This document shows, one piece after another, positions 1 to 64,000 of a DNA stretch of 64,000 bases. The notes beneath the pieces were generated by a model. That model searched no databases. It worked only from the letters and a program-made list of their open reading frames with translations, and was not told the DNA's origin. A program made the position numbers and the translations under genes. The number at the start of each line of letters is the position of its first letter. The first letter of the stretch is position 1. This DNA comes from an uncultured Spirochaetia bacterium (GTDB lineage: Bacteria > Desulfobacterota_D > UBA1144 > Nemesobacterales > UBA2774): contig CAZPHQ010000003.1 of assembly GCA_964586675.1 (NCBI GenBank), forward strand, positions 66,233 to 130,232, read 5' to 3'.

Positions 1-488
1 TTCAGAAACTCCGCGACCGGCTTCCACGCAAATGGTATGACCTCTATCGGAACGGGAAAATGCGTCCCGAGCCTCGGCGAGAGCTTGCTCTCGTCGACGA
101 CCATCACATTCCGCCTGCTCGCTTGCGCAAGGACCTTTTCACGCAGCAGCGCCCCGCCGCCTCCCTTTATGAGGTTAAGCGCCGGATCGACTTCGTCGGC
201 CCCGTCTATCGTGAGGTCAATCGCCTGCTTCTCGTCGAAGGTTATAAGCGGAATACCGAATTCCCTGGCGCTCTTTTCAGTATCCAGAGAGCTGGGTATG
301 CCGACTATGTCCTTGAGCCGCCCGTCGGCGAGCCTTTTCCCGATCTCTTCCAGTGCAAAGTGAGTGGTGCTGCCGGTGCCGAGCCCGAGGACCATGCCCG
401 GGCTTACGAGGTCTACGGCGCTTATGCCGGCCTCTCTCTTGAGCCTGTCCTGAAGGGCCTTGCCGTTTGCGTTCGGAGATTTGCTCAA
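1..488 (-). CDS. rpiA: Ribose-5-phosphate isomerase A. The gene runs off the window start, so its C-terminus is missing. The start is probably the TTG at 486-488.
   Basis: My own minus-strand translation gives ...[23 protein letters not shown]...IVGIPSS...[26 protein letters not shown]...VVDESKL...FPVPIEVIP. These are the RpiA motifs GxGTGST, DGADE and KGGGGAL. The reading frame stays open to coordinate 1. Confidence 0.6.
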
Positions 489-1240
489 CCCGCGCTCTCC
501 CTTGCGCCGCTCAGCTCGCGCATGAATTCGTCGACAGCAGGGATGAGCTGTGTAGCGTCGTCCAGTATCTTCATGGCCGGGGACGGCGGAAGGGCATGAA
601 CGCCCGCGCGCGTGTAATCCGTCGTTACGACCATGCAGTACATCTTCGCCGCAAGCGCGGCCTTAACGCCCGAGGCCGAATCCTCTACGACGAGGCATTC
701 GTAGTGCTCGATGCCGAGATACCCGGCTAAAAGATTGTATATCTCCGGGTCGGGCTTCCCCCTGTCGACATCTTCTATCGTGGCCACGAAATCGAAATCG
801 TCCGCGATGCCGAGGACGTCCATAACCCTGTAAGCCTCTTCCCTGTGTGACATCGTTCCGAGGCCCGTGGGGTAACCTTCGGCTCTCACCTTTTTAAGAA
901 GCCCGTAGTTATAAGGGCACAAATGCTGCTTCAGGGTTTCGGGGTCTGATATCATCTGAAAATAGCTCTTGAGCCTTATCTCGACAAAGGCCTGCCACGG
1001 CGCGGAAACGCCGAACTTCTTCATCCTCGCCGCGGCTTTCTCACCGAGATCGAAACGTTTTAGGAGACCCTCCGCGACTTCCTTCCGCGAGAGGCCGACG
1101 TAGTCTTTGAACGCGGCGATTACCTCGTCTTCGGTGAGTCCGCCGTCGAGCTCCACGGCAGCCCGCGCGTACGACTTAGCTTTTAACGCTTCGGTCTGGA
1201 CGAGCGTGCCGTCGAGATCGAATATGAACGCTTTTATCAC
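485..1240 (-). CDS. HAD-superfamily hydrolase, beta-phosphoglucomutase/sugar-phosphatase-like. GTG start.
   Basis: The N-terminus [10 protein letters not shown] is HAD motif I (DxDGT). Size is 251 aa. It sits between rpiA and the tal-pgi fusion. Confidence 0.75.
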
Positions 1241-1252
1241 TGCTCATTCCTT

Positions 1253-4081
1253 CTATAGAAGTTTCGCGAGCTTGTTTATGCCTCCGACGACGTCCTCGCC
1301 GAGATGGAAAGTTATGACCTTCCTCTTCACGTTGAGAAGGGCCTGGCGGTCTCCGAGCGCCTCGGCGTTCACGAATACGCCGAACGATATGGACGACGCC
1401 TTCTTGCCCGGCTCGTCCGGTATCGGAGCGTCCTCGGGTTTTTCGGAAGTGAACTGTATAAAGAGGCCGTGCCCGGCGTCGCCCTTGTGGAGCTGCCCCG
1501 TGGAATGGAGGAACCTTGGGCCGTAGCCGACCGTCGTCGCGAGCCTGTATTTCTTCTGCACCTTGCTTCGGAGCTTCTGGAGCGCGGCGTATGTTTCATC
1601 CGAGGGCTTCACGTAAGCCTGAAACGCGACGTAGCTTCTTCCCTTGCCCTCGTCCCTCCCGGGCTTTGCGTAAGACAGGAATTTCGTGAGGGCTTCCTCA
1701 AGGCTCTTCGCCTTGAAGTCTGAATATACGGTTATATCGCCCACTTCGAGCTTGTTCGCCTTCATCGGAGGGAGCTGACCTTTTTTCTGGTACTCGGCTA
1801 TCATGTTGCGGGCGAGCACCTTCGCGGCCTCTACGTTCGGCTGGTCGAAAGGATTTATGCCTATGATGCGCCCGGCGATAGCTATCGCCATCTCCCACCT
1901 GAAGAATTCTCCGCCGAGAGCGTATATATCTTTCAGATTGATGTAGACGACAGGATGCCCGGCCTTCTCAACAGCCTTCACCTGCTTGTCGTAGGTGCTG
2001 TCGTCAACGAGGCGAAGGTAAACGAATAACCTGTCGTTCGCGTAAAATTCCGGCGCCGCGAGAGGCTCTCTGTCGACGGGGAGTATGCCCTTTCCTTCCT
2101 TGCCGGTGCTTTCGGCTATCAGCTGCTCTACCCACGAGCCGAAGCTCTCGATCGGAGGGGAGGCGACGAGCGTAACCTTATCATGCCCGGCCTTTGCGAG
2201 CTCGCCGAGTATAGCGCCGAGCCAAACGCCCGACTGGTTGCCCTTCCCCGAATCGCTGCAGCTCTCGTTGTTATGGAGCATCGTTATCGCCCTTCCGAGG
2301 AGCGTATCGAGATCGACTCCCTGAAACGCCGCCGGCGGAATGCCGACGAACGAGAGGGCCGAGTAGCGACCGCCGATGTTGGGGTCGTTTAAGAAAATTT
2401 TTCTGAACTTGAGCTCCGTCGCCAGTTTCTGAAGCCCGCTTCCCGGGTCGGTTATGGCTATGAAATGCTTGCCGACTTCTTTTTTGCCGACCTCGGCCAG
2501 CGTCTCGTTGTAGAAATATTTCATGAAGGAAAGCGTCTCCGCGGTGCCCCCGGATTTCGTCGAAACGAGGAAGACCGTCTTCGACATGTCGAGGCGATTA
2601 CGCTGCTCGAGAACGGCCCCCGGATCGGTGCTGTCGAGCACCGCTACGTCGAGGTAGCCCTTTTTCACGCCGTATGTCTCGCGTAAGACGAGCGGCGCGA
2701 GGCTCGACCCGCCCATTCCCAGGAGGAGTGCGTTCTTATAGCCGTCGGCCTTCACCTCGTCGACGACTTTTCTTATATCGGGAAGTGCGTCCACCATGAC
2801 TTCGGGGATGTGAAGCCATCCGAGCCTGTTGCTGATTTCGGTCGGGTCGTCCCTCCAGACCATGTAATCGAAGTTCCAGATTTTCTGTACGATGTTGTCG
2901 GCCGCGATTCCCTGAAGGGTTTTATCAACGGCCGCCTGATACTTTCCCAGGGATGCGGTATATGCCTCCTTGCTGCCTTCGAGCTCCTTCTTTTTCTGCT
3001 CGATGCTCGACATAAGGGTTTTAAACGAATCCGCGAAGAGACCGACGCCTTCCTTGAGGAGCTTTTTCGTCACGTCATCGAGGTCGATGCCGAGCTTCCC
3101 GAGCTTCTTCACATCCTCCCTCGCTTTTTTCACGCCCTTGGTTATCGTGAGCACGGGCTTTCCATGATCCTTGAACGCCTTGTACGTCGCGGGCGGGACG
3201 GTGTTTACGGTATCCGGCCCTATCAGCTCGTCGACGTAAAGCGTATCAGGATACGCCGGGTTCTTCGTGCTCGTGCTCGCCCAGAGCGGCCTCTGCACCC
3301 TCGCCCCCGCATCGGCGAGCTTCTTCCATCTCTTGCCCTTGAATATGTTTCTGAAGTCGTCGTAAGCGATCTTCGCGTTGGCTACAGCTATCTTGCCCTG
3401 AAGGTCCTTGTTGCCGATCTTTTCGAGCTGGGGATCGACAGCGGTATCAACACGGCTGACGAAGAAGGAGGCTACGGAGGCTATCCTGTCCACCCTGTGC
3501 CCCTTGAACACCGATGGCCCGCTGGCCGCGAGCCTTTCGAGCCCCTCTATGTAGGCTTCCGCGACAGCCTTATACTGCTCGAGGCTGAATATGAGGGTTA
3601 CGTTGACGTTTACTCCCGAGGCGATGAGCTCCGTTATGGCCGGCATGCCGGCCTTTGTCGCCGGCACTTTTATCATAACATTCGGCCGGCCGAGCGTCAG
3701 GTAGTAGCGCTTGGCCTCGCGTATCGTTTTCTTGGTGTCGTTCGCGAGCGTCGGGCTCACCTCAAGGCTTATGAAACCGTCCCGCCCTTCCGTCTCGTCG
3801 TAGAGCGGCCTGAAGAGGTCGGCGGCCATCGCGATATCCTTGAGCGCGAGGGCCTCGTATATCTCGTTAACTGATTTGCCTTCGGCGACGAGGGCCTTGA
3901 AATCCTCGTCGTAATCCGAGCTTCCGGCTATCGCCTTTTCGAGTATGGAAGGGTTCGACGTCTCGCCCCTGAGCCCCTCGTCTATGAGGGCCTTCAGCTC
4001 TCCCGAGGTTAAAAACGATCTTCTTATATAATCGTACCAAATCGACTGACCCAGCTTGGTCAAATCATGGATTGTGGACAT
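1253..4081 (-). CDS. Bifunctional transaldolase / glucose-6-phosphate isomerase fusion protein, 942 aa.
   Basis: The N-terminal ~350 aa (LGQSIWYDYIRR...NPSI) look like transaldolase. The C-terminal ~550 aa carry phosphoglucose-isomerase motifs (GGRYSALS, SGI/sugar-isomerase fold). It is one uninterrupted ORF. Confidence 0.8.
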   Translation of the reverse strand: MSTIHDLTKLGQSIWYDYIRRSFLTSGELKALIDEGLRGETSNPSILEKAIAGSSDYDEDFKALVAEGKSVNEIYEALALKDIAMAADLFRPLYDETEGRDGFISLEVSPTLANDTKKTIREAKRYYLTLGRPNVMIKVPATKAGMPAITELIASGVNVNVTLIFSLEQYKAVAEAYIEGLERLAASGPSVFKGHRVDRIASVASFFVSRVDTAVDPQLEKIGNKDLQGKIAVANAKIAYDDFRNIFKGKRWKKLADAGARVQRPLWASTSTKNPAYPDTLYVDELIGPDTVNTVPPATYKAFKDHGKPVLTITKGVKKAREDVKKLGKLGIDLDDVTKKLLKEGVGLFADSFKTLMSSIEQKKKELEGSKEAYTASLGKYQAAVDKTLQGIAADNIVQKIWNFDYMVWRDDPTEISNRLGWLHIPEVMVDALPDIRKVVDEVKADGYKNALLLGMGGSSLAPLVLRETYGVKKGYLDVAVLDSTDPGAVLEQRNRLDMSKTVFLVSTKSGGTAETLSFMKYFYNETLAEVGKKEVGKHFIAITDPGSGLQKLATELKFRKIFLNDPNIGGRYSALSFVGIPPAAFQGVDLDTLLGRAITMLHNNESCSDSGKGNQSGVWLGAILGELAKAGHDKVTLVASPPIESFGSWVEQLIAESTGKEGKGILPVDREPLAAPEFYANDRLFVYLRLVDDSTYDKQVKAVEKAGHPVVYINLKDIYALGGEFFRWEMAIAIAGRIIGINPFDQPNVEAAKVLARNMIAEYQKKGQLPPMKANKLEVGDITVYSDFKAKSLEEALTKFLSYAKPGRDEGKGRSYVAFQAYVKPSDETYAALQKLRSKVQKKYRLATTVGYGPRFLHSTGQLHKGDAGHGLFIQFTSEKPEDAPIPDEPGKKASSISFGVFVNAEALGDRQALLNVKRKVITFHLGEDVVGGINKLAKLL

Positions 4082-4160
4082 TCGTTTTCCCCCGTACTTT
4101 GATTTTTCGCTTCGCCCGGCGGCGACTGCGGCAATATTGCAATATCCTGTTAAATCTACT

Positions 4161-6224
4161 TCATTTTTTCGCGGTTTTACCCGTTTTCTTTTTCGCGTTC
4201 ATGTCGAGCACCTCTTTCGCTTTCGCGACGACGTGGTCAACTGTAAATCCGAACTCGGGAAGAAGGGCGCCAATGGGAGCCGATTCCCCGAACGTGCTTA
4301 TCCCTATCACTCCGCCCCTGTCGTATGAGCCGACGTACCTCCGCCATCCGAAAGTGGAGCCGGCCTCGACCGACACCCTAGCATGAACGGAAAGCGGCAG
4401 CACCTCCTCCCAGTACTCGGGCCCCTGCATTTCGTAGAGCGACCAGCAAGGCATGCTCACCACGCGGACATTTACGCCCTCTTTCTTTAAGACTTCGTAC
4501 GCCCCGAGGCAGAGCTGAACCTCGGAGCCCGTGCCTATGAGTATTATCTCGGGCTTTTTACCGCTGTCGGCAAGTATGTAAGCTCCCCTGAGCGCTCCCT
4601 CGGCCGGGGCGTAGACGCTCCTGTCGAACGTCGGGATGTCCTGCCTCGTGAGTATGAGCGCGACCGGGCGGTCTTTAACTGTCATTATGTATTTCCATAG
4701 CTGGCTCAGCTCGTTCGCGTCGGCCGGCCTTATGACGTCGAGGTTCGGAATGGCGCGGAGCGACGCGAGATGCTCTATAGGCTGGTGCGTCGGGCCGTCT
4801 TCGCCGAGGCCGATGCTGTCGTGAGTGAATATGAAAACGACCGGGATGCGCATCAGGCACGCGAGCCTGAGAGGCGCCCTCATGTAATCGGAGAAAACAA
4901 AGTAAGTCGCGGTGTAGGGCTTGAGCTTGCTGAGACACATTCCATTCGCAGAGGCCGCCATGGCGTTTTCCCTTATGCCGAAGTGAAAATTCTTTCCGTC
5001 GTAGATCCCTTTCTCGAAGCTGGCCGCGCCGTCGATGTAGGTCTTGGTCGAAGAGCCGACGTCGGCCGCGCCGCCTAACAGGAACGGATACACGGGGACT
5101 ATGGCGTTCAGTATCTTACTATTTGCTGTACGCGTCGCCGGGCCTTTCGGATTCGGCGGGAAAACGGGCAGCACCTTTTCCCATCCCTCCGGCATTTCCC
5201 TTTGCTGCAGCCTCCTGAATTCCTTCGCGAGGTCGGGATAAACTTTTTCGTAGGCGCTGAACTTCTTGTTCCATTCGTCCTCGGCGACAGCGCCCTTTCT
5301 TATAACGGTTTCCCTGTACTCCTTCACTTCCTCGGGGACGTAAAACTTTTTGTCCGGGTCCCAGCCGTAGTTTATTTTTGTCTTCCTTATTTCTTCTTCG
5401 CCGAGGGGTTCGCCGTGTGCGGCCGAGGTGTCCTGCTTGTTCGGGCTCCCGTATCCGATGTGGCTGTCGACGATTATCAGCGAGGGCTGCTCGTTTTCGT
5501 GAAGCGCCCTCTCGATTGCTTCGGAAAGTAATTCTAGGTCGTTCGCGTCGCCTACTCGCTGAACGTGCCAGTTGTATCCCATGAACCTCGCGGCGACGTC
5601 CTCGCTGAAGGCTAGTGCGGTGTGCCCTTCGATGGTGATGTGGTTGTTGTCGTAAAACCATATGAGGTTACTCAGGCCGAGGTGCCCCGCGAGCGACGCC
5701 GCCTCGCCCGATATACCTTCCATCATGCAGCCGTCGCCGCATATGGCGAATATGTTGTAGTTGATTATCTCGTGGCCCGGCTTGTTGAAATAGGCTGCGA
5801 GCCACCTTTCCGCTATCGCCATGCCGACGGACGTGGCGACGCCCTGGCCGAGTGGGCCCGTGGTCGTTTCGACGCCGGGGGTGAGGCCGTATTCCGGGTG
5901 CCCCGCGCACTTACTGTGGAGCTGCCGGAAAGTTTTAATGTCGTCCAGGGAAACGTCGTATCCCGTCAGGTGAAGGAGGCTGTAAAGGAGCATCGAGGCG
6001 TGGCCGTTCGAAAGGACGAAACGGTCGCGGCCGGGCCAGTCCGGGTTCTTCGGATTAAATTTCATGAACCTGTCCCATATCGCGAACGCCACCGGCGCAA
6101 GCGCCATCGGCGTCCCCGGGTGGCCGGAGTTGGCCTTCTGAACGGCGTCCATCGAAAGGGTGCGTACGGTATTTATTATGAGCTGCTCGAGCTTGTCTAT
6201 TTTGCCTTTTGGGATTGAATCCAT
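4161..6224 (-). CDS. tkt: Transketolase.
   Basis: 687 aa. The N-terminus has ANSGHPG and MALAP motifs. TPP-binding GDG and HDSIGLGEDGPTHQP motifs are also present. Confidence 0.9.
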   Translation of the reverse strand: MDSIPKGKIDKLEQLIINTVRTLSMDAVQKANSGHPGTPMALAPVAFAIWDRFMKFNPKNPDWPGRDRFVLSNGHASMLLYSLLHLTGYDVSLDDIKTFRQLHSKCAGHPEYGLTPGVETTTGPLGQGVATSVGMAIAERWLAAYFNKPGHEIINYNIFAICGDGCMMEGISGEAASLAGHLGLSNLIWFYDNNHITIEGHTALAFSEDVAARFMGYNWHVQRVGDANDLELLSEAIERALHENEQPSLIIVDSHIGYGSPNKQDTSAAHGEPLGEEEIRKTKINYGWDPDKKFYVPEEVKEYRETVIRKGAVAEDEWNKKFSAYEKVYPDLAKEFRRLQQREMPEGWEKVLPVFPPNPKGPATRTANSKILNAIVPVYPFLLGGAADVGSSTKTYIDGAASFEKGIYDGKNFHFGIRENAMAASANGMCLSKLKPYTATYFVFSDYMRAPLRLACLMRIPVVFIFTHDSIGLGEDGPTHQPIEHLASLRAIPNLDVIRPADANELSQLWKYIMTVKDRPVALILTRQDIPTFDRSVYAPAEGALRGAYILADSGKKPEIILIGTGSEVQLCLGAYEVLKKEGVNVRVVSMPCWSLYEMQGPEYWEEVLPLSVHARVSVEAGSTFGWRRYVGSYDRGGVIGISTFGESAPIGALLPEFGFTVDHVVAKAKEVLDMNAKKKTGKTAKK

Positions 6225-6551
6225 AACTTTTCTCCTCAGATATACATTTTGGAATTAATTATTAACTGCGTATTAAGACGGGAAATAGGCAAAATTTTGT
6301 AAGCGGATCTCGCAGTCCTTTTTTGCGGGCAGCACGGGATAACAGGAATGCCCCGAGCGCAGCGTGAGACTACGAGTGCAGTCCCGGTTTCGCGGATTTT
6401 CCTTTGTTAATTCGAATACCGTGTATGGGAGAGCTTGTTTTCGAGACAAGTTTCTTCCTCGATCGAGCGGCAGCGGGTTCGGCGGAATTTAAGAACTATT
6501 CTCCAGAGAATTATCACACAACGGACGGGCTTTTTCAAGAAAGCCCGGGGC

Positions 6552-7328
6552 TCAAATCTCATGCCCGAGCGCGGCCCCGACTATCCCGGCGTCGTTCAGC
6601 ATCTCGGCGTCGACCACTTCGGCCCGGAGCTTGAGATAAGGGAAAAACTTATCGGAGCTTGCGCTTACCCCGCCGCCTATGATAAAGAGGTCAGGCGATA
6701 AATAGCGCTCCATGTGCCTTAGATACTTGTCGACCCTTTTGCCCCATTTTTTCCAACTTAGCTTATGAATCTCTCTCTGAAGAGCGGACGCACGAGTTTC
6801 GGCGTCGACGCCGTCGATTTCTATGTGGCCGAATTCGGTGTTCCTGACGAGCTGGCCGTCGACGAAAAGAGCGGTTCCTATGCCGGTCCCCAGGGTTACC
6901 ATCAGAACGATCCCCCCTTCCGGATTGTTACGCTTCTTTCCGGCGCCGAATTTCATCTCGGCGAGCCCGGCGGCGTCGGCGTCGTTTATCACGACAGCCT
7001 TACACTTGTGGAATTTCTCGATCTCGTCCCTTATGTTGACCCCTATCCACTTTTTGGAAAGGTTAGCCGCCGTGTAGACCTCGCCGTCCTTCATCACTCC
7101 CGGGAACCCGCATCCGACGCTCCCCTCCCACTTCCAGTGGTCTATGACGCCGTGAAGCGCGGCGAGCATCTTCTTCGGCGTCGCGGGTCGGGGGGTTTCG
7201 ACCCGGTATCTTTCAGCGAGCAGCGCTCCCTTTTCCGTATCCACGGGCGCGGCCTTGATTCCTGTCCCGCCGATGTCTATTCCGAGTATGGTCGATTTTT
7301 TCGGGGAGGATTTTTTACTTCCGGGCAT
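6552..7328 (-). CDS. ppgK: Polyphosphate glucokinase / ROK-family glucokinase.
   Basis: LGIDIGGTGIK ATPase-fold N-terminus. ROK/PPGK-like overall pattern with the GHIEID motif. Confidence 0.7.
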   Translation of the reverse strand: MPGSKKSSPKKSTILGIDIGGTGIKAAPVDTEKGALLAERYRVETPRPATPKKMLAALHGVIDHWKWEGSVGCGFPGVMKDGEVYTAANLSKKWIGVNIRDEIEKFHKCKAVVINDADAAGLAEMKFGAGKKRNNPEGGIVLMVTLGTGIGTALFVDGQLVRNTEFGHIEIDGVDAETRASALQREIHKLSWKKWGKRVDKYLRHMERYLSPDLFIIGGGVSASSDKFFPYLKLRAEVVDAEMLNDAGIVGAALGHEI

Positions 7329-7565
7329 TGGCTTTTCCTTTCGTCAGCAAGTTTTTCTAATTCTACACCAACTAGCGCCGGAATTTAAAGACCCGTGGGG
7401 TTTAAACGGCAGTGGCCGGCGCGGAAACGAAATTCGAATGAATCTTTACAAAGCCCGGGGAATCATAATAATATCTGGTCCGCCGGTTTTAGACCGCGCG
7501 GCGCTCGGGCGCGGAAAGACTTCGCGCCTCAATCTACATAACTTACGAAGCGGGAGGTAAGCGAA
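7329..7565 (+). ncRNA. Structured GC-rich 5' leader of the gdx/sugE gene. Candidate guanidine-responsive riboswitch; its class is unresolved.
   Basis: The leader contains a CUAG...CGCCGG/CCGGCG stem and an AAAGCCCGGGGAAU element that partly resembles the 3' end of the guanidine-I (ykkC) aptamer (from memory). Two hairpins are mutually exclusive: CCGCGC/GCGCGG at 7494-7514 and GGCGCG(gaaagacuu)CGCGCC at 7508-7528. The GGGAGG RBS lies 9 nt before the ATG at 7566. Confidence 0.35.
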
Positions 7566-7889
7566 ATGGCGTGGATTTATTTACTCTTGGCAGGAATGAT
7601 AGAGATGGGATGGCCGCTCGGACTCAAATACGCATGGACCGAAAAGGGCGTACAGATCGTCCCGGCGATAATAGCCATAATATGCATACTCATAAGCGGA
7701 TTCCTCCTTTTCCTGGCCCAGAGGGAGATACCCGTGGGCACCGCTTACGCAATCTGGACGGGTCTCGGCACGGTCGGCACCTTCGCGCTCGGCATCATAC
7801 TCTTCGGAGAGCCCGCGCAGGCGATGAGGTTCGTCTTCGTCGGGTTCATACTGGCGGGAATCGTCGGGTTAAAGCTCGTATCCTCCTGA
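7566..7889 (+). CDS. sugE: SMR-family guanidinium exporter (SugE/Gdx).
   Basis: 107 aa with four TM helices. The sequence MAWIYLLLAGMIEMGWPLGLKY...VGTAYAIWTGLGTVGT...GIVGLKL is close to E. coli SugE over its full length. Confidence 0.85.
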   Translation: MAWIYLLLAGMIEMGWPLGLKYAWTEKGVQIVPAIIAIICILISGFLLFLAQREIPVGTAYAIWTGLGTVGTFALGIILFGEPAQAMRFVFVGFILAGIVGLKLVSS

Positions 7890-7956
7890 CGTCCGTGATA
7901 CAGGTCCTGTGTTATAATCTCCGATTAAACACGGTTCCCGAGGGCACGGAGTCAGG

Positions 7957-8670
7957 ATGAGTAAGGCTGCGTTAATCACAGGCGGCGGCATGAGGCTCGG
8001 AAAAGCCATGGCGCTTACGCTGGCCGAAATGGGTTACGACATAGCCCTTCATTACAACAGCTCCGCGTCCGAATCGGAAAAAACCGCGGGTGAGATAAGG
8101 AGCCTCGGCAGGAGCTGCGAGATATTCAAGGCGGATCTCCTTAAAATGGAAGAGGTCAGAACTCTCGTTCCCCGCGTCTTTGAGGCATTCCCCGGGTGCA
8201 GCGTCCTTATAAACAGCGCCTCCGTTTTCGAGAATATCCGCTTTCCGGACGTGACTGAAGAAAGCTTCGACAGGGATATGAACATAAACTTCAAGGCGCC
8301 GTTTTTCTTGTCCCAGGATTTCGCCAGGGGAGCGTCCGCCGGGCTTATCGTCAACATGCTCGATTCCCGCGTATCGACCAACGCTACGAGCTACTTCGTA
8401 TATCACCTCGGCAAGAAGGCGCTCAGGGACTTTACGCTCATGGCCGCGAAGGCGCTCGGACCGCGTATACGCGTAAACGCTATATGCCCCGGTCCGGTCC
8501 TCCCGCCCCCCGGAGAGGGCGAGGAGTACCTCATACGCATCTCGCAGGATACGCCCATCGGGAAGCCCGGAAGCCCGGAATACATAACGGCCGCGTTAAA
8601 ATATATAATCGAAAACACGTACATCACAGGTGAGTGCCTCTTCGTAGACGGGGGGCAGCACCTTCTCTAG
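7957..8670 (+). CDS. Short-chain dehydrogenase, FolM / pteridine-reductase-like.
   Basis: Rossmann N-terminus ITGGGMRLG. YxxxK motif (YHLGK). The C-terminal TGECLFVDGGQHLL resembles the FolM/PTR1 C-terminus. The gene lies directly upstream of folB and folK. Confidence 0.65.
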   Translation: MSKAALITGGGMRLGKAMALTLAEMGYDIALHYNSSASESEKTAGEIRSLGRSCEIFKADLLKMEEVRTLVPRVFEAFPGCSVLINSASVFENIRFPDVTEESFDRDMNINFKAPFFLSQDFARGASAGLIVNMLDSRVSTNATSYFVYHLGKKALRDFTLMAAKALGPRIRVNAICPGPVLPPPGEGEEYLIRISQDTPIGKPGSPEYITAALKYIIENTYITGECLFVDGGQHLL

Positions 8671-8682
8671 GCGGAAGAGCTG

Positions 8683-9030
8683 ATGATAATAAACATAGAG
8701 AATTTGAGACTCAGAACCGTAGTCGGGATATTCGAATGGGAGAAGAACGTAAAGCAGGACATCATCATCAACATCGAGATAGAATTCGACGGCGCGAAGG
8801 CAATTGAAAGCGACGACATCGCTCACACGATAGACTACAAATCGATCACGAAGAAGATCATCGCCGAGGTTGAAGAGAGGGAATATAACCTCATCGAGAA
8901 AATAGCCGGCGACGTCGTGAGAATTATCATGGAAGACGAAAGGGTCGAAGCGGCGGCAGTCAGGATAGACAAGCCGGGGGCGCTCCGATTCGCAGACTCG
9001 GTTTCCGTTATACACACGGAGTCCAGATAA
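8683..9030 (+). CDS. folB: Dihydroneopterin aldolase.
   Basis: 115 aa with a FolB-like pattern (LRL.VGIFEWEK......SDD...TIDY). Confidence 0.8.
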   Translation: MIINIENLRLRTVVGIFEWEKNVKQDIIINIEIEFDGAKAIESDDIAHTIDYKSITKKIIAEVEEREYNLIEKIAGDVVRIIMEDERVEAAAVRIDKPGALRFADSVSVIHTESR

Positions 9031-9043
9031 AAACCCCAATCAA

Positions 9044-9433
9044 ATGAAAACCAACCTGGCAGTCCTCGGACTGGGCTCGAACATCGATCCCGAAGAGAAT
9101 ATCCACAAGGCGACGGAGATGATCCGCGCCGAATTCGGCCTTATAAAAATTTCCTCTTTCATCACGACAGAGCCCGTGGGATTTAAAGAGCAGGCCCCTT
9201 TTCTAAACGGAGCCCTCCTCATTGAAACGGAACTGGACGCGGCGGCGCTCAAGATTCGCCTGAGGGAGATCGAGACCGCTCTCGGGAGGGTCAGAGCGGA
9301 AAACAAAAACGGCCCGCGTACTATCGACCTCGACATACTGGTATGGAACGGCGAGGTCGTTGACGACGACGTCTACGAGAGGGAGTTTCTCAAATCCTCT
9401 ATAGTAGAGCTTCTTCCCGGCTTTATCTTTTAG
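9044..9433 (+). CDS. folK: 2-amino-4-hydroxy-6-hydroxymethyldihydropteridine pyrophosphokinase (HPPK).
   Basis: LGLGSN....I..A......L.KISS.Y.T.PVG...Q..FLN...L.ET and RTIDLDIL motifs. Confidence 0.85.
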   Translation: MKTNLAVLGLGSNIDPEENIHKATEMIRAEFGLIKISSFITTEPVGFKEQAPFLNGALLIETELDAAALKIRLREIETALGRVRAENKNGPRTIDLDILVWNGEVVDDDVYEREFLKSSIVELLPGFIF

Positions 9434-9972
9434 CGGACGTGCTTTTTTATGAGAGTGTTCGAAGGCAGGGAGGGATCGAGCACCTTCCGGGCCGTCTCCA
9501 CCCCGGCGACGGGGAGCCTTTCGGGATCGAGGAGTCCGACCTGCACCAGCACCGACGCCTGGTCCCAGTAAATGTGCTCGCTCGCGATCTTCCCGTCTTT
9601 GAATCCAACGACGACCGCGATGGGAATCTCCACCCTTTTTCCGGTCGGCGGTATACCCGGCAGCATCCACGGCATGTCTACCGTGTGCGTGAATTTAAAT
9701 ATCAGCTCGTCGACGATAGCATCGCTCCCCACAGTGCGCGAGACCGGCTCGATCTCGACGTCCGGGGGCTGGCAGGGAATGAACCAGGTCGAGTAAAAAT
9801 CGACCACGTTTTCGGTCCCGTATCCGCCCGTCATGACGGGAACGTGATTCACGTGCGGGCCGCCGCTCATGGTCTTCATGGTGTCCTCGACATTCTTCGT
9901 CGCGAACTCGCAGTCCGTATGCTCCGTCCAAAGATCGACCATATTCTTTTGTTCAGGCGTCATATCGCTCAT
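9430..9972 (-). CDS. SnoaL-like / NTF2-fold ester-cyclase family protein.
   Basis: 180 aa. The C-terminal motif DGKIASEHIYWDQASVLVQVGLL is typical of SnoaL-like ester cyclases. It lies downstream of, and co-oriented with, the FAD monooxygenase. Confidence 0.5.
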   Translation of the reverse strand: MSDMTPEQKNMVDLWTEHTDCEFATKNVEDTMKTMSGGPHVNHVPVMTGGYGTENVVDFYSTWFIPCQPPDVEIEPVSRTVGSDAIVDELIFKFTHTVDMPWMLPGIPPTGKRVEIPIAVVVGFKDGKIASEHIYWDQASVLVQVGLLDPERLPVAGVETARKVLDPSLPSNTLIKKHVR

Positions 9973-10065
9973 TGCCCCCCTCCGCTCAACTTACTTACGG
10001 AAAGTATATTACGAATTCATTAACCCCGAAATCCGGCGAGGCGAACGAGTATTGGAAACGGGCCG

Positions 10066-11730
10066 TCAAACGAAAATTCCCTGAAGATATTCCTCGAGGT
10101 CGTCGAGACTCGCGGGCTGGTTCCTGAACCCGACGTACCCGTCCGGGCGTATCAGGTATAGCGACGCCCTTCCCGCTCCGAAGTCCTTATGCATGTGAAG
10201 CTCCCCGTCGGTCCATACGGAGCTCATGGTCTTGTAATCATCGGGCACGCCCTTCGGCCCGGCGACGACGTGTATATCCACGAGCCCTTCGTACTCAGCC
10301 ACGACGGCGACGTGGATTTTTCTCAGCTCGTCGAGCTCCATGTCCTCGGGATCGCCCCCCGTGAAGAGTAGGAGATTGTGAATCCCGTTCCTGAGAAGCC
10401 CGTAGAGGTTTCCCTCCCCGCCGGATAGGTCTTTGAGACGATAGTCCCTAACCCTCTCGCCAGCCGTGAGGTCGTGCCTGTAGCCGTGGTAGCCTTCGGC
10501 CATATCGGGCTGATACCATCTCTCGGATACCACGGGACTCTCCTTGTAATGTATCTCGACCTGCGAGAGCGTGGCGATAAGCTTTTCCTGAACCGCGTCG
10601 ATGCGGGACGCGATACCCACCACCTTGTTCCTTATCGCAGCGAGTACGGGGTTCTGTATACCGGCCATGCGCGTCGCCTTGTCCGTCAGGCTGACGACCT
10701 CCTCGCCGACGGGGTGCCGCTCGGCGTTGTAGCTGCCCAAGAGTGACTCCTGGGATTTCCCTTCGAGCACGAGCGCGAGCTTCCAGGCAAGGTTATAGGC
10801 GTCCTGTATCCCCGTATTCATACCCTGCCCGCCCATGGGGCTGTGTATGTGCGCGGCGTCGCCGGAGAGGAAAATCCTTCCGTCGCCGTACCTCTCGACC
10901 ATCCTGTGATGGAGCCTGAAATAGGCGAGCCAGTTGGGATCGGTAACGCTCTTGTATTTTATCTCCCTCTCGCCCATGAGTCTCTTCACGTCGTCGAGCG
11001 TGGGATCGGGCATCTCCTCGGTTACGGGCGCGTCCTGGAGCTCGAACATGAGCCGGCCCCTGTTTTTGTAGAGCGGAAAGTAAGCCGTGATTCCTTTCGG
11101 ATGAACGAACGCAGAGAGGTGGTGAAACGGGTATTCCCAATCCAGATCGCAGTCCGCCAGGAGCCAGTAGTTGGGATAGGGAGCCCCTTCGAACTCTAGC
11201 CCGAGAATATGCCGGACAGTGCTGTGCGACCCGTCGCACCCGGAGACGTATGCGCTTTCGATTATCTCTTCGGAGCCGTCGGGGAGCTTCACGTGCGAGC
11301 GGCACTTGTCCGCGCCCCTGTCTATCGCGAGCAGCTCCTTTTCCCTCTCGACATTTATGCCGTAGGATTCGAGGCGCTCGTTGAGTACCTTCTCCGTGTC
11401 GCTCTGGGCGAGTATAAGGAGGTAGGGATACTTACTCTCTATCGAGCTGAAGGAAAGGCTCGCGAGCGGCCGCCCGCGGTCGTATATGTCGAAGCCGTTG
11501 CATATGTTGCCCCCGTCGAGAACGGAGTCTATGAGGCCCATGTTCTCGAAGACCTCCATCGTCCGGGCGTGGATGCCGAAGGCCTTCGACTTGTCCGAAG
11601 GAGCTGAGGCCTTGTCGATTATCCTGAACGAAATACCCCTTCGGGCGAGCTCGCAAGCCATCGTGAGCCCTGTCGGGCCCGCGCCGATTATAAGAACCCC
11701 TATACCGGAACCTGACATTTTAGCCTCCAT
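10066..11730 (-). CDS. FAD-dependent aromatic-ring monooxygenase (PheA/TfdB-like).
   Basis: The N-terminal GxGxxG (VLIIGAGPTGL), the DG motif and the GD...H FAD-binding motifs are present. 554 aa. Confidence 0.8.
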   Translation of the reverse strand: MEAKMSGSGIGVLIIGAGPTGLTMACELARRGISFRIIDKASAPSDKSKAFGIHARTMEVFENMGLIDSVLDGGNICNGFDIYDRGRPLASLSFSSIESKYPYLLILAQSDTEKVLNERLESYGINVEREKELLAIDRGADKCRSHVKLPDGSEEIIESAYVSGCDGSHSTVRHILGLEFEGAPYPNYWLLADCDLDWEYPFHHLSAFVHPKGITAYFPLYKNRGRLMFELQDAPVTEEMPDPTLDDVKRLMGEREIKYKSVTDPNWLAYFRLHHRMVERYGDGRIFLSGDAAHIHSPMGGQGMNTGIQDAYNLAWKLALVLEGKSQESLLGSYNAERHPVGEEVVSLTDKATRMAGIQNPVLAAIRNKVVGIASRIDAVQEKLIATLSQVEIHYKESPVVSERWYQPDMAEGYHGYRHDLTAGERVRDYRLKDLSGGEGNLYGLLRNGIHNLLLFTGGDPEDMELDELRKIHVAVVAEYEGLVDIHVVAGPKGVPDDYKTMSSVWTDGELHMHKDFGAGRASLYLIRPDGYVGFRNQPASLDDLEEYLQGIFV

Positions 11731-11896
11731 TGCCGGCGGGGACGGAGCGAAAAACCGGAAGACCCGATGCGCGGCGCGGTGAATTTATTCCGGCGAATAA
11801 ATTATACAAACCTCCGCGCGTCAGGCCAAATTTATCCCGGCATTCGGTTTCACATCAGTTATAAATTGGCGTCGGGCTCGCTGAAAAGCGCGCCGA

Positions 11897-12961
11897 TCAT
11901 TTGCCGCCGGAGGAGAGGCCGGCCAGCTTCCCGATCGGCCCCGCGGGGTCTATAACTTCCTTTAAGGCCGAATACGGAACCGTAACGAAGTAAGAGCCCT
12001 CGGCGTATGAGCCGACGGCGTACGGGGCGAAGGCTATCGATATGCCCCTCGGGGAGACGGCGAACGCGCCGAGGTCATCGGTGCCGAGCTCTTTTAACTG
12101 GCCGTCGACGACCCATCCTGCATTTTGCCTGCGAAGCTCGTTGATGCAGTAATCCGAGAGCGTTTTAAGGTAATTCGAGTTAAGTAGAAAGAGATCGGAG
12201 AGCTTCAGCAGGACGGGCTTTCCGTCCTTTATCCAGTAATTCGAAGACATGTAATTGGTGTTGCCGTGCGCGCCGCCGCTGTATACGAATATTTCCCCCG
12301 ACAGGCTCACGAGATCGCTGGAGTAGAACTCGACGGCGTAGTTATATCTCTCCTGCCATTCGGCCCTCGCTTCTTCTGTCTTGAAGTATTCCTCCGCCTC
12401 TTTCGTGAACCTCGCCTGCTCGGCTAGAGCGTTCTTTTCGAGGTCCTTCGAGATCTCCTCGAACGGTTTCAATCCCGAAATGAAATCGGGATACATGTAC
12501 GACATCTCGTATTTCCCGCCGGCCTTCGTTTCAGACCAGATGTAGTATGCGACCTTATTCAGCTTGAAAGGTATCTTGTCCTTCCCGCCGGCCTTCATCC
12601 ATTTCCCTTCGATCGTCTTCGCGTAGTTGGTCCCCTCGGATTCGAGCTTCCCGGCGAAGGTCCCCGTCCTGTTGCCCTTATCGTCCTGCTCGACGAGGGT
12701 GACGATGGAGGTTTCCGTATCGATGCTGCCCGTAAGCGAAAGCGGCGTTCCTATTTTGTCGTACATGTAAGAACCCGTGACGCCGGATGAGTCCATCACA
12801 AGCTCCATCTGTATCGAGAGACCGTCGCCCAGTATCCCCGTGTAGTAGTACCTCGATTCGGGGCGGTCATCTTCCTGGCTTGAGACATTCGCCGGCGCGG
12901 CGAGGGCCGAGAAAAAAAGCAGCATGGCTAGGGCGCCTGCAATCCGCTTCCACGTTTTCAT
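11897..12961 (-). CDS. Secreted DUF3298/DUF4163-like (RsiV-like) protein.
   Basis: N-terminal signal peptide MKTWKRIAGALAMLLFFSALAAPA. A YSGGAHG motif typical of DUF3298 is present. Confidence 0.5.
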   Translation of the reverse strand: MKTWKRIAGALAMLLFFSALAAPANVSSQEDDRPESRYYYTGILGDGLSIQMELVMDSSGVTGSYMYDKIGTPLSLTGSIDTETSIVTLVEQDDKGNRTGTFAGKLESEGTNYAKTIEGKWMKAGGKDKIPFKLNKVAYYIWSETKAGGKYEMSYMYPDFISGLKPFEEISKDLEKNALAEQARFTKEAEEYFKTEEARAEWQERYNYAVEFYSSDLVSLSGEIFVYSGGAHGNTNYMSSNYWIKDGKPVLLKLSDLFLLNSNYLKTLSDYCINELRRQNAGWVVDGQLKELGTDDLGAFAVSPRGISIAFAPYAVGSYAEGSYFVTVPYSALKEVIDPAGPIGKLAGLSSGGK

Positions 12962-13194
12962 TTATGAGCTCCCCTTTGAATCTCCGATTTAGACCCAGGT
13001 TAAAATATAATACGGGATAACCGCCTGGGAAGTCCACCCCCGACTATTTTGGCCGCCTGGCATTACGATTTTTTGTCAAAGCGGTGCCGCAAATTTTCCA
13101 GTTTCAGACGCGCGGCTGCGCTGAAAGAGAAAACACTTCTGGAAATAATGCAGTATTGAAAAGGGATTATGATATCATTCGGAAACGGCACGCA

Positions 13195-13228
13195 ATTTGC
13201 ACTGTTATAAATTTGCAATGTTATAAAT
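13195..13228. repeat. Tandem direct repeat of a 16/17-mer, (A)TTTGCAnTGTTATAAAT x2, lying between suhB and the DUF3298 gene.
   Basis: atttgcactgttataaat is followed immediately by ttgcaatgttataaat. The local context is AT-rich and intergenic. Confidence 0.6.
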
Positions 13229-13348
13229 GCGGCGTTTTAAAATCGAAGTACACGCACTTATTCCCCATCCTCTAAAGGGCGGCTACCGAAGAGATTCGCG
13301 ACCCGCCCTTGAATTCTTCCCGGCGAAGAAAAGAGCGGCGTTGCCCGG

Positions 13349-14170
13349 TCAGGTGAGGGCGAGGATTTCCATCATACTCTTGTGTATACCGGGAGCGCTA
13401 GCGAGGATTTCCTTCACATAAATACTGAAAGGCTCTCCGTTTAAGCGGGTGACTACGCCCCCCGCCTCCTCGACTATCAAGACCCCGGCTGCGGTGTCCC
13501 AGGGGTTAAGGCCGAGCTCCCAGAATCCGTCGAACCTTCCGCATGCGAGGTAGCAGAGGTCGAGCGCGGCAGAGCCGTCCCGCCTGACAGCGCGTGATGC
13601 CCTGATGAAGTTGGCGAAGTGCCTGAGATTATCTTCGACGATCTTCGGGCTCTCGTGAACGAAGCCCGTGACGAGATGGCTCTCGTCGAGCCGCTTCGTC
13701 TTCGTTACGTGTATTCGCCGGCCGTTCAGGAAAGCGCCCTTTCCGAGCTCCGCCGTGAACATCTCGTCTTTCACGGGATCATATACGAGCCCCGCCTTCA
13801 GCTGCCCCTTTATTTCGAGCGCGATGGACACGGCGAAGAATGGATATGCGTGAGCGTAGTTAGTAGTGCCGTCGAGGGGATCTATGAGCCATACATGATC
13901 CGAGCCGTTCGAATGCCTGCCCGATTCCTCGGCGAATATGTCGTGCGTGTGAAACGTCTCTTTTATACGGCTGACGATGAGGTCCTCGGAGAGCTTGTCG
14001 GCCTCGGTGACGAGATTGTTCTTTCCCTTGTAATCTATGTCCCTGACTCTCCCCAGGTGTTCGATAAGGATTGCGCCGGCTTCCCTTGCCGCCTTTTCAG
14101 CTACTTCGAGGTATCTCAAGCTAGACTCCCATACAGCCAGGTTGTTACATTTGACGCGCTTCGAAGGCAT
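13349..14170 (-). CDS. suhB: Inositol monophosphatase family protein (SuhB-like).
   Basis: WLIDPLDGTTNY and WDTAAG motifs. 273 aa. Confidence 0.8.
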   Translation of the reverse strand: MPSKRVKCNNLAVWESSLRYLEVAEKAAREAGAILIEHLGRVRDIDYKGKNNLVTEADKLSEDLIVSRIKETFHTHDIFAEESGRHSNGSDHVWLIDPLDGTTNYAHAYPFFAVSIALEIKGQLKAGLVYDPVKDEMFTAELGKGAFLNGRRIHVTKTKRLDESHLVTGFVHESPKIVEDNLRHFANFIRASRAVRRDGSAALDLCYLACGRFDGFWELGLNPWDTAAGVLIVEEAGGVVTRLNGEPFSIYVKEILASAPGIHKSMMEILALT

Positions 14171-14256
14171 TATTTTACACTATCCGGAGGGAGTCGCGGA
14201 TACCTCTTAAAACAGGACTGAATTTACCGCATCGGTCGAGCGGGCGCCGGGAAGCG

Positions 14257-14460
14257 TTACTCCGCCGGAGCCTCTGGAATGATTATCCACCCAAGCACGT
14301 AGACGAGAATGGCGGTTCCGGCTGTAAAGAGGCCTATAAGCGCGACTATGAGCCTTATAAGCGTAGGATCTATGGAATACATCTCCCCTAACCCGCCGCA
14401 GATGCCTGCTATCATCCTGTCGGTTTTGGAGCGATGGAGCTTTTTAATATCATCGGCCAT
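14257..14460 (-). CDS. PspC-domain membrane protein. Start taken at the internal ATG (MADDIKKL...).
   Basis: RSKTDRMIAGICGGLGEMYSIDPTLIRLIVAL is a PspC domain followed by a TM helix. A GGAGGT SD lies 5 nt upstream of the ATG at 14458-14460. Confidence 0.6.
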   Translation of the reverse strand: MADDIKKLHRSKTDRMIAGICGGLGEMYSIDPTLIRLIVALIGLFTAGTAILVYVLGWIIIPEAPAE

Positions 14461-14691
14461 TTTGCACCTCCGAAAGAAAGATTTCTGAATATGAGTATAC
14501 CTCAAAGTCAGCGGCGCTCCGCGGTTTTCTTACGTGCGAATTCCCCGAGCGCTCCGGCTCTCAATCCAGCGGAGCGATCTCGGCATCCGTGGTGAAAAAC
14601 CTTGTCTTTGCTATAATAATAAAACTCCCCGCCGATGCGGCTCCGGACAGCACGGATAGCGCATAGCGGGAACGACATACGGAGGAGACTA

Positions 14692-15120
14692 ATGAAAGAT
14701 ACTCTCAAGCCGGGCCTTAAATTCGAATTCGATTTCAAAATACCCGAATCGAAGACCGTACCTTATATTTATCCCGAATCCGAGGAATTCCAGATAATGC
14801 CGAGGGTGTTTTCGACGGGTTTCATGATCGGGCTCATCGAATGGGCGTGCGTGAGATTCACGAAAGACCACCTCGACTGGCCGAGGGAGCAGTCCGTAGG
14901 TATCGACGTCAGGCTCAATCACCTGGCGGCCACACCCCCGGGTTTAACTGTAAAGGTAAACGGAGAGCTCACTGCCGTCGAAGGCAGGAAGCTCTCGTTC
15001 GCCGTATCCGCTCACGACGGCGTCGACCTCATAACCGAGGGGACGCATCAGAGATTCGTCGTCGACGCCGAGAAGTTCACGGCCAAGGCCGCAGAAAAGG
15101 CAAAACAGGCCGGGGTCTGA
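14692..15120 (+). CDS. Hotdog-fold thioesterase of the FlK (fluoroacetyl-CoA thioesterase) family.
   Basis: Motifs VFSTGFMIGLIEWACVRF and NHLAATPPGLTV retain the Thr/Glu/His catalytic residues and the gating Phe that I recall from Streptomyces cattleya FlK. A GGAGG RBS precedes the ATG at 14692. Confidence 0.7.
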   Translation: MKDTLKPGLKFEFDFKIPESKTVPYIYPESEEFQIMPRVFSTGFMIGLIEWACVRFTKDHLDWPREQSVGIDVRLNHLAATPPGLTVKVNGELTAVEGRKLSFAVSAHDGVDLITEGTHQRFVVDAEKFTAKAAEKAKQAGV

Positions 15121-15136
15121 GAGGGAGCCTAGCAAT

Positions 15137-15856
15137 ATGGCAAAGGATAAATTTGACGTAAAAGCGCTCACTTTCGATGTTTTTGGAACGGTCGTCGACT
15201 GGCGAGGCTCGATAATAAGGGAATGCGAGGCGCTCGGCAAGCGGAAGGGCATGATACGCGACTGGGCGCGCTTCGCCGACGAGTGGAGGGGGGGCTACGC
15301 CCCGGCCATGAACCTCGTAAGGAAAGGCGAGCTCAAGTGGACGAATATCGACACCCTTCACAGGATGGTGCTCGACAGGCTGCTTTCTGAATTCGAGATA
15401 GAAGAGCTGACGGAAGAAGAGAAGGATAACCTCAACCGCGCATGGCACAGGCTGAGCCCGTGGCCCGATTCGATAGCAGGCATGGAGAGATTGAGGACGC
15501 TCTACGTCGTAGCAAGCCTCTCGAACGGTAACGTTTCATTGCTCGTCGATATGGCGAAAAACGCGGGGCTGCCGTGGGACTGCGTCCTCTCGTCCGAGCT
15601 CGCGAGGCACTACAAGCCGGACAAGGAAGTCTATCTCATGGCCGTCTCGCTTCTCGGTCTCGAACCGGATGAAGTGATGATGACAGCCGCGCACAGGGAC
15701 GACCTCGAAGCCGCCCGGAGCTTCGGCTTAAAGACCGCGTTCATATCGCGGCCGCTGGAGTTCGGCCCGGACGGAAAGCCGGATACGGCTTCTCAGGGAG
15801 AATTCGATGTCGTCGCGGAAAGCATAATCGACCTCGCTCAAAAGCTCGGCGTGTGA
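15137..15856 (+). CDS. HAD-family hydrolase resembling L-2-haloacid dehalogenase (type II).
   Basis: The N-terminal LTFDVFGTVVDW matches the L-DEX motif (D-x-Y/F-G-T-L). A K-P-D-x-x-x-Y segment (HYKPDKEVY) is present. The gene lies 16 nt downstream of the FlK-like thioesterase on the same strand. Confidence 0.65.
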   Translation: MAKDKFDVKALTFDVFGTVVDWRGSIIRECEALGKRKGMIRDWARFADEWRGGYAPAMNLVRKGELKWTNIDTLHRMVLDRLLSEFEIEELTEEEKDNLNRAWHRLSPWPDSIAGMERLRTLYVVASLSNGNVSLLVDMAKNAGLPWDCVLSSELARHYKPDKEVYLMAVSLLGLEPDEVMMTAAHRDDLEAARSFGLKTAFISRPLEFGPDGKPDTASQGEFDVVAESIIDLAQKLGV

Positions 15857-15868
15857 TTGGGACGCCTT

Positions 15869-15903
15869 CGGAGTCGCCTTTCGACGATTAAATCGTCTCG
15901 AAG
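15869..15903. terminator. Imperfect hairpin between the convergent HAD-dehalogenase and ABC-exporter genes. Possible bidirectional terminator.
   Basis: CCTTTCGACGATtaaATCGTCTCGAAGG is an inverted repeat lying in the 30-nt convergent gap. Confidence 0.35.
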
Positions 15904-17612
15904 GTCTGTATCCTGTAGAGCCCGGCGTAAATCCCGTTTTTCTGCATGAGCTCCCCGTGCCCGCCGTGCTCGACGAGCCTTCCCTTTTCGAATACGGCCA
16001 CGGAGTCGAAGCCGCTAATGGACGGTACCCTGCTCGATATCGCGAGCAGCGTCCTTCCCTTCATCTCTCTTCTGAGGTTCCTTAAAACGAGGCTCTCCGT
16101 CCTGAGGTCGAGGGACGAGAAAACGTCGTCGAGTATAAGCACTGCCGGCTTTAAAAGTAGAGCCCGCGCGAGCGCTATCCTCTGCCTCTGCCCGCCCGAG
16201 AGCGTAAGCCCCCTCTCGCCGACCCTCGCGTCGAAGCCCCCGGGAAATTCCATTATGTCGTCGTATATCTCGGCGATCCTGGCCGCGTTTCCTATCTCTT
16301 CGTCGGAGAGCGCTGGGTTCATGAACGAGATATTGTCCCGGACAGTCCCGCTGAAAACAGTCGTCTCCTGGGGGACGTAAACGACCCCTTTCCTGAGGCT
16401 CTCTTTTTTGATGTCGCGCACGTCGACGCCGTCTATGAAGACTGTCCCGAACGGGGGCTCTTCGACCCTCGTCAGGAGCTGAAAGAGGGTGCTCTTGCCC
16501 GAGCCGGTGGCCCCGGTGATTCCGACGGCAGAGCCCCTCGGGATTTTGAGCGACACGTCCTTGAGAACCCTTTTGCCGTTGTATGAAAAACTTAAATTCC
16601 TGAATTCGACGTCGCCCTTTATGTCGACGTCTCGCGTGCCTGTTTCGGTTACAGACTGCGGGGTTTCGAGGAGTATGTCGTTAATCCTGTTGAGCGAGGC
16701 GTTACCCCTCTTGATTATGTCGACGGCCCACCCCATGGCCATCATAGGCCAGGTGAGCATGGTGAGGTAAAGGAGTATCGCGGCGAAGTTCCCGAGGGTT
16801 ATGTCGAGTGTTATCGTCTTAACCCCGCCGAGCCAGAGGAATATGGCGGTCGCTACTCCGGCAAGGAATGTGATGACGGGCTGGTAGACGCCCCATATCT
16901 TTATGACCCTCAGGTTCTTGTCGAGGTAATCCGCGCTCGCGTTGCCGAAATCCGCACCCTCCTCCTTCTCCCTCACGAACGCCTTCACGACCTTTATGCC
17001 CGATATCGAAGTACGCGCGCTCTCGGTAAGCTCCGAAAAAGAATCCTGCACCCTCTGGAACCTCTTTTCGATCATGTTGCCGAACTTGATGATTATGAAG
17101 GCGAGTATCGGGAACGGGATGAAAGCGTAGAGCGTGAGCACGGGCGAGATGTAGAGCATCGCGCCGAATATGAATACGAGAAGGAAGATACCATCGTAGG
17201 CTATGAGAACGCCGAGTCCGCAGGCGAACTTCAGCGTCTCGATGTCGTTGACAGTATGGGCCATGAGGTCGCCGACCTTTTTACGGGAGAAGAAATCGAA
17301 CTGTAGCCCCTGGAGGTGCTCGAAGAATTCGTTACGCAGTGATTGTTCTATCTTCCTCGCCGCCCCCATTATGAAATAGCGCCAGAAGAACCTGAATATC
17401 GACATGGTGACGGCTATGGCGAGCATCACGAGGCCGTACTTCGATATGTCGTTGAAATCCGCGCCTTCGAGCGTGAGCGCATCGACGACGCGCTCTATGA
17501 CGAGGGGGATCGAAAGCTGGCATAGATCGACTATCGAGAGGGCGAGAAGGCCGGCGAGAAACGAGTATTTATAACTCAGGAGAAGAGATAATATAGTCTT
17601 CTTTTTGCTCAT
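15888..17612 (-). CDS. ABC exporter with fused permease and ATPase (MsbA/multidrug type). Probable start at MSKKKTIL.
   Basis: Six N-terminal TM helices. Walker A (GATGSGKST), ABC signature (LSGGQRQR) and Walker B (ILDDVFSSLD) are present. Confidence 0.85.
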   Translation of the reverse strand: MSKKKTILSLLLSYKYSFLAGLLALSIVDLCQLSIPLVIERVVDALTLEGADFNDISKYGLVMLAIAVTMSIFRFFWRYFIMGAARKIEQSLRNEFFEHLQGLQFDFFSRKKVGDLMAHTVNDIETLKFACGLGVLIAYDGIFLLVFIFGAMLYISPVLTLYAFIPFPILAFIIIKFGNMIEKRFQRVQDSFSELTESARTSISGIKVVKAFVREKEEGADFGNASADYLDKNLRVIKIWGVYQPVITFLAGVATAIFLWLGGVKTITLDITLGNFAAILLYLTMLTWPMMAMGWAVDIIKRGNASLNRINDILLETPQSVTETGTRDVDIKGDVEFRNLSFSYNGKRVLKDVSLKIPRGSAVGITGATGSGKSTLFQLLTRVEEPPFGTVFIDGVDVRDIKKESLRKGVVYVPQETTVFSGTVRDNISFMNPALSDEEIGNAARIAEIYDDIMEFPGGFDARVGERGLTLSGGQRQRIALARALLLKPAVLILDDVFSSLDLRTESLVLRNLRREMKGRTLLAISSRVPSISGFDSVAVFEKGRLVEHGGHGELMQKNGIYAGLYRIQTFETI

Positions 17613-17841
17613 AATTATTTGCGTTGGAAAGCGCCGGGGATGCCCTTTCAAAAGGCCTGTCTCAGGGCATTAGTATACCAGAACGAAGAGGCGGAAATGC
17701 CGCGGCCCGGCGGGATAGCCGGGCCGCGTTGGAAGCATGTTTCAGGATTATTAAGAATTCCACGGTCCGGCAGCGGCGAAATTTATCCCCTGTGCGGCTG
17801 CCGTCATTTTACAGCTGGAACGAAAACCGGCCCGCAGGGGA

Positions 17842-18414
17842 TCACTGCGGGGCGCCCAGGCCGCGACCCATCTCGGCCGCTTTCAGGATTTTTCCGTCGT
17901 GCGAGTACTGCGCGTAGAACCAGCCCCCTTCCGGTTTCCCGCCGCCTAGATTGATTACGGCGTTTATAGTCTTGAGCTCCTTGGCCTCGTCATACTGCTC
18001 TTCGACTATGATCGAGCCCGGTGGAAGCGGGGTTGCTTTGCTCTCGAGCGCCTTCTCGGCTATGGGATTTAAATAGGTTACGAGCGATTCGTCCGCGGCG
18101 CCTTCGGCCTTGTGCTGTTTCCAGTTTATCTTGTATTGCTCGGTTTCTATGAGCTTCCAGAGCTCCTTGGCCATTTCCTCGGGGGCTTTCTTTTCGAGTC
18201 TCGAGAGCTGCTCCTGGTGAAGTTCCTCGGTTTTTTCGACCGCGTCGTCCCCGGCCTTTTCGGCTTCCTTTTCAGCCTCTTTGACAATGCTCTCGGGCGA
18301 CGTGGTACCGGAACCGGCCGTGGTCCCTTCGCTCTTTTCTCCGGACTGGCCGCATGCGGCAATACCCGCGCTTATTGTCATCAATAATATCAACAGAAAA
18401 CTTGTCGCTCTCAT
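17842..18414 (-). CDS. Lipoprotein of unknown function.
   Basis: Signal peptide with a lipobox (LLMTISAGIAAC). Lys/Glu-rich linker. The C-terminal LPPGSIIVEE...GGWFYAQYSHDGK segment is unassigned. Confidence 0.45.
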   Translation of the reverse strand: MRATSFLLILLMTISAGIAACGQSGEKSEGTTAGSGTTSPESIVKEAEKEAEKAGDDAVEKTEELHQEQLSRLEKKAPEEMAKELWKLIETEQYKINWKQHKAEGAADESLVTYLNPIAEKALESKATPLPPGSIIVEEQYDEAKELKTINAVINLGGGKPEGGWFYAQYSHDGKILKAAEMGRGLGAPQ

Positions 18415-18577
18415 TATCTCCTCCGGTTTTTGAGTGTTTATTCTATCATCACGGCACGAAAAAATCCAAGCCCCGAAGGGGTTAAACGATGCTCGGGCCG
18501 TCGTAACCCTCTTGACTTCACGGCAGGTTCACAATTCCGGCCGCCATCACATTTTTTTCACGGGCGAAAAAAAACGC

Positions 18578-18606
18578 TTGACAAAAAATTTCAGATATAC
18601 TAATAT
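18578..18606 (+). promoter_or_regulatory. Sigma70-like promoter of the tetR-aminotransferase operon: TTGACA, 17-nt spacer, TAATAT.
   Basis: TTGACA at 18578-18583 and TAATAT at 18601-18606, with a 17-nt spacer. About 50 nt upstream of the tetR ORF. Confidence 0.55.
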
Positions 18607-18613
18607 CCTCATG

Positions 18614-18627
18614 ACTGACTAGTCAGT
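18614..18627. promoter_or_regulatory. Perfect 14-bp palindrome, ACTGACTAGTCAGT. Probable TetR operator.
   Basis: The palindrome lies immediately downstream of the -10 element and upstream of tetR. TetR-family autoregulation through such palindromes is typical. Confidence 0.55.
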
Positions 18628-18657
18628 TCAGCCACTGGGGTTAGGGTCACAAACCAA

Positions 18658-19311
18658 ATGGCTAAAGCGCAGAAATCAAGGAAAGGACGGGTTCGTATGG
18701 GCAAAACTCAGGTAGCCAAGACTACTCGGAAGGAAGAGATTATCAGAGTAGCGGCAAATCTTTTCTCGCAGAAGAGCTACCACGACGTGACGATGGACCA
18801 GATCGCGGAAAAGGTGGGCGTAGCCAAGGGCACGATCTACCTCTACTTCGAATCCAAGGAAAATCTTTATCTCGAAATACTGGAAGAAACCTACGAAGAA
18901 ATCGAGTCGATACTCGAAAAAGAGATAGCCAAGAAAGACCCGGCCCCGCAGAAGCTGAAAAAGATGCTCATGCTGATATTCAAGTTCTACCTGGAGAATC
19001 TCGATGTTCTCAGGATTCTCAGCAGGGACGAGACGCACCTCATCAGGGAGCACTACGAGTTCACGGAGCACTGGCGCGTGAAGGGCGTCAGGTTTTATCA
19101 GAAAATTCTGGAAAAGGGCATTAACGAAGGATCTTTCCGGCCGGTCAACACGGAGCTTACGGCGCTCATCATTTTCGGGCTCGTGCGCTCGGTAATGTTT
19201 TTTTACCATACAGATAAAAACGCAGGAGAAATAGCCGAAGAGATATTTTCGATGATTTCAGAGGGAATCCTGGACCCTCGCTACGAAAAGCCCGCTTCGG
19301 AGGCTGTATGA
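18658..19311 (+). CDS. TetR/AcrR-family transcriptional regulator. The start may instead be the ATG at 18697, which has an AGGA SD.
   Basis: The HTH segment IIRVAANLFSQKSYHDVTMDQIAEKVGVAKGTIYLYF is a canonical TetR N-terminal domain. Confidence 0.8.
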   Translation: MAKAQKSRKGRVRMGKTQVAKTTRKEEIIRVAANLFSQKSYHDVTMDQIAEKVGVAKGTIYLYFESKENLYLEILEETYEEIESILEKEIAKKDPAPQKLKKMLMLIFKFYLENLDVLRILSRDETHLIREHYEFTEHWRVKGVRFYQKILEKGINEGSFRPVNTELTALIIFGLVRSVMFFYHTDKNAGEIAEEIFSMISEGILDPRYEKPASEAV

Positions 19312-19353
19312 GCAGAGTGTAGATCATTCACCAATTTTAAGGAGGTATTACAA

Positions 19354-20532
19354 ATGGCAGTTTCATACCCGTTCAGTTCCAAGATAAGCCACTTTGTGCC
19401 GCCCAAGCAGTGGGCCAGCATGAGAATCGCCCGCGATCTCGAAAAGAAGACAGGAAATAAAATTGTCCACTTCGAGAAGGGTGACTACCAGGGTCCAGAC
19501 TTTTACACGCCCGACCACGTCCTCGAGGCCACGATACAGGCGCTCAAGGACGGATACGTAAGGTACGATCCGGGACCCGGCCTTCCCGAGCTCCGCGAAG
19601 CCATAGCCGCGGAGACCTCGAAGTTCGGAAGAAAGACGAAGGCGGAAGAGGTCATCGTGACAGCGGGCGCCAAGCATGCGCTGACAATGTCGCTCCTCAC
19701 CTTCCTCGAAGAAGGGGACGAAGTCATTTTCCCGAACCCCGGTTATCCCCCGGACGAGGTCTGGGCCAAGTACGTCAGGGCGAACATCAAGCACGTGCCG
19801 CTTACGAAGCCCGACTGGCAGTTCGACCTCGAGAAGCTCGAATCGATGATAACGCCGAAGACGAAGCTCCTCATCATCAACACCCCGCAGAGGCCGAACG
19901 GGCACCTCGTGGAAAACCCCGAGGCGATAGCCGAGATGTGTTTCAGGCATCCGAACCTGATGGTGATATCCGACGAGATATTCTCGCACGTCACCTTCGG
20001 CAAGCCCCACAAAACCATAGCTGCCGTGCCGGGGATGGAAGAACGGACAATAGTGATAGACACGTTCTCTAAAACATATGCCATGACCGGGTGGAGAATA
20101 GGCTGGGCAGTCGCCCCCGTACCGGTTATCGACAAGCTCTCGATATTCCTCCAGGATTCGATAACGAACGTCGCCGCTTTCATACAGAAGGCCGCGTACG
20201 CCGCCATCAGCGGTCCGCAGGACTGGACAGTCGAGAAAACCGCCCTTCTCAAGAAGAAGCGCGACAGGATGATCGCAGGGCTTAATTCCGTGCCCGGCAT
20301 CAAGTGCGACGTTCCGGACGGCGCGTTCTACGCCTTCCCAGACATCACCGGCACCGGCTACACCTCCCAGGAATACACTGACCTCCTGGTAGAGAAGGCC
20401 GGGGTCGCGGTAGTCGCGGGTACAGCCTTCGGCAGCCAGGGCGAGGGATACATAAGGGTAACGTATGCCTGCTCCGACGAGGACATCGACGAAGGTATCA
20501 GAAGAATGAAAGAGGCGAACCTCGTAAAGTGA
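19354..20532 (+). CDS. Class-I pyridoxal-phosphate aminotransferase (aspartate/aromatic aminotransferase-like).
   Basis: 392 aa. The SKTYAMTGWRIGW motif contains the PLP lysine. A strong GGAGG RBS is present. Confidence 0.85.
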   Translation: MAVSYPFSSKISHFVPPKQWASMRIARDLEKKTGNKIVHFEKGDYQGPDFYTPDHVLEATIQALKDGYVRYDPGPGLPELREAIAAETSKFGRKTKAEEVIVTAGAKHALTMSLLTFLEEGDEVIFPNPGYPPDEVWAKYVRANIKHVPLTKPDWQFDLEKLESMITPKTKLLIINTPQRPNGHLVENPEAIAEMCFRHPNLMVISDEIFSHVTFGKPHKTIAAVPGMEERTIVIDTFSKTYAMTGWRIGWAVAPVPVIDKLSIFLQDSITNVAAFIQKAAYAAISGPQDWTVEKTALLKKKRDRMIAGLNSVPGIKCDVPDGAFYAFPDITGTGYTSQEYTDLLVEKAGVAVVAGTAFGSQGEGYIRVTYACSDEDIDEGIRRMKEANLVK

Positions 20533-20565
20533 GGCGCGCTTTGAACCGGGTTTGACCGAAGACGA

Positions 20566-20630
20566 GCCCTTGTCACCTCCGATCTCTAACGACCGGGATG
20601 AGGACAAGGGCCCGCCTTCATTATTTTTAC
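20566..20630 (+). terminator. Putative intrinsic terminator after the aminotransferase gene.
   Basis: A 9-bp stem (GCCCTTGTC...GACAAGGGC) is followed by the T-rich tract CCGCCTTCATTATTTTTAC. The loop is long, about 28 nt. Confidence 0.35.
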
Positions 20631-20762
20631 CCCGCCTGTTTTCATCCTTATCCGCGAATTATTCCTCACCGTTTCAAGACGCCATACAGCAAAGCCGGCC
20701 TTGCATAATTCATTTAAATATTTATTGCAAATCCACCCCGAATAGATAAAACTAATTTAATC

Positions 20763-21611
20763 ATGGCAGCAAAAAAACCGTCGTTTTACAGGGACTATAT
20801 AGTCCGCCAGCTCCTTATTCTGCTCCTTCTGGCTGCTCACGGCGCAGTGCTCGTTTCGTGCTACACAGCGCCCGTCACAGGCAGGTCGCAGCTCATCCTC
20901 CTCTCGCAGTCAGAAGAGAACCAGATGGGCGTGGCGGCGTTTCAGGAGGTTCTTAAAACTGAAAAGGTTTCCACGAACGCGCAATATAACGAGGTGGTGA
21001 CGGACGTCGGCATGCGCATCGCCGCCGTCGCCGACACCCCGACTTACAAGTGGGATTTCAAGGTCATAGAAGACGACGAGCAGATAAACGCCTTCGCGCT
21101 TCCCGGGGGAAAGGTCGCCGTATACACGGGCATACTGCCGGTGGCAGAGAACGAGGCCGGCCTCGCGACCGTCATGGCTCACGAAGTGGCGCACGTAGCC
21201 GCGAGGCACGGCGGGGAGAGGGTATCGACCGACATACTTGCGCAGATAGGGGCCATGGGCGTCGGCGCCGCGGTAGGCGGGAGCGATCCTTACATAACCG
21301 AAGCCGTCATGCAGGCCTATGGCTTGGGCGTTCAGGTAGGCGGCATTCTCCCGTTCACGCGCGGGCAGGAAGCGGAGGCCGACCGTATAGGCCTCATCTA
21401 CATGGCCAAGGCCGGGTACGATCCCAGGGAGGCCGTGGCCTTCTGGGAGCGCATGGACGCCGCCAACAAGGGTAAGCCCCAGCCGCCCGAATTCCTTTCC
21501 ACGCATCCGGGATACGGGACTAGGGTGAACAACTTGAAGCAGTGGCTGCCCGAGGCCATTCCCTATTACGAAAAGGCGCAGAAGGCCCCGAACAACCCCA
21601 TAACCAAGTAG
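20763..21611 (+). CDS. M48-family zinc metalloprotease, likely a lipoprotein (LoiP/YggG-like).
   Basis: HEVAHVAARHG contains the HExxH zinc motif. The N-terminal hydrophobic segment ends with the lipobox-like LVSC. 282 aa. Confidence 0.7.
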   Translation: MAAKKPSFYRDYIVRQLLILLLLAAHGAVLVSCYTAPVTGRSQLILLSQSEENQMGVAAFQEVLKTEKVSTNAQYNEVVTDVGMRIAAVADTPTYKWDFKVIEDDEQINAFALPGGKVAVYTGILPVAENEAGLATVMAHEVAHVAARHGGERVSTDILAQIGAMGVGAAVGGSDPYITEAVMQAYGLGVQVGGILPFTRGQEAEADRIGLIYMAKAGYDPREAVAFWERMDAANKGKPQPPEFLSTHPGYGTRVNNLKQWLPEAIPYYEKAQKAPNNPITK

Positions 21612-21683
21612 CCGTGGAGTTATAACCGGCTTACCATTATATTAAGGAGCGGGAGACGCGAACATCCCGCGAGGTGAACAGCT

Positions 21684-22340
21684 TTGTCCAGGTCCGAGAG
21701 GATACGGAAATTCTACGACGAGCTCTACAAAAAATACGGGCCGCAGGGTTGGTGGCCGGGGGATTCTCCGCTCGAATGTATAGTCGGGGCGATACTCACC
21801 CAGAGCACGTCATGGAAGAACGTCGAGAAGGCGATTTCCAACCTTAAAAACGAAGGTCTCCTTTCGGTCGATAAGCTAAGCCTGGTTACGGCTGAAGAGC
21901 TCGCCGAGATGGTGCGCTCCTCGGGCTACTACAACCAGAAGGCCATTAAGATCAAGAATTTCATTTCGTTTCTTAACGCCGGCTACGGCGGGAGCCTCGA
22001 AAAGATGTTCGCGGAAGAAAAATCCGTCCTTAGAGAAAAACTTTTATCCGTAAAGGGCATAGGGCCTGAAACGGCGGACAGCATATTGCTCTACGCGGGC
22101 GGCATGCCGGTGTTCGTGGTGGATGCGTATACGTGGCGGGTTTTGTCACGGCACGGGATCGTTCCGGTGGAGACGAATTACAGCGAGATGCAGGAGGTTT
22201 TTACGGATTCCCTCGACGAGGACGCCGGGCTGTTCAACGAATACCACGCGCTCATTGTAAGGCTGGGAAAAGAGCACTGCCGAAAAAGTCAGCCAATTTG
22301 CGCAGGCTGCCCGCTGGAATTTGATCCGCACTCGGTGTGA
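21684..22340 (+). CDS. HhH-GPD superfamily DNA glycosylase (endonuclease III-like / MagIII-like).
   Basis: 218 aa with a helix-hairpin-helix segment (LLSVKGIGPETADSILLYA) and a catalytic Asp region. The C-terminus has only three Cys of an FeS-type cluster (C-x6-C-x2-C) and then ends. Confidence 0.7.
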   Translation: MSRSERIRKFYDELYKKYGPQGWWPGDSPLECIVGAILTQSTSWKNVEKAISNLKNEGLLSVDKLSLVTAEELAEMVRSSGYYNQKAIKIKNFISFLNAGYGGSLEKMFAEEKSVLREKLLSVKGIGPETADSILLYAGGMPVFVVDAYTWRVLSRHGIVPVETNYSEMQEVFTDSLDEDAGLFNEYHALIVRLGKEHCRKSQPICAGCPLEFDPHSV

Positions 22341-24804
22341 TGGATGTCAACATATCAAATTAGGACACCTTATTCTCTTTGCAATTTCTGCAATCTCTAC
22401 ACCGAGGAAGAAAATCATCTTTTTTAGAAGTCAAATTTTTCGGTTTCGTTTTCCAACTATGCCCATTGGGACACTTCAACCATATATTTGCAGAGGACGC
22501 CGGCCCGATTTCATATGGAGATAATCCGATATTCCTTTCATAATCCCAGTAAGAAGTTTTATTAGGAAATAGTGCTCCAAAGCTTTCTTCCAGTGATCTT
22601 TTAGCTCGGCTATCTATAGCACATTTACTACAACCATGTCCGGCAGCCTTATTGGCAATTGTGGAAAGTGTAACATGGCCTTTACTGAGACATTTAAAGT
22701 ATGCCTTTTTACCGGACCGAGATGAAACATCCTCTGGTCTTAAATCTCCATTCTTATCATAATCCCATTCTCTTGCGGCATTAGGAAATAAGTCTGCAAA
22801 GCTATTACCAGGTAGGGCTGTCTTCCTCTGACTCATGAGAAAATCAAACTCAGATTCGTTTTGAAACGATGTAGTGGAAAGATATGTATCAATCTTTTGC
22901 ATATGGCCTATATCTAAATGAACTCTTTTCTGTATTGCTTTTAAAATATTCTTGATAGTCGAGACGTTATTTATTTCCTTTGGAATGAGTAAATCATCAT
23001 CTTTCAATTTTTGTAGTCGTTTATCTCTTACTCGAATCAATACGATTTTATTGAGATTGAGCATTCTCTCCTTATTACGGTCATTATCCTCTTTGCCCTG
23101 ATGCCATGGATAACCATCATATTCAATTGCTAATTTATAATCCGAAACAAAAATATCACATTCACAGCCGAACATTTTATGACGGTGTTCAAGTGTATCA
23201 AATATCATCTTGAGTTCTGTATATATCCTAAGTTCAGATGCAGAAGTTTGAGAATAACAATTTGGACACCCCCTCCCACTGGCGGTTCTGTGGTTAACCG
23301 TGTCTTTCCATGTGTGTCCTTTCTTACATAACCACCATAAACTTTTATTTGAACATGGACTTATTTCACAAAGATTCAAGCTATGATTTTTTGAAGGATG
23401 CAACTCATTCGCTATTTCTGGAAAATTTTTTCGTAAGTTCCATTCTTGTGTTGCTAAATGTCCTGAACAATAAGGACAGCCACTTTTTCTGTTGGTTCTT
23501 TGGTTGGGACTAACTGACCAACTATGACCTTTCTCACATTTCCAAAAATATTTTTTTTGAGTTCCAGGAGCAATTTCATAAGGAGATTTTTGATTATTCT
23601 GATAATCCCACTCTTTCTCTAGAGATGGATATAAAGCGCCTAAAGAGTTGTGTCTAACTATTTTCTTGTTATTACAAATAGGGCATTGTCTTCCACGCCT
23701 TGTTCTATTACTAATACTAGCTTCAAATTCTTGCTTGCAAATATTGCATATCCACCACACACTTCTTCCTGATTTCATGGTTACATCCCATGGAGTTAAA
23801 TCACCATTTTTCGTCGGATGCCACTCATCGGCTTTCTCTGGGCAAGCCAAAGCCAAACAGTTTTTGCTTGGATTTCTTTTGCTGGTTATTCTTCCTGCAC
23901 ATATTGCACATCTCGTGCTTCTTCTTACCCTATCTGCAATTTTACATGACCATTGATATCCGCATACGCTACATATCCAATTCACCTTTTTGGCTGAGCC
24001 GTAAGATAAGTTCTCCGGCTCAAGACCTCCATTTTTCGAATAATCCCATTCGCTAAATATGTCCGGATAGTTAATGACAAAGGAGTTCTTTTCGGAAACT
24101 TTCCTACCCGAGCAATAAAGACAACCCTGACTATGTATCGTTCTATTAGAAATGTAAGCTTTCCATTCACCATTGCATCGTATGCACTTCCACCATACTT
24201 TTCTACGTGATCCATAACTAAAATCCTGAGGGTTTAAATTTCCATTACGTAACAGATGCCACTCTCTGACCAAATCGGGATAATTAACAATTAATGAGTT
24301 CCTCTTGGAAACTCTCTTTCCGGAGCAATAAGGGCATCCCTGTCCATGTATTGTTCTGTTAAAAATGTAAGTTTCCCATTCACCCTCACATTTTAAACAT
24401 TGCCACCATACCAGTTTATGTGACCCATAGGTAAAATTATCAGGACTTGCAATTCCGTTACGGGATGGATGCCACTCTTTAATCAAATTCGGATGAGAGA
24501 TTGATAGGTTTATATGATCTTCCACAAATATCTTATAGTACAGCAACTTAGAGTTTTGGTTTTATTTTATCATTCTAAGAATTTTGTTCATAGCCCAACC
24601 CGAAATGTAACCTTCCCCCCTAGTTTTTGGACATTAGTAAGGAATTTCATATACATACCGAAACCTGAAACTAAGAGAGAGAAAAGTCTTCTGCTTGAGA
24701 GAGAAACAACTTTGAAAATGCAGGTATCCGCTCGAATTCGACCCCCACTTCGTATAAACGGGGGAACTCAACCGGACCGATTTAGCTTTGAACCAGTGTC
24801 CTGC
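22341..24804. mobile_element. AT-rich (~35% GC) compositional island, probably a horizontally acquired insertion. It sits between the nth-like gene and the rplT terminator. No integrase or flanking repeats were identified.
   Basis: Sharp GC drop: windows at 23641-23700 are ~35% GC, windows at 21001-21060 are ~65% GC. The island carries a single large ORF. It lies immediately downstream of the conserved thrS-infC-rpmI-rplT operon. Confidence 0.55.
22360..24546 (-). CDS. Hypothetical 728-aa protein with eight tandem treble-clef zinc-ribbon repeats (DUF4379-like) and a central Vsr/DUF559-like PD-(D/E)xK nuclease domain. It lies in the AT-rich island.
   Basis: Repeat unit: P.L..EW(H/D)P.KNG.L.P.....S..KVWW.C..C.(G/H)EW......R....GCPYCSG. 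Four repeats have CxxC...CxxC and four have CxxGH...CxxC. Residues ~436-510 (nt ~23017-23241) read CDIFVSDYKLAIEYDGYPWHQGKE...DRNKERMLNLNKIVLIRVRD, matching the Vsr/DUF559 core. Local GC is ~35% against ~60% in flanking DNA. Confidence 0.7.
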   Translation of the reverse strand: MLYYKIFVEDHINLSISHPNLIKEWHPSRNGIASPDNFTYGSHKLVWWQCLKCEGEWETYIFNRTIHGQGCPYCSGKRVSKRNSLIVNYPDLVREWHLLRNGNLNPQDFSYGSRRKVWWKCIRCNGEWKAYISNRTIHSQGCLYCSGRKVSEKNSFVINYPDIFSEWDYSKNGGLEPENLSYGSAKKVNWICSVCGYQWSCKIADRVRRSTRCAICAGRITSKRNPSKNCLALACPEKADEWHPTKNGDLTPWDVTMKSGRSVWWICNICKQEFEASISNRTRRGRQCPICNNKKIVRHNSLGALYPSLEKEWDYQNNQKSPYEIAPGTQKKYFWKCEKGHSWSVSPNQRTNRKSGCPYCSGHLATQEWNLRKNFPEIANELHPSKNHSLNLCEISPCSNKSLWWLCKKGHTWKDTVNHRTASGRGCPNCYSQTSASELRIYTELKMIFDTLEHRHKMFGCECDIFVSDYKLAIEYDGYPWHQGKEDNDRNKERMLNLNKIVLIRVRDKRLQKLKDDDLLIPKEINNVSTIKNILKAIQKRVHLDIGHMQKIDTYLSTTSFQNESEFDFLMSQRKTALPGNSFADLFPNAAREWDYDKNGDLRPEDVSSRSGKKAYFKCLSKGHVTLSTIANKAAGHGCSKCAIDSRAKRSLEESFGALFPNKTSYWDYERNIGLSPYEIGPASSANIWLKCPNGHSWKTKPKNLTSKKDDFLPRCRDCRNCKENKVS

Positions 24805-24835
24805 CGGAAACAGCAAAGCCGCCCGAAGGCGGCCT
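24805..24835 (-). terminator. Rho-independent terminator of the rplT operon.
   Basis: On the minus strand: GGCCGCCuucgGGCGGC followed by UUUGCUGUUU, about 30 nt after the rplT stop. Confidence 0.6.
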
Positions 24836-24866
24836 CTTTGTATTCTATCTTAAAAAATCAGTATGC

Positions 24867-25220
24867 TCAGTTAAGCCCGCTTCTGGCGACGTCTACGACT
24901 GCCTTGAAGCTCTCGGGCTCCCTGATAGCCATTTCGGAAAGCGACTTTCTGTCGAGCTCGACGCCGGCTTTCTTGAGCGCACCCATGAAGCTGCTGTACG
25001 AAAGACCATAGGGCCTCACGGCTGCGTTGATCCTGACAATCCAGAGCTTCCTGAAGTCTCTCTTCTTGAGGCGCCTGTGCCTGAAGGCATAGGCCATGGC
25101 CCGGAGTACTGTTTCCTTGGCGCGCCTTACGTTATTCTTCCTTCTGCCCCAGTATCCCTTGGCGCTCTTAAGGAGCCTCTTTCTCCTCTTCCTGGATGCT
25201 ACCCCTCTTTTTATTCTCAT
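24867..25220 (-). CDS. rplT: 50S ribosomal protein L20.
   Basis: MRIKRGVASRKRRKRLLKSAKGYWGRRKNNVRRAKETVLRAMAYAFRHRR... matches canonical L20. Confidence 0.95.
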   Translation of the reverse strand: MRIKRGVASRKRRKRLLKSAKGYWGRRKNNVRRAKETVLRAMAYAFRHRRLKKRDFRKLWIVRINAAVRPYGLSYSSFMGALKKAGVELDRKSLSEMAIREPESFKAVVDVARSGLN

Positions 25221-25276
25221 TTCCTGCTCCCTTTCGAGATATTATACCGCTTCTGTTCCTGCCCGAATATGTCGTA

Positions 25277-25480
25277 TTACTTATAAGGTATGTAGGACCT
25301 TATCCTTAACGCCGCCGTCCCGTCGATGAAGTCGGCGGAGCCCAGTCTTCTCATGCGCTTCCGCCCCTTTTTTTCGTTCGAGTGGCTTTTGCTGCCGTGG
25401 TATCTTTTTATCTTGCCCGAGCCCGTGACCTTGAACCTCTTTGCGGCGCTTCTGTTCGTCTTAACCTTCATTTTTGGCAT
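25277..25480 (-). CDS. rpmI: 50S ribosomal protein L35.
   Basis: 67 aa. MPKMKVKTNRSAAKRFKVTGSGKIKR... is L35-like. Confidence 0.9.
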   Translation of the reverse strand: MPKMKVKTNRSAAKRFKVTGSGKIKRYHGSKSHSNEKKGRKRMRRLGSADFIDGTAALRIRSYIPYK

Positions 25481-26030
25481 TTTCTTTCCCGCCTTGTCCT
25501 GTGCTTTTCTTTGGTGAAATCACCATAATCAGATTCTTGCCTTCGAGCCTCGGGGGCATATCGACCCCGCCTATGTCCGCCACCCGCTCGAGTATCCTGT
25601 TAGCGAGCGCCCGGCCGAGCTCGGGATGAACTATTTCCCTGCCCCTGAAAAATATCCTTATCTTCGCCTTGTTTTCGTCCTCTAAAAACTCCCTTATCCG
25701 GGTGATTTTAACGTCGAGGTCGTGATCCCCGATGTTCGGACGAAATTTTATTTCCTTTACCGTATGAACTTTCTGCTTCTTGGCGTTGGCCTGCTTCTTG
25801 AGCTCGTACTTGTATTTCCCGAAGTCCATCATCCGGCATACCGGAGGATTGGCGTTCGGGGCCACTTCGACGAGGTCTACGCCCCTTTCTTCCGACATCG
25901 CGAGGGCGTCTTTTATCGGCACTACGCCAAGCTGCTGGCCGTCTTCGGATATAAGGCGCACTTCCCTGGCCCTTATCCGCTGGTTTATACGGACTTCAGG
26001 CTCCCTGCTGCTTCCTTTTGCGCTCCTCAC
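25461..26030 (-). CDS. infC: Translation initiation factor IF-3. The true start is probably a non-ATG codon near the thrS stop.
   Basis: INQRIRAREVRLISEDGQQLGVVPIKDALAMSEERGVDLVEVAPNANPPVCRMMDFGKYKYE matches IF-3 closely. Confidence 0.9.
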   Translation of the reverse strand: MRSAKGSSREPEVRINQRIRAREVRLISEDGQQLGVVPIKDALAMSEERGVDLVEVAPNANPPVCRMMDFGKYKYELKKQANAKKQKVHTVKEIKFRPNIGDHDLDVKITRIREFLEDENKAKIRIFFRGREIVHPELGRALANRILERVADIGGVDMPPRLEGKNLIMVISPKKSTGQGGKENAKNEG

Positions 26031-27964
26031 GAGGGACTACCCGCCTCCCTCCAGGTGCCGGGGTTTAACTCGCCGGCTATTTGCGCGAGGAATTCGTCTA
26101 TCGTGGCGGGAGGAATGTTGGCTCCTCCGAGCTTCCGCAGGGCAACGGTTCGCGTCTCCATCTCGTTCTTACCGACCACCAGCAAATACGGAATCTTTTC
26201 TAACTGCGCCTCCCTTACCTTCAATCCCAGTTTTTCATTCCTTATATCTTTTTCTACTCTGATACCCTTCTCCTTTAATATCTGATAAAGCTCTTCGGCG
26301 TACCCGGCCTGCTCGTCCGCTATGGTCGCTATCCTGACCTGAACCGGGCTGAGCCAGAGCGGGAATGCGCCGCCGTAATGCTCTATCAGCACTCCGAAAA
26401 AACGCTCCATGGAGCCGAATATGGCCCTGTGGATCATAATCGGCCTGTGCCGGGCGTTATCCTCCCCGACATAGGTCATACCGAACCTTTCGGGAAGGTT
26501 AAAATCTACCTGAACTGTTGAGCACTGCCAAGCTCTGCCCAAAACATCTTTAATTTTAAGGTCAATCTTCGGTCCGTAAAAGGCCCCGCCCCCCTCGTCG
26601 ACTTCATGGGGAAGCCCCCTGGCTTCGAGCGCGTCGCGGAGGGCCTCGGTAGCCTTGTCCCACCCGTCCACTTCCCCTACGAACTTTTCGGGCCTAGTCG
26701 AAAGGTATATCTCGTAATCGTCGAAGCCGAACGTTTTAAGGAACAGCATCGTGAGGTCGAGAACCCCTATGACCTCGCTCTCCATCTGGTCGGGCCGGCA
26801 GAATATATGGGCGTCGTCCTGAGAGAAGCCCCTGACACGGAGAAGGCCGTGCAGCACGCCGGAGCGCTCATAGCGGTAAACGGTGCCGATTTCGGCCCAT
26901 CTGAGGGGCAGATCCCTGTAGCTCCTGACGCCGGTTTTATAGATCATTATATGGAAAGGGCAGTTCATCGGCTTTAACTGATATTCCGTGTTCTCCATTT
27001 CCATGCGGGGGTACATGTTCTCCCTGTAGAAGTCCACGTGGCCGCTCGTTTTCCAGAGGTCAATTTTCGCTATGTGAGGTGTATACAAGAGATCGTATCC
27101 GGCGCGCTCGTGCTCCTTTCTCCAGAAGTCTTCGATGACGCGCCTGACCCTGGACCCTTTCGGATGCCAGAGAACGAGCCCCGCGCCCGTTTCGTCCTGT
27201 ATGGAGAAAAGGTCGAGCTCCTTTCCGAGCTTTCTGTGGTCGCGCTTTTTCGCCTCTTCGAGCTTGTCGAGGTAGGCCTTAAGCTCTTTTCTGTCCCAGA
27301 ACGCGGTGCCGTATATGCGCTGGAGCATCGGGTTCTTTTCGTTTCCCCTCCAGTAGGCCCCGGCGGCAGTCAAAAGCTTGAACGCCTTCACGTCGCCTGT
27401 AGAAGGAGCATGAGGGCCCCGGCAGAGGTCGTGCCAGGTTTCCTGGTCGTATATGGTTATCTGGTCCGCTTCGGGAAGGTCGTTTATTATTTCGACTTTA
27501 TAATTTTCGCCCTCGTCCGTAAATATTCTTATCGCCTCTTCCCTCGAAACCTTTTTTCTGACGAGTGGCTTCTTACGACCGACTATCTCCTTCATCTTCT
27601 CTTCTATGCTTTCGAGGTCCTCGGGCGTGAAGCCGCGCGGGAAGTCGAAGTCGTAGTAAAAGCCGTTCTCGATGACAGGGCCTATAGTGACCTTCGCTTC
27701 GGGGAAAAGTGACTGCACTGCTTCGGCCATGACATGGGCCGCCGTGTGCCTGATGAGAGCGAGGCCGTCCTCCGAGCCCTCTTTCACAGGCTCGAGCGCA
27801 GCGTCGGAATCGACTTCGTGCCAGAAATCTTCCAGCTTTCCGTTAACCTTCGCGCCGATGGCGGCTTTCGCTATGCCGGTTGAGTTTATTATCTCTCCTA
27901 CGGTAGTGCCCTTTGGAAAGGCCTTTTCCGACCCGTCGGGGAGGGTTATTCGAACTTCTTCCAT
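26027..27964 (-). CDS. thrS: Threonyl-tRNA synthetase.
   Basis: 645 aa with TGS domain, class-II aaRS motifs and a C-terminal anticodon-binding domain. The order thrS-infC-rpmI-rplT is conserved. Confidence 0.95.
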   Translation of the reverse strand: MEEVRITLPDGSEKAFPKGTTVGEIINSTGIAKAAIGAKVNGKLEDFWHEVDSDAALEPVKEGSEDGLALIRHTAAHVMAEAVQSLFPEAKVTIGPVIENGFYYDFDFPRGFTPEDLESIEEKMKEIVGRKKPLVRKKVSREEAIRIFTDEGENYKVEIINDLPEADQITIYDQETWHDLCRGPHAPSTGDVKAFKLLTAAGAYWRGNEKNPMLQRIYGTAFWDRKELKAYLDKLEEAKKRDHRKLGKELDLFSIQDETGAGLVLWHPKGSRVRRVIEDFWRKEHERAGYDLLYTPHIAKIDLWKTSGHVDFYRENMYPRMEMENTEYQLKPMNCPFHIMIYKTGVRSYRDLPLRWAEIGTVYRYERSGVLHGLLRVRGFSQDDAHIFCRPDQMESEVIGVLDLTMLFLKTFGFDDYEIYLSTRPEKFVGEVDGWDKATEALRDALEARGLPHEVDEGGGAFYGPKIDLKIKDVLGRAWQCSTVQVDFNLPERFGMTYVGEDNARHRPIMIHRAIFGSMERFFGVLIEHYGGAFPLWLSPVQVRIATIADEQAGYAEELYQILKEKGIRVEKDIRNEKLGLKVREAQLEKIPYLLVVGKNEMETRTVALRKLGGANIPPATIDEFLAQIAGELNPGTWREAGSPS

Positions 27965-27980
27965 AATCTCCAGTAGTGCG

Positions 27981-28055
27981 TGGTGAGCACGGCAGGATTT
28001 GAACCTGCGACCTCTTGCGTGTCAAGCAAGCGCTCTCCCCCTGAGCTACGCGCTC
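27981..28055 (-). tRNA. tRNA-Val (anticodon GAC).
   Basis: The reverse complement folds as a cloverleaf: acceptor GAGCGCG/CGTGCTC (one G-U pair), D arm GCTC/GAGC, anticodon loop TTGACAC, T loop TTCAAAT. CCA is encoded. One extra G lies 5' of position 1. Confidence 0.85.
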
Positions 28056-28168
28056 CAAATTCAAAGAAGAGTGATATTTTCTTATATAATACCACGCCTG
28101 TCAAGCTGCGCCGAGCCGCGAATTTTTGCCACGGCACCCAAATTTTGGTAACCTTAGGCCCTATGCGT

Positions 28169-28243
28169 TGGGGCGTCGTCTAATTGGCAGGACTCAGGCC
28201 TTTGGAGCCTGCTGTGGTGGTTCGAGTCCACCCGCCCCAGCCA
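28169..28243 (+). tRNA. tRNA-Gln (anticodon TTG).
   Basis: Starts with the U1:A72 pair (TGGGGCG...CGCCCCA) typical of bacterial tRNA-Gln. Anticodon loop CTTTGGA, T loop TTCGAGT, discriminator G, and CCA encoded. Confidence 0.85.
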
Positions 28244-28289
28244 TATAAATCGAAGGTTTTCTCACCCTCGCCACATTTTCTGAGCACAC

Positions 28290-30488
28290 ATGACGACTGT
28301 AAAAAAAGATACGCTTAATCCGTCCCAGCACGCCGCGGTGACGCATCCGGGCGGGCCGCTGTTGGTCCTTGCTGGCGCGGGCTCGGGCAAGACGAAGATA
28401 ATAACGGAACGAATCTGCCACCTCGTTACGAAAGAGGGCGTGAGCCCTCATCAAATATTGGCCGTAACGTTCACGAACAAGGCCGCGAACGAGATGAGGG
28501 AGCGCGTTTCTCATCTGATACCCGACCGCGCCAGGAGCCTCTGGATAGGAACGTTTCACTCCACTGCGCTCAGGATACTGAAGCGCGACATCGACAAGCT
28601 CCCTGGCTTCGACAGGAACTTCGCCATATACGACGACGCGGACCAGATAAGGCTCATCAAGGAATGCATGGCGCGGCTCAACATCGGCGAGCGGGGGGGT
28701 GAGGGCAAGCGTGGAATCGAGCCCAGGTTCGTGAGGACACGCATAGACCGCGCGAAGAACAAGGGCGGAAAGCCGGGCGATACGGGCAACGACGAGCTCG
28801 ACGAGAACATTTCGAACATATACGAGCTTTACGAGAAAGAGATGCGGAAGCTGAACGCGCTCGATTTCGGCGACCTTCTCCATGTTACGGCCAGGCTTTT
28901 CGAAGAAAGGCCGGAGGTGCTGCAGGCTTACCAGGAGCAGTTCCGCCACATACTGGTCGACGAGTACCAGGATACGAACAACGTCCAGTACAGGATAGTC
29001 GAGATGCTGTCCCGAAAACACAAAAACATCTTCGTGGTAGGTGACGACAACCAGTCGATCTACGGCTGGCGAGGGGCCGACATCTCGAACATACTCAACT
29101 TCGAGAAGGATTTTCCGAGTGCTAGCGTGATCAAGCTCGAAAAGAACTACAGGTCTACAAAAAATATCCTTAACGCAGCGAACGGGCTCATCACGAAAAA
29201 CAGGAACAGGCACGAAAAAAAGCTCTGGACGGAAAACCCCGAGGGCGAGAAGCTCTCGTATTTCGAGGCCGGAGACGAGAGGGAAGAGGCCAGGTATGTC
29301 GTCTCCGGGATAGAGTCCGAAGTTTCACGCGGCGGGAGGTCCTACAGAAACATCGCGGTCTTCTACAGGACCAACAACCAGTCGAGGGTAATAGAAGAAG
29401 AGCTTCTTCGTAAGGATGTACCTTACACGATAGTCGGGGCGACCGGGTTTTACCAGAGGGCCGAGATAAAGGACCTCACTGCATTCCTTCGCGTGATAGC
29501 GAATCCGAGCGACGACCTCAGCCTGAGGAGGATTATCAACGTTCCGCCGCGTGGCATCGGAAAGGGCACGATAGACGAGCTCACCCGCCTCGCCGCCAAA
29601 GAAGAGATTCCTTTCATCGAAGCTATAAGGAAATCGATCGCGGAGAATTTATTCCCGCAGAGAACGGCGCTCTCTCTTAAAAAATTCCTCTCGATAATGG
29701 ATGGTCTCATCGAATTCGAGAAAGACCACGGCATCGGAGAGACAATAGACAGGGTCCTCGAAAAAACAGGCTACCTGGAGCTTCTCGAAAAAGAACCGGA
29801 AAGACGCGAAAACGTCGGAGAAATTTTCAACATCGCAGCCGAGTTCGAAAGGGAAGAGGAAGGGGCGGGTGTGAGGGAATTTCTCGACAGGATAACGCTA
29901 TCCAGCGACATCGACAGCTACAGCGAAAAAGAAGAGCGCGTCGCGCTTATGACGCTCCACAGCGCGAAGGGGTTGGAGTTCCCCGTCGTTTTCATAATAG
30001 GCATGGAAGAAAAGCTCATACCGCATTTTAACTCCATCAAGGACGACGGAGACGTCGAGGAAGAGAGGAGGCTCTTTTACGTCGGCATCACGCGCGCGAG
30101 GGAAAAGCTCTATCTCACCGGCGCAAAAAGCAGGAGATTTTTCGGCAAGGAAGAACGGCCGACGCCTTCGAGATTCGTATCGGAGCTCCCGGAGGAGCTG
30201 GTGGAAGTGAAGAATTATTACGGCGGGCTTTTGAGGGAAAGCACCCGCAGCTTCGTCCCGAGAGGCAAAGTCATGGAAAGGCCCAGGGCTGCAGTTTCGA
30301 GAGCCGCGCCGGCAGCGCCGGAGCCGGAAAACTCACACTACAAACCGGGGCAGAAGATACATCACCCTTCCTTCGGGCCGGGGACTATTACGAAGGTCGA
30401 GGGCGAAGGCGACACCGCGAAGGTAACAGTTTCGTTCCTCGGTCACGGTGTAAAGAAGATCATCGCCGCCTACCTCGAAGGGAAATAG
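28290..30488 (+). CDS. pcrA: ATP-dependent DNA helicase PcrA/UvrD.
   Basis: LNPSQHAAV...LVLAGAGSGKTKIIT (Walker A), DEYQDTN, motif VI VGITRAR. 732 aa. Confidence 0.9.
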   Translation: MTTVKKDTLNPSQHAAVTHPGGPLLVLAGAGSGKTKIITERICHLVTKEGVSPHQILAVTFTNKAANEMRERVSHLIPDRARSLWIGTFHSTALRILKRDIDKLPGFDRNFAIYDDADQIRLIKECMARLNIGERGGEGKRGIEPRFVRTRIDRAKNKGGKPGDTGNDELDENISNIYELYEKEMRKLNALDFGDLLHVTARLFEERPEVLQAYQEQFRHILVDEYQDTNNVQYRIVEMLSRKHKNIFVVGDDNQSIYGWRGADISNILNFEKDFPSASVIKLEKNYRSTKNILNAANGLITKNRNRHEKKLWTENPEGEKLSYFEAGDEREEARYVVSGIESEVSRGGRSYRNIAVFYRTNNQSRVIEEELLRKDVPYTIVGATGFYQRAEIKDLTAFLRVIANPSDDLSLRRIINVPPRGIGKGTIDELTRLAAKEEIPFIEAIRKSIAENLFPQRTALSLKKFLSIMDGLIEFEKDHGIGETIDRVLEKTGYLELLEKEPERRENVGEIFNIAAEFEREEEGAGVREFLDRITLSSDIDSYSEKEERVALMTLHSAKGLEFPVVFIIGMEEKLIPHFNSIKDDGDVEEERRLFYVGITRAREKLYLTGAKSRRFFGKEERPTPSRFVSELPEELVEVKNYYGGLLRESTRSFVPRGKVMERPRAAVSRAAPAAPEPENSHYKPGQKIHHPSFGPGTITKVEGEGDTAKVTVSFLGHGVKKIIAAYLEGK

Positions 30489-30523
30489 AAAGTTCTGTCC
30501 ACAGTACCGGGGGACGCTACACT

Positions 30524-31984
30524 TCACGACGAGCAGCTTATGACGAGCCCGCGCTCGGAAGGCGGGGCCGGCTTGGAATACTCATCGAAGTCGTGCTGCT
30601 CGGAAAAGGGATTTTTCAGAAGGACCCTGAGCCTTTCTATCTCCGAATAATCTCTTTCATCTTCCGCCTTTCTTATCACCCTTTCGGCGAGATAATTCCT
30701 GAGAATATATTTCGGGTTAACGGAGCTCATCGTTTCTTTGCGCTCCGCATCGACGCTCCCTTCGGACACGAGCCTTCTTTTGTACGCGGCGGCCCATTCT
30801 TTGAACGCCGGGTACTCTTCGATTGCATGTACGTTTTCACTCTTTGACTCAGCCGGGAAATCACCGAGCCCCCTCATGAAATTTGTGTAGTCAGTCTTAG
30901 TTTCCTCCAGAGTGGCAAGGAGACCTTTTATTAACGCCGGATCGCCGTCGTCCTCTTTTAAAAGCCCAAGCTTCTGTCTCATAATCCCGAGATAATATTT
31001 TCCGTAGAGCACCCGGAACCCGAAGACTATATCCTGCGAACGCTCCCGGGGAACGAGGCTCCCGAGCGCTGTCGCCAGCATCTGGAGATTCCAGAATGCG
31101 ACCCCAGGCTGGTTGCCGAAGGAATACCTGCCGAAGTGGTCCGAGTGGTTGGGTATGTATTCGGGGCTGTACTCTTCGAGGAATCCGAAGGGGCCATAAT
31201 CCAAAGTGAGACCTGTGATGGACATGTTGTCCGTATTCATGACCCCATGCGCGAACCCGTACGCCTGCCAGAGCGCGAGCAGTTTTGCAGTCCTGTCCAC
31301 AACCTCGGATAAAAGCGAGGCGTACTTATCGTTACCGTCTTTGAGATGTGAAAAGTTGTTTTCTATTACGTAATCGGCGAGAAGCTTCACGCTCTCTCCC
31401 CGGCCCGTGTAGTGAAACCCCTCGAATGAGCCGAAGCGGACGTGCGTCTCCGCCATACGGAGAAGCATCGCGCCCCTCTCCGTCGTCTCGCGCTCGACCT
31501 TCTCGTCGCTCCCGACTATGGAGAGCGCCCGCGTCGTCGGTATGCCGAGGCCGTGCATCGCCTCACCGCAAAGATATTCCCGTATGACCGACCTGAGAAC
31601 GGCCCTTCCGTCGAACACGCGCGCGTACTTCGTTCTACCCGCCCCCTTCAAATGAAGGTCCCACTTTCCGCCGCGCGCGTTTCTTACCTCGCCCAGAAGT
31701 ATCGCCCTCCCGTCACCAATGTCTGGATTGTAGACGCCGAACTGGTGCCCGGTGTAATACATGGCGAGAGGATACGAGCCGGGTATCGCTTTCCCGCCGG
31801 AGAGATAGAGCGCGAGCTCAGGATTATTTACCTCCTCCGGGTCGAGGTCTATAAGCACGGCCGCATCGGGATTAAAGCAGACGAGCCGCGGATTCTCGAA
31901 CGGTGTCGGGCGGACGGCGTCGTAGAAATCCACGGGAAGCCTGCTATAAGTGTTGTCGAAATCGAGCTCCGTTATCCTTTTCAT
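30524..31984 (-). CDS. selO: Protein adenylyltransferase SelO (YdiU/UPF0061 family).
   Basis: The N-terminal segment YYTGHQFGVYNPDIGDGRAILLGEV...LKGAGRT is characteristic of SelO. 486 aa. Confidence 0.85.
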   Translation of the reverse strand: MKRITELDFDNTYSRLPVDFYDAVRPTPFENPRLVCFNPDAAVLIDLDPEEVNNPELALYLSGGKAIPGSYPLAMYYTGHQFGVYNPDIGDGRAILLGEVRNARGGKWDLHLKGAGRTKYARVFDGRAVLRSVIREYLCGEAMHGLGIPTTRALSIVGSDEKVERETTERGAMLLRMAETHVRFGSFEGFHYTGRGESVKLLADYVIENNFSHLKDGNDKYASLLSEVVDRTAKLLALWQAYGFAHGVMNTDNMSITGLTLDYGPFGFLEEYSPEYIPNHSDHFGRYSFGNQPGVAFWNLQMLATALGSLVPRERSQDIVFGFRVLYGKYYLGIMRQKLGLLKEDDGDPALIKGLLATLEETKTDYTNFMRGLGDFPAESKSENVHAIEEYPAFKEWAAAYKRRLVSEGSVDAERKETMSSVNPKYILRNYLAERVIRKAEDERDYSEIERLRVLLKNPFSEQHDFDEYSKPAPPSERGLVISCSS

Positions 31985-32063
31985 AAGAGACGTCCTGCTA
32001 CCGTTGGGAAAGCGCCTAATGTCATTGTATATTTAACCTCAACTTCACATTCGCTCAAGGCCG

Positions 32064-32354
32064 ATGAAGCACAGGAAAAACAAGATCAAGCGTCAGCACA
32101 GCATAATCAAGGGCCTGAGAAGCTTTCTCGAAGACAGGCTTTCGCCGCTCGATTTTATCGAATCGATAATCCCCGGGGAGATTAAAGTAGGCAAGAAAAC
32201 CGGTGAGAATCTCGAAGTCAGGTACAGGTACAGCACTGTGAGCGGCGCGAAGCTTATTGCCAGGAGCGGCACATCGGTACAGGAGGTTTTCGTCGTGACG
32301 AGCGATCCGGATAAGCTGAAAGAAATTATAGATTCCACGCGCGAGAAAAATTAG
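32064..32354 (+). CDS. Hypothetical small basic protein of 96 aa.
   Basis: An ORF with coding-like codon usage lies between divergent selO and convergent dnaE. Its last 4 nt overlap the dnaE stop. I recognise no known domain. Confidence 0.35.
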   Translation: MKHRKNKIKRQHSIIKGLRSFLEDRLSPLDFIESIIPGEIKVGKKTGENLEVRYRYSTVSGAKLIARSGTSVQEVFVVTSDPDKLKEIIDSTREKN

Positions 32355-35300
32355 GAGAGCCTGAGGCAGTTCTTACCGAGAAGCGACTCTACTTCGTATA
32401 TAAAATTATCCTCGATATCGACCCTGTTATCCTCGACCTCTATGACAGCCTCCCCGTGATCAGTTTCGAGGTGAACGTGCACGACCGCCTGCCCCGGATA
32501 AGAATTGAATATCTCCTTCAGGCGGACGAAGTTTTCCTTCCGGAGCGAGCCGTTCCCGAGGCTTATGTGAACCGTCGAGCCGTTCCGCATTCCCTTTATC
32601 GGCATGATCTCGACCGCCCTGATTTTCACCCTGTCTTCGCCCGGCTCGAGCACGCCCTTTATGATCACGGGCTCTATCTTGTCTTCGAGGAGGTCGAGTG
32701 ACTTTCGGAGAAGGTCGTTGAATATGAAAACCTCGACGGAGCCATTGAGGTCCTCTATGATGAGATTTCCGAATATTCCGGAGCCGCTTTTCGTGTGCTT
32801 AACGGTAAGCGTACGCACGACCCCGGCGACCGTGACTTCCTGCTTCTCTTTTATTTCGAGGAGCGACTCGGTATCCGTGATCGCCGTCCTTCCCAGCTCG
32901 GAGAGGTATTTCGTCAGCGGATGGCTTGTGACGTAAAACCCCAGCATGTCCATCTCGTTCTTCAAAAGCTCCTTCTCAGCCCATTCCTCTAGCTCGGCAA
33001 GCTTCGGGAGCGAAATCGCGTCGTTGAGCGCGAAGAGGCTGTGCTGCCCATCGACAGAGCTCTTCTGTCTGATGGACGTGTAGCTTATCAGCATGTCGAG
33101 AGACTCTATGAGGCTCGCCCTGTTTATGCCGAGCGAGTCGAACGCTCCGCTCTTTATGAGGCTCTCGAAGGTTCTGCGATTCAGCCTCCGCGCCTCGACG
33201 TGCTCGCAGAACTCGAATATGGTCGAGAACCTCCCCTTATCGCGCCGCGCGCTGATTATAGATTCCACCGTCCCTTCGCCGACATTCTTTATAGCGGCGA
33301 GCCCGAAGCGTATGCTGCCGTTCGACGCCGTGAAACCGTCGAGGCTGACATTCACGTCCGGCGCGAGGACGGGGATACCCATCTGCTTGCATTCAGTGAT
33401 GCTGGATATGACCTTATCCGTGTTCCCCGATTCGACGGACATCAGCGCCGCCATGAACTCGGCCGGGTAGTGCGTCTTGAGATACGCCGTCTGGTAGGTG
33501 ATTAGCGCGTAGGCCGTGCTGTGGCTCTTGTTGAAGGAGTATTCGGCGAATTTCTCCATCGCGTCGAATATCTCCTCGGCCTTCTTGTCCTTTATTCCCT
33601 TTTCCTTCGCGCCCTGGAGGAACCTTTCACGCTGCGCCTTCATCTCTTCGGGTTTTTTCTTACCCATCGCACGGCGGAGAAGGTCGGCTTCGCCGAGGCT
33701 GTAGCTGGCGACGACGCTCGCCGTCTTCATAATCTGCTCCTGGTAAACGAAGAGCCCGTACGTGTCTTTGAGGACGTCCTGGAGCTCGGGGAGCGGATAC
33801 TGAACTTTTTTCCCGTGCTTCCGGCCTATGTATTCATCGACCATGCCGCTGTCGAGAGGGCCCGGCCTGTACAGCGCGAGGACAGCAATGATGTCCTCGA
33901 AGTCCGTCGGCTGGAGCTTAGTCAGAAGCTCTTTCATCCCTGAGGATTCAATCTGGAATATTCCGCGCGTCTTGCCGCTCGAGAGGAGGCTGTAAACGGC
34001 CTGGTCGTCGAGCGGGATTTTCTTGATGTCGAAGTTGCCGCGGTCGCCGTAATTTTCTCTTATGAGCTTGAGTGCCTTGTCTATAACGGTGAGAGTCTTG
34101 AGTCCGAGAAAATCGAACTTCACGAAGCCGAGCTCTTCGACTGTGTTCATGTCGAACTGTGTCACGATTTCATCGTTGGAGCCTTTGTAGAGCGGTATGT
34201 GGTCTGCGAGCGGCTCGTTCGCTATCACTATCCCGGCGGCGTGCGTCGAGGAATGCCGAACCATATTTTCGAGCGGCTTCGCGAGCTCTATAAGCTCCTG
34301 GAGGGGAGGGGAGCCCTCAATCAGCTTTCTCAACTCCGGCACGCTTTCAAGCGCCTTGTCGATGCTGAACACCTTGCCCCTGAAGCTCGGGATGAGCTTC
34401 GTCACTTTATCCACATCGGCGTAGGGAATGCCCAGCACTCTGCCGACATCCTTGACGACAGCCTTCGCGGACATTGTCCCGAACGTCCCTATCTGGGCGA
34501 CTTTGTCCTCGCCGTATTTTCGCGTGACGTATCTTATCACTTCGTCACGCCCCTCGGCGCAGAAGTCTATGTCTATATCGGGCATGCTGATGCGTTCGGG
34601 GTTCAGGAACCTCTCGAATATGAGGTTATACGGGATCGGGTCGACCTCGGTTATGCCGAGGACGTATGCGACGAGGCTCCCCGCCGCGCTTCCGCGCCCG
34701 GGGCCGACGGGGATTCCGTTCGACTTCGCGTAGTTTATAAAATCGGCGACGACGAGGAAGTATCCTGAAAATCCCATCTTCTGAATGATGTCGATCTCTG
34801 TTTCGAGCCTCTCGTTATACTCCGCAGTTCTTTCTCCCGATATGTCGCCTTCCTTTATACGCTCCGAGAGCTTTTCCCTCGCGAGCTCCGCCATGTGCTC
34901 GTCGAGCGACTTCCCCCCCTCTACCTCGAACTCCGGCAGCTTGTATCCGTCGCGCTCGAACTGAAAATCGCATCTCTTCGCGATCTCCCCGGTCATCTGT
35001 ATCGCGTCTTCGAACCCTTCGAGGTCGCGCATCATCTCGCCTTCGGATTTAAGGTAATACTGGTCGCCCTGGAATTTGAACCTGTTCTCGTCCTGGAGCG
35101 AGGAGCCTGTCTGTATGCAAAGGAGCGCATCGTGCGGGCGGGAATCGCTCTGCCTGAGGAAGTGGCAGTCGTTCGTCGCGACGACGGATATGTTCAGCTT
35201 CTCCCCTATTTCCTTTACCTTCTTGTTCACCCTCTTCTGCTCGGGGAGCCCTGTCGCCTGGACTTCGAGATAATACCTGTCGCCAAACATCTCTTTATAC

Positions 35301-35797
35301 ATGGAGGCGACGCCCAGGGCGGCGTTCATGTCCTTGCCGAAAATGGCCTTCGAAAGCTCGCTGTTGAGGCAGCCACTCAACACTATCAGCCCTTCCCTGT
35401 GCTGGTCCAGGAGCTCGTGGTCAATGCGGGGCCTTCTGTAAAATCCGTCGAAGTAGGCCTTCGTAACGAGGCGGGAAAGGTTCCTGTACCCTTCCCTGTT
35501 CATGGAGAGGACTGTAAGGTGATGGGTCTTGCCGTCGGATGGATTATCGCGGTTTAGCTTCTGCGTTATATAAAGCTCGCAGCCTATGATCGGCTTTATC
35601 CCGGCGCCTACGGCGGACTTGTAAAACTCGTACGCGCCGAAGAGGTTTCCGTGGTCCGTCAGCGCCACGGCCTCCATGCCGAATTCCTTCGCCTGGGGAA
35701 AAAGGTCCTCGAATTTTATGGCCCCGTCGAGGAGCGAGTACTGGGAATGAAGGTGCAGATGGACAAAACCGCCGGACATTCCTTCTATTATATCCAT
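32351..35797 (-). CDS. dnaE: DNA polymerase III alpha subunit.
   Basis: 1148 aa. PHP domain (HLHLHSQYSLLDG), polymerase core and a C-terminal OB fold. Confidence 0.95.
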   Translation of the reverse strand: MDIIEGMSGGFVHLHLHSQYSLLDGAIKFEDLFPQAKEFGMEAVALTDHGNLFGAYEFYKSAVGAGIKPIIGCELYITQKLNRDNPSDGKTHHLTVLSMNREGYRNLSRLVTKAYFDGFYRRPRIDHELLDQHREGLIVLSGCLNSELSKAIFGKDMNAALGVASMYKEMFGDRYYLEVQATGLPEQKRVNKKVKEIGEKLNISVVATNDCHFLRQSDSRPHDALLCIQTGSSLQDENRFKFQGDQYYLKSEGEMMRDLEGFEDAIQMTGEIAKRCDFQFERDGYKLPEFEVEGGKSLDEHMAELAREKLSERIKEGDISGERTAEYNERLETEIDIIQKMGFSGYFLVVADFINYAKSNGIPVGPGRGSAAGSLVAYVLGITEVDPIPYNLIFERFLNPERISMPDIDIDFCAEGRDEVIRYVTRKYGEDKVAQIGTFGTMSAKAVVKDVGRVLGIPYADVDKVTKLIPSFRGKVFSIDKALESVPELRKLIEGSPPLQELIELAKPLENMVRHSSTHAAGIVIANEPLADHIPLYKGSNDEIVTQFDMNTVEELGFVKFDFLGLKTLTVIDKALKLIRENYGDRGNFDIKKIPLDDQAVYSLLSSGKTRGIFQIESSGMKELLTKLQPTDFEDIIAVLALYRPGPLDSGMVDEYIGRKHGKKVQYPLPELQDVLKDTYGLFVYQEQIMKTASVVASYSLGEADLLRRAMGKKKPEEMKAQRERFLQGAKEKGIKDKKAEEIFDAMEKFAEYSFNKSHSTAYALITYQTAYLKTHYPAEFMAALMSVESGNTDKVISSITECKQMGIPVLAPDVNVSLDGFTASNGSIRFGLAAIKNVGEGTVESIISARRDKGRFSTIFEFCEHVEARRLNRRTFESLIKSGAFDSLGINRASLIESLDMLISYTSIRQKSSVDGQHSLFALNDAISLPKLAELEEWAEKELLKNEMDMLGFYVTSHPLTKYLSELGRTAITDTESLLEIKEKQEVTVAGVVRTLTVKHTKSGSGIFGNLIIEDLNGSVEVFIFNDLLRKSLDLLEDKIEPVIIKGVLEPGEDRVKIRAVEIMPIKGMRNGSTVHISLGNGSLRKENFVRLKEIFNSYPGQAVVHVHLETDHGEAVIEVEDNRVDIEDNFIYEVESLLGKNCLRLS

Positions 35798-36057
35798 GAT
35801 GGCTTTGGCTGTTCAAGTATCGAAAAAACTTCTTTACTTTCCCGAAGGTTAGGCGGTATGTATAAAGCCCGCGCAGACAATATAGCCCGGCGCAGGTACG
35901 ACGATATTGAAAACCCGCCCCTTAAAAGTATATTAACCCTCTCCGGATGACAGGCGCGGGGAGCATCCACGGCATATGTTATCCTAATGGCTCTGAGAAT
36001 ACTCGCACTTTTAACGAGCCATATTGAACGGCGGTTTTAAGGAGGCCTTATATTAAT

Positions 36058-37464
36058 ATGGAAGAAATATTTTCCTACCTGAACAGCATGCTGCCGAGCC
36101 CGTACTCGGACCTGGTCACGGTTGCCGCGATATTCGCGGTTTTACTTGTAGTTGCATTCATAATTTCATTCCTTTTCGAGCGGAAGCCCGGAAAGCCCGC
36201 GCAGCCCGAGCCCAGGGCTCCCGAAGCGCCGGAGCCCGAGATAAAAGCGGTTCCACCTCCAGACCTCGAAGTGTTCAAGGCCCCGCCGCACGAAGTGATA
36301 CGCGAGCCCGAGACGGTATCCGTAAAAAGGGAAGCTCCGCCCGCGCCTGGGGTAAAACGCGCCGCCGAGCCCGCTCCCTTACCGGAGCCTACACCGCTGC
36401 CCGAAGAGCGTCAGGAGACGATTGCAACGCCGGCAGAGCAAGAAATTACCCCCGAGCCTGCAGCGCCCGCGCCCGCTCCGGAACCCGAGCCCGAGCCCGA
36501 ACCCGGACCGGTTGAAGAAGTCCCGGAAACAAAAGAAGGCCTCTTCGCGCGTCTGAGAAAAGGGCTCTCGAAAACACACACCGGCTTTCTCGGAAAGCTC
36601 GGCGAGGTGATTTCGAACAGGGAAATTAACGACGACCTCTGGGACGAATTCGAGGAGACGCTGATAATGGCCGACCTCGGCATGGGGACGACGATGAAAC
36701 TTAAGGAGAGAGTGCAGTCCCGTCTAAAGAAGAAGTCGCTCTCCGACTCCGGCGCGATAACGGAAGCCCTGAAGGAAGAAATCCTCGCCATACTCAAGAG
36801 CGCCGAGGCAAAGCCGCTTTCGATTTCGGAGAAGCCCTTCGTCATAATGATCGCGGGTGTAAACGGCGTCGGAAAGACGACGACAATAGGCAAGCTCGCC
36901 AACAGGTTCAAGAAAGATAACAGGCAGGTCATGGTCGCCGCAGGGGACACTTTCAGGGCGGCCGCCACCGAGCAGCTCGAAGTGTGGTCGAAGCGCGTAG
37001 GCTCCGATTTCATAAAGGGTCATAGCGGTGCGGACCCTTCGTCCGTAGCATTCGACGCTGTCAAGGCGGCGTCGGCGCGCGGGACGGACATCCTCATAAT
37101 CGACACCGCCGGCAGGCTCCACACCAAGGGCAACCTCATGGACGAGATAAAGAAGATGAAGCGCGTCATCTCGCGCGAGATGGAAAGTGCGCCTCACGAG
37201 ACGTTCCTTGTGCTCGACGCCACCACGGGACAGAACGCCGTTCAGCAGGCCAAGATGTTCAACGATGCCCTCGGCGTAACGGGAATAGTGTTGACGAAGT
37301 TAGATGGCACCGCCAAGGGCGGCGTCATAATCGCGATAGCCGATGAGCTCAACATACCGGTAAGATTCATCGGCATAGGCGAGGCGCTCGGAGACCTGAG
37401 AGAGTTCAACGCAGACGATTTCGTGGAGGCCCTCTTTTACGAAGGAGGGGAAACCGTTCATTGA
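36058..37464 (+). CDS. ftsY: Signal recognition particle receptor FtsY.
   Basis: An acidic Pro/Glu-rich N-terminal A domain (PEPEPEPEPGP) is followed by an NG domain with GVNGVGKTTTIGKLA, DTFRAAA and TKLDGTAKGG motifs. AAGGAGG RBS. Confidence 0.9.
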   Translation: MEEIFSYLNSMLPSPYSDLVTVAAIFAVLLVVAFIISFLFERKPGKPAQPEPRAPEAPEPEIKAVPPPDLEVFKAPPHEVIREPETVSVKREAPPAPGVKRAAEPAPLPEPTPLPEERQETIATPAEQEITPEPAAPAPAPEPEPEPEPGPVEEVPETKEGLFARLRKGLSKTHTGFLGKLGEVISNREINDDLWDEFEETLIMADLGMGTTMKLKERVQSRLKKKSLSDSGAITEALKEEILAILKSAEAKPLSISEKPFVIMIAGVNGVGKTTTIGKLANRFKKDNRQVMVAAGDTFRAAATEQLEVWSKRVGSDFIKGHSGADPSSVAFDAVKAASARGTDILIIDTAGRLHTKGNLMDEIKKMKRVISREMESAPHETFLVLDATTGQNAVQQAKMFNDALGVTGIVLTKLDGTAKGGVIIAIADELNIPVRFIGIGEALGDLREFNADDFVEALFYEGGETVH

Positions 37465-37514
37465 GCCGACCTTACGGTTCCCTTTACCGTACGGATTAGT
37501 AAACTTAAGCTAAG

Positions 37515-38639
37515 ATGCCGAGGGATCAACACAGTAAGTACATGTCGATCGCCCTTAAGCTCGCCCTGAAGGCCGAGGGCATGACGAGCCCGAACCCGCT
37601 CGTCGGGGCAGTGCTCGTAAAAGGCGGGAAGATCATAGGCAAGGGCTTTCATAAAATGGCCGGTCTCCCGCACGCCGAAATAGAGGCTTTCGCGGATGCC
37701 GAAACGAACGGGCACAGATTAAAAGGGGCCACGCTATACGTCACCCTCGAGCCCTGCTGCCACGAGGGCAAAAGAACCCCCCCCTGCGTAAACGCAATAA
37801 TCGAAAAAGGCATATCGCGCGTCGTGGTCGCGGCAGGCGATCCAAACCCGAAGGTATGCGGGAACGGTTTCTCCATACTGAGAGACGAGGGCGTCGAGGT
37901 CATACCTTTTGTTCTCGAACAAAAAGCCCTTGATCTCAACGAGGCGTACAACAAATATATAACGACGGGCGTACCCTTCGTTACCTTAAAGCTCGCGGCC
38001 ACACTCGACGGGAAGATAGCGGCTTTCACCGGTGACTCTAAGTGGATAGGGAGCGAGAGGCAGAGAAAGCTCGCCCACAAGCTGAGAAGCGCATCCGACG
38101 CCGTCATTGTAGGCGTGGGAACCGTCCTCAGGGACGACCCGAAGCTGAACGCGAGGCTCTCAGGCCGTGAGATACGTCAGCCGATTCCGGTGATACTGGA
38201 CAGGACGCTTAGAACTCCGCCCGGGTCGAGCGTGTTCAAGGCCCACGGCAGCGTGATAATCGCGACCGTAAAACCGGTCAATCCCGGAAAGAAGAAACGC
38301 CTCGAAGAGGCCGGGGCCAGGGTGCTCGAAATCGGTCACGATAGACAAGGCCTTCCCGACATGAAAAAACTCCTCCGCGAGCTCGGGAGGAACGAAATAG
38401 TGAGCGTCCTCATCGAGGGCGGCAGCAAGGCCGCCGCGAGCGCGCTAAAGTCTGGACTGGTCGATAAGGTAACGTTTTTCTACGCGCCGAAGATCCTCGG
38501 GGGCGACGGCGTCAGCATGATAGACGGCCTCGGAATCAAAAGCGTAAAGAACGCTGTGCAGGTAACTGATGTTAAAATTACCAGGCTCGGAGAAGAGCTC
38601 ATGGTCGAAGGATATGTAAAAAAGCGCGGAGGGAAGTGA
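37515..38639 (+). CDS. ribD: Bifunctional riboflavin biosynthesis protein RibD (deaminase/reductase).
   Basis: The CMP/dCMP deaminase zinc motif HAE...PCxxC (LPHAEIEAF...TLEPCCHEGKTPPC) is followed by a C-terminal RibD reductase domain. Confidence 0.9.
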   Translation: MPRDQHSKYMSIALKLALKAEGMTSPNPLVGAVLVKGGKIIGKGFHKMAGLPHAEIEAFADAETNGHRLKGATLYVTLEPCCHEGKRTPPCVNAIIEKGISRVVVAAGDPNPKVCGNGFSILRDEGVEVIPFVLEQKALDLNEAYNKYITTGVPFVTLKLAATLDGKIAAFTGDSKWIGSERQRKLAHKLRSASDAVIVGVGTVLRDDPKLNARLSGREIRQPIPVILDRTLRTPPGSSVFKAHGSVIIATVKPVNPGKKKRLEEAGARVLEIGHDRQGLPDMKKLLRELGRNEIVSVLIEGGSKAAASALKSGLVDKVTFFYAPKILGGDGVSMIDGLGIKSVKNAVQVTDVKITRLGEELMVEGYVKKRGGK

Positions 38640-39334
38640 TGAACGTCCTTCCGGCCGCTGACACGGCGATAAAAGACAGGATAGGGCTTTTCGGGGGCAC
38701 GTTCGACCCGGTCCACCTGGGGCACCTGCGCGCCGCCGAGGAGATACGGGAGACCCTCGGCCTCAGCAGCGTGTGGTTCGTTCCTTCCGCAATTCCGCCG
38801 CACAAACACAAGGAAGTGACCCCTTCTATCCACAGGCTCAAAATGCTTGAAATCGCCGTCGAGCCGAACCCCTGTTTCGGGATATGCACCTATGAAATAA
38901 AGAAGAAGAAGACTTCTTATACGATCGAAACCCTCCGGCACCTTACCTCCGCCCATCCCGACGCCGAATTTTATTTTATCGTCGGCAGCGAGCTCTTTTC
39001 GCACATAGAAACCTGGAAGGACTACAGGGAGCTCTTCACCCTTTCGAGCTTCGCCGTCATTAGCCGGCCGGGCCTTAAAGACGAGGATTTCCCGCCGCTT
39101 CCGCTTGCCCTTAAAGAGGATTTTAGTTATCATAATAGTGAACACAACGTGATATCGTACATTAACAGGTATTCGAAAATCATTGCCCTCACCCGGTTCA
39201 CGGGGCTCGAAATTTCTTCCACGGAAATAAGGACTTATATAAGCGAAGCGGCGTCCGTAAGGTATCTCGTGCCCGACGGCGTCGCCGAGTATATATCGGC
39301 TCACAAACTCTACGATACGGAGGCTGCCCTATAA
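38636..39334 (+). CDS. nadD: Nicotinate-nucleotide adenylyltransferase.
   Basis: The LFGGTFDPVHLGHL (H/T)xGH motif is present. The ATGA start overlaps the ribD stop. Confidence 0.9.
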   Translation: MMNVLPAADTAIKDRIGLFGGTFDPVHLGHLRAAEEIRETLGLSSVWFVPSAIPPHKHKEVTPSIHRLKMLEIAVEPNPCFGICTYEIKKKKTSYTIETLRHLTSAHPDAEFYFIVGSELFSHIETWKDYRELFTLSSFAVISRPGLKDEDFPPLPLALKEDFSYHNSEHNVISYINRYSKIIALTRFTGLEISSTEIRTYISEAASVRYLVPDGVAEYISAHKLYDTEAAL

Positions 39335-39396
39335 ATTCCAAGAAGAAAGCGATAGCGCTTGCCCACGCCGCATGGGAGAAGAATTCCGAAAATCCC

Positions 39397-39729
39397 GTGC
39401 TCATGGATGTCAGAACCAGAAGCGACGTAACCGACTACTTCCTCGTGTGCAGCGCGAACTCCACGAGGGGAGTAAAAACAATAGTAGACAACATCGAAAA
39501 GAAGCTGCTTGAGCTCGACCAGAAAGTAATCGGCATAGAGGGTTACGCCGAAGGCAACTGGGTGCTCGTGGATTCGGCCGACGTCGTGGTTCACGTCTTT
39601 TACGAGCCCTACCGGAAATTCTACGACATCGAGAGCCTCTGGAGCGACGCGCCGAGGGTGAAGCTCTCGCTTGAGCCGGCTATTCCCGGCCGTACGGGAT
39701 CTTTCGACCACGCGCCTGCTGTTAAATAA
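39397..39729 (+). CDS. rsfS: Ribosome silencing factor RsfS (Iojap). GTG start.
   Basis: DVTDYFLVCSANSTRGVKTIVDNIE...GNWVLVDSADVVVHVF matches the Iojap family. Confidence 0.8.
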   Translation: MLMDVRTRSDVTDYFLVCSANSTRGVKTIVDNIEKKLLELDQKVIGIEGYAEGNWVLVDSADVVVHVFYEPYRKFYDIESLWSDAPRVKLSLEPAIPGRTGSFDHAPAVK

Positions 39730-39873
39730 ATGTGCCGTAGAATACACGTACCGGTTTTATTTGATTTAGTCTGAGATAATCCGGGATTTGGGAGCTGCCC
39801 CGGCATGCACAGCTCCGCCACACTTTATTTCCGCCCTGAATGAGCTTAAAGGGAAAGTACTGCCCGGCCCCTC

Positions 39874-40953
39874 TTACTGGCCTTCCTTGATTCCACGCCT
39901 TCTGATGAAAGCAGGTATCTCGAACTCGTCTTCGCCGATGTCAGTCGGTATCTTGGTGACGATCTGGCCGAACCTCGGTGCCGCTTTCGCAGCGCTCTGG
40001 ATACCGGTGGCGATGACGGTCAGCTGGACGGATTCCTTGAAATCGTGGTTTATAACGAGGCCGAATATGAGGTTCACATCCTCGCCGGCCCTGTCCTTTA
40101 TGTAGTTGCAGGCCTCGTTGAGCTCTTCGATTCCGAAGTCGGGAGAGGCGGTTACGTTGAGAAGTATGCCCGTCGCCCCGTCTATCGAGATGTCTTCGAG
40201 AAGCGGGCTCGTTATGGCCGCCTCGGCCGCCTCTATGGCCCTGTTGGTGCCCTCGGCGAAGCCGGTACCCATGAGAGCCTTTCCGCCGTTCTCGCCCATG
40301 ATGCTCTTCACGTCCGCAAAGTCGACGTTAATGTAGCCCGTGCCGGTTATTATGTCCGAAATGCCGCGGACTGCCTGGTGGAGCACCTCGTCGGCGCGCG
40401 TGAAGGCGTCGAGAATCGATATCTTGTGTACTTCGGTGAGCCTGTCGTTCGGTATGACTATGAGGGTGTCTACTTCCTTTTCGAGGTTCGCTATGCCTTC
40501 GAGGGCCTGCCTGTTTCTCTTCGGGCCTTCGAATCCGAAGGGCTTGGTTACGACGCCTACCGTTAGCGCGCCGACGTCTTTGGAAGCCTGCGCGATTATA
40601 GGGGACGCCCCGGTGCCGGTGCCGCCGCCCATGCCGGCGGTTATGAAAACCATGTCAGCGCCGTCTAGAGCTTCGGCTATTTTAATCTGGTCTTCGAGGG
40701 CTGCTTCGCGCCCGAGGTTGGGGTTGCCGCCCGAGCCCAGTCCCTTGGTCGTTCTGTTGCCTATCTGAATTTTGGTGTGTGCGAGGGATTTTCTTAAGTC
40801 CTGAGAGTCTGTGTTGGCTACTATGAATTCGACGCCCTGAAGGCCTCTTTCTATCATGGCGTTTACCGCGTTACCGCCGGCGCCGCCGGCGCCTATCACT
40901 TTTATTCTTGCTTTTTGTTCTAAGCCTGTATCTTCAAGCTCGAAATTTGCCAT
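39874..40953 (-). CDS. ftsZ: Cell division GTPase FtsZ.
   Basis: IKVIGAGGAGGNAVN and the tubulin signature GGGTGTG are present. Confidence 0.95.
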   Translation of the reverse strand: MANFELEDTGLEQKARIKVIGAGGAGGNAVNAMIERGLQGVEFIVANTDSQDLRKSLAHTKIQIGNRTTKGLGSGGNPNLGREAALEDQIKIAEALDGADMVFITAGMGGGTGTGASPIIAQASKDVGALTVGVVTKPFGFEGPKRNRQALEGIANLEKEVDTLIVIPNDRLTEVHKISILDAFTRADEVLHQAVRGISDIITGTGYINVDFADVKSIMGENGGKALMGTGFAEGTNRAIEAAEAAITSPLLEDISIDGATGILLNVTASPDFGIEELNEACNYIKDRAGEDVNLIFGLVINHDFKESVQLTVIATGIQSAAKAAPRFGQIVTKIPTDIGEDEFEIPAFIRRRGIKEGQ

Positions 40954-40993
40954 TTATGGGAACCCTCCTCGTGCTGCGTTAAACCATTTTAAC

Positions 40994-42241
40994 CTAAAAA
41001 AACTCCTGAAACCAGTTTTTCATACTATCAAATATTTTTTTGAAAACATTCTCGTCCCTTATGCGAAGCTTCTTGTCTCCCTTGTAGTCGACACCGTAGA
41101 GAACGAGCCCGACGCCCGTCGAATAAACGGGGTTGGCGATGATGTCGGTGAGCCCGCCTACGTCGGTCGGAATGCCCATCCTGACAGGCATTTCGAGTAT
41201 CATCTCGGCAAGCTCGACTGTGCCGTTCATGATGACGCTCCCGCCCGTGATAACCGCACCGGCCGGCGTCATATCTTCAAGGCCCGATTTTTTAATCTCT
41301 CTTTTTACGAGCGAGAAGATCTCTTCCATCCTCGGCTCTATAACCATCGCGAGGTCCTTCCGCGAAATCTTCCTGAAGTGCTTTCCGCCGACGCTCGGCA
41401 CCTCTATCATTTCGTCGGGAGAAACCATGTCGGAAATCGCTGTTCCGTACTTCTCCTTTATCCTTCTGGCTTCGGCCAGCGGCGTCGAAAGGCCGAGTGC
41501 GATGTCCCTGTCTATGTTGTCGCCGCCCAAGGTCACGTTCTCCGTATACCTTATGCTGCCGCCGATAAATATCGCGATATCTGTCGTTCCGCCCCCGCAG
41601 TCGATGAGCACAACCCCTATCTCCTTTTCGTCCTCCGTGAGGACGGCCTCGCTCGACGCGAGCTGCTCCAATACGACGTCGGCGACGTCCATCCCCGCGC
41701 CGTGTATGCATTTTACGAGATTCTGGGCCGCCGTTACCTGCCCGGTCACTATGTGGACCCTGGTCTCGAGCTTTATGCCGTAAATGCCTATGGGGTCTTT
41801 AATGCCGCTCTGTCCGTCTATGATGTATTCCTGGGGAATTACATGAATTATTTCCCTGTCGGCCGGTATAAGGACGGCGTTTGCCGACTCTATAACCCTG
41901 TCGATATCCCTTTTCGCTACCTCGCGGTCGCGTATCGTTATCATCCCGTGGCCGCTTATGCCCTTTATGTGTCCCCCGGCTATGCCCACGAAGACGGTCC
42001 TTATCTCGCAGCCGGCCATGTGCTCGGCTTCTTCGACCGCATGCTTAACCGACTGTATGGTGTTGTCGATGTTTACGACGACGCCTCGTTTGAGGCCGTA
42101 GGAGGGATACGTGCCGACGCCTATTACTTCGACCTCTCCCGTCTTGGGATTGGCCTCGCCTACTATTGCGCAGATCTTGGTGGTCCCGATGTCGAGACCG
42201 ACTACAGTTTCTCTATCCTTACCCATCCTGTGCTCCAGCAC
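40994..42241 (-). CDS. ftsA: Cell division protein FtsA.
   Basis: Actin-fold motifs VVGLDIGTTKICAIV and DCGGGTTDIAIF. 415 aa. Confidence 0.9.
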   Translation of the reverse strand: MLEHRMGKDRETVVGLDIGTTKICAIVGEANPKTGEVEVIGVGTYPSYGLKRGVVVNIDNTIQSVKHAVEEAEHMAGCEIRTVFVGIAGGHIKGISGHGMITIRDREVAKRDIDRVIESANAVLIPADREIIHVIPQEYIIDGQSGIKDPIGIYGIKLETRVHIVTGQVTAAQNLVKCIHGAGMDVADVVLEQLASSEAVLTEDEKEIGVVLIDCGGGTTDIAIFIGGSIRYTENVTLGGDNIDRDIALGLSTPLAEARRIKEKYGTAISDMVSPDEMIEVPSVGGKHFRKISRKDLAMVIEPRMEEIFSLVKREIKKSGLEDMTPAGAVITGGSVIMNGTVELAEMILEMPVRMGIPTDVGGLTDIIANPVYSTGVGLVLYGVDYKGDKKLRIRDENVFKKIFDSMKNWFQEFF

Positions 42242-42974
42242 TCTTTACCGGCTGTCTGAAATTCACGACCCCTTTCGAGTCAGAGCTCACGTTGATATAC
42301 GACTCCGTCAGGCCGAGGGTGTCCGAATACCTGAGTATTCTCTCCACCTTGTCCCACTTCTCGGCTATTCCGTTTCTATCGAATTCAATTCTCAGCTTGT
42401 CGTTCGTGAATACGTTTATTCCGTAAAGGGAATCGACGTGGACCTCCGATATATCCTTCCATTTCAGCGTGCTGCTATTCTTGGATAATTCCAGGATATC
42501 GAGGGCCTCGTTCAGTAGTTCCGGGTCCTTTATACCTTCGCCGATAAGGACCGGAAAATCAAGACCGACGTCGAAATTTCCGGTGTCGAGCATCTGGCCC
42601 TCGCGGCTCATGTAGAGGGGCTTGCCCTCCTCTCCGAGCACTATGCAGAAGACCTCCGCTTCCTCGACGTTGATGTGAACTTTTTTAGGGAATTCCTTTA
42701 CGACCTCGGCTTTACTTATCCAGCGGTTTTTCTTTATGTCTTCCTCGACCTCGTTCTCGAAGAAGAATATGCTGCTTATGCCCTCCCTTATGCCGGAGCG
42801 CTTTTTTATCTCCTTCGCGTCGATGCGGTTATTGCCTGTGACGATTATCTCTTCGACGGTGAACGTGCCGAGGTAGAGCGTCGCGTAGCAGGCTGCCGCA
42901 ATCGCAGCCAGAACCACGACTATGGAGACCGCGATTATAATCTTTTTCCAGGCAAACCCGCTGTTCTCTTCCAA
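42219..42974 (-). CDS. ftsQ: Cell division protein FtsQ (POTRA domain).
   Basis: An N-terminal TM helix is followed by a POTRA-like segment. The position between murB and ftsA fits FtsQ. Confidence 0.7.
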   Translation of the reverse strand: MEENSGFAWKKIIIAVSIVVVLAAIAAACYATLYLGTFTVEEIIVTGNNRIDAKEIKKRSGIREGISSIFFFENEVEEDIKKNRWISKAEVVKEFPKKVHINVEEAEVFCIVLGEEGKPLYMSREGQMLDTGNFDVGLDFPVLIGEGIKDPELLNEALDILELSKNSSTLKWKDISEVHVDSLYGINVFTNDKLRIEFDRNGIAEKWDKVERILRYSDTLGLTESYINVSSDSKGVVNFRQPVKSAGAQDG

Positions 42975-42975
42975 G

Positions 42976-43908
42976 CTATTTCTTCCCTATGATCCTGACT
43001 TCGGTTTCGAGGGTTATTCCCCTCTTTTCGCGCGCCTCTTTTTTCGCCGTTTCTATGAGCGAAAGCACGTCGCTCGCCGTCGCGCCGCCTGCGTTAACGA
43101 TGAAATTCGCGTGCATCTCTGAAAACCTCGCGCCGCCGATGCCGTATCCCTTGAGACCGAGCTCTTCGATGAGCCTTCCGGCCGCTATGTCGGGCGGGTT
43201 TTTAAATATTGACCCGGTGTTCGACATCTTGATCGGCTGCGTGCGGCTCCTCTTTTCGAGATATTCTTTAACGTTCCTTTCGATCACTGCGCTGTCGCCC
43301 GGTTTCAGGCCGAATTCGGCCCTCGTTATGACGCTTCCGGGCGGAAGGTAACTCTTCCTGTATTCGAACCTGAGCTCCTCTCTTTTAATCTCAATCTCGT
43401 GCCCGTCGAGCCAAACCCATACCCGCGTGAGACAATCCTTTATCTCCCCTCCGTTCGCCCCGGCGTTCATGAATATCCCGCCGCCGACGGTTCCCGGTAT
43501 ACCGGCCGCGAACTCGAATCCCGTAAGCCCGGCCTTTATCGTTTTATTGAGTATGGTTCCCAGGTTTGCGCCTGTTTCGGCGTGGACGGTAGCATCATCC
43601 CTTATTTCAATATTTCTGAGCTTGGTCGTGGATATGACGACGCCGTTTATACCGCCGTCGTAGACGACGGTATTCGAGCCCGCGCCGAGCACCACCCACG
43701 GTATGTCCGAGCCCGAAAGGAGGTCGAGGAGCCTCTCCAGCTCACCGAGCGTGTTCGGTGTAACGACGAGCTCCGCCGCGCCGCCGACCCTGAGCGACGT
43801 ATACCTGCTCATAGGGTACTGTTTTTCGACCTCGCACCCCATCTGCTGCGCACTCGTTTCGAATGCCCTCATCCGATTTCCTCTGCTATCCTTTCCGAGA
43901 TCATCCAT
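42976..43908 (-). CDS. murB: UDP-N-acetylenolpyruvoylglucosamine reductase.
   Basis: FAD-binding PCMH domain (TSLRVGGAAELVV). 310 aa. Confidence 0.9.
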   Translation of the reverse strand: MDDLGKDSRGNRMRAFETSAQQMGCEVEKQYPMSRYTSLRVGGAAELVVTPNTLGELERLLDLLSGSDIPWVVLGAGSNTVVYDGGINGVVISTTKLRNIEIRDDATVHAETGANLGTILNKTIKAGLTGFEFAAGIPGTVGGGIFMNAGANGGEIKDCLTRVWVWLDGHEIEIKREELRFEYRKSYLPPGSVITRAEFGLKPGDSAVIERNVKEYLEKRSRTQPIKMSNTGSIFKNPPDIAAGRLIEELGLKGYGIGGARFSEMHANFIVNAGGATASDVLSLIETAKKEAREKRGITLETEVRIIGKK

Positions 43909-45239
43909 ACGTTCCCGGCCCCCAGCGTTATTACTACGTCCCCCGGCTTCACGTTCTTAAGCACGGCGGGGACGATATCCTCGCCGCTGCCGTTGGAATA
44001 GAAAACATTTTTATGCCCTGATTCTTTTATCGATTCGAAGAGCGCCTTCGACGATACGCCCTCTATGGGCTCCTCTCCGGCGGGGTAAATGTCGAGTAAA
44101 TAAAGGACGTCCGTATTCAACAGCGCGCGCGTGAAATCGTCGAAGAGAAGGCTCGTCCGCGTATACCTGTGCGGCTGGAATATCGCGACGATTCTCCCGA
44201 GACCGGAGTCCTTTACGGCGCTCAGTGTAGCCCTTATCTCGTTCGGATGGTGGGCGTAATCGTCTAACACGATGACATCCCTGCCCTTTCCTTTTATCTG
44301 AAGACGCCTGTCTATGCCGCTGAACTCAGAGAGACCTTCCCTGACCTGCTCGAAAGTCATCCCGAGCTCCATGCCGACGGCGACGGCCGCGAGGGCGTTC
44401 TGCGCGTTGTGCATCCCGGGGACGTTGAGGCTGATGCTCCCCAGGGGCGAGCCGTCCAGAATAACGTCGAAATCCGTCCTGAAGCCGCTTATTTTCACGT
44501 TCTCGGCCCGGAGTGACGCATCCTTATTAAATCCGTATGTAACCGCTCTTTTCTCGAAGGATTCCGCTATCTTTTTTACATTCGGGCAGTCGGTGCACAA
44601 AACGGAAAGCCCGTAGAACGGCACCTTGTTCACGAAGTCCGAAAACGCCTTTTCAAGCCCCGCGAACGTTTTGTAATGGTCGAGGTGCTCTTCGTCGATA
44701 TTCGTGAGGACGGAGATCACTGGGGAAAGAAGGAGGAAGGAGCCGTCGCTCTCGTCGGCCTCGACGACCATGAAATTTCCCTTGCCTAGTCGGGCATTCG
44801 TGCCCATCGTCTTCACCTTGCCGCCGACGACTATGGTCGGGTCGAGTCCTCCGTGAGACAGCACGGCCGAAACCATCGATGTCGTCGTTGTCTTCCCATG
44901 GCTCCCGGCGACTGCTACGCCGTATCTCAGCCTCATGAGCTCGGCCAGCATCTGAGCCCTCGGTATGACGGGTATGCCGGATTTCCTCGCTTCGACGACC
45001 TCCGGATTCCGCTCGTTCACAGCCGATGACACGACGACAACGCCAGCCCCTTCCACGTTTTCGGGGCTGTGTCCTATCGAGACGGTAGCCCCGACATCCC
45101 TTAATCTTTTTACTGTGGCGGATTCCTTCATATCGGAGCCCGTGATCGTATATCCCATGTTTACGAGGACTTCGGCTATGCCGCTCATGCCTATGCCGCC
45201 GATGCCCACAAAATGTATCCTTTTAATTCTTCCGTACAC
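43869..45239 (-). CDS. murC: UDP-N-acetylmuramate--L-alanine ligase.
   Basis: IHFVGIGGIGMSGIAEVL and GSHGKTTTTSM motifs. Confidence 0.9.
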   Translation of the reverse strand: MYGRIKRIHFVGIGGIGMSGIAEVLVNMGYTITGSDMKESATVKRLRDVGATVSIGHSPENVEGAGVVVVSSAVNERNPEVVEARKSGIPVIPRAQMLAELMRLRYGVAVAGSHGKTTTTSMVSAVLSHGGLDPTIVVGGKVKTMGTNARLGKGNFMVVEADESDGSFLLLSPVISVLTNIDEEHLDHYKTFAGLEKAFSDFVNKVPFYGLSVLCTDCPNVKKIAESFEKRAVTYGFNKDASLRAENVKISGFRTDFDVILDGSPLGSISLNVPGMHNAQNALAAVAVGMELGMTFEQVREGLSEFSGIDRRLQIKGKGRDVIVLDDYAHHPNEIRATLSAVKDSGLGRIVAIFQPHRYTRTSLLFDDFTRALLNTDVLYLLDIYPAGEEPIEGVSSKALFESIKESGHKNVFYSNGSGEDIVPAVLKNVKPGDVVITLGAGNVWMISERIAEEIG

Positions 45240-46309
45240 TAATTCACTCCCGCCAGCATGTATATCCGGTCGACTATATCCGAAGCCGCTCCGGGCCTTC
45301 CGAGCGCCATCGCCGCCCGTGACATCTTATCTAGTTTGTCTATCTGAAGCACGTTGGTCAATGCCTCCCGGAGATTGCCGGGCTCGGCTCCCCCGTCGGG
45401 CATGACGACCGCAGCGCCAGCTTTTTCGAGCGCCCTGGCATTGGCCATCTGGTGATCGTCTGCGGCGAACGGGTAGGGTATCAAGAGTGACGGTTTTCCG
45501 AGGGCCGTTATCTCGGCGACCGTGCCCGCGCCGGAGCGCGCTATGACAAAATCCGCCTCGGCATAGCTCCCCGCCATGTCGTCTATGAACGGCAGGACGC
45601 GCGCGTGAATACCATAATTTTCGTATGCCTTTTTCACGAGCTCGACATCCTTCGCGCCTGTCTGGTGAATGACTGAAATATCATTTCTCCCGAGCATCGA
45701 GAGCGCTTCGGGTACTGATTCGTTTAACCTCCGGGCCCCCTGGCTCCCGCCGAATATAAGTATCGTAAGGCCGCCGGTCTTATCCCCGGCCGGCTTTCCC
45801 GAGAGAATGTCCCTTCTTACAGGGTTACCAGTCATGACCACTTTTCCCTTCGGGAAAAATCCCGCGGCGGCGTCGAATGTCGTGAAGACCTTCTTCACGA
45901 ACTTTCCGAGTATGCGGTTCGCGATCCCGGGATAGGCGTTCTGCTCGCATATAGCCGTCGGCACGCCGCGTAAAGACGCCGCCAGCACCATCGGGCCGGA
46001 TACGTAGCCGCCCACGCCCAGGACGAAGTCGGGTTTGAACGATTTTAGAATAGACATCGAATCGAATATGCCGCTTGCGGCCGCGAACGCCGCTTTTACG
46101 CTCCTTATCATTCCGCTCCCCTTCATCCCCCGCGCGGTTATGTGCTCTATCCTGTAGCCCCTTTTCGAGAGAATCTGGTTCTCGAGCCCGGTCTTGGTGC
46201 CGACGAAAAGCACTTCGTTCGAGCTGTCCCTCCCCAGGATCTCTTCGGCGACGGAAACCGCCGGGAAGATATGCCCTCCCGTACCGCCGCCGGCAATTAT
46301 GACTTTCAT
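45239..46309 (-). CDS. murG: UDP-GlcNAc:lipid-I N-acetylglucosaminyltransferase MurG. Start placed at MKVIIAGGGTGGHIFPA; the longer upstream ORF extension is rejected.
   Basis: The conserved MurG N-terminus GGGTGGHIFPA. The ATG (plus-strand cat at 46307-46309) overlaps the ftsW stop. Confidence 0.9.
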   Translation of the reverse strand: MKVIIAGGGTGGHIFPAVSVAEEILGRDSSNEVLFVGTKTGLENQILSKRGYRIEHITARGMKGSGMIRSVKAAFAAASGIFDSMSILKSFKPDFVLGVGGYVSGPMVLAASLRGVPTAICEQNAYPGIANRILGKFVKKVFTTFDAAAGFFPKGKVVMTGNPVRRDILSGKPAGDKTGGLTILIFGGSQGARRLNESVPEALSMLGRNDISVIHQTGAKDVELVKKAYENYGIHARVLPFIDDMAGSYAEADFVIARSGAGTVAEITALGKPSLLIPYPFAADDHQMANARALEKAGAAVVMPDGGAEPGNLREALTNVLQIDKLDKMSRAAMALGRPGAASDIVDRIYMLAGVN

Positions 46310-47421
46310 CTCGCACCCGAGCGCGAGACGTTCAATATTATTCCTATAGCCGAAAGGCAGACTATGAGCGACGAGCCGCCGTAGCTTATGAACGGCAGCG
46401 TGAGGCCCTTGGTCGGGAAAAGCCCGACGGCCACGGCCATATTTATCCCCGCCTGGATCGCTATCAGGAGAACGCAGCCGAAGACGAGATAGCATCCGAA
46501 GAGGTCCGGAGCGCGGAGAGAGACCCGGAGGCTCCTTATGAAGAGGACCGCGAATCCCGCTATAACGAGCGCTATGCCGATAAAGCCGAGCTCCTCGCCG
46601 ATTATCGAGAATATGAAGTCCGTATGCGCCTGCGGCAGGAAGAATAGCTTCTGCGAGCTGTCGCCAAGCCCCGTGCCGTAGACGCCGCCGAGCGCGAACG
46701 CTATGAAGGACTGTATCGCCTGGTAGCCCGAGCCGAGCGGATCCTGCCACGGATCCATGAACGAGGTGACGCGGTTCATTCTGTAGCCCTTGGTTAAGAC
46801 GGCGATTACGAGGAATATGACGGATATGACGCCGACCGGTATAAGGTATCTCATCTTAACGTCGCCGATGAAGAGCATTCCGAAAAGAACGGTCATCATT
46901 ATCGTGGCGCTTCCGAAATCCGGTTCGAGCAGGACGAGGAGCACGTAAACTCCCGCGACGAGAACGTGTGACGCGAAGCCGACTATGAAATTATCGAGCT
47001 TGTCCCTTTTTTTCGTGAGCGAATGAGCGAGGTAAAAGACGAGTATATATTTCGCGACCTCCGACGGCTGGAACGTGAAGAACCCGAGGTCGAGCCATCT
47101 CCGCGCTCCGCCGACTTCCTTACCTACTCCGGGTATGAGGACTATTATCAGCAGCAGGAGCCCGAAGAGATACGCCGGATAGACGAACTTTCTTAAGAAC
47201 CTGTAATCGATATGCATCAGAAAGAGCATGGATATCAGGCCGATGCCGAGGTATATGGAATGCCTTATCAGAAAATAATTGGCGTTCCCGTACATCTCGA
47301 GCGAGTAGATAGAGCTCGTGCTGTAAACCATGAGGACGCCCACGGCCACAAGGAACGCGGCCGAGAGGATAACCCCAATATCGTAATTGCCACCTTTCAG
47401 CGAATTAAATATTTGTAACAA
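46306..47421 (-). CDS. ftsW: Lipid II flippase / peptidoglycan polymerase FtsW (SEDS family). The start is approximate: a TTG preceded by an AGGAGG SD.
   Basis: Ten TM helices. SEDS motifs (FQPSEVAK, PEAHTDFIFS, GGSS). An AGGAGG SD lies ~10 nt upstream of the TTG at 47419-47421. The longer ATG-initiated ORF would overlap murD by ~200 nt. Confidence 0.75.
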   Translation of the reverse strand: MLQIFNSLKGGNYDIGVILSAAFLVAVGVLMVYSTSSIYSLEMYGNANYFLIRHSIYLGIGLISMLFLMHIDYRFLRKFVYPAYLFGLLLLIIVLIPGVGKEVGGARRWLDLGFFTFQPSEVAKYILVFYLAHSLTKKRDKLDNFIVGFASHVLVAGVYVLLVLLEPDFGSATIMMTVLFGMLFIGDVKMRYLIPVGVISVIFLVIAVLTKGYRMNRVTSFMDPWQDPLGSGYQAIQSFIAFALGGVYGTGLGDSSQKLFFLPQAHTDFIFSIIGEELGFIGIALVIAGFAVLFIRSLRVSLRAPDLFGCYLVFGCVLLIAIQAGINMAVAVGLFPTKGLTLPFISYGGSSLIVCLSAIGIILNVSRSGAR

Positions 47422-48727
47422 TGTCCTTATACCTCCTTCCTCTTTCTTCGTAGGAGCTGAACATATCGAAGCTCGAGCATGCGGGCGAGAAAAGAACCGT
47501 ATCGCCGGGGGCAAGGCTTTCGAGGGTTTTATTGACGGCGTCTTCGAGGGAATCGGCGAGTACCGAGTCGGCGTCCCCTCCCAGATCTTCCTGCATTCTG
47601 AATCTTGATTCACCGAACAGTACGAGCAGCTTTACCTTCTCCCGTATGGAGTCCCTGAGAGGGTCGTAGCTTACGCCCTTGTCCTTGCCGCCCGCTATCA
47701 GAATTATCGGAGCGGGGAGGCTTTCGAGCGCGCGGAGTGTCGCCCCGGGGCTCGTGGATTTTGAATCGTTATAGAATTTCGCGCCCCTTATCTCGCCCAG
47801 GTACTCGTTCCTGTGGGGGAGGGGACCAAACCCGACGACAGCTTTTCTTATAACCTCCGGCTCCGTTCCCATGACCCGCGTCGCGGCTATGGCCGCCATA
47901 ACGTTCTCGACGTTGTGATAGCCCGCGAGCTTCATGCCGGTGAGGTCGCAAGACTCGCCATCGAACGTGACATTTATCCCGTCGTACGAGACGGCGTTCC
48001 CCGGCCCTCCGAATGGAAGCTTCTTCGATTTTATGCGCCCGGCATAACCGGCGATCACTTCGTCGTCGGCCTTATATATGCACCAGTCGCCGGGGGTCTG
48101 GTTCGCGAATATGTTCATCTTCGATTCGGCGTACTCTTCGAAAGACGAATGATGGTCGAGGTGGTTCGGAGAAACGTTGAGTATGACGGCGACGTCAGGT
48201 CTGAACGTCTTCACGCCCTGGAGCTGAAAGCTGCTGAGCTCGAGGACGAGGATGTCGTATTCGTCTTCTTTTCCGACTATCGAGATTAGCGGCGTCCCGA
48301 TATTTGCGCCGAGGAATACGCGCTTGCCGCTCTTTTGAAGTATGTCTGCAATGAGTGTCGACGTTGTGGTCTTGCCGTTCGACCCTGTGACTGCGATTAC
48401 AGGCTTGTCTATAAACCTCGACGCGAGCTCGACCTCGCTCATTATCTCGACGCCCTTTCTCGCTGCCTCGGCGAGCGGCGGAATATTAAAGGGCACGCCG
48501 GGGCTCGGGATTATGACGTCCGCTGAAAGAAACGTTTCGGTCGTGTGCCCGCCCGTTTCGAGCTCGACGCCGAGGGATTTCAGCGTGTCCGCCTTCTCGC
48601 CGAGCTTTTCTTCGGAAGCGCCGTCGCTGAGCGACACGGACGCCCCCTTCGCGACGAGGAACCTCGCGGTTTCCATTCCTGTTTTTCCCGCCCCTACGAC
48701 GAGCACCTTCATTCCTTTAAGCTCCAT
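47405..48727 (-). CDS. murD: UDP-N-acetylmuramoylalanine--D-glutamate ligase.
   Basis: N-terminal Rossmann segment VLVVGAGKTG and the Mur-ligase motif GSNGKTTT. Confidence 0.9.
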   Translation of the reverse strand: MELKGMKVLVVGAGKTGMETARFLVAKGASVSLSDGASEEKLGEKADTLKSLGVELETGGHTTETFLSADVIIPSPGVPFNIPPLAEAARKGVEIMSEVELASRFIDKPVIAVTGSNGKTTTSTLIADILQKSGKRVFLGANIGTPLISIVGKEDEYDILVLELSSFQLQGVKTFRPDVAVILNVSPNHLDHHSSFEEYAESKMNIFANQTPGDWCIYKADDEVIAGYAGRIKSKKLPFGGPGNAVSYDGINVTFDGESCDLTGMKLAGYHNVENVMAAIAATRVMGTEPEVIRKAVVGFGPLPHRNEYLGEIRGAKFYNDSKSTSPGATLRALESLPAPIILIAGGKDKGVSYDPLRDSIREKVKLLVLFGESRFRMQEDLGGDADSVLADSLEDAVNKTLESLAPGDTVLFSPACSSFDMFSSYEERGRRYKDIVTNI

Positions 48728-48772
48728 AAGATTTCATTCACCGTGCCTTTTATCCGTGAATCTCCTTCCCTT

Positions 48773-49882
48773 TTATCTCAGCTTGAGCGTCGAAAGCGCG
48801 AACAGCGAGAGAACGAGGCATATGATCCAGAAACGTATCACGACCTTCGACTCCGACCAGCCGCTGAGCTCGAAGTGATGATGAAGCGGGGCCATTCTGA
48901 AAATCCTCTTCCGCGTGAGCTTGAAAGACGTGACCTGTAAAATGACTGACATCGCCTCTGCGACGAAGACTCCGCCTACGATTATGAGAATTATTTCCTG
49001 CTTTATTATGAGCGCGACGCCGCCTATGGCCGCGCCTAACGCGAGGGAGCCCACGTCGCCCATGAAAACCTGCGCGGGATGTGAGTTATACCAGAGGAAC
49101 CCTAGACACGCCCCGCCCACGGCAGCCAGAAAGACGGCCAGCTCGCCGGCCTCGGGGATGTAGGGAATCTGGAGGTATCTCGAAAATTCCGCGTTACCCG
49201 CGAGGTACGCGAATATGATATACGTCCCCGCCGCGACGACTATCGCTCCGATGGCGAGCCCGTCGAGGCCGTCCGTGAGGTTGACGCCGTTAGACGCCCC
49301 GACGACCGTAAGCACGGCGAACGGGAGGTAGAGCCAGCCGAGGTTTATAACAGCCTTTTTGAAGAAGGGGAGCATGACGGACGTGAACGAATAGTCGGCC
49401 GTTTTATCGGCGCTGAGGGCCATCTTGAAGCCTTCGATATCGGACATTAAAACGAGCACGAAGAGTATCGCGAAAAATATCTGGAGGACGAATTTTTCCC
49501 TCGCCTTCATCCCCTTTTTTCTCGTGAACTTGAGCCAGTCGTCGAGAAACCCTATGAGCGCGTAGCTCAGCGTGAAGAGAATAACCGCCCAGACGACTTC
49601 GCTCGTTATGTTGGTCCAGAGTAGGGCCGAGAACGTAATAGCTATGACTATGAACGCCCCGCCCATGGTCGGCGTTCCGGCCTTGGATTTATGTGTCGCG
49701 GGGCCGTCGTCCCTTATGTTTTCCCTGAACTGCCTTCTCGTAAGGAACCTGATGAACACGCCGCCGAGAACAATGCTTATGAGAAAGGCGGTGACGCCCG
49801 CCCCGAACGAGCGGAATGTGAGGTATCTGAATACGTTAAATATAATTGAATGGTCGTTCAGTAAATAAAGAAGGTAAAACAT
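48773..49882 (-). CDS. mraY: Phospho-N-acetylmuramoyl-pentapeptide transferase.
   Basis: Polytopic membrane protein with MraY motifs (NGVNLTDGLDGLA, HHHFE). Confidence 0.95.
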   Translation of the reverse strand: MFYLLYLLNDHSIIFNVFRYLTFRSFGAGVTAFLISIVLGGVFIRFLTRRQFRENIRDDGPATHKSKAGTPTMGGAFIVIAITFSALLWTNITSEVVWAVILFTLSYALIGFLDDWLKFTRKKGMKAREKFVLQIFFAILFVLVLMSDIEGFKMALSADKTADYSFTSVMLPFFKKAVINLGWLYLPFAVLTVVGASNGVNLTDGLDGLAIGAIVVAAGTYIIFAYLAGNAEFSRYLQIPYIPEAGELAVFLAAVGGACLGFLWYNSHPAQVFMGDVGSLALGAAIGGVALIIKQEIILIIVGGVFVAEAMSVILQVTSFKLTRKRIFRMAPLHHHFELSGWSESKVVIRFWIICLVLSLFALSTLKLR

Positions 49883-49884
49883 AC

Positions 49885-51249
49885 TTAAGCTCCTTCCATG
49901 AGCAGCTTCGTTACTTCTTCCATGCGCATCCCGCGGGACCCCTTTACGAGCACCATGTCTCCCTCGCGGGCGGCTTCGGCGACAGCCCTGGCGGCCTCGC
50001 CGTGGGTCTTCGCATGAACGCCCTTGCCGGCCCCTTCGATGACGTCTCCGCCGAAGTTTCCGTAGGCGACGATGACGTCGACACCCGCGCCGGATATGTC
50101 TTCACCGAGAGCCCTGTGCTCCGGCCTGCTCGCCTCACCGAGCTCGAGCATGTCGCCTATGACGGCTATCGACCTTCCGGCGCCTTTCAGCGCGACGAGC
50201 TCGTTTACGGCGCTCCTTATGGAATCGGGGTTGGCGTTATAGGTGTCGTTGATTATGCCGAATCCAGCCGGGCTCTTCAGAACTTCGAGACGCATCTTCC
50301 CGGGTTTGAACCCTTCGAGGCCGGCTTTGATTTCGTCCGGCCCGCAGCCGAGTGAATATGCTATACTGGCCGCGGAAAGCGCGTTCATCACGTTATGAAG
50401 CCCTATGCCGTTTATGCGGAGGGCCATATCCTTACCCAGAAAGCTCATTACGAACCTTATGCCTGTAAGGCCTTCCTGGATTATATCTTTTGCCCGGAGG
50501 TATGCGTTTTTGTTCTTTATGCCGTAAGTGAGCTTTATGCAGTCTGTTTGCGACGCTATCTTTTCAACGCGGGGATCGTCCAGATTGACTACGAATATAT
50601 TATCAGGGCCGAAGGATTCCACCAGCTCGCCTTTTGCCTTGGCTACGCCGTCGAGGCCCCCCAGCTTTTCGAGATGGGCCCTGCCGATGTTGGTGATAGT
50701 GCCGACGTCGGGACGGGATATCCCGGAGAGCTTGCTTATTTCGCCGAAGTCGTTCATGCCCAGCTCGACGACCGCCCTTTCATAGCTCTCGTCGAGCTCG
50801 AGCAGCGTCAGGGGAAGCCCTATCAGATTATTAAAATTGCCCGTGTTCTTATGCGTGTGGAATTTTAGCGAAACGATCGCGGCCGACATTTCCTTGGTCG
50901 TTGTTTTGCCGTTGGAGCCCGTGATGGCCGCGAGCTTTAAAGACGGGAAGCTCATCCTCCAGGCGGAGGCGAGGTCGCCAAGGGCTTTGAGTGTGGATGG
51001 GACGACTATAAGCGGTTTTGACGAGTCCGATTTACGGGAGGCCTTTTCTACGACGGCTGCAGCCGCGCCCTTCGAGAGGGCCTCGTCTACGAACCTGTGG
51101 CCGTCGAAGTTATCGCCCTTGAGCGCGACGAATAATTCCCCCGGGCGCACACTTCTCGAATCGGTCGTGACGCCGGAGAATCGCTCCACGACGTTCCCCG
51201 AAATAAGCCTGCCTTTGGTAGAATCGAGAACAAAACTAAGCTCGAACAT
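49885..51249 (-). CDS. murF: UDP-MurNAc-tripeptide--D-alanyl-D-alanine ligase.
   Basis: The Mur-ligase motif GSNGKTTTKE. Position between murE and mraY. Confidence 0.9.
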   Translation of the reverse strand: MFELSFVLDSTKGRLISGNVVERFSGVTTDSRSVRPGELFVALKGDNFDGHRFVDEALSKGAAAAVVEKASRKSDSSKPLIVVPSTLKALGDLASAWRMSFPSLKLAAITGSNGKTTTKEMSAAIVSLKFHTHKNTGNFNNLIGLPLTLLELDESYERAVVELGMNDFGEISKLSGISRPDVGTITNIGRAHLEKLGGLDGVAKAKGELVESFGPDNIFVVNLDDPRVEKIASQTDCIKLTYGIKNKNAYLRAKDIIQEGLTGIRFVMSFLGKDMALRINGIGLHNVMNALSAASIAYSLGCGPDEIKAGLEGFKPGKMRLEVLKSPAGFGIINDTYNANPDSIRSAVNELVALKGAGRSIAVIGDMLELGEASRPEHRALGEDISGAGVDVIVAYGNFGGDVIEGAGKGVHAKTHGEAARAVAEAAREGDMVLVKGSRGMRMEEVTKLLMEGA

Positions 51250-51265
51250 CCTCCCACCGGAAACC

Positions 51266-52759
51266 CTAGTTTGATTTTTCCCTGATCGCCTCGGCCGCGA
51301 CCTTCCTGTCGTCGAACGAATGCTTCACAGTCCCGACTATCTGGTAATCCTCGTGCCCCTTACCGGCTATGAGCACTGCGTCGCCGGGCCGCGCGATGCC
51401 GACTGCCTCGTTTATTGCTGCACGTCTGTCTTCTATTCTGAAATAAGTCTTTTCTTCCGCGCCGCGACTCTCCTTCACGCCGCGCTCGACGTCGTCGAGT
51501 ATGCTTCCGGGGGATTCGGTTCGCGGATTGTCGGAGGTTATTATGAGGACGTCCGAAAGCTCGATACCTACCCTTCCCATGATGGGTCTTTTGGTCCTGT
51601 CCCTGTCGCCACCGCATCCGAAGACGAGTATGACGCGGCCCGGCGTGAGCGGCCTTACGGCCGTGAGAACGTTTTCGAGCGCGTCCGGGGTATGTGCGTA
51701 GTCCACGAGCACTTCGAAACCATGGGAATTTTCGACGCGCTCCAGCCTTCCGGGAACTACCGAAAACCGGGCGAGCCCGTCCTCGACCTCATTAGGAGTA
51801 GAGCCGGTAGCGAGCGCCGCGGACGCCGCCGCGAGAATGTTCGAGAGATTGTGCTCCCCGAATAGGCGCGAGCTGATTTCGACCCTGCCCCAGGGCGTCG
51901 TTACGTCGGCCGATATGCCGCTTCCCGCAATGCTGTGCTCGAACGTATAAACGGAAGCCGCCGGATTGTCTATGGAATAGGTTATTACTTCGCCGGCCGC
52001 TTCGTCCGCGATCTCCTGCCCGGAGGGGTCGTCTATGTTTATTATGGAAAATTTCCGCGCCTTGTGGCTGTCTCTCAGAAGCTCGGTGAACAGCCTCTTT
52101 TTTACGTTCCTGTAATTCTCCATGGTGCCGTGGTAATCGAGGTGGTCCTGCGTGAGGTTGGTGAATACCGCAGCGTCGAATTCGCATCCGAGAACCCGGT
52201 CCTTGTCTATAGCGTGCGATGACACTTCCATGGCCACCCTGTCTACTCCGGAATCCCGCATCTCGCCGAGAAGCCTCATTATCTCGATCGATTCGGGTGT
52301 CGTCATCGGCGCGTCGATCTTCCGGCCCGAAAACCGGTAGTCGATGGTTCCGATAACGCCCGGATTTTTATTTCCTTCTTTCCAGATAGATTCGAGGAGG
52401 TATGTTATCGTGGTCTTGCCGTTAGTGCCCGTGATGCCGACCATCGTAAGGGACCGGGCGGGAAGGCCGTAAAAGTTGGCCGAAACCCCGGCAAGCGCAA
52501 CCCTCGAATCTTCGACTTCCACCACCGTGACGCCGTCCGGGATGTTGTCCGGAACGCGTTCGAGCAGTAATGCCGCGGCGCCCCTCTCAAGCGCCGGCTT
52601 TATGTAGCTGTGTCCGTCCTGTTTTTCCCCGCGCAGTGCGGCGAAGAGATACCCGCGTTCGACCTTCTGTGAATCAAGTACAATCCCTGAAATCTCAAGT
52701 CCGCCGTCGCCATGTATCTTCCTGATTTTTATGCCGCTCAGTATTTCATTTAAAATCAT
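51266..52759 (-). CDS. murE: UDP-MurNAc-L-Ala-D-Glu--2,6-diaminopimelate ligase.
   Basis: GTNGKTTITY and the DNPR motif. Confidence 0.9.
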   Translation of the reverse strand: MILNEILSGIKIRKIHGDGGLEISGIVLDSQKVERGYLFAALRGEKQDGHSYIKPALERGAAALLLERVPDNIPDGVTVVEVEDSRVALAGVSANFYGLPARSLTMVGITGTNGKTTITYLLESIWKEGNKNPGVIGTIDYRFSGRKIDAPMTTPESIEIMRLLGEMRDSGVDRVAMEVSSHAIDKDRVLGCEFDAAVFTNLTQDHLDYHGTMENYRNVKKRLFTELLRDSHKARKFSIINIDDPSGQEIADEAAGEVITYSIDNPAASVYTFEHSIAGSGISADVTTPWGRVEISSRLFGEHNLSNILAAASAALATGSTPNEVEDGLARFSVVPGRLERVENSHGFEVLVDYAHTPDALENVLTAVRPLTPGRVILVFGCGGDRDRTKRPIMGRVGIELSDVLIITSDNPRTESPGSILDDVERGVKESRGAEEKTYFRIEDRRAAINEAVGIARPGDAVLIAGKGHEDYQIVGTVKHSFDDRKVAAEAIREKSN

Positions 52760-54681
52760 ATGTTCTGCTTGAACTCTACCGAGCAGACCGTGCCGTCCTT
52801 TATCATGTCCCCTGGCGGAGGCGTCTGTCCGGTTACGAACCCGCTTCCGTTGACCTTCACCTTTACCCCCTGCTCCTCAGACCACTTGAGTATGTCCCTG
52901 ACGCTCTTCCCGCTGAGGTCCGGCATTATTTTTGCTCCCGCTATGTTCCTGCTCGGGGAAACGCCCATGTGAAAGAGAACCTTTTCCGCTATCTGCTTGA
53001 ATATCGGGGCCGCGACGTAGCCGCCGTAGGTGAGTTTCTTCGGGGCCTCGACCACTACTACCATAGTCAGTTTCGGGTCGTCCGACGGGGCGAACCCGAT
53101 GAACGAGGCTATATATCTGTCTGAATAATACCCGCCGTTCACAGGGTCGGGTATCTGGGCTGTTCCCGTCTTACCGGCGACTTTATATCCTGGTATCGCC
53201 GCCTTCTTGCCGCTCCCCTCCTCGACTACCCTTTCCATTATGCGCGTAACCTCGGCCGCCGTATCATACGAGAGCACCCTGCTTACCACCTCTGGCTCGT
53301 TTTCCCTGATCACGGTACCGTCGGGGCCCGTTATCTTTTTAACGAGGTGAGGCTTCATCAGATATCCTCCGTTCGCTATGGCCGAGAGCGCCGAGGCGAG
53401 TTGGAGTGAAGTAACTGAAACGCCCTGGCCGAATGAAATCGTCGCGAGCTCGATCTTGCCCCAGTACTTCGGGTTATAAAGCAGCCCGCCCGATTCGCCG
53501 GGGAGATCTATGCCGGTTTTGTCGCCGAAGCCGAATTTTTTAAGATATCTGTAGTAGCTTTCCTTTCCGAGGAGCTCGCCTATCTTGGACGCTCCTATGT
53601 TGCTCGAAACCCTGACTACGTCCGAGAGCGTCAGCGTGCCGTAGGGCTTAACGTCCTTTATGGTCCTCCCGCCGATCTTCCGTCTGCCGTTCTCGCAGTA
53701 AAACTCGGTCTCCGAGGTTGCCTTCCCTTCCTGTAGAGCCGCCGCCGCGAGAAACACCTTCATCGTCGAGCCGGGCTCGTACGTATACCAGATGGGCAGG
53801 TTCCTTCTGTTTTCGAGCGGGTACTTCCTGTAATCGTTCGGGTCGAGGAAGGGGTACGACGCCATAGCGAGCACTTCGCCGGTTTCGGGGTTGAGCACTA
53901 TGGCCATCCCCTTCTCGCCGCTCATCTGCTCGATGCCTTCCTTGAGCTCCCTTTCGACTATGTGCTGTATCTGTGCGTCTATAGTCAGTACTATTTCGTG
54001 TCCGGAGATTTTTTCCTCGCCGAAATCCTCGACTATATCGGGGTTGCTTACGATCTTCCTGCCTAGGGCGTCTTTCTTGAGCGTTATCTTGCCCGGCTTT
54101 CCTATGAGAAGGTTGTCGTAGCGGTATTCGATTCCCTCGATGCCGGTGGAGTCTATGTTCGTGAACCCGAGCACCTGGCCCATGAGGTGGCCGTTCGGAT
54201 AAACCCTCTTGGGCTCCTCCACGAAACCCACGCCTTCGAGCTTCATGGCCTCGAGCTCGGATGTGATCTCCGGCTCGACGAGCCTCTTCAGCCAAACGAA
54301 AGACGCCTTAGACGAGAGCTTGTCCTGGGTCGTTTTATCGGCCATGTCGAGCTTGGCGGATAAGGTCTTCGATAACTCCGCCGCATTTTTCACGGCGTAG
54401 GGATTAGCGAAAACGGATTTGATTTCTACGTTGACTGCGAGGTCTTTATTATTCCTGTCGAGAATTTTGCCCCTTCTCGGAAGGAGCGTCGAGCTTCCCT
54501 GGTGCTGTTTTCTGGCCAGCTGGAAAGCGCGGTCCCTGTCGAGCACCTGGAGATCGAGCGCCTTGACGGCGACCATCGTAAAGAGAAGAATGACGAATCC
54601 CGCGAGGATGGTGACCTTCCATTTCGGCCTTTCGAGATCCTTTCCAAGCGAAATTCTCTTGGTGCTCTTTTTCGGTCTCAT
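52756..54681 (-). CDS. ftsI: Penicillin-binding protein 3 / peptidoglycan D,D-transpeptidase FtsI, with a C-terminal PASTA domain.
   Basis: An N-terminal TM helix and PBP dimerisation domain are followed by a transpeptidase domain (STMK, SSN, KTGT). The C-terminal ~60 aa are PASTA-like. Confidence 0.9.
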   Translation of the reverse strand: MRPKKSTKRISLGKDLERPKWKVTILAGFVILLFTMVAVKALDLQVLDRDRAFQLARKQHQGSSTLLPRRGKILDRNNKDLAVNVEIKSVFANPYAVKNAAELSKTLSAKLDMADKTTQDKLSSKASFVWLKRLVEPEITSELEAMKLEGVGFVEEPKRVYPNGHLMGQVLGFTNIDSTGIEGIEYRYDNLLIGKPGKITLKKDALGRKIVSNPDIVEDFGEEKISGHEIVLTIDAQIQHIVERELKEGIEQMSGEKGMAIVLNPETGEVLAMASYPFLDPNDYRKYPLENRRNLPIWYTYEPGSTMKVFLAAAALQEGKATSETEFYCENGRRKIGGRTIKDVKPYGTLTLSDVVRVSSNIGASKIGELLGKESYYRYLKKFGFGDKTGIDLPGESGGLLYNPKYWGKIELATISFGQGVSVTSLQLASALSAIANGGYLMKPHLVKKITGPDGTVIRENEPEVVSRVLSYDTAAEVTRIMERVVEEGSGKKAAIPGYKVAGKTGTAQIPDPVNGGYYSDRYIASFIGFAPSDDPKLTMVVVVEAPKKLTYGGYVAAPIFKQIAEKVLFHMGVSPSRNIAGAKIMPDLSGKSVRDILKWSEEQGVKVKVNGSGFVTGQTPPPGDMIKDGTVCSVEFKQNI

Positions 54682-55037
54682 TCCACTCCGCTCACGACAG
54701 TTGTATCTTGCATTACGACTTTAGTGTCATTGATATAGATAGTGTCTTCCTGCGTCGGGTATTTGAATCCGAGCTCCAGGGCCACGGCTTCGAGCTTGTC
54801 CGGCGACTTCGCCATCATGAGCTCCGACTGGAGAATCCTCTTTTCGCGGAGGAGCTCGTTCGCCGCCTTGTTATTGCGCGATATGTCGTAGCCGATCCTG
54901 ATTCCCTCGACCTTGAACCTCACGTAAAAGAGGGCTAAAGCCACGACTATCAGAATGAGTATGATGTGCCACGTCGATATCGCCGGCCTTTCCGACTTTA
55001 CTTTTTCCCTCGATGTAAGCGCCCTTGCGTGACCCAT
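54678..55037 (-). CDS. ftsL: Cell division protein FtsL.
   Basis: A small bitopic protein with a TM helix (HIILILIVVALALFYV) followed by a coiled coil. Its position between rsmH and ftsI fits FtsL. Confidence 0.6.
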   Translation of the reverse strand: MGHARALTSREKVKSERPAISTWHIILILIVVALALFYVRFKVEGIRIGYDISRNNKAANELLREKRILQSELMMAKSPDKLEAVALELGFKYPTQEDTIYINDTKVVMQDTTVVSGVE

Positions 55038-55978
55038 TATATTTTCTCTCCCACCCTCATCTTGGCGCTTCGCGCCCTGGGGTTACTGACTGTTTCCTCT
55101 TCGCCGGGCTGTATCGGGGACCGGGTGATTATATCGAGAACCTTTTTCCTGCCGCATCCGCATACCGGAAGCCCCGGCGGGCATATGCACGGTGACGAAA
55201 GCCCCTGAAAGAAATTCTTTACTATCCTGTCCTCGAGCGAGTGGAAGGATATGACGACGAGCCTTCCGCCCGCCTTGAGGGCGTTCACGGCCTTTTGAAG
55301 AAATTCGCTTATATTTTCGAGCTCGTTGTTTACAGCTATCCTGAGCGCCTGGAAGGTCCTCGTTGCGGGGTGTGTCCTCGGCGGGTGGAACTTCACGGGA
55401 ATCGCCTGCGATACCAGCTCCGCAAGCTCGGAGGACGTTTTTATGGGGCTCGTCTTTCTCTTCTCGACGATCCTCCTCGCAATCTTCGGCGCCCATTTCT
55501 CCTCGCCGTACATCCTGAGCACCCTTGATATCTCGTCGGCGCCCATCTCGTTTACAAGGTCGTAGGCGGTGAACCTGAGCCGTGGGTCCATTCTCATGTC
55601 GAGCGGCTCGTCCCTCATGAAGCTGAATCCCCTTTCGCTCGAATCGAGCTGATAGGAAGACATGCCGAGGTCGGCCACGATGCCGTCGACCTCTTTTATT
55701 TCGAGGCCTTCGAGCACTTTATCTATGTTGGAAAAATTGCTGTTCTTGAAAATTACGTGGCCGTTGTATTTAGAGAGCGCTTCGCGGGCGAGAGACATCG
55801 CTTCCTCGTCCACGTCGAGACCTATCACGAGGGACTTGCAGCCGGTGGCTTCGAGTATGGACTTCGTATGGCCTCCGAGACCGAGTGTCGCGTCGACGTA
55901 TATGCCCTCGGGCCGCGTTACGAGGTATCTCGTAACCTCTTCGGGCATCACGGGGACGTGAACGGGCCCCTCCATTTC
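55037..55978 (-). CDS. rsmH: 16S rRNA (cytosine1402-N4)-methyltransferase RsmH (MraW). Start placed at MEGPVHVPVM.
   Basis: HVPVM...GIYVDATLGLGGHT SAM-binding motif. The longer ORF extension would overlap mraZ. Confidence 0.9.
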   Translation of the reverse strand, partial: EMEGPVHVPVMPEEVTRYLVTRPEGIYVDATLGLGGHTKSILEATGCKSLVIGLDVDEEAMSLAREALSKYNGHVIFKNSNFSNIDKVLEGLEIKEVDGIVADLGMSSYQLDSSERGFSFMRDEPLDMRMDPRLRFTAYDLVNEMGADEISRVLRMYGEEKWAPKIARRIVEKRKTSPIKTSSELAELVSQAIPVKFHPPRTHPATRTFQALRIAVNNELENISEFLQKAVNALKAGGRLVVISFHSLEDRIVKNFFQGLSSPCICPPGLPVCGCGRKKVLDIITRSPIQPGEEETVSNPRARSAKMRVGEKI

Positions 55979-56000
55979 CACGGCTGCGCTTTCCATGTCG

Positions 56001-56447
56001 CTATAGTCCTTGTCCCGCAAGTATGTCCCTGCTCTTTTTGAATTCGTCATAAGCACGCGCCTGCTCCTCTTCTTCCCACACCTCTCGGGACCATATCTCT
56101 ATTCGGGTCAGCATACCTATCATGATCAGCTCTTTATCGATACGCGCATGGTTTCTGAGCGACTGTGGAATGAGAACACGGCCCTGACCGTCGAGGGGGC
56201 AGTCGACCGCGCCGCCCATGAGGTACCTCAGAAAGGAGATGACCTCCTGCTTGAACTGAGGCAGCTCGGAAACCCTTCGCTCGATTTCGTTCCACTCCTT
56301 CAGCGGATAAGCGACCAGGCATTTGTCGAAATTGGTGATGACGAAGGTCTCTTCACCATATTTCTCACGGCATATTTCACGGAACTTGGCGGGGATGCTC
56401 ACGCGTCCCTTATCCGTCATTGTGTGCTCGTATCGGCCTCGAAACAT
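56001..56447 (-). CDS. mraZ: Transcriptional regulator MraZ.
   Basis: MFRGRYEHTMTDKGRVSIPAKFR... and a second DxxxR repeat. Confidence 0.9.
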   Translation of the reverse strand: MFRGRYEHTMTDKGRVSIPAKFREICREKYGEETFVITNFDKCLVAYPLKEWNEIERRVSELPQFKQEVISFLRYLMGGAVDCPLDGQGRVLIPQSLRNHARIDKELIMIGMLTRIEIWSREVWEEEEQARAYDEFKKSRDILAGQGL

Positions 56448-56450
56448 ATC

Positions 56451-56490
56451 ATACCATTTTATGCCACTTTATACCACTTAAAACCACTAT
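56451..56490 (-). promoter_or_regulatory. Four tandem 10-bp MraZ-box-like direct repeats (A[A/T]AGTGG on the mraZ strand), lying immediately 5' of mraZ.
   Basis: Plus strand reads ataccatttt / atgccacttt / ataccactta / aaaccactat at exact 10-bp register. On the minus strand these read AAAATGGTAT, AAAGTGGCAT, TAAGTGGTAT and ATAGTGGTTT. Confidence 0.55.
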
Positions 56491-56700
56491 ATAAAAATAT
56501 GTTAAGTTTGTCAAGTAAGTTTGTGATATTTAATAATTTTTTATGAATATTCTGTCCCCGGCCGAAAAATTCGGCGCTATGGACATTGGGATAATAACGA
56601 ACTCCGGAGGCTTTCACAATCGGAACTTTAAAAATGTAGCGTAATTATCTCATATTATTGAATATAAGACTGTTTGACGTAAATGCCGAGGGAGGTGCTT

Positions 56701-56720
56701 TATGCCACTTTACGCCACGG
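56701..56720 (-). promoter_or_regulatory. Two further MraZ-box-like repeats about 250 bp upstream of mraZ.
   Basis: Plus strand reads atgccacttt acgccacggc. On the minus strand these are AAAGTGGCAT and CCGTGGCGT. Confidence 0.4.
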
Positions 56721-56815
56721 CGCTCCTCCGGGCGGTAAATCAAGGCGCTGAGGAAACCGGAAAAATGAATAAAACTTGGATATAATCTACTAGGATTTAA
56801 CAGGCGACATAACTG

Positions 56816-57073
56816 ATGCCGACCATTTTCATCAGGCTGAAAAACAACAGTGAAACCGTATATTTTCAATCTATAATGGGCACTTACGCCCATATCGCAT
56901 GGGTGAGGACAGAAAACCCCGCCTCGGGGGTCATGCACGTCATACATCCCCCCGACATGGCCGGAGAAACGAGGGCCATCCTCGGGAAGCTCCGAAAGGA
57001 GCTGGAATTCGAAGAAGTCATGGAAAACGGACAGACGATCACACAGCCGGACGCGGGCGGGGATGAAGGATAA
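56816..57073 (+). CDS. Hypothetical 85-aa protein upstream of, and overlapping, the murJ start.
   Basis: Coding-like composition on the plus strand. The opposing minus-strand ORF looks like an antisense artifact. I recognise no known domain. Confidence 0.3.
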   Translation: MPTIFIRLKNNSETVYFQSIMGTYAHIAWVRTENPASGVMHVIHPPDMAGETRAILGKLRKELEFEEVMENGQTITQPDAGGDEG

Positions 57074-58664
57074 GCGGTCACTGGCCCGCTCCGCCGGGCT
57101 CATAGGGTCGCTTACGTTCCTGAGCCGTATAACAGGATACGCCAGAGACGTGATTATGGCCTATTTCTTCGGGGCGACAGCCTTCACCGACGCCTTCTGG
57201 ATAGCCTTCAGGATACCGAACCTCCTCCGAAGGCTCTTCGCCGAGGGCTCACTCACCATCTCTTTCATCCCGGTATTCACTGAAACCCTCGAGAACAAAT
57301 CAAAGGAAGAGGCCAGGAAGGTCTCGGACGTCGTGTTCACGATACTTATCATCTCGGTATCGGTCATCTCCGTCCTCGGCATCATATTTTCGCCGTACAT
57401 AGTGAAGCTCTTCGCCTACGGCTTCGACCAGCCGACGTTCGAGCTCGCGGTCGGGCTCAACAGGATAATGTTTCCCTATATCTTCTTTATATCCCTGACT
57501 GCGCTCGCGATGGGAGTGCTGAATTCCCTGAGACAGTTTTTCGCCCCGGCGTTCTCGCCTGTCCTGCTCAACCTCGCGATGATAGGGACGATATTTCTGC
57601 TTTACGACAGGTACGAGCTGCCGATTTACGCAGCCGCGGTCGGCGTGATAGTAGGCGGAGCGCTCCAGCTCGTGATACAGATACCGTATCTTAAAGCCAG
57701 AGGATTTCTTTTCAGGTTCAGCGCGAATTTTAAAAACCCGGCCGTTAAGAAAATCGGGCTTCTCATCGTGCCCCAGCTTTTCGGCATGGCGGTCTACAAT
57801 CTGAACCTCATCGTGAGCTCGCAGTACGCATCCTTCATGCAGGAGGGCACCGTATCGTATCTCTATTTCGCGGAGAGGCTTACAGAATTCCCGCTCGGAA
57901 TAATAGCCGTTTCGATAGCGACGGTGCTTCTGCCGAACCTTTCCAGCTATGTAAGTAAAGGCGATTACGACAAGTTTCACGAGACGTACACCTTCACGCT
58001 CCGGCTGATGCTGTTCACGCTGATTCCGGCGCTCGCGGGGCTCATCGCCCTCAGCGTTCCGATATGCAGCGTCCTCTATCAGAGGGGCGAATTTACCTAT
58101 GAGGCAGCTTTATTCACATCGCAGACCCTCGTCGGCTACTGCTTCGGGCTCTGGGCGGTCGGCGGGCTCCGGGTTACGGCCCCCGCTTTCTACGCGATGC
58201 AGGACACGAAGACCCCTGTCGTCGTCGCATTCTTCGCGTTCATTTTGAACGCCGCTCTAGGATATATTCTCGGGTTCACTCTCGGCCTCAGCCACACTGG
58301 CCTCGCCCTCGCGAACTCGGCGTCGTCGATATTTAACTTCCTCCTCCTGATTTACCTTCTCGAAAGGAGGACGGGCGAGCTCAAGGCGGGACATATTATA
58401 AGATTCTCCATGCTCATAACCGCCATTTCAGCGCTCGCCGGGGCGGCCGCGTGGAAGATATCGACTTACACCGACTGGGCAGCCCCCGATCTCACGCTCG
58501 AAAAAGTGCTCGTGCTCATAGCTTCAATGTCGGCGGCCGTGCTGATCTACGTTCTCCTTGCCAAGGCATTCAAGATCGACGAGTCCCGCTACGTTTTCGC
58601 CATACTCAAGAGAAGAAGACCCGCAATAAATAATAGTCAGCCGCCCGCGAGCAGCGATATATGA
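57063..58664 (+). CDS. murJ: Lipid II flippase MurJ (MviN).
   Basis: 533 aa with 14 TM helices. The N-terminus LSRITGYARDVIMAYFFGA...FRIPNLLRRLFAEG is characteristic of MurJ. Confidence 0.9.
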   Translation: MKDKRSLARSAGLIGSLTFLSRITGYARDVIMAYFFGATAFTDAFWIAFRIPNLLRRLFAEGSLTISFIPVFTETLENKSKEEARKVSDVVFTILIISVSVISVLGIIFSPYIVKLFAYGFDQPTFELAVGLNRIMFPYIFFISLTALAMGVLNSLRQFFAPAFSPVLLNLAMIGTIFLLYDRYELPIYAAAVGVIVGGALQLVIQIPYLKARGFLFRFSANFKNPAVKKIGLLIVPQLFGMAVYNLNLIVSSQYASFMQEGTVSYLYFAERLTEFPLGIIAVSIATVLLPNLSSYVSKGDYDKFHETYTFTLRLMLFTLIPALAGLIALSVPICSVLYQRGEFTYEAALFTSQTLVGYCFGLWAVGGLRVTAPAFYAMQDTKTPVVVAFFAFILNAALGYILGFTLGLSHTGLALANSASSIFNFLLLIYLLERRTGELKAGHIIRFSMLITAISALAGAAAWKISTYTDWAAPDLTLEKVLVLIASMSAAVLIYVLLAKAFKIDESRYVFAILKRRRPAINNSQPPASSDI

Positions 58665-58673
58665 GCCGGGCGC

Positions 58674-60605
58674 CTAACGCGTGGCGCAGAATCCGAAATT
58701 CACGGTACCGCGCGCCCGCACTATGTTATTCCACGACACCCCTCCGGCCGTTATCCGGTTCCCGTTCTGCGTGTAAACGGCGTTCCAGATATTTCTCATT
58801 CGGCCGTCTATAGGGAATGTCACGAGCCAGTCGATATCTGTCGCCCCCGGGTTCCTGACCGTCACCTCGGCGCAGTATCCCGTGCCCCAGTCGTTGTTAA
58901 TGTGCATTGTCGTCGTGAGACTACCTCCCGGCGAAGGCGTCGGCACGGGAGTAGGAGTCGGCCTCGGAGTCGGCACAGGGGTGGGCTTTGGCGTTGGGAC
59001 AGGTGTTGGGACCGGAGTAGGTGCGGGTGTGGGAACGGGCGTAGGTACCGGGGTCGGTGCTGGAGTTGGGGACGGACCGGTCCTGTCGGCGCAGAAGCCG
59101 AACTCTACTGTCTGAGACGGGTTCACGATATTATTCCACGAGACCCCCTCGGCCGTGACGGTGCTCCCCGATTGGCTGTAGACCGCGTTCCAGAGGTCAC
59201 GCACCCTGCCCTCAATTTCAAATGTGACGAGCCAGTCGACCCCCTGGGCGCCGTTATTTTTGACTGTCACCTTAGCGCAATATCCCGTCCCCCAGTCGTC
59301 GTTGATGCTGACATCGACTTCCACCCCGCCGCCGGGCTGTTGGTTACTCTCATCGTCGTCCTCCGCCGAGGAGCATCCCGGATCGGCAGGATAGTCGGTG
59401 AGCCCGTCGCCGTCGTTGTCCGTGCCGTCAGAGCACTCGGGCTCGTCGGGCGGGCCCCCGGGCGAGCCGTCCATGAGCTGTGAAAGGAGATCGACCTTAT
59501 CCTGCCACACAGTCCTCCAGTCGTCCTTAAGCATGCCGCCAGTGTCCATGCTGTTGGGATTCCACGACCAGTAGAAGAAATCGGTCATACCCTTCTCTTT
59601 CATATAATCCACTATAGCGTCGTGCCACGTTTTATCTCTTGCGTCGCCCCCGTGGCCGTACCTCCCGCCGAATTCGCCGATGACGACGGCATAGCCGAGG
59701 TCGCGGAGATACCCGAAGTGCATGTCCCAGATAGCGGGCATGTTGGCCGGGAAATTCGGAGCGCCAAAATATGGCTGCACGTAGACGTCCGGACCGTAAA
59801 CGTGCGGGCTCAGCACGAGCTTCCCGGCAGGGATGTCGAGCGGGTAACAGCCGGCGGGCTCCAGGTTCCCGCCCCACCAGTGGCTTGTCTGGCTGCTGCA
59901 GGTGGGGTTGTCCTGTATGCCCTGGACGAATATGAGAATGTCCGGGTTTGCATCGAGCACCTCGCGCGCGGCCTTTTCCGCGGCGAGCTTCCAGTCTGTC
60001 GCCGGATTGCCTGTGCCCCACGTCGCCGGGCCGTGCGGCTCGTTTTTTATGTCGATGCCGACGAAACTATCGAGGCCCTCGTACCTCTTGGCGACGAAAA
60101 CGAGGTCCGCTATCCAGTCCTCCTCAGAATAGCCGGACGAATACCACAGCTCGTTTATGGAGGCGCAGTCGTAGTTGTGAAAATCGAGCAGAATATACAG
60201 CCCCTGCCTGTCGAGCTCGTCCAAAACACGGTCGAGTATATCGAGCGACCGGAGCCCGGAGAGGTCGGGATTAAGTGCGTAGTTTATGCTCGATACGCCT
60301 GTATTATCGAGCGTCGCCGGGCAGAAAGGCACTCTTACAGCCGTGAAGCCAAGGCCCTTTATCTGGGCTATCATGTCCTTCCAGTTCCGGGCCCAGAGCC
60401 CGTGAGCCACGTGATCGCCGGTCTCGAATCCGAACCAGCTAACGCCGTATAGGTTGACCTTTTCTCCCTCTTCGTCGTAGACGCTCCCGTCGTCGACGTT
60501 ATAAGCGAGGGAAGTCCCGGAGAGTATGAAAAATATGGAAAATACGACCAGTGCTGAGCGCATCGATGAACGTCCTCCTCTAAGAGATATGAGCATTAAT
60601 TGCAA
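58674..60605 (-). CDS. Secreted GH5-family endoglucanase (cellulase) with two C-terminal CBM2 carbohydrate-binding modules joined by a Pro/Thr-rich linker.
   Basis: Signal peptide [20 protein letters not shown]. The GH5 catalytic region carries NEP (acid/base Glu) and GEFG (nucleophile Glu). Two CBM2-like modules (WGTGYCA...W...FGFCA) are separated by a (PTPVPTP)n linker. Confidence 0.85.
58929..59075 (-). repeat. Tandem DNA repeat encoding the Pro/Thr/Val linker of the cellulase. It is coding, not a CRISPR array.
   Basis: ggcgtcggcacggga / gtaggagtcggc / ctcggagtcggcacaggg ... is a periodic GT-rich repeat encoding [11 protein letters not shown]... Confidence 0.6.
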
Positions 60606-60731
60606 TGCGGAATGTCTATATATAAAGAATTATAACCACGATATTTCCGGGCGTCGGATTTAGTCGGCGACTGAGCCGCGGCCCCGCTCCCTTGACTCGG
60701 ATTTCCTTTATAAAGTAATATCGGAATAATC

Positions 60732-61454
60732 ATGGCCGGAGAGAAGCAGCCGCACGAAGACCTCCAGATGTTCGCCGATAAGTACGAGAAGGTGCTGGCC
60801 GACGACCCTTCTTCGGTCGCCTTCATATTCCTTGCGCAGGTCCTCTACAAGCAGGGCAAGGTGGACAAGGCCATCAATGTACTGGTGAACGGATTGAGAT
60901 ATAATAAGAAAAGCGTTACGGGGAGGTTCCTTCTCGGCAAGATTTACTACGACAGGTGGATGATAGACCAGGCCCGGAAGGAATTTAAAACCGTCGTCGA
61001 GCTCGCCCCGGATAACCTCGCCGCCGCAAGAATGCTCGTCGAGATATACAGCAGCGAAGAGTCTTTCGGGAAGGCGATAGAGGTGCTGAAGACGGCGCGG
61101 ATGTATCATCCGCACGACGAGGCCATTGCTGCAGATATCAGGGGATTCGAAGAGCGCCTCGGCCTGAAGGACGAAAAGGAAACCGAATTCCGCGCCGCCA
61201 GGGAGAAGATACAATCCTCACTCGGCAACAAAAGCGACGCGGAGCTCGCGGCGGGCCTTAAAAGCGGCGAGCGAGAGATAGAGACCCTGACCATGGCCGG
61301 TCTCTACATCGACCAAGGCCTTTTAGAGAAGGCCTGCGAGGTGCTGGAGAAGATACTGGAAAAGGAGCCCTGGAACAGACACGTTAAGGAAAAGCTCGAA
61401 AAAACGAGGCTCCTCCTCGTAAACAAAACCGCGGGATTTTCCGCAAAGGAATGA
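60732..61454 (+). CDS. Tetratricopeptide (TPR) repeat protein.
   Basis: Several 34-aa TPR-like repeats (e.g. [44 protein letters not shown]). Confidence 0.65.
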
Positions 61455-61458
61455 ATCG

Positions 61459-61911
61459 ATGAAGCAAAGAATACTTGTCATACACGGACCCAACCTCAAC
61501 ATGCTCGGAAAGCGAGAGCCCGAGATTTACGGCTCTTTAACGCTCGCCGACATAAACAAAAAGCTCGGCCGCGAGGCGAAAGAGCTCGGCGCCGAGGTCG
61601 AGTTCTTTCAGTCGAATTCAGAGGGCGAAATCGTAGGACGCATACAGGGCGCGATGGGCTCGGCGGATGGCATACTGATAAACCCCGGAGGCTACACGCA
61701 CACGAGCGTCGCGATAAGAGACGCGATACTTTCGATCGGGCTCCCTGTCGTCGAAGCGCACATATCGAACATATATAAAAGAGAGGATTTCAGGCAGAAG
61801 TCTTACGTTTCCGGCGTCGCCCTGGGCGTCGTATCGGGATTCGGCGCGGAGAGCTATTCCCTCGGACTAAGGGGGCTGGTACATTATCTTAACGAGAAGG
61901 CGGGAAGCTGA
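61459..61911 (+). CDS. aroQ: Type II 3-dehydroquinate dehydratase.
   Basis: [21 protein letters not shown]...QSNSEGEIV...[12 protein letters not shown]...EAHISNI matches AroQ. Confidence 0.9.
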
Positions 61912-61986
61912 CGCCGTCCCGCATCTTGCCGCGCATTTTCACCTTCGGTTACAATAATCTCAAAACGCCTCCGCTTTATCAGTGAG

Positions 61987-63681
61987 ATGAAAAAGAACTG
62001 GTCCATAAAAAAGGAAAACCCGAAGCTGAGGGAAAAGCTCTCGAAAATCCTGCAGGTCTCTCCGATAACCGCGCAGATACTTATAAACCGCGGAATAGAG
62101 AACGAGGCGGAGGCTTCATTGTTCCTGAACAGCACGCTCTTCGACCTCCCGTCACCATACCTCATGAAAGGCATGGACAAGGCCGTCGAGAGGATAAAAA
62201 AAGCGCTCGACAACCGCGAGAAGATTGCGATTTACGGCGACTACGACGTAGACGGCGTAACCTCGACAGCCCTCTTCTACACCTTCATGAAAGGCCTCGG
62301 GGCCGACATCGCCTACTACAATCCCGACAGGATGAAAGAAGGCTACGGAGTAAACGCCGAGGCTGTGAGGAAGCTCGCCGGCGACGGCGTTACTCTCATA
62401 ATATCGGGCGACTGCGGCATCACTGCTGTGAAGGAAGTCGAGGAAGCGAGGTCGCTCGGTGTGGATTTCATAGTCACCGACCATCACAAGCCGCCCGAGG
62501 AGCTTCCGAACGCCGTATCGATCCTCAATCCGCAGCTTTCCGACTGCAAATATCCCGGTAAGGGCATCACCGGCGTCGGGGTCGTTTTCAATCTCGTGAT
62601 AGCCTTGAGACGTGCGCTCAGGGAAGACGGATTTTTCGGGAAGGAGGAGCCCAACCTCGCCGAGTATCTCGACCTCGTCGCGCTCGGGACAGTCGCCGAC
62701 TGCGCGCCGCTCATGGACGTGAATCGCATCTTCGTCAGGGAAGGCATTAAGAGGATGGAGAATCCGAAGCGCATAGGCATACTCGCGCTCAAGGAAGCGA
62801 GCAGCATAAACGGCGGAATAACGTCGTACGACCTCGGCTTTAAGCTCGGCCCCAGGATAAACGCATCGGGCAGGCTTTCGAGCGCCGCGAAGGCTGTGGA
62901 GCTCTTCATCTCGGAGGACATAGAAGACGCGAGAGAGATAGCGAAGGCCCTCAGCAAAGAGAACTCTAACAGACAGAACATGGAAGGCGAAATACTAAAG
63001 CAGGCGCTCGCTCAGGTGGAGTCGGGTGAGGGCGTTCTCCGCGAAAATTCCATAGTGCTCGCGTCCCGGGGATGGCACCCCGGCATCATCGGCATTGTCG
63101 CGTCGCGAATCGTAGAAAGATACGAGAGGCCTGTGATAATGATAGCCGTCGACGAAGGCGGCACGGGAAAGGGCTCAGGCCGGAGCGTCAAGGGAGTGAA
63201 TATATACGCCGCCATTTCCGAATGCAGGCATCTCCTGCTTCAGTTCGGCGGGCACGAGCAGGCGGCTGGGCTCTCCATCAGGGAAGAGAGCATCGGGGAG
63301 CTGAGGGACATGTTCGAAAGGGCGGTTTCAGACCTCGGCGCGGATTACACGGCGACCCTCGACATCGACTGCGCCGTAAAGCTTGAAGATATAACCGAAA
63401 CCCTCGTATCGGAGCTCGCACAGCTGGAGCCCTACGGTATCGGCAACCCCGAGCCCGTTCTACTTGCAGAGTCAGTCGAAGTCATCTCGAAACGGGTCTT
63501 TAAAGACAAGCACATCGGGCTCAAGGTAAGGCAGGGCGGAAAGCCGCTCGATGCGGTATGGTTCAACGCCGGGGAAGGCGCGGATATCACAGACAGGATA
63601 GACCTTGTTTTCACGCCTGAATTCAATGTCTGGAACGGAAAAAGAGAAATACGGCTAAAAATCTGGGACGCCGGCCGCTGA
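61987..63681 (+). CDS. recJ: Single-stranded-DNA-specific exonuclease RecJ.
   Basis: DHH motifs (IYGDYDVDGVTS, DHH at VTDHHKPP) and a DHHA1 domain (GGHEQAAG). 564 aa. Confidence 0.9.
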   Translation: MKKNWSIKKENPKLREKLSKILQVSPITAQILINRGIENEAEASLFLNSTLFDLPSPYLMKGMDKAVERIKKALDNREKIAIYGDYDVDGVTSTALFYTFMKGLGADIAYYNPDRMKEGYGVNAEAVRKLAGDGVTLIISGDCGITAVKEVEEARSLGVDFIVTDHHKPPEELPNAVSILNPQLSDCKYPGKGITGVGVVFNLVIALRRALREDGFFGKEEPNLAEYLDLVALGTVADCAPLMDVNRIFVREGIKRMENPKRIGILALKEASSINGGITSYDLGFKLGPRINASGRLSSAAKAVELFISEDIEDAREIAKALSKENSNRQNMEGEILKQALAQVESGEGVLRENSIVLASRGWHPGIIGIVASRIVERYERPVIMIAVDEGGTGKGSGRSVKGVNIYAAISECRHLLLQFGGHEQAAGLSIREESIGELRDMFERAVSDLGADYTATLDIDCAVKLEDITETLVSELAQLEPYGIGNPEPVLLAESVEVISKRVFKDKHIGLKVRQGGKPLDAVWFNAGEGADITDRIDLVFTPEFNVWNGKREIRLKIWDAGR

Positions 63682-63774
63682 CCCAGTATAATTTATAGTT
63701 CATTAAAAAAATAAAACTGTATCCGGACGAATCGGCCTCCCCGAGGTGATAAGCCGGAGAGGGGGGTTCCGCCA

Positions 63775-64000
63775 TGTCGTCAGTCAAGCCGAAGCTGGAG
63801 AATCTGAATTTTCTTTACCCGATTATCATCATTGTCGTCATAGTGCTCGCAACGAGCGCTTTCGTCATAGTCGAAAGCGGTCACGTGGGTGTCGTCAGAA
63901 CGCTAGGGGCCGTGCAGCCCGTTCCGCTGCCCGAGGGGTTTCATATAAAGAAACCTTTCCTCGACAACGTCGAGCAGATAGACATAAGGCTGACGAAGGC
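63775..64000 (+). CDS. SPFH/band-7 family protein (HflK/HflC-like). Partial: it runs off the window end.
   Basis: An N-terminal TM helix is followed by VESGHVGVVRTLGAV, typical of the HflK/C prohibitin-domain start. Confidence 0.55.

Follow-up and report, generated by a model that had tools for sequence, protein, structure and literature searches.

The 64-kb stretch of DNA analysed here (the window) contains an AT-rich island that is inserted between two host genes and carries a single gene, encoding a 728-residue protein in which eight DUF4379 zinc-ribbon units surround a Vsr/EDxHD-like PD-(D/E)xK nuclease core. The reading that we favour, and hold at about even confidence, is that this is a horizontally acquired, free-standing site-specific DNA endonuclease of the Vsr/EDxHD homing-endonuclease lineage, most likely with a selfish lifestyle. 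The gene is a typical member of a very large family of nucleases that are probably selfish or conflict-related.

A foreign island between the HhH-GPD and rplT genes

The island (22341..24720) has 37.8% GC compared with a mean of 54.7% across the window, lies roughly 5 sd under the average for windows of 2.47 kb, and forms the sole stretch below 45% GC within the 64 kb. An initial annotation of this DNA had given the contrast as 35% versus 60%, and the contrast holds although those figures are slightly overstated; the right edge, which it had drawn at 24800–24866, falls instead at ~24720 by fine composition, and the left edge at ~22341. The island lies, as had been reported, wedged between an HhH-GPD glycosylase-like gene on the left (21684..22340, plus strand) and rplT on the right (24867..25220, minus strand; L20), the final gene of thrS-infC-rpmI-rplT, both of which are host genes outside the element. 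A GC-rich host hairpin, GCCGCCCGAAGGCGGC (24818..24833), is located between the island and the rplT stop codon and gives a terminator-like match; it is probably the original terminator shared by the convergent HhH-GPD and rplT genes, and L021, L031, and L062 have comparable hairpins at their empty junctions.

In ten relatives the HhH-GPD gene is followed directly by rplT, with gaps of 11–91 bp where measured, so the island is an insertion. This agrees with the earlier view of a compositionally foreign single-gene insertion rather than a core gene syntenic in relatives, and the ten empty junctions show the presence or absence at a conserved site between conserved genes that is expected of a homing endonuclease gene (HEG). 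The flanking proteins of the empty-junction relatives are only 61–85% identical, so the difference is not a within-species polymorphism, and when metagenomes were scanned for an empty allele from the same species, the best match was 69% identical, so that no close relative was found and the scan yielded only three more distant empty junctions. An assembly chimera was ruled out, as five independent assemblies share the same junctions.

In L024 this junction holds a different AT-rich cargo, encoding a KAP NTPase, which suggests a general cargo hotspot rather than an HEG target; in this lineage foreign cargo has landed at the rplT 3′ junction repeatedly. No DUF4379 match was found at the homologous site in 160 loci anchored on the HhH-GPD gene. 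We also considered and rejected a transposon or integrative element, as there are no significant terminal inverted repeats or target-site duplication at the island, no tRNA in or adjoining it, and no recombinase ORF (transposase or integrase) or Rfam family within it. The AT-rich region upstream of the island gene (24547..24720, minus strand) is presumed to be its promoter and 5′ UTR, and it contains no conserved ORF or sigma-70-like site and is not homologous to the sequences upstream of the gene's homologues.

Eight zinc-ribbon units

The one large ORF is on the minus strand (22360..24546, with the stop codon at 22360–22362) and is 728 codons long, as first annotated, when read from the most upstream start, TTG at 24546. 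Two other candidate starts are GTG at 24525 (721 aa) and TTG at 24486 (708 aa), and the public gene call uses the last of these, which truncates unit 1. Pfam DUF4379 (PF14311; gathering threshold 24.5 bits) matches the protein in eight stretches with 421 bits (E 3.7e-129), as had been anticipated, and all four units tested singly pass the cut-off, with 80, 64, 53, and 40 bits.

Six units lie N-terminal and two C-terminal to the core, in accord with the original description. PF14311, a unit HMM, and the ligand positions place units 1–6 at aa 12–435 (23242..24513, minus strand), with HMM envelopes at aa 12–79, 83–150, 154–221, 229–296, 300–365, and 369–435, and units 7 and 8 at aa 581–724 (22375..22806, minus strand), with envelopes at aa 581–647 and 654–724. 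Each has four predicted zinc ligands with treble-clef spacing, and the proposed division into two types of four is borne out: the putative ligands are CxxC...CxxC (Cys4) in units 1–4 and Cx2-3GH...CxxC (Cys-His...Cys-Cys) in units 5–8. In an alignment of homologues (A2) the ligand columns either do not vary or show conservation of 90% or more, and AF2 pLDDT is mostly >85 over units 1–6. Sub-threshold matches to CapR (PF21817) are seen in two of the four units tested, at 17–18 bits against a cut-off of 24.2.

We propose that each of the eight CapR-like zinc ribbons folds around one Zn, and that jointly they would form a modular DNA-binding array by which the protein stays on a target of some length. 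A recent tandem duplication of 213 nt, with 71% nucleotide identity between the copies, accounts for units 1 and 2.

A nuclease core related to a homing endonuclease

Between units 6 and 7 is a core of ~125 residues (aa 435–560; 22867..23244, minus strand), whose structure model is Vsr-like with high confidence and has the Vsr-type restriction-endonuclease-like fold. The only significant PDB match of the family profile is 3R3P, I-Bth0305I (E 2.1e-6), and the profile alignment equates E475, D477, H482, D489, and K492 of the core with E206, N208, H213, D222, and K225 of I-Bth0305I. The composite catalytic residues are E25/D51/H64/H69/D97 in Vsr and E170/D196/N208/H213/D222 in I-Bth0305I (PMC3239194); through the 3R3P alignment the core contains the E-D-x-H-D set at D464, D477, H482, and D489, with E438 placed by colinearity only. 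The putative active site comprises E438, D464, E475, D477, H482, D489, and K492, and in sets of 52 and 36 homologues the catalytic residues either do not vary or show conservation of 90% or more.

Pfam nuclease models give DUF559 (PF04480) at 13–17 bits, under its curated cut-off of 20.6, and MTES_1575 (PF18741) at 17–21 bits, under its cut-off of 38.2, and the Pfam Vsr model does not match the protein, so the predicted DUF559 or Vsr match did not materialise. PHROG families annotated as HNH or homing endonuclease match with E 9e-48. The assignment of a Vsr-like fold stands for the model and the conserved residues, but in sequence the core is nearest to a homing endonuclease and not to Vsr or DUF559, and where the initial annotation had offered a defence gene or a selfish element, this favours the latter.

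In the proposed mechanism, the Vsr-like domain would hydrolyse DNA between the two arms in a Mg-dependent reaction, with D464 and D489 as metal ligands and H482 as general base, nicking one strand or, if it dimerises like I-Bth0305I, cutting both.

Two other functions have to be weighed here. A host function, whether Vsr-type DNA repair by nicking at T:G mismatches or some other core housekeeping role, is highly improbable: the gene is missing from the junction in ten relatives and is strongly foreign in composition, there is no Pfam Vsr match and no cytosine methyltransferase partner in the island, and the closest homologues are non-syntenic. It is also quite unlikely that the protein is a domesticated or non-cleaving nucleic-acid-binding protein, that is a regulator or an RNA-binding or RNA-cleaving factor, in which the array binds RNA or DNA and the Vsr-like or RAP-like domain acts on RNA or merely as a scaffold. 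The only solved DUF4379 domains are those of the kinetoplastid mitoribosomal proteins mS66 and mt-SAF33, CapR is an HEG-derived repressor (PMC8096241), and relatives with units and no core exist (e.g. ORF43 of Bacillus phage BMBtp15), all of which would suit such a role; but every composite catalytic residue is kept and is invariant or nearly so family-wide, which is unexpected for a scaffold, and the phage and island ecology better suits a conflict over DNA.

A large family in mobile contexts

The full-length query has matches to more than 7,900 database proteins, and the core alone matches ~1,750 50%-identity clusters, making this a very large family with members in bacteria, archaea, phages, plasmids, and giant viruses; their settings are the replication modules of phages, plasmids, and islands that are mobile or rich in defence genes. 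Public annotations are 'zinc-ribbon domain-containing protein' or, wrongly, 'HNH endonuclease'. The architecture had been called unusual but is the family norm, as units flank an internal core on both sides in 107/120 top homologues and in 121/149 best core matches. Array length varies across the family from 0 to 12 units per side, and relatives reach 1,273 aa.

The three closest homologue groups (67–77% aa identity) are in three unrelated contexts, on contigs of uniformly low GC, which the GC of the island gene matches. DNA homology with them is confined to the ORF (24518..22376, 75–82% nucleotide identity), and dN/dS is ~0.2 over both units and core, from which we conclude that the gene is functional and under purifying selection. 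We envisage that a low-GC donor supplied the ORF alone, which entered the convergent HhH-GPD/rplT spacer.

Among phages, the Lietuvens member lies between helicase and primase genes, and that of mEp021 between replication protein and helicase genes in a slot that is polymorphic among sister phages. In mEp021 six such repeats are fused to a T5orf172/GIY-YIG-like domain, compared with a single repeat in its sister phage mEp013. A single-protein scan of viral contigs gave four loci, whose context was little informative. Record MT835483.1 was discounted as a phage context, since the neighbours are an alcohol dehydrogenase gene and transposases and the record is marked 'UNVERIFIED'. HEG-like proliferation into multiple copies was likewise dismissed: tblastn gave 5 'places' in MT835483.1 and up to 15 on plasmids, counts that are inflated because of the internal repeats, and a six-frame scan with the unit and core HMMs finds a single gene in each of MT835483.1 and the window.

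A more ambitious proposal, and one that we think unlikely, is that the DUF4379 units constitute a natural modular DNA-recognition code, each ~70-aa ribbon reading a few base pairs, with two arms of variable length positioning the internal Vsr-like nickase or nuclease and retargeting occurring by tandem gain, loss, or shuffling of units; the duplication of units 1 and 2 and the differing repeat numbers of mEp021 and mEp013 would be instances. If the arrays do read DNA modularly, the family would represent a new natural array-nuclease architecture, a counterpart of ZFN- and TALEN-type nucleases and a programmable scaffold.

Selfish element or defence gene

HEG descent is favoured by the phage replication-module slots, the PHROG annotations, the ORF-only homology, and the reported intron-borne relatives (PMC12350094), and a selfish HEG-like gene would persist and move through its own nuclease, which may additionally harm competing foreign DNA. 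Against it, related copies are not found at the homologous target site in other genomes, and the lack of a homologue at the same junction elsewhere, together with the unrelated contexts of the closest homologues, is contrary to the prediction of strict site-specific homing; the protein is also far larger than classical HEGs, and its Pfam nuclease matches are under curated cut-offs.

A possible but less probable alternative is a single-gene anti-phage or anti-plasmid nuclease, in which foreign DNA would be recognised by the array, from its sequence, modification, or structure, and broken down by the Vsr-like domain; the rplT/HhH-GPD junction would then be a hotspot at which defence cargo is swapped through homologous recombination in the flanks. 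The seven distant chromosomal homologues that were sampled are all in mobile or defence-rich regions, in keeping with the initial interpretation, and their neighbours include SIR2_2 (twice), McrBC with GIY-YIG and SRA-HNH, toxin-antitoxin pairs with a resolvase, and an AAA_21 ATPase with a group II intron RT. These neighbourhoods fit a defence role equally well, and that role is also favoured by the KAP NTPase, another conflict-type cargo, in L024, the purifying selection across differing genomic contexts, and the relatives in 149 plasmid records. However, context alone does not discriminate, because defence islands collect selfish genes too, many members are phage-encoded within replication modules, and the closest characterised relative of the catalytic domain is a homing endonuclease. 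The 'defence island' signature claimed at first has no tie to a known system: the known and candidate models of PADLOC-DB v2.0.0 give 0 families at E up to 1, and an NCBIfam search returned nothing useful. Nor does the island have a partner gene, methyltransferase, or immunity ORF, or any small ORF of note, and no cognate methyltransferase adjoins it as in a type II restriction-modification system, the neighbours being HhH-GPD and rplT. Should these proteins nevertheless serve in host defence, they would count as a single-gene system so far unlisted.

Comparison with known systems

Searches of the literature on PF14311 and on treble clef/Vsr combinations gave nothing on function, and no experimental characterisation of DUF4379 with a Vsr-like domain was found in the literature searched; to that extent the combination lacks a characterised function, as had been stated, but it had been noticed computationally before (PMC5513546, PMC12350094). 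One such case is a Lausannevirus/Insectomime 'putative restriction endonuclease' with four DUF4379 domains (PMC5513546), which has the same domain combination by annotation but is in a giant virus and has fewer units than the island protein. The kinetoplastid mS66 and mt-SAF33 and the apicomplexan RAP-domain proteins differ in being eukaryotic organellar ribosome components, with the two domain types in separate proteins and low identity (5–15% for RAP). From E. coli Vsr (PDB 1CW0) and DUF559/MTES_1575 restriction-endonuclease-like proteins (e.g. NGO0050, PDB 3HRL) the island protein differs in its Pfam scores under curated cut-offs, in having no Vsr-type mismatch-recognition N-terminus or dcm partner, and in being encoded by a foreign and sporadic gene.

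CapR, of a Vibrio PLE satellite, descends from the DNA-binding domains of HEGs and has been shown experimentally to bind DNA sequence-specifically in a manner that depends on its Zn motif, and CapR-domain T5orf172 HEGs occur in phage ICP1 (PMC8096241). The likeness is in a ~60-aa domain with a Cys-pair zinc motif that serves as a sequence-specific DNA-binding module of HEGs, although the CapR sequence match is weak and the nuclease of CapR-domain HEGs is of the GIY-YIG superfamily, whereas that of the island protein is Vsr-like.

I-Bth0305I is the prototype of the EDxHD homing endonuclease family (PDB 3R3P; PMC3239194), and placing the nuclease beside it provides testable catalytic residues. 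It is a 266-aa protein, intron-encoded in a phage recA, with NUMOD/HTH DNA-binding regions at the N-terminus and a C-terminal nuclease, whereas the 728-aa island protein is free-standing on a bacterial chromosome with its nuclease internal to eight zinc ribbons, and the 'x' of EDxHD is Asn in I-Bth0305I and Asp in the island protein. HEGs of group I and II introns in phages, carrying 3–5 CapR/DUF4379/DUF723-like domains and a C-terminal EDxHD/Vsr-like domain (PMC12350094), share the ~60-aa zinc-ribbon modules and the Vsr-like nuclease; they are intron-borne, whereas the island gene is free-standing and longer and has units on both sides of its nuclease. The same 2025 paper predicted that thousands of unannotated relatives form a 'large unrecognized outgroup of EDxHD/Vsr HEGs' (PMC12350094).

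An AT-rich insertion between the HhH-GPD and rplT genes

The 64 kb window contains only one low-GC stretch, from 22341 to ~24720, with a GC content (37.8%) ~5 standard deviations lower than the average for windows of its length; the window mean is 54.7%. A finer GC scan places its edges directly past the stop codon (22340) of an HhH-GPD glycosylase-like gene (21684..22340, plus strand) and at ~24720; to the right are a GC-rich hairpin (24818-24833, separating the island from the rplT stop codon) and the minus strand genes rplT, rpmI, infC, and thrS. A tRNA-Val (GAC, minus strand) and a tRNA-Gln (TTG, plus strand) lie just past the thrS start (27981-28243) and are unconnected with the island.

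The sole credible ORF in the island (hereafter the island gene; 22360..24546, minus strand) codes for 728 aa when counted from the most upstream TTG, the remaining ORFs being tiny or antisense to it. The position of its start codon is uncertain, with candidates at GTG 24525, TTG 24546, and TTG 24486, and no clear Shine-Dalgarno sequence precedes any of these (24486-24546). The public gene call of 708 aa uses TTG 24486, which falls within the first of the protein's DUF4379 (PF14311) zinc-ribbon units and truncates that repeat. Because homologues with an ATG start begin 13 residues ahead of the first 'IKEW' and DNA homology to relatives starts at 24518, sequence comparison makes GTG 24525 or TTG 24546 the more plausible start.

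The locus is identical in four Logan assemblies and differs by 7 SNPs over 12.7 kb in a fifth; its presence in all five rules out an assembly chimera. One of the 7 SNPs, in an assembly of the same species (L095; ERZ23498983), is an A to T change at 22362 that abolishes the island gene stop, so that translation continues into the HhH-GPD 3' end, antisense to that gene, and gives a 744-aa product.

Ten relatives, comprising seven genome MAGs (labelled Deltaproteobacteria, Thermodesulfobacteriota or 'Bacterium HR37') and three metagenome contigs, have an empty junction in which HhH-GPD (plus strand) is followed directly by rplT (minus strand). Identity of their flanking proteins to those of the window is 61-85%. 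The gap measures 11-91 bp at the seven genome loci for which it was determined, versus 2,526 bp in the window. The island is an insertion between HhH-GPD and rplT. Terminal repeats, a target duplication, a tRNA, a recombinase, and an Rfam element were each sought at the island, and none was found.

In a Candidatus Dadabacteria MAG (L024; JAJECI010000001.1) the same junction is filled by a different AT-rich insert of 1.9 kb (8637-10572), carrying a gene for a KAP-family P-loop NTPase (8961..10472, plus strand; Pfam E = 2.5e-33). Next to HhH-GPD there remains a second copy of the rplT 3' end (8696..8878, minus strand); this insert therefore entered inside rplT, bringing a replacement 3' end. Since L024 carries other cargo there, the junction appears to be a recurrent landing site, or cargo hotspot.

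Zinc-ribbon arrays and a Vsr-like nuclease core

The island protein matches Pfam DUF4379 in eight stretches (E = 3.7e-129), and four units tested singly all score above the Pfam curated cut-off. A unit HMM places units 1 to 8 at residues 12-79, 83-150, 154-221, 229-296, 300-365, 369-435, 581-647, and 654-724. The zinc-ligand pattern is CxxC...CxxC in units 1-4 and Cx2-3GH...CxxC, the majority form in the family, in units 5-8; units 1 and 2 are a tandem duplication of 213 nt with 71% nucleotide identity. In our view there is a small chance that DNA recognition by the arrays follows a modular code.

Between units 6 and 7 is a core of ~125 aa, described as Vsr/DUF559-like in the initial annotation, which took the lack of an HMM hit as grounds for rejection. 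By that measure the HMM evidence alone is weak, because the Pfam matches (MTES_1575 and DUF559) are both sub-threshold, and the Vsr-like nuclease identity is settled instead by a structure model and a profile search. The modelled core (52-sequence alignment; pLDDT 94.9, pTM 0.87) has the element order helix-strand-strand-strand-helix-strand, and when the entire PDB is searched with its profile, 3R3P (I-Bth0305I; E = 2.1e-6) is the sole significant match. In the predicted full-length structure (pLDDT 87.6, pTM 0.40) the domains are well predicted and their mutual arrangement is undefined.

Combining the printed core/3R3P profile alignment with the numbering in the I-Bth0305I paper (PMC3239194), D464 of the island protein corresponds to I-Bth0305I D196 and Vsr D51, D477 to N208 and H64, H482 to H213 and H69, and D489 to D222 and D97; E438 corresponds to E170 and E25 by colinearity only, and E475 is an extra acidic residue at the position of Vsr F62. 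Family alignments show S435, D464, D477, H482, and K492 to be invariant, and E438, E475, G478, D489, R505, and R507 to be at least 90% conserved. This conservation of the active site argues against a non-cleaving (purely regulatory) or RNA-directed role, which is suggested only by organellar relatives of both domain types and which we regard as decidedly improbable.

A large family in varied genomic contexts

A full-length search identified at least 7,989 proteins, with the same internal core in nearly all of the best 120 matches, and a core-only search 1,754 representatives of 50%-identity clusters (426 with E ≤1e-10). Units flank the core on both sides in 107 of the 120 top matches and 121 of the 149 best core matches, and range from 0 to 12 per side across the family, so that the layout of six units, core, and two units, initially thought unusual, is ordinary.

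The three closest groups of homologues (77%, 74%, and 67% aa identity) are in unrelated contexts on uniformly low-GC contigs (e.g. beside a PHO4 transporter in one group and a DUF4760 gene in another), and nucleotide homology with the window is confined to the ORF. Pairwise dN/dS among the four genes (the island gene and these homologues) is ~0.2 over units and core alike, indicating that the whole protein is under purifying selection. The sporadic occurrence and foreign character of the gene all but rule out housekeeping repair of the Vsr type, to which we give almost no credence. The contig of the closest homologue (L005) contains, among other unannotated ORFs, three of identical length (175 aa) without Pfam matches (4755-5282, minus strand; 9045-9572 and 11872-12399, plus strand), which might be copies of a repeated element or paralogues.

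All seven distant chromosomal homologues sampled are in mobile or conflict-rich regions, containing respectively SIR2_2 and a phage integrase; a resolvase, an LHH toxin, and a SUKH immunity protein; McrBC, GIY-YIG, and SRA-HNH; SIR2_2, with smpB in the same region; YolD, FtsK, and a helicase; toxin-antitoxin pairs and a resolvase; and a resolvase, a group II intron RT, and an AAA_21 ATPase. Such contexts fit a defence nuclease, a role that has no direct support and that we consider possible but rather unlikely. A SIR2_2-domain protein directly adjoins the DUF4379 nuclease gene in two of the seven (L090, 4478-6172; L106, 11292-14153), through either chance within defence islands or perhaps a recurrent association.

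Relatives are also present in 149 plasmid and 69 phage records. In Candidatus Paracaedimonas acanthamoebae, a symbiont of amoebae, the 71-kb plasmid CP008938.1 contains 10, 5, 1, and 8 units in four open frames (zinc-ribbon regions at L112 1687-3885 and 10938-14086); the core HMM finds no Vsr-like core in these frames, the PLSDB gene table has no CDS there, and they may be pseudogenes or core-less arrays.

Among the phages, Sporosarcina phage Lietuvens has a family gene between helicase and primase, and Listeria phage A511 gp39 is a minimal form with one unit and the core. The replication module of E. coli phage mEp021 encodes a protein of 495 aa, in which six zinc-ribbon repeats in tandem precede a T5orf172/GIY-YIG-like C-terminus (L101 3420-4907); the same slot is occupied in mEp013 by an orthologue of 178 aa that shares this C-terminus and has only one repeat (L103 1929-2465), and in mEp515 (L104 1186-1929) and mEp044 (L105 1927-3281) by Bro-N-like proteins. 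An HNH endonuclease gene beside this polymorphic slot varies in presence among the four phages. PHROG families matching the island protein are labelled HNH or homing endonuclease (annotation only), and a PADLOC search with the protein gave no match.

Relationship to homing endonucleases

We consider it likely that the island gene is foreign, intact, and selected, and that its product is a nuclease of the Vsr/EDxHD type with modular zinc-ribbon arrays, most probably DNA-binding, on either side. Its biological role is less certain than this molecular identity.

The founding member of the EDxHD homing endonuclease family, I-Bth0305I, is an enzyme that dimerises, contacts up to 60 bp, and cuts with a catalytic domain of the Vsr-like kind (PMC3239194). 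Homing endonuclease genes (HEGs) of phage group II introns described in 2025 have three to five CapR/DUF4379/DUF723-like domains of ~60 aa and a C-terminal EDxHD/Vsr-like domain, and thousands of unannotated relatives were called 'a large unrecognized outgroup of EDxHD/Vsr HEGs' (PMC12350094). In the Vibrio PLE satellite, the HEG-derived protein CapR binds DNA sequence-specifically, and a four-cysteine mutant of its zinc motif was put through gel-shift assays (PMC8096241). Four DUF4379 domains are also present in a 'putative restriction endonuclease' of Lausannevirus and Insectomime virus (PMC5513546).

The large size of the protein, the dissimilar surroundings of its close homologues, the failure to find it at the corresponding site elsewhere, and the alternative cargo of L024, which suggests a general hotspot, all weigh against the island gene being a selfish HEG-like nuclease. 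We nonetheless put the chance of this at about even, as the nearest characterised relative of the catalytic domain is an HEG, the zinc-ribbon modules are akin to HEG DNA-binding domains and are paired with more than one type of nuclease, members are known from phages and introns, and the ORF alone was transferred into an intergenic spacer, without mobility machinery.

The island gene is typical of the large family to which it belongs and not a new kind of system. In Pfam this family has only a DUF name, and related proteins have been predicted, in one recent paper, to form an HEG outgroup; the family is well defined, the literature searched yielded no experimental study of a protein combining DUF4379 with a Vsr-like domain, and the first experiments are obvious. 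Compared with the characterised EDxHD enzymes, the island protein is a clear variant, in which an internal nuclease lies between two zinc-ribbon arms of variable length.
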